Shown here in pieces: positions 1 through 30,214 of a stretch of 30,214 nt of DNA. The DNA is taken from the IMG/VR virus record IMGVR_UViG_2541047931_000006, one strand, 5' to 3'. Origin of the DNA: a virus. Taxonomy: Duplodnaviria; Heunggongvirae; Uroviricota; Caudoviricetes. The translations under genes were made by a program, and so were the position numbers. How positions within the stretch are numbered: position 1 is the stretch's first letter; every line of letters starts with the position of its first letter. Under the pieces are notes generated by a model. It searched no databases. It had not been told where the DNA came from and saw only the letters and a program-made list of their open reading frames with translations.

Positions 1-1017
1 TCACTCTGATAAAGATCTCTGCTCATGGAAAGAGGGAGGGGTGCCATTAGCACGCCAGTTGTAATCCACAGAATCCCGGGCTTTTTTAAATGCAACGGTT
101 AATGTTGCTGGCTTAACCATCCCGCCGCGCTTAGCTGTCCCTTTCGCGTGATGGTGGTGCAATAGCCACGGACTAAGAACGCAATCGCGGCAGGATGACA
201 CCACATCATCCAGGGTGAGATTTAATTTATCGCAACGCAGAGCCAGAGGGATGGCAATCCGGGTTCCTGTTTTTTGCTGTTCGACATGAAGATAACCATC
301 CCGGATATCCGAAAATTGCATTTTGCAAATATCTGAAAGGCGCTGGCCTGTCATCAGTGCCAGCAGCATACCGCGCTGTAAAAAGTAACCATCCTTTTCC
401 GCTGCGTTATAAATCATCATCCACTCATCAAAAGTCAGTCGCTGTCTTGATATCCGCACCTGCGGTTTTTTTGCCGATTCTGCAGGGTTAAAGCCTGGCG
501 GGACATCGCCCGTTTGCTGAGCTTCCCGGAAAACATCGATCAGTACTTTCCTGAAAATTTGTCCCATTCTGTTATGTCCTCTGGCCTTGTACTCTTCCAG
601 TACTGATACCACATCTTTTACGGTTATGGCATCTAACGGTCTGGTGCCAAAACGTTCATCAAATACCCTGAGAGGAGCTGCTTTCTGTTTCAGCGTGTTG
701 AGTTTGATCTCGCCGTTTTCATATCTTTCCTGTTGAATTTTTCTGTAATTATTCAGAAAAATGGTAACGGTTGATGAACCGCCGGTATCACTAATAATTT
801 TCTCCTGCAGACTGAGCATTTGTTCCATTTGCTGCCGGGCAAGACGGCTGTTCGCTTCTGCTGCAATAGTTTCTGCCAGTTTCTGGTCAATACTGCCGAG
901 ACCGTGATTTTTGCCTGTTATGGGATGCCTGTAACGCCAGTAAACTTTGTTATTTCTTTTGTCAAAATACGGAGATAATCCCGGAACATCGGTTTTATAT
1001 TTTCGCGGGCGCGCCAT
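1..1017 (-). CDS. int: Phage tyrosine integrase (lambda-family site-specific recombinase)
   Basis: 338-aa ORF with the stop at the window edge; its C-terminal part (LSDICKMQFSDI...HVEQQKTGTRIAIP...HHHH) resembles a tyrosine-recombinase catalytic region; sits beside an Xis-like gene at a prophage end. Family assignment is from recalled motifs, not a search. Confidence 0.85.
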   Translation of the reverse strand: MARPRKYKTDVPGLSPYFDKRNNKVYWRYRHPITGKNHGLGSIDQKLAETIAAEANSRLARQQMEQMLSLQEKIISDTGGSSTVTIFLNNYRKIQQERYENGEIKLNTLKQKAAPLRVFDERFGTRPLDAITVKDVVSVLEEYKARGHNRMGQIFRKVLIDVFREAQQTGDVPPGFNPAESAKKPQVRISRQRLTFDEWMMIYNAAEKDGYFLQRGMLLALMTGQRLSDICKMQFSDIRDGYLHVEQQKTGTRIAIPLALRCDKLNLTLDDVVSSCRDCVLSPWLLHHHHAKGTAKRGGMVKPATLTVAFKKARDSVDYNWRANGTPPSFHEQRSLSE

Positions 1018-1243
1018 CTTCCAGTATCCTCTTCAAAGCAGGGTGATCTGTGGCGATCACCTCCGGCTTGTTTACCATTCCGACAAAGCGAGCTTGCGGA
1101 TCCACTCGCCAGCGTCTTCCAACTTTTTTGGGGAGAGGAAATATCATTCCGGCTTTAGCGTATTTACTTAACGTACTCGGAGTAGGGACCGGTTCACTGA
1201 ATTCCTCTTTTGCCCACTCAGTGAGCAGAATAAGTCTTGCCAT
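995..1243 (-). CDS. xis: Excisionase-like DNA-binding protein
   Basis: 82-aa ORF immediately upstream of int, overlapping its start; winged-helix-like motif (LTEWAKEE...IFPLPKKVGRRWRV) similar in layout to lambda Xis. Confidence 0.65.
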   Translation of the reverse strand: MARLILLTEWAKEEFSEPVPTPSTLSKYAKAGMIFPLPKKVGRRWRVDPQARFVGMVNKPEVIATDHPALKRILEDGAPAKI

Positions 1244-1307
1244 GGGCGTCGTTCGCTAATCATGGTCGCCGTCACTATAGCTGGTGGGCAACGACCGGGG
1301 TTGAACA

Positions 1308-3779
1308 TTAAAAATCAGCCTGACTCGGGATCAGTTTTTGCCAGATAACTGAAACGTATTTTGCCTGGTAACGGGCGTCATCAAGTGCATTATGGCGCTC
1401 ACCTTCGAATGGAATAGCCGTTCTGGCATCGAAGTCTATGGCTTTCCCCAGCTCAACGATTGTGCGTACATCGCGATCGTTGTAGTAACGCCACGGGCAG
1501 GGGATCCCCTGCCGTTCGTATGAACGGCGCAAAATCGTGTTGTCGAAGTTGGCTCCATTTCCCCAAACCTGAACAAAAAATTCACCGGAGTTTTCGTCGA
1601 TAAATTCCCGCAATTGTAACAGTGCATCATCTAACGGGATTTCATCGGTCATAATGGCAGATTGCGCTTCGCGTGATTGCTTAAGCCACCATTTAATGGT
1701 GTCCCGATCAATGACTCCGCCAGCAGTTTCCAGATCGATAGTCTTACTAAATTCCGGTCCCATATCTCCGGTTTGCGGATCGAAAAATATTGCACCTATT
1801 GAGATGATCGGGGCATCAGGATTTTTTCCCATGGTTTCAAGGTCGATCATTAGATGGTCACACGTCCTGCTGGTGGATGTGATTTCGTGATGACCGTTCA
1901 CCTTAATTGAGCGATCTGCCGTCTCGCCAGTTTCATTATCGCTATCGTGATGCTGATTGCCGCCAGTGTTCTCCTTGTGTGGATGTTCAGCGCCTTCCAT
2001 TTCCTCCGGATCATCTTCCTGAACTTCAACCTGATACTCTTCATCGAATGTTTCCTGGTATGTTGCGTCGCCCATCACCGCGCCACAATCAGGGCAGTTG
2101 CCGCCGCCGGTCTGACCGCAGGCGGTGCAGACTTTTTCCACTTCCTGTTGCGCCACTGGTTCAGGCTGTTTCGTTTCTGGCTCGTTTTGTAACGCATTTG
2201 GGCTGTTTTGTTCCGCTTTTTGGTAGTTCCGTTCCGATTCATGCTGGTTCTGGTTCACAGAATCGCGGGTCTGGATCCCCTTAACCCATTTCGGATCATT
2301 CGGGTCACTAATCCCTTCAACAAATTCACCACGTGATGCAGCAAGCAACTTATCGGCGTCAGGCTGGCTGATATTGGCTGCCTGCATAATTTTGTTTACT
2401 TCGTCAGCGGTAACTTTTATCGGCTCTGGTTGTTCTGAATCTTCAGCGGTATCTACATTTTGCGGTAAGCCCGTGTATGTGCCATTTTTTCGGGCAAAAT
2501 ATTCTTCTTTTGTGATTTCAGTGGCGCCAGCAGCCAGTGCCTTATCCAGACCAGAAAGTTTGTTTGCGCGACCGCATTTTTCTCCGTCCTTATCTGCGAA
2601 GAGGAAATAGAACGGCCCCTCACGCTCTACAGATGGTTCAGCTTCCGGCGCGGTTTCATTTTTTGGGATATCAGATACCTCAGTTTCCACTGCATCAGTT
2701 TGTGTTTCTGATGACTGGAGAACATCAACAGTGCCCAGGTCTGTTTCTTCATTCTCAAACACGCCCTTTGTCGTCAGGTATTCGCAGATATATTTGTTCA
2801 GTGCTATGGGATCTTTGTGAATGTCGATCGGACGCTCACGGACAAGGCCAAAAATAGTTTGGCGGTCGTAGCGAAGGGCATCAGGCTGTTTGCGCATTGA
2901 TGCCGAGATACGCTTCCAGTCTTCGCGGTCGTTGTCGATAACTTCATTTTTTGCCCAGCGATGGATGCTGCCGTCAATGTTTCCGGCATCCACATCACCA
3001 GGCCAGAGAGCGTAGGCCAGTTCGTCATCCAGTGTTTTCCATGTCTGCTTGTATTCGCGATGAATGGCAGCAATGACCGGGCTGATTTTTCCTGTTGAAT
3101 TTTCACTGTGCTGTTGATTGGTTCTGGCGCGGGCGAGATCAATAACAGACGTGTATTTTCCGGTTTCCTTGCGTTCACCTTCGCGACGTTTTTTCCAGAT
3201 GCGCATCTCTGCCTGAATTTCGGGCCATTTGGCACCAGGCTTACATTTATGCTTAACCCACCCGATGGCATGCAGCTTAAGCTCCGGATACATGGCGTTA
3301 ACTTCTGGCATTTTCATCAACGCTTCAACGATATGTCCGTCGAATGTTGCCATGTCTTCCTGCAACAATTCCTGTGCGCTAATAACCATATCAACGGTGA
3401 TGTTTTCACATGTGTCGAACTTAACCATGACAGCGTTCTGTACTTCAGGGGCCAGCTTGTCAAAAGTGACGTTCATCGGATCTGATTCAGTCTCAACCGG
3501 GACAAAGGAAGCAGACTCCTCATCCCAGCGGTTTTCCTGCATATATTCAGCATCCCAGGAATCGAGGGCAGGGCGGGGTATGCCGGGTTTATCCTCACAG
3601 ACAATAAATTTATAAGCGCAGTCCTGAGCTGCAGGGAATTGCTCCAGAAATTGCCAATGAAATTTTGCGCGTGCGCGACGCTCATCACCAGCTTCAATGG
3701 CAGTGGCCACCGCAACAGCGCTATCTTCTTTTATGGCCTGTTCATCAGGAATAGCAGCGCAAATAAAGACCTTACTCAT
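1308..3779 (-). CDS. Large prophage exonuclease with C-terminal DnaQ-like (DEDDh) 3'-5' exonuclease domain
   Basis: 823-aa ORF; C-terminal motifs IDLETMG (Exo I), VWGNGANFD (Exo II) and HNALDDARY (Exo III) are visible; a Cys cluster CTACGQTGGGNCPDCG sits mid-protein; position matches the early-left recombination gene of lambdoid prophages. Confidence 0.75.
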   Translation of the reverse strand: MSKVFICAAIPDEQAIKEDSAVAVATAIEAGDERRARAKFHWQFLEQFPAAQDCAYKFIVCEDKPGIPRPALDSWDAEYMQENRWDEESASFVPVETESDPMNVTFDKLAPEVQNAVMVKFDTCENITVDMVISAQELLQEDMATFDGHIVEALMKMPEVNAMYPELKLHAIGWVKHKCKPGAKWPEIQAEMRIWKKRREGERKETGKYTSVIDLARARTNQQHSENSTGKISPVIAAIHREYKQTWKTLDDELAYALWPGDVDAGNIDGSIHRWAKNEVIDNDREDWKRISASMRKQPDALRYDRQTIFGLVRERPIDIHKDPIALNKYICEYLTTKGVFENEETDLGTVDVLQSSETQTDAVETEVSDIPKNETAPEAEPSVEREGPFYFLFADKDGEKCGRANKLSGLDKALAAGATEITKEEYFARKNGTYTGLPQNVDTAEDSEQPEPIKVTADEVNKIMQAANISQPDADKLLAASRGEFVEGISDPNDPKWVKGIQTRDSVNQNQHESERNYQKAEQNSPNALQNEPETKQPEPVAQQEVEKVCTACGQTGGGNCPDCGAVMGDATYQETFDEEYQVEVQEDDPEEMEGAEHPHKENTGGNQHHDSDNETGETADRSIKVNGHHEITSTSRTCDHLMIDLETMGKNPDAPIISIGAIFFDPQTGDMGPEFSKTIDLETAGGVIDRDTIKWWLKQSREAQSAIMTDEIPLDDALLQLREFIDENSGEFFVQVWGNGANFDNTILRRSYERQGIPCPWRYYNDRDVRTIVELGKAIDFDARTAIPFEGERHNALDDARYQAKYVSVIWQKLIPSQADF

Positions 3780-3874
3780 TTTGTTTTAACCTCATTACAG
3801 ATTTCAGGGTGAACGAATCCCTGCCATTGCTGGCATTTTTAATCCGTTGGTATGGTGTTAATATGGCTGGAGGG

Positions 3875-4063
3875 TTATCCAGCCGGTGTTTCGTTATTCA
3901 GGTACAGCGATACTTTTTTTAGCGGGAGGCATTCACCAGAAATTTTTTGCTCGTCTCTTGCCTGGAGGCAGGATTCTTTACTTGCATAAATTCCGGTAAT
4001 CACATTCTGTGATTCACCCGTTATAAGAAAAACCGTCATCATCAGTGCAAATGCTGAAGTCAT
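3875..4063 (-). CDS. Hypothetical small protein with hydrophobic N-terminus
   Basis: 62-aa ORF in an AT-rich segment; start overlaps the stop of the upstream ORF (ATGA); no recognisable family. Confidence 0.35.
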   Translation of the reverse strand: MTSAFALMMTVFLITGESQNVITGIYASKESCLQARDEQKISGECLPLKKVSLYLNNETPAG

Positions 4064-4248
4064 TGACGTTCTCCGAAAATACCAAGTTCAAGAAGAGCAA
4101 TTCGGGAAAGTATGGAATTATCATTGAGCAGATAAGGCTCATATTTCCTCATATTAATGGCATCTTCAGTAAACTCCCGGTTACTGAGCAGAACACCAAT
4201 ATCAAAACAACCTTCAGACGTATTAACGTTTGGTAATAACGTTTCCAT
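4060..4248 (-). CDS. Hypothetical small protein
   Basis: 62-aa ORF, translationally coupled to the 3875..4063 ORF; AT-rich; no recognisable family. Confidence 0.35.
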   Translation of the reverse strand: METLLPNVNTSEGCFDIGVLLSNREFTEDAINMRKYEPYLLNDNSILSRIALLELGIFGERQ

Positions 4249-4819
4249 TATCGCGTCCTCAACAATGAATTTTGTGATGCAGTGCCTGGTGCCTCCGGGT
4301 GACGTTAACCAGTTAACAATTAACGCCGGGTTAGTTGATGCTCGTTACGCCCGTAAAATACCGCCTTACTGCTTTAACTGTTCCGCGTGCGCATAGCCGC
4401 ATTCACCGCATCACAAAATTCACTTTAAAAAGGGCGGCAGAGCAGTCACGGAGTAAAACTGATACCGCCAAATGTCACCAGAAAATTGATAACAGAGGGC
4501 GTTGTAGCGGGGTTGTCACTTAAGCGTATGGTCAACCTGACAACCCGGTGCATTTTCTGGAGCAATGGAGGAAACCCCAGCCATACTTACCGCCGCGCCA
4601 TTTCGCGGAGTGCCACAACCGGAAGCGCACGGTCGAACTAAATTTAACGACACCGTACAGAGAGACCAATTTCGCCGTGCGCTTTCGCGTTATGCCCTGA
4701 CTTTTCAGGGACATATCCTTTCAGTAAGCTGTCAGTGCCGGATGCTCACCCGTGTCCGGCGCACGCACTCCACCTGACCCGTGGAGAACTCCTTAATTAC
4801 CAACCCTCAGGAGGGTGAA

Positions 4820-5098
4820 ATGGATAAAAAGCAAATTGAGGCCCTGCAATCTATTATTGAAGAACAAGATGAAGCTATCAGGATTCTTTCATATCGCACT
4901 GATATGATACTAAATATGCTTTCTGCATTAACGGCTGCGCTTGGTGGTACAAAAACAAACGTATACCGCGAAGTTGTTATTCAACAGATAGATAAATTTG
5001 AAAAAACCATACCAGGTATTAATGCTCATCTTGCAGAACAAGAGAAAGACCATGCTCTTATGGCAATTTCTTCAGTAGCTCTCCCGAAAGTTGAGTAG
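4820..5098 (+). CDS. Hypothetical coiled-coil protein (AT-rich accessory gene)
   Basis: ATG at 4820 preceded by GGAGGG at 4810-4815 (the ORF track start at 4781 is GTG); 92 aa; roughly 37% GC by eye against a GC-richer backbone; opposite in direction to the surrounding leftward operon. Confidence 0.5.
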   Translation: MDKKQIEALQSIIEEQDEAIRILSYRTDMILNMLSALTAALGGTKTNVYREVVIQQIDKFEKTIPGINAHLAEQEKDHALMAISSVALPKVE

Positions 5099-5459
5099 TT
5101 TTAATTGTTGTTTTGAAATAATCACTGCTTTCACATTTGAGTGATTTCATGGCAATCCAAATGCGGGCCTCTGTGCCTGCATTTGGTTCCAGTTGCTGTA
5201 GACGTTTTGCGTCTTCCAAAAGTAAGGCGATAATGTGTTTCAGCTTCTCATCATTTGCTTGATTCTTGTTTTCAGGCGAATTCTGTCCGCCGAATAGGCG
5301 CTTCTCTTCATACAGACCTATAAAGGCACGACGCACGTTACCGGATATAGTATCGATGGTTTCCTTTTCTACGGTACTCAGGTCAAGAGTCGCCAGTTGA
5401 GAGCGAACCACATTCGATGCCATTTCCTGGAATGGTACTGGTAAATCTTTAAATTCCAT
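5058..5459 (-). CDS. Hypothetical protein (AT-rich accessory gene)
   Basis: 133 aa from the internal ATG (MEFKDL...) preceded by GAGG; 3' end overlaps the convergent 4820..5098 ORF by about 41 bp; no recognisable family. Confidence 0.5.
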   Translation of the reverse strand: MEFKDLPVPFQEMASNVVRSQLATLDLSTVEKETIDTISGNVRRAFIGLYEEKRLFGGQNSPENKNQANDEKLKHIIALLLEDAKRLQQLEPNAGTEARIWIAMKSLKCESSDYFKTTIKTTQLSGELLKKLP

Positions 5460-5470
5460 CGTCAACCTCA

Positions 5471-5623
5471 TCAGTCAGTGTTTCTGGTTAACCAGCGACG
5501 CGCGCCAGCTTCAGTTTTAAACGTTTTGCTTCTGGTATACGTCATCGCGGTGAACGTACCGTCCTGGTTGGGGAACACGCCACATACCAGAGATTCGCTG
5601 TTGCCAAGATCGATAGTATCCAT
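5471..5623 (-). CDS. Small prophage protein, possibly DUF1391/YdaF-like
   Basis: 50 aa from the internal ATG (MDTIDLGN...) with AAGGGGAAATGAGG upstream; sits just downstream of the repressor gene as ydaF does in Rac; family assignment from memory only. Confidence 0.4.
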   Translation of the reverse strand: MDTIDLGNSESLVCGVFPNQDGTFTAMTYTRSKTFKTEAGARRWLTRNTD

Positions 5624-5810
5624 GCTGACCTCATTTCCCCTTAACGCCGGGGTAGCGGAACAAAAACCTGCTGCATAGTTATTAAAGTTGAACCCTGCCG
5701 TCATGTTCTTACGCCTCGGGCTGGCTACTTAACCCCTGACCACTGCCTGGTAACTCGAAGTATTGCCCTGCATTCTGTGGGGCGGGGTGGGTTGGTATGA
5801 AAAGAAGGAT

Positions 5811-5845
5811 ACCCATAGGTATTTAAAAAGTAAATACCTATGGGT
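5811..5845. promoter_or_regulatory. Perfect 15-bp-arm palindrome, operator-like and/or bidirectional terminator
   Basis: ACCCATAGGTATTTA-aaaag-TAAATACCTATGGGT read directly, followed by AAATTTTT; half-site resembles the ACCTGTGGGTATT repeats in the repressor/cro intergenic region. Confidence 0.5.
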
Positions 5846-5888
5846 AAATTTTTGCGGTGTCTTAACTGGTGACTAGTTGTTTGGTGAG

Positions 5889-6308
5889 CTATGATGCGTT
5901 TTGTGCTTTCTTTTTACGGATTTCTTCGTAGATCATATTGTAATACTGTTTTTTCTCTTCAAGAGTTTTTAATAATTTATCCGCTTCACTTTCTGGCAGT
6001 TCGTCTAAGAGATCTAAAAAAATACGTTGTCGTGGCGTTAGAACCCTTGTTTCATAACTGGAGGCTGTGTTCGTTGATGATGAAACGATACCATCCATCC
6101 ATCCCCGGGGTAACCCAAAGGACTCTTCGATAATCTCCACCATATCATCAGCGATCCGTTTTTTTCCCTTTTTCCCCTCTGGGTACAACATTCTTGATAC
6201 ATAAGAAGGCTCGCGCCCGATCTTTCTGGCCACGTTAACCGCTTTACCATCGCATTTCTCATCACGAATTTTGATGAGTTGCTGTCGTCTAAATTCATAT
6301 TTGTCCAT
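5889..6308 (-). CDS. Prophage repressor with N-terminal HTH (RacR-like)
   Basis: 139-aa ORF with an XRE-type HTH (AVNVARKIGREPSYVSRML); divergent from a YdaS/YdaT-like pair as in Rac; no S24 peptidase domain. Confidence 0.65.
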   Translation of the reverse strand: MDKYEFRRQQLIKIRDEKCDGKAVNVARKIGREPSYVSRMLYPEGKKGKKRIADDMVEIIEESFGLPRGWMDGIVSSSTNTASSYETRVLTPRQRIFLDLLDELPESEADKLLKTLEEKKQYYNMIYEEIRKKKAQNAS

Positions 6309-6328
6309 AGGTAAATAATAGATGCGAT

Positions 6329-6392
6329 TACCGCAAGGTAAACAACCTGTGGGTATTGACTTTTGTTTACCTGTGGGTATTCTTTGCTGTGT
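6329..6392. promoter_or_regulatory. Divergent promoter/operator region of the immunity switch
   Basis: Direct repeats ACCTGTGGGTATT at 6346-6358 and 6370-6382; plus-strand TTGACT (6357-6362), 16-bp spacer, TATTCT; the second repeat overlaps the -10. Confidence 0.5.
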
Positions 6393-6408
6393 TTACTAAG
6401 GAGTAGCT

Positions 6409-6690
6409 ATGGAAGAATTAAGAATATTTCTCAATTCTCTTTCGTCAGATGAACAGCGTATGTTTGCATGCGAGTGTGGTACCAGCATCGGTTATCTAAG
6501 AAAGGCATTGAGTAAAGGTCAAGTGTTAGGGGCATCGTTATGTGTCCTTATTGAGCGAGCCAGTAATGGTGAAGTTACACGTCAGCAACTAAGGCCTTTT
6601 GATTGGATGAATATTTGGCCCGAGCTGGAAGATACCAAAACGTTAACACAACCACTTTCTAGGAGCTTGATTCATGAAAATCAAGCATGA
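6409..6690 (+). CDS. Cro-like HTH regulator, YdaS family
   Basis: 93-aa ORF with RBS GGAG; pattern LIERASNGEVTRQQLRPFDW fits the YdaS-family signature as I recall it; divergent from the repressor. Confidence 0.6.
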   Translation: MEELRIFLNSLSSDEQRMFACECGTSIGYLRKALSKGQVLGASLCVLIERASNGEVTRQQLRPFDWMNIWPELEDTKTLTQPLSRSLIHENQA

Positions 6691-7099
6691 ACACATCCGC
6701 ATGGCGATGAATGCCTGGGCGCGTCCTGATGGCGAAAAAGTTCCAGCAGCTGGAATAACCCAGGCTTATTTTGAGTTGGGTATGACGTTCCCAGAACTGT
6801 ATGACGACAGCCATCCGGAAGCCCTGGCTCGCAATACCCAGAAAATTTTCCGCTGGGTAGAGAAAGACACCCCTGATGCTGTTGAAAAAATGCAGGCTCT
6901 GTTACCGGCGATCGAAAAGGCGATGCCGCCTTTGCTGGTGGCCCGTATGCGCAGCCACAGTTCTGAATATTACCGTGAGATCGTCGAACGGAGGGATCGG
7001 CTGGTGAAGGATGTCGATGATTTTGTTGCGTCAGCGGTTGTTTTGTATGACCAGATGAATCGCGGCGGCCCGGCAGGGAATGCTGTGGTGATGCACTAA
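6674..7099 (+). CDS. YdaT-like protein
   Basis: 141-aa ORF starting MKIKHEHI, overlapping the YdaS-like gene end, in the Rac-like order racR / ydaS / ydaT. Confidence 0.55.
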   Translation: MKIKHEHIRMAMNAWARPDGEKVPAAGITQAYFELGMTFPELYDDSHPEALARNTQKIFRWVEKDTPDAVEKMQALLPAIEKAMPPLLVARMRSHSSEYYREIVERRDRLVKDVDDFVASAVVLYDQMNRGGPAGNAVVMH

Positions 7100-7106
7100 A
7101 AGCACG

Positions 7107-8084
7107 GTGTTCGGGGGTTTTATGAGCAGCAAGCTTCATGGTCTTGTCTGGGAAGGGTGCGCCTTCACCGGCATGATCTTATCCAGGGTGGCGGTTATGG
7201 CCCGTCTTGCAGACTACAGCAATGACGAGGGCGTGTCATGGCCTGCCATTGAAACTATCCGGCGTCAGATCGGTGCAAGAAGTGAATCCACAGTGAAATC
7301 GGCTATTGCAGAACTGGCGAAAGAGGGCTGGCTGACGAAGGAAGAGCGTAAGGTCGGTGGGCGTAATGTAAGCAATATCTATCGGCTTAATGTGGAAAAA
7401 CTCGAAGCAGCTGCGGCGGCGGCGCGTGAGTCATATAAACCGAAAAGAAAAATTAGCCCGGCAAAAAATGACCCGTTAACAGTTGACCCGTCAAATATTG
7501 ACCCCTTAACGGTTGACCCGTCAAATTTTGATGGATCAACTGTTGATAAAAAACTGCCGATTAGGGGGGCGATGATTGACCCCGATCCGTCAGTATTAAA
7601 ACCTGATCCGTCAGATAAAAGATCTTCTTGTCCGGACGCTTCGCAACCGGACCCGCAGACGGCTGAACAGGATTTTTTAACCCGACACCCTGACGCGGTT
7701 GTGTTCAGTGCGAAAAAACGCCAGTGGGGAAGTCAGGAAGATTTGGTGTGCGCACAGTGGATCTGGGGACGAATCGTGAGTCTTTACGAGCAGGCGGCCA
7801 GCTATGATGGCGAGATCACTAGACCGAAAGAACCCAACTGGACAGCATGGGCCAATGACGTTCGCACAATGCGGATGCTGGATGGCAGAACTCACAGACA
7901 AATTTGTGAAATGTTTGGGCGTCTCCAGCGGGATTCGTTCTGGGTAAAAAACATCATGAGTCCGGCAAAACTCCGGGAAAAATGGGATGAACTGGTTATC
8001 CGCCTGGGGCGTTCGCCTGCGCAGCGTTGCGTGAATCACATTTCTGAACCGGACACTGAAATACCGCCGGGATTCAGGGGGTGA
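7107..8084 (+). CDS. Replication initiator (lambda O-like) with winged-helix N-terminus
   Basis: 325-aa ORF (alternative ATG at 7122); N-terminal wHTH (WPAIETIRRQIGARSESTVKSAIAELAKEGWL); the gene contains tandem iterons, as lambda O contains ori. Confidence 0.7.
   Translation: MFGGFMSSKLHGLVWEGCAFTGMILSRVAVMARLADYSNDEGVSWPAIETIRRQIGARSESTVKSAIAELAKEGWLTKEERKVGGRNVSNIYRLNVEKLEAAAAAARESYKPKRKISPAKNDPLTVDPSNIDPLTVDPSNFDGSTVDKKLPIRGAMIDPDPSVLKPDPSDKRSSCPDASQPDPQTAEQDFLTRHPDAVVFSAKKRQWGSQEDLVCAQWIWGRIVSLYEQAASYDGEITRPKEPNWTAWANDVRTMRMLDGRTHRQICEMFGRLQRDSFWVKNIMSPAKLREKWDELVIRLGRSPAQRCVNHISEPDTEIPPGFRG
7479..7630. repeat. Iteron array, putative phage origin of replication inside the initiator gene
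   Basis: Tandem ~15-bp units beginning TTGACCC (TGACCCGTTAAC, GTTGACCCGTCAAAT, TTGACCCCTTAAC, GTTGACCCGTCAAAT, TTGATGGATCAAC) followed by an A-rich stretch and two GATCCGTCAG repeats; encodes the peptide repeat DPLTVDPSNIDPLTVDPSN. Confidence 0.7.
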
Positions 8085-8090
8085 CGTGTC

Positions 8091-8837
8091 ATGAAAAACA
8101 TTGCGGCAGTTGGGGTTCTTGAACGTATTCGCAGACTTGCACCACAGGGGGCGGTTCCACCGTACCGGACGGTGGAGGAGTGGCGGGAATGGCAACTTGC
8201 TGAAGGACGAAAACGCAGCGAGGAGATTAACCGCCAGAATCGCCAGTTGCGGGTGGAAAAAATCCTGAATCGTTCGGGCATCCAGCCTCTGCACAGCAAA
8301 TGCTCGTTTGCAAATTATCAGGTGCAGAACGACGGGCAAAAATACGCGCTGAGCCAGGCCAAATCCATAGCTGACGAACTGATGACCGGGTGCACGAATT
8401 TTGTGTTCAGCGGTAAAACCGGCACCGGGAAAAATCACCTTGCAGCGGCGATGGGCAACCGGCTGATGGTGAAGGGGCGCAGCGTGATTATCGTCACCGT
8501 GTCTGACGTCATGAGCGTGTTGCATGACAGCTACGACAACGGCAAATCCGGGGAAAAATTTTTACAGGAGCTTTGCGGGGTTGATTTGCTGGTCCTGGAT
8601 GAAATAGGCGTTCAGCGGGAGACGAAAAACGAGCAGGTGGTATTGCACCAGATAATTGATCGCCGGACAGCATCACTGTGCAGTGTCGGGATGTTAACAA
8701 ACCTGAATCATGCCGCAATGAGTACGCTTCTTGGTGAGAGGATTATGGACCGCATGACCATGAACGGTGGTCGATGGGTGACGTTTAACTGGGATAGCTG
8801 GCGTCCAAATGTCAGCAATATGAGGGTTGTGAAGTAA
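8091..8837 (+). CDS. DnaC-like helicase loader (IstB-like AAA+ ATPase)
   Basis: 248-aa ORF; Walker A GKTGTGKNH and Walker B LLVLDEIG visible; directly downstream of the initiator, as ydaV in Rac and P in lambda. Confidence 0.85.
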   Translation: MKNIAAVGVLERIRRLAPQGAVPPYRTVEEWREWQLAEGRKRSEEINRQNRQLRVEKILNRSGIQPLHSKCSFANYQVQNDGQKYALSQAKSIADELMTGCTNFVFSGKTGTGKNHLAAAMGNRLMVKGRSVIIVTVSDVMSVLHDSYDNGKSGEKFLQELCGVDLLVLDEIGVQRETKNEQVVLHQIIDRRTASLCSVGMLTNLNHAAMSTLLGERIMDRMTMNGGRWVTFNWDSWRPNVSNMRVVK

Positions 8838-8858
8838 TTTTGTCCGGAGGAAATTTTA

Positions 8859-9629
8859 ATGGAAACCGTATCTGACGCACTGAAAGCACTGAAAAAAGCC
8901 TCTTCACATGTGGTGGCAGCTCGCCTTGGAATCAGTCGTGAAGAGGCTGTCAACGAGCTGTGGGAACTCAAAAGAAAAGGCGTCGTTGATAAAACTGGTC
9001 ACACCTGGTTTCTGGCTGGCGAAGGTGAATCCCGGGTAACCGAAGAGCGGCCAGTAAAATCTGAAGCACAGGATATGCTGACCGGGGAGGTCGAACAAAA
9101 AGTTACCGCAGACATGATGATTGAGTTTATCGGTCAGGATGGGGCTAAAACGTGTGAGGAACTGGCGGGTAAGTTCGGTGTCAGTACTCGCAAGGTTGCT
9201 TCCACGCTGGCGGTGGTAACCGCAACGGGGCGGCTGGCACGCGTTAATCAGAACGGTAAATTTCGTTACTGCATGCCGGGCGATAATTTACCAGCAGAGC
9301 CGAAAGCCGCGCTGGTAACGGAAAGTGATGGTAAGGCCTTTCCTCAGCCAGCAGGTGCTGCGTTACCAGTCCGGGAAGCCGCAACACAGGAAGAAATTAA
9401 AACAGAAACTGTGGCGGACATTGTGCAGCCGTTGCCATCGTTTACCGAAACGCAAGCAGATGAGCTGATTTTTCCGTCCCTTCGCAGGGCAAACCTGGCG
9501 CTGCGCAGGGCGAAAAGTGATGTTCAGAAGTGGGAGCGAGTCTGCGCCGCGCTGCGGGAGCTGAACAAGCACCGGGATATTGTTCGACAGATTACTGATT
9601 CTTCCCGCCGTGTTGTATCGGAAAAGTGA
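8859..9629 (+). CDS. Hypothetical phage protein with two winged-helix-like segments
   Basis: 256-aa ORF with RBS GGAGG; two segments resembling wHTH (ALKKASSHVVAARLGISREEAVNEL and CEELAGKFGVSTRKVASTL). Confidence 0.5.
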   Translation: METVSDALKALKKASSHVVAARLGISREEAVNELWELKRKGVVDKTGHTWFLAGEGESRVTEERPVKSEAQDMLTGEVEQKVTADMMIEFIGQDGAKTCEELAGKFGVSTRKVASTLAVVTATGRLARVNQNGKFRYCMPGDNLPAEPKAALVTESDGKAFPQPAGAALPVREAATQEEIKTETVADIVQPLPSFTETQADELIFPSLRRANLALRRAKSDVQKWERVCAALRELNKHRDIVRQITDSSRRVVSEK

Positions 9630-9644
9630 TTGCCGGAGGCGCTT

Positions 9645-10070
9645 ATGGCAAAAGTATTTACACAAGAAGAGCGGGAAAAAATTAAAGGGCAGGTTGTTGA
9701 ACTTGTACGTCTGAGCGGTCGCGAGACGTTGCGGCAACTGGAAGCCAGGACAGGTGCGACAAGATATCTGATGAGTGTTCTCGCCAGAGAGCTGGTTGCC
9801 AGTGGCGATGTATACAACTCTGGTTACGGGTTATTCCCGTCTGAACAGGCGCGTAAGGACTGGCAAAATGCTCGCAAAAAACTCTCAAGGGCAAAGGTGA
9901 AGAAACCTGCAGTGGTTGATCCGGACCTTATCTGGTCGTTACCAGACGGCGAAATACGCCGCTACGACAGGCGCCTGAATATAATCTGTCGCGAGTGCCG
10001 GAAGAGCGAAGCTATGCAGCGTGCACTGGCATTTTATCAAGGAAATGTTAGGTATTTTAGACGTTACTAG
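9645..10070 (+). CDS. Hypothetical phage protein
   Basis: 141 aa from the ATG at 9645 preceded by GGAGG; no recognisable family. Confidence 0.45.
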   Translation: MAKVFTQEEREKIKGQVVELVRLSGRETLRQLEARTGATRYLMSVLARELVASGDVYNSGYGLFPSEQARKDWQNARKKLSRAKVKKPAVVDPDLIWSLPDGEIRRYDRRLNIICRECRKSEAMQRALAFYQGNVRYFRRY

Positions 10071-10223
10071 ATTAAAGAGCATTAGTTCAGATGTGAATTG
10101 ACATTTTCATGGCGCAGGGTAGAGCCAGCGTGGTTGTCCGCTTTGCGTCAAAACCAGATATTACCAGATTTAGACATATATTCCCGATAGACCTGCTCTG
10201 ATGCTACACTCTGTGCTATTTTC

Positions 10224-10910
10224 ATGACCCCAATAAAAATATTTATGACTATTGCTGATTTCAAACGGCCTAAATTGGAGCTCCCAAACGGGGCAAACAA
10301 ACTACTACTGCACTCTTGCTGTGCTCCATGTTCCGGTGAAGTGATGGAGGCGCTTCAGGCCTCGGGAATCGACTACACCATCTTTTTCTACAACCCGAAC
10401 ATTCATCCTCAGAAAGAGTATTTAATTCGTAAGGATGAAAATATTCGCTTTGCTGAACAACACGGCGTGCCGTTTATCGATGCTGATTACGACACCGACA
10501 ACTGGTTTGAACGTGCCAAAGGAATGGAATGGGAGCCTGAGAGGGGGATCCGTTGTACCATGTGTTTTGACATGCGTTTTGAGCGGACAGCGTTGTACGC
10601 TGCTGAAAATGGTTTCAGTGTGATCAGCAGTTCACTGGGCATTTCACGCTGGAAAAATATGCAGCAGGTTAACGAGTGTGGGCGGCGAGCTGTTGCGCAT
10701 TATCCGGGTATGGTGTACTGGGATTATAACTGGCGCAAGCAGGGCGGCTCGTCCCGTATGATTGAAATCAGCAAGCGCGAAAAATTCTATCAGCAGGAAT
10801 ATTGTGGCTGTGTGTATTCTCTGCGCGATACCAATCTACACCGCAAATCTCAGGGACGCCCTCTTATCAAAATTGGCCAACTCCACTACGGAAAAGAAGA
10901 GAAGGAGTGA
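10224..10910 (+). CDS. QueH-like protein (DUF208, putative epoxyqueuosine reductase)
   Basis: 228-aa ORF with the motif [14 protein letters not shown] near the N-terminus and further conserved Cys (CTMCFD, CGCVY); matches my recollection of the DUF208/QueH signature; not verified by search. Confidence 0.55.
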
Positions 10911-11147
10911 TTTTATGGATCACCTTTCTGATTGATTTCATATTGGCGAGGTGACGTGAGTTAAGTAGAATGGCTGCGGGTGCTTGAGGCTATCTGTCTC
11001 AGGCATGAACACTGAAAGGCAGATAGAGAAAAGCCCCAGTTAACATTTCGCGTCCTGCAAGACGCTTAACATTAATCTGAGGCCCAATCTATGTCTCACA
11101 AATGTAGGTTAGCCTCTTACGTGCCGAAAGGCAAGGGGAAGCAGGCT

Positions 11148-11303
11148 ATGAAGCAGCAAAAGGCGATGTTAATCGCCCTGATCGTCATCTGTTTAACCGT
11201 CATAGTGACGGCACTGGTAACGAGGAAAGACCTCTGCGAGGTACGACTCCGAACCGGCCAGACGGAGGTCGCTGTCTTCACAGCTTACGAACCTGAGGAG
11301 TAA
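11148..11303 (+). CDS. Hok/Gef-family membrane toxin (HokD/RelF-like)
   Basis: 51-aa product MKQQKAMLIALIVICLTVIVTALVTRKDLCEVRLRTGQTEVAVFTAYEPEE; RBS AAGGGGAA; the ORF track shows an in-frame upstream extension from 11091. Confidence 0.85.
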   Translation: MKQQKAMLIALIVICLTVIVTALVTRKDLCEVRLRTGQTEVAVFTAYEPEE

Positions 11304-11372
11304 GAGACCTGGCGGGGGAGAAATCCCTCGCCACCTCTGATGTGTCAGGCATCCTCAACGCACCCGCACTTA

Positions 11373-11399
11373 ACCCGCTTCGGCGGGTTTTGTTTTTTT
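11373..11399 (+). terminator. Rho-independent terminator downstream of hok
   Basis: ACCCGC-TTCG-GCGGGT hairpin (UUCG tetraloop) followed by TTTTGTTTTTTT. Confidence 0.7.
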
Positions 11400-11470
11400 C
11401 TGGCATTCTGGTTTACAATTCGCACGTCAGCCTGAACACCTGACACCTGCTGCGCCAGCAGAGAAAACAG

Positions 11471-11743
11471 ATGGCGCACAAAACCAAATTTCACAATTCT
11501 GATACCGACCTTGCCATCCGGCATGGGCGGCGTTCACACGCATTTAAAACCGACTGGTACCAACACCCACCATGTACTGAAGAACAGGCCGAATGGCTAA
11601 TTCATAACTACCGCAGACGCGGATACGAGATTAAGAAAGCCCTCAGCCTCGATTATCGTCACTGGATAATCTCCGTCAGGCTTCCTTACTCTGAACGCCC
11701 ACCGCGTCCGTCCCGCACATTCCAGCAACGCATCTGGAGGTAA
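11471..11743 (+). CDS. Hypothetical protein
   Basis: 90-aa ORF between hok and the DUF968-like gene; basic, Arg-rich; no recognisable family. Confidence 0.4.
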   Translation: MAHKTKFHNSDTDLAIRHGRRSHAFKTDWYQHPPCTEEQAEWLIHNYRRRGYEIKKALSLDYRHWIISVRLPYSERPPRPSRTFQQRIWR

Positions 11744-11744
11744 C

Positions 11745-12800
11745 GTGCGGGTATTACTTCGACCTGTTCTGGTACCGGAACTCGGGCTGGTGATCGTTAA
11801 GCCGGGCCGTGAATCCATGCCGGTATTCCACAATACCCGGGTACTGGTGGAGCCGGAACCGAAAAGCATGCGTAATCTGCCGTCCGGGGTCGTTCCTGCC
11901 GTTCGCCAGCCGCTGGCGGAGGATAAATCATTACTGCCATTTTTCAGCGACGAACGAGTGATTCGTGCTGCTGGTGGCGCTGGCGCATTGTCTGACTGGT
12001 TACTGCGCCATGTTAAATCCTGCCAGTGGCCACACGGCGATTATCACCACAGTGAAACCGTCATTCACCGTTATGGTACCGGCGCAATGGTGTTGTGCTG
12101 GCACTGCGACAACCAGCTGCGCGACCAGACCTCCGAATCACTCGGGCAACTTGCTCACCAAAACCTGTCTGCATGGATGATTGACGTCATACGCCATGCA
12201 ATGAATGGCTCGCAGGAACGGGAATTATCGCTGGCTGAATTATCCTGGTGGGCGGTCCGCAATCAGGTGGCGGACGCGCTACCGGAAGCGGTATTACGTC
12301 GTTCGCTGGGGTTGCGTGCGGAAAAAATCCGCTCAATGTACCGTGAAAGCGACATCGTACCGGGAGAGCAGACCGCCACCAGCATACTGAAGCAGCGCAC
12401 AAAAAATCTTGCGCCGCTGCCTCACGCCCACCAGCAAAACCCGCCACAGGAAAAGACGGTGGTCAGCATTGCCGTTGATCCGGAGTCACCGGCTCAGTAT
12501 CTCCAGCGCCAGAAATCACAACGGGAAGAGATGCCTGTATACACGCGTTGGGTAAAAACGCAGAAATGCATGACGTGTGGCAATCAGGCAGATGATCCGC
12601 ATCACATCATTGGTCATGGACTGGGAGGGATGGGAACAAAGGCTGATGATTTGTTTGTTATTCCGCTGTGCCGTAAATGCCATAGCGAACTACACGCCGG
12701 GGTAAAAGATTTTGAAGAAAAACACGGCAGCCAGCTGTTGTTGCTGATTCGTTTTTTAATGCACGCGAGAAATTCGGGTGTTCTGAAGTGGAAAGCATAA
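11745..12800 (+). CDS. DUF968-like phage protein with C-terminal HNH/zinc-binding-like motif
   Basis: 351-aa ORF, GTG start after GGAGG; C-terminus CMTCGNQADDPHHIIGHGLGG...IPLCRKCHSELH resembles the YbcO/DUF1364 nuclease-like Cys/His pattern; size and position match YdfU of Qin. Confidence 0.55.
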   Translation: MRVLLRPVLVPELGLVIVKPGRESMPVFHNTRVLVEPEPKSMRNLPSGVVPAVRQPLAEDKSLLPFFSDERVIRAAGGAGALSDWLLRHVKSCQWPHGDYHHSETVIHRYGTGAMVLCWHCDNQLRDQTSESLGQLAHQNLSAWMIDVIRHAMNGSQERELSLAELSWWAVRNQVADALPEAVLRRSLGLRAEKIRSMYRESDIVPGEQTATSILKQRTKNLAPLPHAHQQNPPQEKTVVSIAVDPESPAQYLQRQKSQREEMPVYTRWVKTQKCMTCGNQADDPHHIIGHGLGGMGTKADDLFVIPLCRKCHSELHAGVKDFEEKHGSQLLLLIRFLMHARNSGVLKWKA

Positions 12801-13166
12801 ATGACTGAACGCATAGAATTTGTTTTGCCTTACCCGCCAACGGTGAACACTTACTGGCGACGTCGTGGCAGCACATATTTTGTATCAAAAGTCGGTGAGC
12901 GTTATCGCCGTGATGTGGCGCTTATTGTTCGCCAGCAGCAACTGAAATTAAACCTGTCCGGAAGGCCGGCAATAGAAATTATTGCAGAGCCACCGGATAA
13001 GCGCCGTCGTGACCTGGACAATATCCTGAAGGCACCACTGGATGTACTGACGCATGCGGGGCTGCTCATAGACGACGAGCAGTTTGATGAAATTAATATT
13101 GTGCGCGGTCAGCTTGTTCCTGGTGGGCGGTTGGGGATAAAAATCACAGAACTGGAGTACGCATGA
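12801..13166 (+). CDS. rusA: RusA Holliday junction resolvase
   Basis: 121-aa ORF with the RusA motif DKRRRDLDNILKA and the typical N-terminus (LPYPPTVNTYWRRR); abuts the upstream gene. Confidence 0.85.
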   Translation: MTERIEFVLPYPPTVNTYWRRRGSTYFVSKVGERYRRDVALIVRQQQLKLNLSGRPAIEIIAEPPDKRRRDLDNILKAPLDVLTHAGLLIDDEQFDEINIVRGQLVPGGRLGIKITELEYA

Positions 13167-13852
13167 ATAACCAGTATTTACAGTTTGTTCGTGAGCAACT
13201 CATGATTGCCACCGCCGATTTGAGTGGATCAACAAAAGGGCAGCTTGAGGCCTGGCAGGAGAATGCCATGTTTGATACAGGGCGTTACAGGCGTAAAAAA
13301 ATCCGGTACCGCGATGAAGTGACTGGAAAAATGATAACGCGGGATAATCCACCAATCCCGGGAAAGCAATCGCTGGCGAAGGGGGCGTCAATTCCTCTCG
13401 TCAGTCCGGTTGAGTTTTCGACATCATCGTGGCGGCGGGCTGTTCTGTCTCTTGAAGAACATCATAAAGGCTGGTTGTTGTGGTGTTACAGCGGGAGTAT
13501 TTGTTGGGAATATCAGATCGCGATAACGCAGTGGGTGTGGAATGAATTTAAAACCCGGTACGGCACCAGAAAAATTGCAGGGAAAACGCAGGAGCGCGTG
13601 AAGAAGTTGATCTGGCTGGCGGCACAGGATGTCAGAGGATGGATTACCGGGTGTGAGGTCTACCAGAGACAGGAGCTTGCCAGACTGTGTGGAGTTAAGC
13701 CTGATAACTGGAGCCATAATTATGCGAACTACTGGCGTGAGATGTGCGATATTTTTAAGAGTCTCGATAGAGAATCTGTGATTTGCACCGTGAAAATAAG
13801 AGCGCAACAAAAAGCGACTTTTTCACGACGAGATATTGCAAAAGTCAATTAA
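13163..13852 (+). CDS. Putative late-gene antiterminator (Q-like)
   Basis: 229-aa ORF overlapping the rusA stop (ATGA); sits where Q lies in lambdoid phages, before a terminator and the late region; assignment is positional. Confidence 0.45.
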   Translation: MNNQYLQFVREQLMIATADLSGSTKGQLEAWQENAMFDTGRYRRKKIRYRDEVTGKMITRDNPPIPGKQSLAKGASIPLVSPVEFSTSSWRRAVLSLEEHHKGWLLWCYSGSICWEYQIAITQWVWNEFKTRYGTRKIAGKTQERVKKLIWLAAQDVRGWITGCEVYQRQELARLCGVKPDNWSHNYANYWREMCDIFKSLDRESVICTVKIRAQQKATFSRRDIAKVN

Positions 13853-13913
13853 ATAGCGTACGTTTCGTATAAATCTGATATTTTGCCGATTTTGTACGCG
13901 ATGGCAAAGTAAG

Positions 13914-13944
13914 AAAAAAAACTGCCGTCAGGCGGTTTTTTTTA
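13914..13944. terminator. Hairpin flanked by A8 and T8 tracts (bidirectional terminator-like)
   Basis: AAAAAAAA-CTGCC-GTCA-GGCGG-TTTTTTTT read directly, about 60 bp after the Q-like gene. Confidence 0.5.
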
Positions 13945-14065
13945 TGCCCAAAATCGCGTCAGTACAGTAAACACGCTGGTGGTTGCGAATACGGGTCTTT
14001 CAGCTTGCTGGCTTTTTCGACAAGAGTTATTGGTATGTCACGTTAACCGGAAAAAGGAAAAAGAC

Positions 14066-14263
14066 ATGCTAAAACAGCAGGATATGACAGAAACCGCCAG
14101 AGTGGTGTTTAATGAATTAAGCGTTACTGAACCGGCGACAGTCGGGGAGATAGCGCAGAATACTTACCTTTCACGCGAACGCTGCCAGTTAATACTGACC
14201 CAGCTGGTTATGGCGGGTCTGGCAGACTATCAGTTCGGTTGTTACAGACGCCTTCAGTCCTGA
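14066..14263 (+). CDS. Hypothetical small protein (possible wHTH)
   Basis: 65 aa from the ATG at 14066 preceded by AAAAAGGAAAAAG; no recognisable family. Confidence 0.4.
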   Translation: MLKQQDMTETARVVFNELSVTEPATVGEIAQNTYLSRERCQLILTQLVMAGLADYQFGCYRRLQS

Positions 14264-14413
14264 AGGCTTTTTTATTTGTGGTAAATGGGCGGCTGGTGGG
14301 TGTTAGGGGCACCCACCAGCCATCTGCTCATGCGTTGGGTTCACAAGCAAACCTCAGGCCCACTGCTTTGCGCAAAAGCAGAATGAGCCTATCAGAGACA
14401 GGCTTAATGATCC

Positions 14414-15463
14414 ATGCTTAATACTGTAAAAATATCCAGTTGTGAGTTAATCAACGCCGACTGCCTGGAATTTATCCGGTCGTTACCCGAAAATTCTGTT
14501 GACCTGATAGTCACGGACCCGCCGTACTTTAAAGTGAAGCCTGAGGGCTGGGATAACCAGTGGAAGAGCGACGATGATTACCTGAAGTGGCTGGACCAGT
14601 GTCTGGCGCAGTTCTGGCGGGTGCTGAAACCTGTCGGAAGTCTTTACCTGTTCTGTGGTCATCGCCTGGCATCTGATATCGAAATCATGATGCGTGAACG
14701 CTTCAGTGTGCTGAACCATATTATCTGGGCGAAGCCGTCCGGACGCTGGAACGGATGCAACAAGGAAAGCCTGCGGGCGTATTTCCCCGCCACAGAGCGC
14801 ATTCTGTTCGCGGAACATTATCAGGGGCCGTATCGTCCGAAAGATGCCGGGTATGCGGCGAAGGGCAGTGCACTGAAACAGCATGTGATGGCCCCGCTGA
14901 TTTCTTACTTTCGTGATGCGCGCGCTGCCCTGGGGATAACGGCAAAACAGATTGCAGATGCCACAGGAAAGAAAAACATGGTGTCGCACTGGTTCAGTGC
15001 CAGTCAGTGGCAGCTACCGAACGAAAGCGATTATCTGAAATTACAGTCGCTGTTTGCCCGGGTGGCAGAAGAGAAACATCAGCGCGGTGAACTGGAAAAG
15101 CCCCACCACCAGCTGGTGGATACGTATACGTCACTGAACCGGCAGTATGTGGAGCTGCAGAGTGAATATAAGCATCTGCGGCGGTATTTTGGTGTGACGG
15201 CGCAGGTGCCGTACACGGATGTGTGGACACATAAACCGGTGCAGTTCTATCCCGGGAAACATCCGTGCGAAAAACCGGCAGAAATGCTGCAGCAGATAAT
15301 CAGCGCAAGCAGTCGTCCGGGTGACCTGGTTGCAGATTTTTTTATGGGCTCAGGTTCAACGGTAAAAGCGGCACTGGCGCTCGGGCGTCGTGCGATTGGC
15401 GTTGAACTGGAGACCGGACGTTTTGAGCAGACAGTCAGGGAAGTTCAGGATTTAATCGTTTGA
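14414..15463 (+). CDS. DNA methyltransferase, beta-class amino-MTase (N6-adenine or N4-cytosine), orphan
   Basis: 349-aa ORF; DPPY motif (VDLIVTDPPYF) near the N-terminus and an FxGxG AdoMet-binding motif (FFMGSGSTVKAA) near the C-terminus; no adjacent restriction endonuclease gene. Confidence 0.8.
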   Translation: MLNTVKISSCELINADCLEFIRSLPENSVDLIVTDPPYFKVKPEGWDNQWKSDDDYLKWLDQCLAQFWRVLKPVGSLYLFCGHRLASDIEIMMRERFSVLNHIIWAKPSGRWNGCNKESLRAYFPATERILFAEHYQGPYRPKDAGYAAKGSALKQHVMAPLISYFRDARAALGITAKQIADATGKKNMVSHWFSASQWQLPNESDYLKLQSLFARVAEEKHQRGELEKPHHQLVDTYTSLNRQYVELQSEYKHLRRYFGVTAQVPYTDVWTHKPVQFYPGKHPCEKPAEMLQQIISASSRPGDLVADFFMGSGSTVKAALALGRRAIGVELETGRFEQTVREVQDLIV

Positions 15464-15512
15464 AACGGATGAGATTGCAGAATTAATTACGCACCATTAT
15501 TATTCTGCTCCC

Positions 15513-15588
15513 GGCCCTTTAGCTCAGTGGTGAGAGCGAGCGACTCATAATCGCCAGGTCGCTGGTTCAAATCCAGCAAGGGCCACCA
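15513..15588 (+). tRNA. tRNA with anticodon CAU (Met, or Ile if lysidine-modified; ileZ-like)
   Basis: Cloverleaf folded by hand: acceptor GGCCCTT/AAGGGCC, D-arm GCTC/GAGC, anticodon loop CTCATAA, T-arm GCTGG-TTCAAAT-CCAGC, 3' ACCA. Confidence 0.85.
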
Positions 15589-15595
15589 TCACATA

Positions 15596-15672
15596 CCGCC
15601 ATTAGCTCATCAGGAAAGAGCGCCAGCTTTCGAAGCTGGTTGCGCGGAGTTCGGGTCCCCGAAGGCGGTCCA
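15596..15672 (+). tRNA. tRNA-Arg-like (anticodon UCG) with atypical T-arm
   Basis: Hand fold: D-arm GCTC/GAGC, perfect anticodon stem CCAGC/GCTGG with loop TTTCGAA, 3' TCCA; acceptor and T-stem each have one mismatch and the T-loop TTCGGGT lacks the usual A58. Confidence 0.55.
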
Positions 15673-15685
15673 TTATCTGTATCCT

Positions 15686-15762
15686 GCGTTGTTAGCTCAG
15701 CCGGACAGAGCAATTGCCTTCTAAGCAATCGGTCACTGGTTCGAATCCAGTACAACGCGCCA
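15686..15762 (+). tRNA. tRNA-Arg (anticodon UCU)
   Basis: Hand fold: acceptor GCGTTGT/ACAACGC, D-arm GCTC/GAGC, anticodon stem ATTGC/GCAAT with loop CTTCTAA, T-arm ACTGG-TTCGAAT-CCAGT, 3' GCCA. Confidence 0.85.
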
Positions 15763-15777
15763 CACTTATTTTCCCTG

Positions 15778-15800
15778 GCTCGCTTTTGCGGGCTTTTTTT
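15778..15800 (+). terminator. Rho-independent terminator after the tRNA cluster
   Basis: GCTCGC-TTTT-GCGGGC hairpin (one G-U pair) followed by T7. Confidence 0.65.
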
Positions 15801-15805
15801 AAATG

Positions 15806-16020
15806 TCTCACAATTCAGGCGGTTGACTGTTGTCTGGTTTGCGGGGAGTTTGTTAAAAGAAACTGGCATGGTGAATCCCCCTGTGCGGAGGGGCAATCAG
15901 CGAGTAGGTATATGGGATAATCGCGGATTCAGGTGCTGGTACTGAATTCACCGGGAGGCACCCGGCACCATGCAATGGCACATAGCGCCACTCTCCAGCC
16001 CCTCTCCGGAGGGGCTTTTC
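15806..16020 (+). repeat. Structured non-coding module, copy 1
   Basis: Shares with copy 2 the blocks CTCACAATTCAG, TTGAC(T/A), TTTGTTAAAA, CATGGTGAATCCCCCTG(T/A)GCGGAGGGGC, TGAA(T/C)TCACCGGGAGGCACCCGGCACCATG and the terminal hairpin AGCCCCTCTCCGGAGGGGCTTT. Confidence 0.6.
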
Positions 16021-16273
16021 TGTGCCGGATACATCACAGTTTCTGGAACCTTAGGTACTACAGTATCAGTCAGGGTGCTATATTTTCAGATGTGATGAAA
16101 GCCTGTCAGCAGGCAGGGCGTATCGGAAATGACCCAGTAGAGAAAACGTTGACTCAGATACCGGTGCTGAGTTACCGGGAAACCGGCATCACATGACCGC
16201 TATCCTTCCAGGCCCATCCGCTCCGGTGGGCCTTTTTACTGCAGAAAACAGGTTCCCCGTTAAATGCTATGTT

Positions 16274-16506
16274 GCTCACAATTCAGTAAGTTGACAGTTG
16301 CCTGTCAGACTGGGCATTTGTTAAAAAAATTTCGCATGGTGAATCCCCCTGAGCGGAGGGGCGACTGGTGACGGTATAATCTCTGATTATCAAAACGAGA
16401 ATGACGCGGGTTTAGTGGCACCGGGCTGAACTCACCGGGAGGCACCCGGCACCATGTGCATGATGATACAGATACGCGGCTTTAGCCCCTCTCCGGAGGG
16501 GCTTTC
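16274..16506 (+). repeat. Structured non-coding module, copy 2
   Basis: Second copy of the same block set; carries a consensus TTGACA and a TATAAT hexamer; ends in the GCCCCTC-TCCG-GAGGGGC hairpin plus T-run; the flanking ACAAAAAAA-GCCCGCG...CGCGGGC hairpin would be a terminator on the minus strand. Confidence 0.6.

Positions 16507-30214: not shown

Follow-up and report, generated by a model that had tools for sequence, protein, structure and literature searches.

The convergent gene pair at positions 4820–5459 of the window, the 30,214-nucleotide stretch of prophage DNA analyzed here, is best explained as the place where two independent modules, a swappable accessory gene on the plus strand and a mosaic gene of the early-left operon on the minus strand, would have met tail-to-tail at a recombination hot spot, with the accessory gene opposed by early-left transcription. 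We put the probability of this reading at roughly one half.

The window is a lambdoid prophage with ompW as its integration site. In E. coli AR_0013, which has this region in identical form, the two genes are RefSeq coding sequences, WP_000358769.1 on the plus strand (92 aa, 4820–5098) and WP_001339605.1 on the minus strand (133 aa, 5058–5459), and each protein occurs on more than 1000 contigs, annotated as hypothetical throughout. A first-pass annotation of the same DNA had placed the pair beside a DUF1391-like ORF, in the early-left slot that holds sieB in lambda and Rac. The same convergent layout supports this placement, and the neighbor is confirmed as a DUF1391 gene of the YdfA/YdaF family (5471–5623, minus strand; Pfam PF07151, E 6.6e-27; RefSeq), the first of the early-left genes, its ORF staying open up to 5704. 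The region is more specific than had been claimed, being a dicBF operon in which the module 4800–5470 stands in place of ydfB/ydfC of Qin and Tritos, and which reads from OL/PL through ydfA, the 133-aa gene, a linker, dicF, dicB and ydfD to an exonuclease gene. Co-oriented with ydfA on the minus strand and, like it, downstream of the repressor gene are the DicF sRNA (4432–4483; Rfam RF00039, 77 bits against a gathering score of 48), the cell division inhibitor gene dicB (4060–4248; Pfam PF05358, E 6e-37; RefSeq) and a ydfD-like DUF1482 gene (3875–4063; Pfam PF07358, E 1.5e-14). This order shows the minus-strand 133-aa gene to be the second gene of a repressor-controlled early-left dicBF operon.

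The repressor is a CI-type protein of 139 aa (5889–6308, minus strand; phrog_5736 transcriptional regulator, E 6e-70), the syntenic gene of which is annotated as CI repressor in phage Tritos; the DicA model gives a weak C-terminal match only (24.5 bits against a cut-off of 101). Between repressor and ydfA lies a perfect 16+16-bp palindrome (5810–5846) with two copies of an operator-like motif, TACCCATAGGTA, which is found three times more in the repressor/cro intergenic region at 6305–6381. The palindrome is probably OL, overlapping the early-left promoter, as judged from its motif content. It also scores as a terminator-like hairpin, but we rejected a simple terminator on the grounds that it has its operator-like motifs in common with the OR region. 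At the other end of the pair, the GC-rich (54%) linker from dicF to the plus-strand gene (4484–4819) is the left anchor of the variable slot. It is kept at 72–88% identity in dicBF prophages with the plus-strand ORF present or absent, and within the same range in P2/186-like Salmonella prophages that have no dicF; phage P1 has a counterpart to its 5' half, annotated there as a "dicF-like region", and an Rfam search of the linker returned no family.

The plus-strand ORF had been recognized at 4820–5098 as AT-rich, at about 37% GC by eye, and windowed GC calculation gives 37.3%, a value within the lowest 0.5% of 279-nt windows. With 42.5% for the minus-strand ORF and 51.5% for the whole window, the pair as a whole is AT-rich relative to its backbone, as first noted. 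The product, which belongs to phrog_18692 (unknown function) and which we call a type-A cassette protein, is acidic (pI 5.1) and has a maximum 19-residue Kyte–Doolittle mean of 0.93 and no transmembrane segment. AlphaFold2 returns three helices (residues 3–40, 48–59 and 69–85) at a mean pLDDT of 81. By this model the 92-aa product is a soluble three-helix protein, and the earlier description of it as coiled-coil-like is only roughly right. A fold search with the model gave no informative structural neighbor, and Pfam gave no match to the protein at E ≤ 0.1.

The family is small and confined to Enterobacteriaceae. A HMMER profile run against 1.84e9 representative proteins gave 21 matches, 20 of them short relatives or fragments and the exception a repetitive protein of 1482 aa. 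No match was found by tblastn of the protein against 50,697 phage genomes or by family patterns against GTDB genomes, and a scan of IMG/VR recovered near-identical copies only. Full-length copies are nevertheless kept across E. coli and Salmonella at 44–74% protein identity in three prophage backbones, namely the dicBF lambdoid prophage, a Salmonella RecET Rac-like prophage and a P2/186-like prophage, and a distant type-B homologue (28% identity) occupies the same site. Against Salmonella copies the plus-strand ORF has a dN/dS of 0.08–0.25, with 14/6/25 and 16/6/24 substitutions at codon positions 1/2/3, and the minus-strand ORF has a dN/dS of about 0.2 in most pairs and of 0.57–0.73 in two pairs with locus L010. 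These substitution patterns confirm both ORFs as real genes, each under purifying selection. In about 10 IMG/VR copies the plus-strand ORF is frameshifted to 27 aa, so the gene is dispensable in some lineages.

A Shine–Dalgarno sequence, GGAGGG (4810–4815, plus strand), can be read 4 nt before the ATG at 4820, and the form GGAGG(G/A)T.A.ATG is kept ahead of different cassettes. It is preceded by a conserved plus-strand leader of three hairpins (4736–4813), HP1 at 4736–4761, HP2 at 4768–4786 and HP3 at 4789–4813, the last of which pairs with the Shine–Dalgarno sequence. Leader variants were folded one by one, since MAFFT put HP2 out of register among its stem variants. Nearly all of the 16 variants contain HP1 and HP2 in their minimum free energy folds, and the Shine–Dalgarno sequence is at least partly paired in all 16; HP2 has at least four different stem sequences, and the RNAalifold consensus contains compensatory changes at three HP2 pairs and one HP3 pair. 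As to the strand on which the leader acts, G·U wobble variants favor the plus strand, while folding energies are similar for both. HP1 and HP2 are retained in prophages without the plus-strand ORF. Scanning for the σ70 consensus revealed no promoter for the plus-strand gene, and the top-scoring plus-strand site upstream of 4820 in a weight-matrix scan, TTTTCA-17-TAAGCT (4702–4730), is a weak candidate, conserved in position but scoring 8.0 against a shuffled median of 7.9; transcription from it would start at about the foot of HP1. No intrinsic terminator was found 3' of the gene, nor was any terminator found between the two convergent genes.

The minus-strand protein matches phrog_1363 over its full length, and separate PHROGs match residues 1–62 and 69–117. 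Initiation at an in-frame ATG at 5471 would lengthen it to 137 aa, the start codon then overlapping the upstream stop codon (TGATG). Three parts can be told apart: a conserved N-terminal module, a YmfJ-like core and a tail that is linked to the cassette. The N-terminal module (5295–5459, minus strand; about 55 aa, MEFKDLP...GLYEEK) is common to many dicBF-type prophages and is joined there to many different C-terminal parts. It is 84% identical over 63 aa to a 106-aa protein of otherwise unrelated sequence, and most of the 931 E. coli records that match it cover the N-terminal part alone (5300–5470 of the window). The core (residues 69–108, LKHIIALLLEDAKRLQQLEPNAGTEARIW; 5136–5255, minus strand) is 75% identical to YmfJ of the K-12 element e14 over these 40 aa by BLASTP (E 3e-20), with 78% nucleotide identity to K-12 ymfJ. 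It is also 60% identical to a free-standing 71-aa Salmonella protein, and free-standing versions of 48–52 aa exist too. As in the YmfJ family, the gene sits at the start of an early-left operon near a CI-type repressor. We take these alignments to show that the 133-aa gene is a mosaic of conserved N-terminal module and YmfJ-like core. AlphaFold2 models residues 1–55 at a pLDDT of about 82 and the remainder at about 50, and because of this low value in the C-terminal half the model was left out of the fold search.

The overlap of the two genes at their 3' ends is, as had been stated, real, and amounts to 41 bp (5058–5098); the same 41-bp overlap recurs in Salmonella Rac-like and P2/186-like prophages. 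Substitutions within it number 27 at codon position 3 of the plus frame, against 9 and 14 at positions 1 and 2, a concentration that marks the plus frame as the constrained one. What occupies the plus strand varies widely: in IMG/VR and E. coli loci the conserved leader and Shine–Dalgarno sequence precede at least 12 unrelated small ORFs (57–99 aa), or none. The YmfJ core is paired with at least six plus-strand cassettes (type A, MQVDIISP, YmfI, GhoS-like, Zn-ribbon and MTQEEKVM), and type-A-like genes are paired in turn with YmfJ-type proteins or with an unrelated protein of 171–200 aa, some copies of which have a weak HTH match. One of the other cassettes barely attains the Pfam GhoS threshold. 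The plus-strand gene also combines presence/absence polymorphism among related prophages with deviant composition, the pattern of a moron. Comparison of these loci shows it to be one of many interchangeable small accessory genes in the sieB slot.

The closest parallel in layout is sieB of lambda and Rac, which occupies the same slot in the same orientation, a plus-strand gene lying tail-to-tail with the first early-left gene or genes. N and sieB abut in lambda, ydaF (DUF1391) and sieB overlap by 4 bp in Rac, and upstream of sieB Rac still has a dicF-like sequence and portions of the linker. The leader of lambda and Rac sieB, like that of e14 ymfI, is of a different family from that of the window, with a short block in common. 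SieB is a larger membrane protein, unlike the soluble, acidic 92-aa protein with no transmembrane segment, and neither the Pfam SieB model nor the fold search revealed sequence or fold similarity between them. In e14, ymfJ likewise lies beside a CI-type repressor, and the convergent plus-strand ymfI overlaps it by 63 bp. An hhalign probability of about 0 ruled out YmfI (113 aa) as a relative of the 92-aa family; moreover, the minus-strand gene of the window has the extra conserved N-terminal module as compared with e14 YmfJ, and e14 has neither dicF nor dicB. To our knowledge, YmfI and YmfJ have no known function. Late in the SOS response, ymfJ is induced both as mRNA and as protein (PMC11002266). 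The dicBF operon of Qin (ydfA-ydfB-ydfC-dicF-dicB-ydfD) shares the skeleton, the long untranslated region upstream of dicF and control by a repressor (PMC10448788, PMC5069750). The window differs from it in having the 133-aa gene and the antisense 92-aa gene in place of ydfB/ydfC and a repressor that is not DicA, and these papers on dicBF mention no antisense gene there. Typical accessory loci include genes that oppose lytic genes on the other strand and have a promoter of their own, and morons such as rexAB and bstA are likewise AT-rich, present or absent, directed against the flanking operon and set between conserved, exchangeable borders (PMC7067206). The plus-strand gene departs from the usual moron in two respects: a classical moron has its own promoter and terminator, neither of which our scans demonstrated here, and a single conserved, structured leader and Shine–Dalgarno sequence serves many unrelated cassettes.

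The first-pass annotation had further suggested antisense or convergent regulation, which by analogy is plausible. In P22 the antisense RNA sas controls sieB translation (PMC12197685, PMC7067206), ymfI–ymfJ and sieB–ydaF are listed among the convergent excludons of K-12 (PMC12288877), and in S. aureus prophages tha and ith overlap in antisense orientation (PMC11087260). In Tha/Ith as in the excludons, a gene is embedded in and overlapped by an opposing lytic operon, so that induction can silence it by overlapping transcription (PMC11087260, PMC12288877). We propose that the plus-strand gene is a moron-type accessory gene with transcription of its own, most likely while the early-left operon is repressed; this lysogenic timing we infer from its orientation and from the analogues. 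The leader hairpin over the ribosome-binding site would damp its translation. Inactivation of the repressor would then release strong leftward transcription, running antisense across the entire plus-strand gene and its leader, and polymerase collision, dsRNA formation or RNase III cleavage could silence it, in the logic of an excludon or noncontiguous operon. Each cassette would import along with itself about 90 nt of 3'-flanking sequence, and the 41-bp overlap would exist because the upstream minus-strand gene reads into this flank until it meets a stop codon. The weakest step concerns function, with the 92-aa protein plausibly, by analogy, acting in phage–phage or phage–host conflict (exclusion or defense) and not in core phage development. 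Given that it has no SieB homology, transmembrane segment, curated family or structural neighbor, it is position alone that points to such a role.

Plus-strand cassettes might instead be lytic-phase genes for anti-defense or host takeover, expressed upon infection or induction, and not in the lysogen, by read-through or from a linker promoter, with their convergent layout merely tolerated, and this we consider possible, if rather unlikely. Orientation against all neighboring early genes would penalize their expression by head-on transcription whenever PL is active, and sieB, the characterized occupant of the slot, is a prophage exclusion function. The size (57–99 aa), diversity and hot-spot behavior of the cassettes are, on the other hand, typical of counter-defense and host-takeover genes; the promoter scans turned up none of lysogenic type, and a leader that sequesters the Shine–Dalgarno sequence suggests that translation requires an activating event. 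Published expression data bear on both sides, with e14 ymfI going up slightly late in the SOS response (log2 about 2; PMC11002266), while ymfI–ymfJ and sieB–ydaF both figure in the excludon map drawn from public E. coli MG1655 RNA-seq (PMC12288877).

More doubtful is a cognate two-protein system, either toxin–antitoxin, as had first been suggested, or effector plus self-immunity as in Tha/Ith or SieB/Esc, in which the induced 133-aa protein would neutralize the lysogen-made 92-aa protein through its C-terminal part, helped by antisense transcription. Tha/Ith indeed offers a case in which the inhibitor gene lies antisense to its target gene and overlaps it, Tha being a HEPN RNase and Ith its specific protein inhibitor (PMC11087260). 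The 92-aa and 133-aa proteins differ from these in that they have no recognizable domain, nor is partner specificity seen. At 60–74% protein identity, Salmonella still shares with E. coli both the 41-bp overlap and the pairing of type A with a YmfJ-type protein, and the whole module is present at high identity in 124 of the 127 E. coli genomes with a type-A gene. Such co-inheritance is, however, expected regardless for DNA that lies between two recombination anchors, and about 42 E. coli genomes have the same 133-aa gene, at about 90% identity, alongside a different plus-strand partner or none. The last approximately 29 residues of the minus-strand protein travel with the cassette, even when fused to the unrelated 171–200 aa protein, and the variable C-terminal parts of minus-strand ORFs change along with it, as specific partners might. 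Against this, one such C-terminal part, C2, occurs with two plus-strand genes, the plus frame alone is constrained in the overlap while the minus-frame tail varies freely, and the pairing of the conserved YmfJ core with at least six unrelated plus-strand genes argues against a cognate toxin–antitoxin pair. Comparison across related prophages, which the first-pass annotation had proposed as a check, thus finds partners that are not fixed. Searches of both proteins with Pfam, PADLOC and NCBIfam returned no toxin–antitoxin or defense family at curated cut-off, PADLOC giving nothing meaningful and the best sub-threshold match being to a RelB-like antitoxin model (15.6 bits against a cut-off of 50). 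With genes that are convergent and not co-transcribed, no known-family homology and partners that re-assort in place of strict co-occurrence, the pair lacks these three marks of a type II toxin–antitoxin system, and the claim of an obligate two-protein pair is not upheld.

A farther-reaching version of our proposal, to which we give somewhat less credence again, would make the sieB slot of enterobacterial prophages, both lambdoid and P2/186-like, a dedicated expression site. Its masked-ribosome-binding-site leader would serve dozens of swappable exclusion or defense effectors, produced during lysogeny and each accompanied by a fitting antisense tail fused to the first early-left gene. Induction would then supply an antisense RNA together with a protein tail matched to the resident effector, and the two would switch it off, a form of self-immunity akin to SieB/Esc/sas or Tha/Ith; the 92-aa/133-aa pair would be one such set.

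That RNA is the main product, plus-strand transcription through leader and ORF holding back, by an antisense effect, any leaky early-left transcription that would reach the toxic genes dicF and dicB, with the ORFs incidental, strikes us as improbable. The low dN/dS and third-position bias of the plus-strand ORF indicate selection on the protein, its Shine–Dalgarno sequence is strong and conserved, the same cassette is found in prophages without dicF or dicB, and Qin-type operons do without any cassette. Least credible is a chance or decaying, functionless plus-strand ORF beside a minus-strand gene that alone matters, for which the frameshifted copies, the tiny family and the promoter and terminator searches could be cited, and against which stand full-length conservation under low dN/dS in three backbones, the type-B homologue at the same site, a strong Shine–Dalgarno sequence and the lack of any rival minus-strand ORF across 4820–5057.

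Assignment to the sieB/ymfI slot of a dicBF operon gives two proteins annotated as hypothetical a testable context. Should they prove phenotype-free, the finding would simply be another prophage moron. Many E. coli strains may have the expression of their toxic dicF/dicB module linked to an antisense gene. One leader ahead of at least 12 unrelated ORFs, in lambdoid and P2/186-like prophages alike, makes for a compact hot spot, which could supply candidate exclusion, defense or host-modulating genes for screening.

The window represents a lambdoid prophage whose integration site adjoins ompW. Its minus strand carries, in order, a CI-type repressor gene (5889-6308), a perfect 37-bp palindrome (5810-5846, 16+16 bp), the DUF1391/ydfA gene, the gene for a 133-aa protein, a GC-rich untranslated stretch, the small RNA DicF (4432-4483; Rfam, 77 bits), dicB, DUF1482/ydfD and an exonuclease gene, an array that makes up the dicBF operon of Qin-type prophages, with segment 4800-5470 standing in place of ydfB and ydfC when compared to Qin and phage Tritos. 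A consensus scan called the palindrome a bidirectional terminator. Within it, however, a 12-nt motif, TACCCATAGGTA, is present twice, and three further copies lie in the intergenic region separating the repressor from the cro-like genes (6305-6381); because of this recurrence we revised the terminator call and consider the palindrome a probable OL operator, with the 6305-6381 copies as probable OR. In E. coli FORC_069 (related prophage locus L003) a relBE type II toxin-antitoxin pair (3335-3816) lies between the repressor and DUF1391 genes, a second variable slot just upstream of the one studied here, and in E. coli EBJ003 (locus L004) an inserted gene for a Rha-family regulator (901-1755) separates the dicF region from dicB and thus marks further mosaicism of the operon. 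The dicF-dicB spacer of the window (4271-4420, minus strand) resembles STnc100 weakly, below threshold (26 bits, E 0.003). Elsewhere, the prophage carries an epoxyqueuosine reductase QueH gene (RefSeq) downstream of the replication genes, from about 10245 onward (10546-10701 in locus L001); an Rfam match to sok antitoxin RNA at 10978-11153 (120 bits), which suggests a putative hok/sok-type type I toxin-antitoxin locus in the region of replication and late regulation; and three tRNA genes (15513-15759), followed by two STnc100 copies (15837-16027 and 16305-16514; Rfam, 136-165 bits) and isrC sRNA (17302-17424; 139 bits).

As the first-pass annotation had proposed, two overlapping ORFs converge next to the DUF1391 gene. 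In the ORF listing of the window the plus-strand ORF runs from an ATG at 4820, preceded by GGAGGG at 4810-4815, to 5098 and encodes 92 aa; the minus-strand ORF spans 5058-5459 and encodes 133 aa (137 aa if translation began further upstream, at the ATG at 5471), and the 3' ends of the two ORFs overlap by 41 bp. Both are RefSeq CDSs (WP_000358769.1 and WP_001339605.1) in the identical locus of E. coli AR_0013, and the adjoining DUF1391 gene is identified by Pfam (E 6.6e-27) and RefSeq annotation alike. The GC content of the plus ORF, put at ~37% by eye, came out at 37.3% in a windowed calculation, within the lowest 0.5% of equal-sized windows, and with 42.5% for the minus ORF against 51.5% for the window both are indeed compositionally distinct. 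Against Salmonella homologues, dN/dS amounts to 0.08-0.25 for the plus ORF and to ~0.2 for most pairs of the minus ORF, two pairs with the related locus L010 giving 0.57-0.73, and substitutions relative to the Salmonella copies are biased toward the third codon position (14/6/25 and 16/6/24 at positions 1/2/3). A distant homologue of the plus gene (28% identity, E 1e-5) occupies the same site in another prophage. Both ORFs are genuine coding genes. Within the 41-bp overlap, 27 substitutions fall on plus-frame codon position 3 and 9 and 14 on the other two; third positions of the plus frame coincide with second positions of the minus frame, so that constraint acts on the plus frame.

The plus protein is labeled 'hypothetical' by every source, and neither Pfam, PADLOC nor NCBIfam assigns it to a family. 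Searches for its relatives returned 22-39 matches among 5.8e9 proteins and 21 representatives among 1.84e9, confined to Enterobacteriaceae wherever the source organism is named. The AlphaFold2 model is that of a soluble, three-helix protein (pLDDT 81); no TM segment was found, and a structure search with the model gave no informative neighbors. The gene occurs in three backbones, the dicBF prophage of the window, a Salmonella RecET/Rac-like prophage (71-74% identity) and a Salmonella P2/186-like element (44-47% identity), and in all three converges on a minus-strand ORF with an overlap of exactly 41 bp. It is a mobile cassette, designated type A, present at ≥95% nucleotide identity in 127 of 5426 E. 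coli genomes. In some ten IMG/VR copies (L065, L066, L069, L132 and similar) it is frameshifted to 27 aa (MDKKQIEALQSIIEKQDEAIRILFIS...), and in some prophage lineages it is decaying. The minus-strand gene, for its part, is a mosaic: residues 1-55 of its product form a module common to many dicBF prophages, there joined to unrelated C-terminal parts; residues 69-108 share homology with YmfJ from K-12 prophage e14 (75% identity, E 3e-20) and with free-standing proteins of 48-75 aa; and the final ~29 residues travel with the cassette, even when joined to an unrelated protein of 171-200 aa. Late in the SOS response, YmfJ is induced as mRNA and protein (PMC11002266), timing that fits an early-left gene released upon repressor cleavage.

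The suggestion that the two genes form a toxin-antitoxin pair was not supported, since six or more unrelated plus-strand genes occur opposite the YmfJ core: type A, a 57-aa ORF, YmfI of e14, a GhoS-like cassette, a Zn-ribbon cassette and MTQEEKVM. Genes of the type-A kind, in turn, lie opposite a YmfJ-type protein in some cases and opposite the unrelated 171-200 aa protein in others. Some 42 E. coli genomes carry the same 133-aa gene (~90% identity) with a plus partner that is different or absent, and C2, one C-terminal type of the minus ORFs, occurs with two different cassettes. The whole module is present in 124 of the 127 E. coli genomes with the type-A gene, but this co-occurrence reflects one recent lineage and is not independent evidence of linkage. 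Probably, then, the two genes are not a cognate functional pair.

Comparison of the region across related prophages, a check put forward at the outset, revealed a constant leader followed by at least 12 alternative plus ORFs or by none. This leader ends a GC-rich linker of ~335 bp upstream of the plus ORF (4484-4819; about 3665-4003 in loci L011-L013), which keeps 72-88% identity across dicBF prophages, whether or not they carry a plus ORF, and is conserved also in P2/186-like Salmonella elements without dicF. Over its 5' half the linker matches a stretch of phage P1 annotated as 'dicF-like region' (NC_005856 68739-68833), part of it is also present in P1/P7 and an Actinobacillus phage, and a comparison with Rfam matched no family. 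The final 85 nt fold as three hairpins: HP1 (4736-4761), with an invariant stem containing U.G and G.U pairs; HP2 (4768-4786), with at least four different stem sequences, all able to pair; and HP3 (4789-4813), in which the Shine-Dalgarno sequence is base-paired and one change is compensatory. Each of the 16 leader variants has an MFE fold with the Shine-Dalgarno sequence paired at least in part, HP1 and HP2, which display covariation, are kept even where no plus ORF follows, and both strands of the leader fold about equally well. The linker may be a structured RNA or a processing element that has yet to be described. Scanning IMG/VR with the HP1 pattern and parsing the loci found (L071-L190) showed that the same leader and Shine-Dalgarno sequence precede no fewer than 12 small ORFs, 57-99 aa long and unrelated to one another (examples are L135, L129, L156, L097, L138, L154, L189 and L190), with the Qin/Tritos and L004 types having the leader without a following ORF. 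One cassette barely reaches the Pfam threshold for GhoS, a type V antitoxin RNase (21.2 vs 21 bits), two types are Cys-rich and zinc-ribbon-like, and the remaining cassettes belong to PHROGs of unknown function or match no PHROG. Most cassettes share 0-49 bp with the 3' end of the minus ORF opposite, and two leave a gap.

The layout of the window is also that of lambda, in which N (minus strand) abuts sieB (plus strand); of Rac, where racR is followed by ydaF (DUF1391, minus strand), which sieB (plus strand) overlaps by 4 bp, with a dicF-like sequence and linker remnants upstream of sieB; and of e14, where ymfI (plus strand) overlaps ymfJ (minus strand). The plus gene of the window therefore occupies the slot that exclusion gene sieB holds in lambda and Rac, as the first-pass annotation had located it, and antisense regulation is a reasonable expectation by analogy; homology to SieB was rejected, the equivalence being one of slot only, with no Pfam assignment and no TM segment. 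In K-12, ymfI-ymfJ and sieB-ydaF have both been listed, from RNA-seq, as convergent excludons (PMC12288877), sieB translation in P22 is switched by the antisense RNA sas (PMC12197685, PMC7067206), an overlapping antisense gene in S. aureus prophages turns off the defense gene tha on induction (PMC11087260), and own-promoter genes antisense to lytic genes are considered typical accessory loci (PMC7067206). Consensus and PWM scans gave no convincing promoter for the plus gene, and a terminator scan found none. We propose that expression of the 92-aa gene would not depend on the early-left operon and would probably take place in the lysogen, that the hairpin masking its Shine-Dalgarno sequence would damp translation, and that derepressed PL transcription, running antisense through the gene, would shut it off. 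Most tentatively of all, it might act in phage-phage or phage-host conflict. The pair is an uncharacterized example of an already known prophage arrangement, and the most interesting by-product of the analysis is the shared-leader cassette slot.

Follow-up and report, generated by a model that had tools for sequence, protein, structure and literature searches.

The open reading frame of 228 amino acids at positions 10224-10910 on the plus strand of the window (the whole stretch of 30,214 nucleotides that was analysed), which bears a QueH-type cysteine motif, is to judge by its sequence and its modelled fold a genuine and intact QueH, and the gene is found in the early-right part of lambdoid prophages (of Qin/Rac/Stx-phage-like type) in Escherichia coli and E. 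albertii. A functional queH was probably captured together with a small promoter from a pool of such genes in the Enterobacterales, and would serve as prophage cargo that makes the conversion of oQ to Q in the host independent of B12. The QueH enzyme family, its structure and the RefSeq name of the exact protein are already known, and what is new is its carriage by viruses, which appears to be so far unreported. The features around the gene are listed in Table 1.

Table 1. Annotated features around queH in the window, with the evidence for each.
Feature	Position	Strand	Evidence or remark
DUF977 gene, last of the replication module, 5' of queH	9630..10070	+	Pfam PF06163; same order in loci L002, L003, L008 and L009
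Intergenic region DUF977-queH	10071..10244	+	Terminator scan, Rfam, fold statistics
Extended -10-like element TGCTACACT, putative queH promoter	10202..10210	+	35 nt upstream of ATG 10245; conserved motif, weak -35
queH CDS, predicted [4Fe-4S]/Fe epoxyqueuosine reductase	10245..10910	+	Pfam, PDB, AF2/Foldseek, invariant Cys; 221 aa from Met8
Promoter-like TTGGCG-17-TAGAAT ahead of hok/sok	10943-10971
hok/sok regulatory RNA region	10978..11153	+	Rfam sok RF01794, 120.5 bits
hok (HokD-type) type I toxin CDS, 51 aa	11148..11303	+	ORF; PGAP 'hokD' in the near-identical prophage L003
Terminator-like hairpin beyond hok	11372-11389
N6_N4 DNA methylase	14414-15463
Three tRNAs	15513-15762		Anticodons CAU, UCG, UCU

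Identity of the reading frame, conserved residues and start codon

The reading frame matched Pfam family PF02677 (QueH, formerly DUF208) over profile positions 1-174 of 175, with an E-value of 1.1e-65 and a score of 221.5 bits, which exceeds the family cut-off of 23.5 bits, and its sequence also matched the crystal structures of T. maritima QueH (7lc5 and others) at E=8e-22; the lack of any NCBIfam model match for the reading frame was counted as uninformative. A scan of 1.84 billion cluster representatives with QueH returned 4775 relatives at E<=1e-3, and two family alignments were used, one of 81 sequences (diverse representatives together with T. maritima) and one of 43 sequences. The cysteines that are invariant or nearly invariant in these alignments, C32, C33, C36, C111, C114, C194 and C196 (numbering of the 228-residue frame), are all kept in the prophage QueH, as are the other family-conserved residues in the same numbering, namely N59, Y66, R69, E106, R110, R118 and K144. 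The CCAPC motif positions are aligned to C9, C10 and D13 of the T. maritima protein, and the CxxC and CGC motifs align as well; 68 of 73 representatives have a cysteine at position 36, so that CCAPC is the usual form in the family and Asp13 of T. maritima the exception. Li et al. in 2021 reportedly assigned the QueH cysteines (CCAP[C/D], CxxC and CGC) to the binding of a [4Fe-4S] cluster and an adjacent iron, and the conserved cysteine set is predicted to supply the cluster and iron ligands in the prophage protein.

The AF2 model, made on the 43-sequence alignment, reached a mean pLDDT of 96 and a pTM of 0.91. In the Foldseek comparison with the PDB its best five matches were all T. maritima QueH, comprising the wild type, the GMP complex, the queuosine complex (9deu), the C9S mutant and the D13N mutant, with target-normalised TM values of 0.90-0.92 and rmsd of 1.2-2.0 Å, and with TM 0.92 and rmsd 1.2 Å for 7lc5; the next matches (TtuA, TilS and GMP synthase) followed at E~1e-4. 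The model places the protein in the fold class of the solved QueH, with an adenine-nucleotide-alpha-hydrolase-like core. The original prediction, which had read the frame as a QueH (DUF208) protein from its cysteine motif, is borne out by the full-length family match, and the alignment to a characterised QueH agrees with it through 7lc5, the retained cysteine set and the shared fold of the model. The PDB entries 9d86 and 9dco represent C9S/D13N mutants of T. maritima QueH, altered at two of the conserved motif positions.

Translation of queH most likely starts at ATG 10245 (Met8), which gives a protein of 221 amino acids. This start is preferred because PGAP begins the protein at Met8 (WP_000150294.1), because residues 1-7 differ wholly between alleles (MTPIKIF versus MNLINTF), because one allele has an in-frame stop codon within the seven upstream codons, and because the first residue of the chromosomal homologues is the methionine equivalent to Met8; ATG 10224, lying 21 nt upstream and in frame, was dropped as the start codon on the same grounds. 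The match to PHROG 3217 ('unknown function'; E=2e-138) covers residues 41-228 only, so many prophage gene calls start at Met41 and would lose the CCAPC motif. A start at Met41 was ruled out, as residues 8-40 including CCAPC are conserved at the protein level across alleles and genera, and from this conservation the Met41 starts are attributed to gene calling, as their probable source.

Prophage setting, neighbours and distribution of queH

The window is a lambdoid prophage and holds prophage genes only. Its left end carries the integrase, the excisionase, a RecE-like exonuclease, dicB and DicF, which are followed by repressor/Cro-like genes and YdaT, and then by an O-like gene, a DnaC-like gene, DUF1627, DUF977 and queH; on the 3' side of queH are found hok/sok, DUF968, RusA, the antiterminator Q, an N6/N4 DNA methyltransferase, three tRNAs, the lysis genes, the terminase and the capsid genes. 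This gene order from integrase to capsid agrees with the earlier description of queH as prophage cargo, and the accompanying remarks on an adjoining Hok toxin and on a prophage with its own tRNAs and methyltransferase proved accurate as well (Table 1). No terminator was found between the queH stop codon and the hok locus. A near-identical prophage (L003) adjoins ompW in E. coli FDAARGOS_1283. The GC content of queH is 0.44-0.48 versus 0.52-0.56 for the phage flanks, and the gene would qualify as a moron or lysogenic-conversion gene, being located between the DUF977 and the DUF968-RusA-Q modules, strain-variable, atypical in GC content and probably provided with a promoter-like element.

The slot directly 3' of queH varies among the loci: hok/sok is present in most of them, a Dcm methyltransferase with an NgoMIV-type endonuclease occupies it in 22/88, and a KwaB-like gene or a DUF1971 gene is found in others. 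As the contents of this slot vary while queH stays, hok is read as a neighbour of queH and not as its partner, and a functional coupling of the two genes was dropped; a role of queH as a component of a defence system was also dropped, QueH having no PADLOC match. The three prophage tRNAs are Ile2 (CAU; read as Met(CAU), and as tRNA-Ile by PGAP), Arg (UCG) and Arg (UCU), and as none of them has a GUN anticodon, they are not queuosine substrates; the methyltransferase belongs to the ordinary N6/N4 DNA type. The links from queH to the phage tRNAs and to the methyltransferase, both of them implied in the original prediction, were thus abandoned.

Matches to queH with at least 90% nucleotide identity were detected in 995 of the 5426 complete E. 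coli genomes (18%), and in 985 of these 995 carriers (99%) a copy spans 80% or more of the gene; truncated copies exist, such as H31 at 65% coverage. Carriers among the matches listed include an O25b:H4-ST131 strain, an O157:H7 strain and an O121 strain. In all seven queH contexts inspected (7/7) the gene lies in a lambdoid prophage and directly follows the replication module, and the isolated Escherichia phage HannyBb has queH at the same genome position, annotated as 'hypothetical protein'. A QueH relative is encoded by 190 IMG/VR viral contigs, the best 80 of the 190 showing 100% protein identity, and among the one-genome-per-species representatives the same phage neighbours of queH were observed only in E. 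albertii. The view that such a gene is unusual in a prophage stands as far as the literature is concerned, since a full-text search found no paper discussing phage or prophage QueH; it does not stand for the gene itself, which occurs in nearly a fifth of the complete E. coli genomes and whose product is named 'epoxyqueuosine reductase QueH' by RefSeq. In a survey that looked in viruses for genes of the queuosine pathway, no homologues of QueA, QueG or QueH were found in the 7-deazaguanine phages analysed (Hutinet 2019, PMC6884629).

Upstream element, origin and selection

When three unrelated prophage contexts upstream of queH are compared, the shared stretch shrinks to ~45-65 nt before the start codon and always includes TGCTACAC(T). 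The chromosomal queH genes of the nearest relatives exhibit the variants TGCTACAAT, TGCTACACT, TGCTACCCT, TGCTATATT and TGCTAAAAT of this element 37-44 nt upstream, within unrelated flanks, and the chromosomal queH genes preceded by an element of the TGCTAnnnT type include those of Scandinavium, Kluyvera, Enterobacter, Symbiopectobacterium, Erwinia-like and other genomes. The TGCTAnnnT-type motif was found at 21/78 queH loci versus 2/78 in the control window. A simple sigma-70 scan did not call the TGCTACACT element, which was missed owing to its weak -35. From this recurrence we infer a promoter that travels with queH, and the conserved -10-like element suggests that queH is expressed in lysogens, where its transcription would be of the constitutive type, with read-through in addition after induction. 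No terminator-like site was found in 9500-10224, from the upstream replication genes to queH. A riboswitch 5' of queH, of the preQ1 or another class, and a structured leader there were dropped as candidates because Rfam at E<=10 gave nothing credible over the DUF977-queH intergenic region (only meaningless microRNA and lncRNA matches) and because the fold z-score of the upstream region was +0.7, no better than that of shuffled sequences.

The closest QueH proteins outside Escherichia show 84-92% amino acid identity and are encoded by queH genes of other Enterobacterales located among non-phage genes, such as that of Providencia, between tmcA and purC-side housekeeping genes; that of an Erwinia-type genome, between purL and glrK-glrR-glnB-hmp-glyA; and further copies that adjoin dcm-vsr or LysR/acetyltransferase genes. 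In Scandinavium, Kluyvera and several Enterobacter species queH alone is shared and all flanks are different, which marks it as a wandering single-gene cassette within the Enterobacteriaceae. Identities of 75-80% were observed even to Sphingomonas, Stenotrophomonas and Neisseriaceae; the family is highly conserved, so that identity supports a conserved function and not a date of capture. The 84-92% identity to queH in non-phage contexts gives indirect support to the predicted conversion of oQ-tRNA to Q-tRNA by the prophage enzyme.

Among six prophage alleles the dN/dS ratios were 0.04-0.10 (Nei-Gojobori, pairs with dS 0.10-0.45), indicating that queH has been under strong purifying selection while resident in prophages, which argues against a decaying passenger. 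The gene is intact also in degraded prophages: the portal gene of L003 is frameshifted, and pseudogenes lie around queH in L007 and L010.

Proposed role in host queuosine maturation and comparison with known systems

E. coli has no de novo synthesis of B12, which it takes up through BtuB/TonB, and BtuB is also a receptor for phages and colicins; the tRNAs that bear Q34 are tRNA-Asp, -Asn, -His and -Tyr. The species is a Q prototroph (PMC9508795), and its last step of Q synthesis, like that of Salmonella, is described as cobamide-dependent by Frey 1988 as cited in PMC4646009. QueG is cobalamin-dependent (PMC4646009, PMC11841063) and counts as one of the four cobamide-dependent E. coli enzymes (PMC11841063); oQ builds up in P. 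aeruginosa mutated in btuB, tonB or cob (PMC12300143), and QueH is treated as a B12-independent alternative to QueG (PMC10378866, PMC13443448). A full-length queG is present in 5426/5426 complete E. coli genomes, so the prophage QueH is always a second, non-orthologous epoxyqueuosine reductase, and because QueG needs imported cobalamin, a prophage QueH would uncouple the maturation of Q-tRNA from B12.

In the proposed mechanism, queH and its own small promoter would have been captured from the queH pool circulating in the Enterobacterales; in the lysogen, QueH would reduce oQ34 to Q34 on these four host tRNAs, so that the last step of Q-tRNA synthesis would be uncoupled from B12 supply and BtuB status; and after induction, transcription from the early-right promoter would run through queH as well. 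The observations underlying this mechanism are the family, the fold, the metal-ligand set, the prophage context, the co-occurrence with queG, the purifying selection and the travelling promoter-like element, and from them we infer that queH may be expressed in lysogens, that QueH would act on the oQ-tRNA of E. coli and that some fitness benefit may result. The wider claim is that queH is a lysogenic-conversion gene by which lambdoid prophages distribute an epoxyqueuosine reductase independent of B12 among E. coli strains; in our estimate it is evenly balanced between being right and wrong. If it is right, about 1 in 5 strains would finish Q-tRNA without imported cobalamin, for instance where B12 is scarce or BtuB has been lost or repressed; no other gene from the tRNA-specific branch of the queuosine pathway would have been found in a virus before queH, which would also be one of the factors by which the epitranscriptome of E. 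coli differs between strains. If QueH is active in lysogens, the state of the four tRNAs, Q or oQ, would be set by prophage content as well as by B12. The identification would also correct phage annotation, in which PHROG 3217 is of 'unknown function' and the HannyBb gene hypothetical.

To our knowledge, no phenotype of E. coli separates oQ-tRNA from Q-tRNA. Since, in addition, deletion of queG was without growth effect in one setting (PMC11841063), the selective benefit of queH is unexplained, and this is the weak point of every functional reading. Neither a new mechanism nor a new enzyme is involved, and with the RefSeq name already correct and no such phenotype known the pay-off is modest; queH is a real but fairly ordinary metabolic passenger.

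The same QueH activity might benefit the phage, as an early lytic auxiliary function, transcribed from the early-right promoter, that raises Q34 on host tRNAs for efficient and accurate decoding of NAU/NAC codons in late genes during the burst. It agrees with this that queH follows the replication genes directly and in the same orientation, no terminator being predicted in between, as does its retention at the same position in the virion-forming phage HannyBb; purifying selection fits it equally well. However, the promoter-like element travels with queH, also in the non-phage chromosomal copies, which points to expression independent of the lytic cycle; tRNA pools would turn over slowly relative to a lytic cycle; and degraded prophages such as L003, L007 and L010 still keep queH intact. 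A lytic benefit therefore appears unlikely as the main explanation, and it is compatible with the B12 bypass in lysogens, the two not being exclusive. A functionless hitch-hiker, decaying with no role for phage or host, might be supposed from the presence of QueG in every E. coli genome, which makes the activity look redundant, and from the truncated copies, but such a passenger is highly improbable: it is largely refuted by the selection analysis, with its low dN/dS over substantial synonymous divergence, and it is opposed by the coverage of at least 80% of the gene in nearly all carriers, by the retention of all catalytic-type residues and by the persistence of queH where neighbouring genes have become pseudogenes. 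Very little credence is likewise given to a conflict gene through which QueH would alter the susceptibility of host tRNA to a tRNA-targeting toxin or defence, for example Q-family anticodon nucleases; the circumstantial grounds for it are the variable slot with toxin or defence cargo next to queH and the action of QueH on the wobble base of four tRNAs, and against it stand the fact that no known nuclease separates oQ from Q, the lack of a PADLOC match and the variation of the slot independently of queH.

An anti-restriction role through 7-deazaguanine modification of phage DNA, which the original prediction had put forward beside a role in host tRNA modification, can hardly be credited: phages do use the preQ0 branch for DNA modification, and the slot beside queH is occupied in other prophages by R-M or Kiwa-like defence genes, but such modification requires genes for preQ0 synthesis together with a transglycosylase of the DpdA/TGT type (Hutinet 2019, PMC6884629), and no DpdA/TGT, FolE, QueC, QueD, QueE, QueF or modifying amidotransferase was found, either among the reading frames of the window or in L003 as annotated by PGAP, which partly covers the prophage tail end lying outside the window; moreover, QueH works at the tRNA-specific end of the pathway, on tRNA-borne oQ that QueA forms on preQ1 already bound to the tRNA, the 7-deazaguanine phages of that survey are without QueA, QueG and QueH, PADLOC gives no match, and the high identity to non-phage queH shows no sign of neofunctionalisation. 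Maturation of queuosine in host tRNA, the other role named in that prediction, is the best-supported function and the probable one.

Compared with known systems, the prophage QueH shares with T. maritima QueH (7lc5, 7lc7, 9deu) the full-length profile, the fold, the CCAPx/CxxC/CGC constellation and the invariant residues, and differs from it in overall sequence (31% identity), in having Cys36 in place of Asp13, in a C-terminal tail of ~25 residues that is typical of proteobacterial members and unlike the crystallised enzyme, and in being encoded on a phage genome instead of a bacterial chromosome. The chromosomal queH genes (Providencia, Proteus, Erwinia, Photorhabdus and Serratia; Scandinavium, Kluyvera and Enterobacter) are closest to it, with the same length and start besides the amino acid identity given above and, in the nearest ones, a TGCTAnnnT element ~40 nt upstream as in the prophage, whereas they are located among non-phage genes (tmcA…purC, purL/glrK) and the queH of the window lies inside a lambdoid prophage. 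QueG (E. coli yjeS) carries out the same reaction, oQ34 to Q34 on tRNA, in the same cell, but its fold and cofactor are unrelated to those of QueH, as it is a relative of the reductive dehalogenases that uses B12 and two [4Fe-4S] clusters and needs imported cobalamin (PMC4646009). Both QueG and QueH are carried by S. aureus and some streptococci (S. pyogenes, S. suis), which has been read as buffering cofactor availability (PMC13443448, PMC12632869); these species resemble queH-positive E. coli in having two redundant last-step enzymes with different cofactors, and differ in that both enzymes are described as the species' own genes, whereas the second enzyme of E. coli is strain-variable and delivered by prophages. 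The 7-deazaguanine genes of phages (FolE, QueC/D/E, DpdA and Gat-QueC; phage 9g, CAjan and others) are, like queH, queuosine-pathway genes carried by phages, but they belong to the preQ0/DNA branch and occur in multi-gene clusters with the DpdA transglycosylase, whereas the prophage queH is a lone gene of the tRNA branch.

queH and the sequences on either side of it

The queH copies found in other Enterobacteriaceae (Scandinavium, Kluyvera and Enterobacter; loci L096-L100 and L105) share 88-92% amino acid identity with the window copy, and their flanks all differ, with queH being the sole sequence common between the loci. No integrase or IS stood out around queH in a quick ORF listing of the flanks of these loci. 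The comparison suggests that the unit moving between sites in these genomes is the single queH gene together with about 45 nt of putative promoter.

In one allele group (4735-4920 in both L007 and L010, and 5762-5968 in L001), a truncated methyltransferase remnant lies immediately 5' of queH, and the approximately 65 nt separating this remnant from the putative queH promoter contain a 9-bp perfect inverted repeat, GTCTGCTTT…AAAGCAGAC, the window counterpart of which (10134-10166) is degraded.

The cargo slot directly 3' of queH is a swap site (window 10911-11090; for example, 11688-11871 in the related prophage locus L002). A Dcm methyltransferase and an NgoMIV-type restriction enzyme substitute for the hok coding region in 22 of the 88 related loci, where the hok leader nevertheless retains its 5' portion. 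Further loci have a KwaB-like (Kiwa) gene pair in the slot, or else a DUF1971 gene.

Apparent internal start of queH in phage databases

The coverage of PHROG 3217 is limited to residues 41-228 of the 228-aa ORF, so many prophage calls of queH seem to begin at Met41, the codon of which (window 10344-10346) is preceded by a GGTGA Shine-Dalgarno-like motif. A start at this internal methionine leaves the CCAPC motif out of the gene call. The Met41 starts are likely a systematic gene-calling artefact that masks queH function in phage databases.

Prophage backbone

The backbone around 15763-16736 is Stx-phage-like, with Q, a DNA methylase, ileZ-argN-argO-type tRNAs and then an esterase. The first tRNA (15513-15588) was called Met(CAT) by ARAGORN, and the identical gene in related prophages is annotated as tRNA-Ile by PGAP; it is ileZ-like, with a C34 that is presumably lysidine-modified. 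The usual stx site 3' of the tRNAs (15763-16736) has no stx genes and holds two copies of the STnc100 sRNA family in their place. Further 3', an IS3-family element appears to split a nanS-p-like SASA-family esterase gene (16737-19850), and an Rfam 'isrC' match at 17302-17424 is located at the left end of this IS. The left arm of the prophage carries both DicF and dicB, which connect it with the immunity and cell-division-inhibition region of the Qin/Rac type.

Features of the prophage (window coordinates)
Feature	Position	Strand	Detail
dicB	4060-4248	-	
DicF sRNA	4432-4483	-	Rfam, 77 bits
STnc100 sRNA family, copy 1	15837-16027		
STnc100 sRNA family, copy 2	16305-16514		
N-terminal esterase piece	16737-17264		DUF1737
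IS orfA	17306-17617		
IS orfB	17737-18483		rve-integrase
C-terminal esterase piece	18480-19850		SASA/DUF6645

Follow-up and report, generated by a model that had tools for sequence, protein, structure and literature searches.

The closest described relatives of the locus studied here are prophage-encoded small RNAs of enterobacteria. In EHEC, EcOnc05 (~222 nt), EcOnc06 (~177 nt) and EcOnc27 (~235/247 nt) were detected by Hfq CRAC and Northern blotting (PMC4104026). All 11 STnc100 copies of strain EDL933 had RNA-seq reads, one of them being Northern-positive, and some had ribosome footprints (PMC5331693), whilst RpoD ChIP-exo signal was found at STnc100 promoters in Salmonella LT2 (PMC10794520). 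Variation in the STnc100 copy directly downstream of stx2B has been statistically linked to HUS outcome (PMC12711010). PasD1 and PasD2 are Hfq-dependent RNAs of 172-173 nt (PMC8550237), and common ancestry of PasD and STnc100 was proposed by Zhu, Shabalina and Storz. Eight Sakai prophages carry convergent sRNA 'dyads' in the interval from PR' to the lysis genes (PMC4104026, PMC7873438), an arrangement whose rationale was termed unclear in one review (PMC7873438).

The DNA analysed here (the window) is a stretch of 30 214 nt from a member of the Caudoviricetes, IMG/VR record IMGVR_UViG_2541047931_000006. An initial annotation had marked two diverged repeats of a structured non-coding element between its tRNA genes and a nanS-p-like gene, and had suggested either a pair of sRNA genes or a duplicated late promoter/antitermination unit. 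These repeats are copies of an already catalogued prophage sRNA gene family, STnc100 (EcOnc05/06/27), which is related to PasD, and three diverged copies of the family, not two, were found in tandem within 700 bp (Table 1).

STnc100 copies in the window and their surroundings

Both flagged repeats were recovered on the + strand by pairwise alignment (81 % mean column identity, 15790-16040 versus 16258-16530) and by exact-seed repeat finding, which gave an 88-nt block with 80 % identity (15807-15894/16275-16362) and a second, 31-nt block with 97 % identity (15942-15972/16426-16456). A covariance-model search against Rfam gave full-length matches (model positions 1-206) to STnc100 (RF02076) of 136.3 bits (E = 3e-30) for copy 1 and 165.4 bits (E = 1e-37) for copy 3, well above the curated gathering score of 47 bits that is the threshold for family membership. 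The element is therefore a recognized one, and members in EHEC, EPEC and Salmonella have been detected experimentally. The target of the EcOnc05 Northern probe was present in copy 1 without mismatches (15895-15929) and that of the EcOnc06 probe with one mismatch (15908-15942). Copy 3 was 77.8 % identical to the copy in phage 24B, and the EcOnc27 probe had no match in the window.

The 250-bp 'spacer' between the flagged repeats is the third, diverged copy, so that the reading as sRNA genes was essentially right but overlooked the middle one. This copy scored 30.1 bits (E = 5e-4) with the STnc100 model, under the 47-bit threshold, and was not significant with a sequence-only profile (E = 0.62); because of the latter value its likeness to the family is considered mainly structural. 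Its minimum free energy (MFE) fold gave the same architecture independently (z = -2.67; copy 1, z = -2.45). The middle copy is predicted to belong to the family from its match to the Rfam model, which takes structure into account, and from mapping of its helices one by one. Its assignment to PasD was considered and rejected (58 % identity), the PasD probe having no match in the window.

A fourth member was identified in the dicF-dicB spacer with an nhmmer profile made without the window rows (E = 4.9e-8); it gave 26.5 bits (E = 0.0016) with Rfam STnc100, which is under the 47-bit threshold. The same element is present in the dicF-dicB spacer of the Escherichia coli K-12 Qin prophage, and in both cases it lies ~20 nt upstream of the dicB Shine-Dalgarno sequence, as part of a promoterless subfamily found inside operons. 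Embedded in mRNAs as it is, this subfamily suggests that the fold has some cis or structural role.

Table 1. Features of the window discussed in the text; RNAs, helices and promoters are predictions
Feature	Position	Strand	Details
Fourth STnc100 member	4283-4412	-	Between DicF (4483-4432) and dicB-like ORF (4248-4060); no promoter of its own; P0 GAUGCGGUG/CACUGCAUC; pseudoknot CAGUUAA/UUAACUG; P3 CCCGG-AGGCA-CCAGG
Q gene	13163-13852
tRNA genes	15513-15762		ileZ-like (CAT), Arg (TCG), Arg (TCT)
Intrinsic terminator closing tRNA cluster	15777-15800	+	Left edge of 'moron' slot
Copy 1 upstream region	15807-15859	+	Conserved block CTCACAATTCAG 15807-15818; TTGACT 15823-15828
Copy 1 promoter	15830-15835, 15851-15859	+	-35-like TTGTCT, 18-nt spacer, extended -10 TGtTAAAAG
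Copy 1 RNA	15866-16021	+	~156 nt; EcOnc05/06 type
Copy 1 P0	15866-15873/15966-15973	+	GCATGGTG...CACCATG
Copy 1 P1	15877-15893	+	CCCCCT..GGAGGGG
Copy 1 P2	15925-15949	+
Copy 1 P3	15951-15965	+	CCGGG-AGGCA-CCCGG
Copy 1 pseudoknot	15896-15902 with 15934-15940	+
Copy 1 linker	15974-15996	+
Copy 1 terminator	15997-16021	+	AGCCCCTC-TCCG-GAGGGGCT, T-run
Middle copy promoter	16076-16084	+	Extended -10 TGcTATATT
Middle copy (element 2) RNA	16089-16238	+	~150 nt; diverged family member
Middle copy P0	16089-16097/16187-16194	+
Middle copy P1	16101-16114	+	GCCUG-UCAG-CAGGC
Middle copy P2	16151-16173	+
Middle copy P3	16175-16186	+	CCGG-GAAA-CCGG
Middle copy pseudoknot	16121-16126 with 16161-16166	+
Middle copy terminator	16210-16237	+
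Copy 3 upstream region	16275-16327	+	CTCACAATTCAG 16275-16286; TTGACA 16291-16296
Copy 3 promoter	16298-16303, 16319-16327	+	-35-like TTGCCT, extended -10 TGtTAAAAA
Copy 3 RNA	16334-16509	+	~176 nt; closest to copy after stx2B (EcOnc27 type)
Copy 3 P0	16334-16341/16450-16457	+	GCATGGTG...CACCATG
Copy 3 P1	16345-16361	+	CCCCCT..GGAGGGG
Copy 3 P2	16408-16433	+
Copy 3 P3	16435-16449	+	CCGGG-AGGCA-CCCGG
Copy 3 pseudoknot	16365-16370 with 16419-16424	+
Copy 3 linker	16458-16483	+
Copy 3 terminator	16484-16508	+	AGCCCCTC-TCCG-GAGGGGCT, T-run
Convergent sRNA gene candidate	16515-16619	-	Promoter TTGCGC 16619-16614, 18-nt spacer, TATTAT 16595-16590; RNA ~69 nt, ~16583 to 16515; terminator hairpin 16543-16522, U-run
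nanS-p-like gene	from 16737		DUF1737

The late-region copies were also confirmed to lie in the slot that had been likened to the position of the stx genes. In the Stx2 phage 24B the order is tRNAs, stx2AB, a single STnc100 copy, AsxR and nanS-p, so that stx2AB fills the corresponding interval upstream of one STnc100 copy at the same place, and the succession of tRNAs, terminator and stx2A resembles the left part of the slot in the window. The 5' edge of the Rfam model is a mosaic boundary, being the exact point from which the sequence is homologous to that of the Stx2 phage, and Stx2 phages carry the 3' flank of stx2B in place of the STnc100 -35 region. At the homologous loci examined, the elements were located in prophage regions adjoining Q, holin or nanS-p genes and most were flanked by promoter-like and terminator-like signals. 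The family was detected in 2869 of 5426 complete E. coli genomes, at up to 12 places per genome, and the tandem triplet in 351 of them; STnc100 is among the commonest prophage sRNA families in E. coli, and the flagged element is to be filed as known.

Downstream of copy 3, the convergent sRNA gene candidate resembles the EPEC RIL-seq sRNA 'E2348C_1409.E2348C_1408.IGR', with ~90 % identity on visual comparison. The Rfam families AsxR and AgvB (RF02703/RF02702) gave no match at E <= 1 in 13700-16800. The 66-nt sRNA HnrS (PMC13502914) was considered as a possible identity of the Q-proximal leader or the minus-strand RNA; nothing relevant emerged when complementarity to the mazF 3' end was looked for.

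Promoters, terminators and conservation of the fold

The motifs listed in the initial annotation, namely TTGAC(A/T), the closing stem, the internal hairpins and the terminator hairpin with its T-run, were all located at both copies, although TTGAC(A/T) is probably not the -35 element in use. The more consistent promoter is TTG(T/C)CT-18-TGtTAAAA(G/A), 7 bp downstream of that hexamer, and all three late-region copies possess a predicted extended -10 promoter ending 4-7 nt before the closing helix. The final T that is usual in -10 hexamers is missing from TAAAAG and TAAAAA. In copy 1 the distance from promoter end to P0 was 7 nt by the promoter-scan metric (6 nt before the G taken as start), in agreement with the high-scoring promoters of homologues, most of which end 5-8 nt before P0. 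Promoter scores of >=6 were obtained for 66 % of 44 diverged representatives, compared with 16 % of shuffled sequences. At the level of the consensus, the element is predicted to have a sigma-70 promoter of its own, with the start site where the closing helix begins, as well as its own intrinsic terminator. Terminator-like sites were numerous in 13700-16800 (13 versus 3.7 expected). The linkers are copy-specific (14-27 nt) and predicted to be mostly unpaired, apart from one short hairpin in the predicted fold of copy 1. A CRP-like or other regulator site in the CTCACAATTCAG block was dropped as a candidate, as only a weak half-site resemblance was seen by eye.

The Northern sizes of EcOnc05 and EcOnc27 are longer than the 156-176 nt predicted here for the flagged copies, and the EcOnc27 Hfq peak begins 11 nt upstream of the Rfam model start; because of these differences, some members would also start further upstream or be processed from longer transcripts.

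The predicted domain of ~105-125 nt comprises the closing helix P0, the hairpins P1, P2 and P3, and a pseudoknot between the P1 flank and the P2 loop, and MFE folding recovered the same helices in all three window RNAs. Homologues were collected mainly from IMG/VR scans, among the matches listed, and 44 diverged representatives were analysed; a scan of genome contigs with a 24-nt exact core gave nine loci. RNAalifold returned 24 pairs, 13 of them with compensatory changes, and such changes were seen in five helices and across genera. Pairing was possible in 88.7 % of structure cells, compared with 40-44 % (about 41 %) when partners were slid, and there were 174 double-change cells as opposed to 61.5 in shuffles, none of 500 shuffles reaching the observed value. 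The pseudoknot duplex averaged 6.2 bp in matched sequence pairs and 3.9 bp in mismatched ones. The G-U pairs, of which there are, for instance, 24 at columns 96/121, assign the structure to the + strand. The proposal that structure rather than coding is conserved was therefore upheld, both by this strong covariation and by the ORFs starting from the ATG inside the closing stem, which differ in length (25 codons in copy 1, 11 in copy 3).

The way in which the first homologue set was built made P3 invariant in it, and P3 was therefore checked with a second scan, anchored on P0/P1 at the opposite RNA end. Among the matches listed in that scan 119 of 142 instances shared one P3 sequence, loop included; covariation is free in the other helices. 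The pseudoknot is not in the consensus structure line of the Rfam STnc100 model printed by cmscan, and the word 'pseudoknot' is absent from the 2026 comparative paper. The details that appear to be new are the pseudoknot, the near-invariant P3 hairpin and the existence of a third and a fourth copy. What is added to the known family in testable form is a promoter model that places the start at the closing helix, a pseudoknot with strong covariation, a P3 of almost constant sequence that resembles a recognition site, tandem arrays of siblings whose linkers differ, and a promoterless version in the K-12 dicF-dicB spacer. Annotation is also corrected, in that RefSeq/GenBank 'hypothetical protein' ORFs overlie STnc100 RNA genes.

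Proposed function and alternative readings

Taken as a whole, the locus is very probably best explained as three tandem STnc100 sRNA genes, each a self-contained unit on the + strand. Judging from homologues, each promoter would fire constitutively in the lysogen and yield an Hfq-associated RNA of ~150-175 nt, the first bases of which would form the 5' strand of P0. The base-paired 5' domain may protect and identify the RNA, whilst the linker and U-tail would act as the base-pairing and Hfq module, by analogy with the PasD seed; the three different linkers would then define three sibling regulators. The layout further suggests that the row of terminators, together with that of the convergent gene, could stop RNA polymerase that starts at the tRNA and sRNA promoters from reaching nanS-p and the lysis genes, and that read-through would have to await modification of the polymerase by Q. 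Stx2 phages put stx2AB and one STnc100 copy in the 'moron' slot that the array occupies here.

A trans-acting seed alone would not explain the pseudoknotted domain or the near-invariant P3. There is a small but real chance that the fold is a mobile module that is read sequence-specifically by a conserved host or phage factor via CCGGG-AGGCA-CCCGG and the GGUGAAU/P1 junction. The closing helix starts from +1 and the covarying pseudoknot locks P2 to the post-P1 strand; the fold occurs both as a stand-alone gene heading late operons and as an embedded leader (dicB, K-12 Qin). If such recognition takes place, tandem arrays would raise the dose of the module several-fold and at the same time diversify the seeds joined to it.

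The fold could instead be mainly a cis-acting module, i.e. a leader or insulator that stabilizes the transcript, offers a processing site or binds a factor via P3, the stand-alone short RNAs being by-products in the manner of StxS and the lambda 6S RNA of antitermination control. The identity of P3 beside covarying helices, the promoterless members in operons such as that upstream of dicB, the density of terminator-like sites and the constant placement of late-region members on the Q-antiterminated transcript path, upstream of nanS-p/holin with any Q or holin family, are in favour of this; nevertheless, it is considered unlikely, as most late-region members have the anatomy of a gene, with a promoter at the 5' edge of the fold and a terminator, as the RNAs of homologues accumulate in discrete, Hfq-bound form without induction of the lysogen, and as PasD has many RIL-seq partners via a defined seed. 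The cis-acting and sRNA roles are compatible with each other. The late promoter/antitermination unit of the initial annotation would make the copies duplicated PR'-qut-tR' units that load Q, and their short RNAs the equivalents of lambda 6S and StxS. Each copy does have a promoter followed by a terminator ~150-175 nt on, like PR'-tR' units, the copies lie between Q and the lysis genes, and StxS is an example of how such leaders can become Hfq sRNAs (PMC7547250). The copies, however, start 1.95 kb downstream of Q, with a small ORF, a methylase gene and three tRNA genes intervening. The fold is found after Q genes of three unrelated families (PF06530, PF03589 and PF06323), whereas qut sites are Q-specific. 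Separate Q-proximal units were found at two homologous loci, L040, where a lambda-PR'-like unit consists of a TTTACT-17-TAATTT promoter followed by AACGATGGG and a terminator, and L063, which has an Rfam isrJ match (63 bits) directly after Q; window positions 13836-13945 are homologous to the isrJ-type unit of L063, and the window appears to have its own PR'-tR'-type leader unit there. Sigma-dependent pause elements are -10-like sequences in the initial transcribed region, e.g. AACGAT in lambda; on inspection, no hexamer having both key positions, A2 and T6, was seen in the STnc100 initial transcribed sequence GCAUGGUGAAUCCCCC. The Q-proximal unit of L040 carries AACGATGGG. Stx phages have PR'/StxS directly after Q and STnc100 after stx2B, and lambda possesses PR'-tR' yet gave no STnc100 match at E <= 1 in 43800-45600, a result on which the idea of a relic of the fold between tR' and S was also dropped. 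Because the family follows unrelated Qs that each have a proximal unit of their own, the late-promoter reading was rejected as highly improbable.

It is likewise very unlikely that the element is a riboswitch-like sensor in which promoter, aptamer and terminator gate read-through into nanS-p and the lysis genes. A compact pseudoknotted fold with conserved junction and P3 nucleotides, followed by a terminator upstream of the lysis genes, would suit a sensor, and in the E. coli copies GGAGGGGC serves as the 3' strand of both P1 and the terminator, which would allow alternative pairing. This likeness is restricted to the E. coli copies and is not kept in L063, where the terminator is GGCCCAC/GUGGGCU; the linker has no conserved antiterminator, the element is separated from nanS-p by the convergent gene and additional terminators, copies in tandem would control each other's read-through, and no riboswitch family was among the Rfam matches. 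REP/ERIC-like repeats, recombination scars at module boundaries or small protein-coding genes might account for the many occurrences per genome, for the mosaic boundary at the 5' edge of the Rfam model, and for the short ORFs, which are annotated as 'hypothetical proteins' in GenBank/RefSeq and in some EDL933 copies are accompanied by ribosome footprints. Such explanations are extremely unlikely in view of the compensatory changes in five helices across genera, which indicate selection on RNA structure, of the prophage contexts with promoter-like and terminator-like flanks, of the differing ORFs (an 87-aa ORF had no Pfam match) and of the absence of REP/ERIC-type repeats among the Rfam matches in 13700-16800.

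Comparison with known prophage RNAs

StxS, lambda 6S RNA and IsrJ of Salmonella are also short, terminated, constitutive RNAs of the lambdoid late-control region, and StxS is Hfq-bound and acts in trans. The start of these RNAs is the Q-loading promoter immediately behind Q, and they are specific to the Q type, whereas STnc100 lies further downstream, with any Q type, and has no sequence or structure match to them. The minus-strand candidate of the window shares with AsxR of 24B its position and convergent orientation relative to STnc100, and with AsxR/AgvB the 'UUGCC + terminator' 3' end. The AsxR/AgvB RNAs are 51-60 nt, with a ~42-nt 3' region that is conserved, as opposed to ~69 nt for the candidate, and the nearest relative of the latter is the unnamed EPEC RIL-seq sRNA candidate.

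STnc100 in EHEC, represented by EcOnc05, EcOnc06 and EcOnc27 (sRNA103), is located as in the window, between PR' and the lysis genes beside nanS-p, and has the same convergent partner arrangement. The EDL933 copies are dispersed, one per prophage, whereas the window has three in tandem, and the EcOnc27 linker and terminator differ from those of copy 3. PasD1 and PasD2 of EPEC E2348/69 (EHEC homologue EcOnc13) have a TTGACT-18-TAAAAA promoter and start at the G of GCAUGGUG, which is the RNA-seq-estimated 5' end of PasD1, 8 nt past that promoter. They share the architecture of the window copies, with P0, P1, a pseudoknot (AAUGAUC/GAUCAUU), P2, linker and terminator, and their STnc100 scores (37.7 and 41.4 bits) are sub-threshold and comparable to that of the middle copy. 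The identity of PasD to the window copies is only 58-62 %, and PasD differs in its reduced P3 and its longer linker (~55 nt), which bears the UGUGAG seed and to which, before the terminator, the RIL-seq chimeras map.

Identity and number of the STnc100 copies

The repeats lie in the late-control region of a lambdoid prophage, and the arrangement in E. coli CE10 and others is identical except for the absence of the insertion sequence. Two plus-strand copies of an element of ~220 bp (copies 1 and 3) were confirmed within 15806-16506, with 81 % column identity when aligned; exact-seed repeat finding returned blocks of 88 nt (80 %) and 31 nt (97 %). Every motif listed in the initial annotation was found at its position, and the inner ORFs have 25 and 11 codons as described there. 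An Rfam scan of the whole window matched both copies over their full length to the known family STnc100 (RF02076; copy 1, 136.3 bits, E 3e-30; copy 3, 165.4 bits, E 1e-37), above the gathering score of 47 bits.

Three Hfq-crosslinked RNAs, EcOnc05 (Sp4, ~222 nt on Northern blots), EcOnc06 (Sp17, ~177 nt) and EcOnc27 (Sp5/stx2, ~235/247 nt), have been reported (Tree et al. 2014, PMC4104026). When the Northern probe sequences from that paper were searched in the window, targets were found in copy 1 at 15895-15929 (EcOnc05, no mismatches) and 15908-15942 (EcOnc06, one mismatch). EcOnc27, which is sRNA103, overlaps an STnc100 copy starting 75 nt past stx2B (PMC12370729, PMC12711010, PMC7873438). 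RNA-seq reads fall on all 11 STnc100 copies of EDL933, of which one was Northern-positive (PMC5331693), STnc100 promoters in Salmonella LT2 are marked by RpoD ChIP-exo signal (PMC10794520), and the EPEC Hfq sRNAs PasD1/2 have been linked to STnc100 through structure (2026 preprint 10.64898/2026.05.13.724894). Of 5426 complete E. coli genomes, 2869 match the 731-bp array somewhere, with as many as 12 places in a single genome, and 351 of them hold at least 80 % of the triplet; other phages have tandem arrays as well (L003, L017, L021, L029, L034, L040, L078 and L096, among other comparison loci). The flagged copies are thus members of a known, curated and experimentally detected family and, given the family match, the detected homologues and the wide distribution, not a new kind. 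The details that this analysis adds are a middle copy, a dicF-dicB copy, a pseudoknot, the invariance of hairpin P3 and a promoter model with transcription starting at the closing helix, P0. Public records cover STnc100 RNA genes with minus-strand ‘hypothetical protein’ ORFs or pseudogenes (CE10, L001 5757-5882, CE10_RS30830; phage 24B, L002 3727-3922, vb_24B_19c/20c), and no ncRNA feature is annotated over these two stretches.

Two copies had been counted originally, but a third, diverged copy lies in the ‘spacer’ between them: a permissive Rfam scan of 13700-16800 gave a match at 16066-16239 (30.1 bits, E 5e-4), and helix-by-helix mapping located all family elements. The unconstrained MFE fold gives the same helices (z -2.67). 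This copy shares only 62-69 % identity with its neighbours and was missed by a sequence-only profile (E 0.62), so the likeness is mainly structural; PasD also falls under the STnc100 threshold (37.7 and 41.4 bits).

That profile, to which the window contributed no sequences, did detect a fourth member, located at 4283-4412 (minus strand) in the interval from DicF to a dicB-like ORF (E 4.9e-8; 26.5 bits against Rfam STnc100). It is without its own promoter and ends ~20 nt upstream of the dicB Shine-Dalgarno sequence. Qin of E. coli K-12 carries the same element in its dicF-dicB spacer (L135 ~2955-3085), with 93 % identity over the dicF-dicB region and a P3 of CCUGG/CCAGG containing a compensatory U-A pair. 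No description of this copy was found in the literature cited here. Another promoterless subfamily, with a GCGGC-type P1 hairpin, is found repeatedly in front of YfbR-like (HD-domain) and 274-aa genes (L012, L014, L024 and others), apparently in early regions. The hok/sok locus and DicF of the window are ordinary features of Qin/DLP12-like prophages.

Features of the window and of the corresponding region of phage 24B
Feature	Position	Strand	Details
DicF sRNA gene	4432-4483		77 bits
hok/sok-type toxin-antitoxin locus	10978-11303		Rfam sok, 120 bits, at 10978-11153; hokD-like ORF downstream
DUF968	11745-12800
RusA	12801-13166
Q antiterminator	13163-13852		PF06323, 229 aa
Terminator of Q-proximal unit	13924-13944
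Small ORF			between Q and methylase
N6/N4 methylase	14414-15463
tRNA-Met(CAT)/Arg/Arg	15513-15762
Terminator	15777-15800
STnc100 repeats	15806-16509	+
Copy 1 predicted promoter			TTGTCT-18-TGtTAAAAG
Copy 1 P3	15951-15965		CCGGG-AGGCA-CCCGG
Middle copy predicted promoter	16076-16084		extended -10, TGcTATATT
Middle copy P0			GAUGUGAUG/CAUCACAU
Middle copy P1			GCCUG-UCAG-CAGGC
Middle copy P2			loop pairs with strand 3' of P1, UAUCGG/CCGGUG
Middle copy P3			CCGG-GAAA-CCGG
Middle copy terminator	16210-16237
Copy 3 predicted promoter			TTGCCT-18-TGtTAAAAA
Copy 3 P3	16435-16449		CCGGG-AGGCA-CCCGG
Convergent small-RNA gene candidate	16515-16619	-	promoter TTGCGC-18-TATTAT (16619-16590); terminator 16543-16522
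nanS-p-like esterase	from 16737		interrupted by IS3-family element; N-terminal part 16737-17264, C-terminal part 18480-19850; uninterrupted in CE10 (617 aa)
IS3-family element	~17265-18480		orfA 17306-17617, orfB 17737-18483; Rfam isrC match within, 17302-17424
24B tRNAs	2532-2783		terminator next
24B stx2A/B			after terminator; partly swapped for cat (engineered phage)
24B STnc100	3755-3960		207.7 bits
24B AsxR	3962-4014		strand opposite to STnc100
24B nanS-p-like gene	4167-

Conservation of the fold

Exact-core scans gave at least 131 loci, nine from species-representative genomes (Escherichia, Shigella, Enterobacter and Leclercia) and at least 120 from IMG/VR; the listed loci contained the element 144 times, in 114 unique forms, from which came 44 representatives with less than 90 % identity. 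On the MAFFT alignment of these representatives (A3), RNAalifold predicted P0, P1, a short GCG/CGC helix, P2 and P3, with compensatory changes in 13 of 24 pairs. Reading of the alignment revealed a pseudoknot: the P2 loop is complementary to the 5-9 nt that immediately follow P1, and both sides covary (UCAGC/GCUGA, CUGGUG/CACCGG, CCAGUC/GACUGG, AAGGUUG/CAACCUU, ACUGGAUA/UAUCCAGU and others). Its duplex averaged 6.2 bp within the same sequence versus 3.9 bp when strands and loops came from different sequences, and duplexes of at least 5.5 bp formed in 73 % of matched versus 11 % of mismatched combinations. With the pseudoknot included, 88.7 % of A3 cells were paired, compared with 40-44 % when partners were slid by 1-3 columns; double-change cells numbered 174, the figure for shuffles being 61.5, and on no pairing measure was the observed alignment equalled by any of 500 shuffles. 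The compensatory changes, and pairing far above these controls, bear out the proposal that structure rather than coding is conserved, and the frequent G-U pairs identify the plus strand as the transcribed one.

P3 was invariant by construction in this first set, and a second scan, anchored on P0/P1, was used to test it independently. Among the matches listed, the 19-nt P3 core (CCGGG-AGGCA-CCCGG plus flanks) was identical in 119 of 142 instances, so P3, unlike the other helices, is conserved as sequence. The hairpin, which includes a Shine-Dalgarno-like GGAGG, looks like a sequence-specific recognition site; the remaining helices covary freely.

Promoters and late control

A sigma-70 promoter score of at least 6 was obtained for 66 % of the representatives versus 16 % of shuffled sequences. 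The promoters end mostly 5-8 nt before P0, where distant members have textbook examples (e.g. TTGACA-18-TAAATT). The TTGAC(A/T) proposed as promoter-like is present but is probably not the -35 in use, since it lies 7 bp upstream of the consistent promoters and the -10 available to it (GAGTTT or GCATTT) is poor; a role as alternative -35 is conceivable. It belongs to a CTCACAATTCAG-N4-TTGAC(T/A) block (15807-15828 and 16275-16296), upstream of the likely -35, which is common to both outer copies and many E. coli-type homologues and absent from the post-stx2B and middle copies; the block may be an alternative -35, a regulator site or a recombination boundary. Independent support for a start at P0 comes from EPEC PasD1 (173 nt), whose 5' end as estimated by RNA-seq (NC_011601 1060260) falls on the G of GCAUGGUG, 8 nt past a TTGACT-18-TAAAAA promoter, and which finishes in the terminator U-run. 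Analogous RNAs of the window would span 15866-16021, ~16090-16238 and 16334-16509. To judge by the sizes of EcOnc05 and EcOnc27 on Northern blots and by where the Hfq peak of EcOnc27 lies, longer forms of some members are produced as well.

The suggestion that the repeats are a duplicated late promoter/antitermination unit was not upheld. The fold lies downstream of three unrelated Pfam families of the late antiterminator Q (PF06530, PF03589 and PF06323), holins of three families follow it, and Q has its own proximal promoter-terminator unit in each case examined (L040, L063 and the window). In L040, an IMG/VR phage with a lambda-type Q, this unit consists of TTTACT-17-TAATTT, AACGATGGG and a terminator, and matches PR' of lambda together with the pause-inducing element there, AACGAT. 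After this lambda-like late promoter/terminator (PR'-tR') unit come three STnc100 copies in tandem, full or nearly so, and one more, weak match (23.8 bits, E 0.11) that is truncated where the locus ends (1702-2340 and 3187-3286); lambda itself has PR'-tR' and gave no STnc100 match at E<=1 in 43800-45600. In L063, whose Q is of the window's PF06323 type, the unit immediately 3' of Q matches Rfam isrJ (63 bits) and is followed by a separately promoted STnc100 copy, a convergent terminator and a holin. A homologous unit follows Q in the window (13836-13945, plus strand), with TTGCAAAA...TATAAATCTGATAT conserved (TATAAATCTGATAT from 13868), and E2348/69 has another one after its PP2 Q. The window unit, which itself has only weak isrK and Phe_leader matches, is a candidate for the real PR'-tR' unit of the PF06323-type Q. 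In Stx phages PR'/StxS lies immediately 3' of Q (PMC7547250).

The other role proposed initially, that of sRNA genes, is favoured by the gene anatomy seen in the sequence (promoter, structured domain, linker and terminator), by selection on the fold and by homologues detected as RNAs; tandem arrangement, a candidate convergent partner gene and the density of terminator-like sites are likewise seen there. A role of the fold in cis or in factor binding is kept in play by the elaborate 5' domain, the nearly invariant P3, the conserved CTCACAATTCAG block and the promoterless version in the dicB leader; we consider it improbable, and only slightly less so the related reading of the fold as a module recognised by a conserved host or phage factor.

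Function and comparison with other prophages

As sRNA genes, the copies would, judging from homologues, be expressed constitutively in the lysogen, and their RNAs would associate with Hfq. Base pairing would probably occur through the linker between fold and terminator, since the PasD RIL-seq chimeras (1060384-1060434) and UGUGAG seed lie in the linker directly before the terminator. The three window linkers differ (CAAUGGCACAUAGCGCCACUCUCC, ACCGCUAUCCUUCC and UGCAUGAUGAUACAGAUACGCGGCUUU), which would make the copies sibling regulators, each with a specificity of its own. In 13700-16800 there are 13 terminator-like sites versus 3.7 expected from shuffles, a strong enrichment consistent with an operon passable by Q-modified polymerase only; from the layout, transcription begun at the tRNA or sRNA promoters may be halted by successive terminators ahead of nanS-p and the lysis genes until such polymerase reads through.

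The claim that the repeats occupy the stx slot proved correct. In 24B, stx2A/B sits between the tRNAs and STnc100/nanS-p-like gene, and homology with copy 3 begins at CTGTCAGACTG, where the Rfam model has its 5' edge; the stx2B 3' flank stands in place of the upstream CTCACAATTCAG...TTGACA block. In the window prophage the slot is occupied by two extra family members and no stx. The convergent candidate, whose predicted RNA of ~69 nt would end at its own terminator, matched neither the AsxR nor the AgvB Rfam model in the scan of 13700-16800, and is ~90 % identical by eye to an EPEC RIL-seq sRNA not otherwise named (E2348C_1409.E2348C_1408.IGR; predicted seed CUUGCG). It holds the position of AsxR in 24B and Stx2 phages, and such a partner agrees with the convergent sRNA ‘dyads’ that have been reported from eight Sakai prophages.
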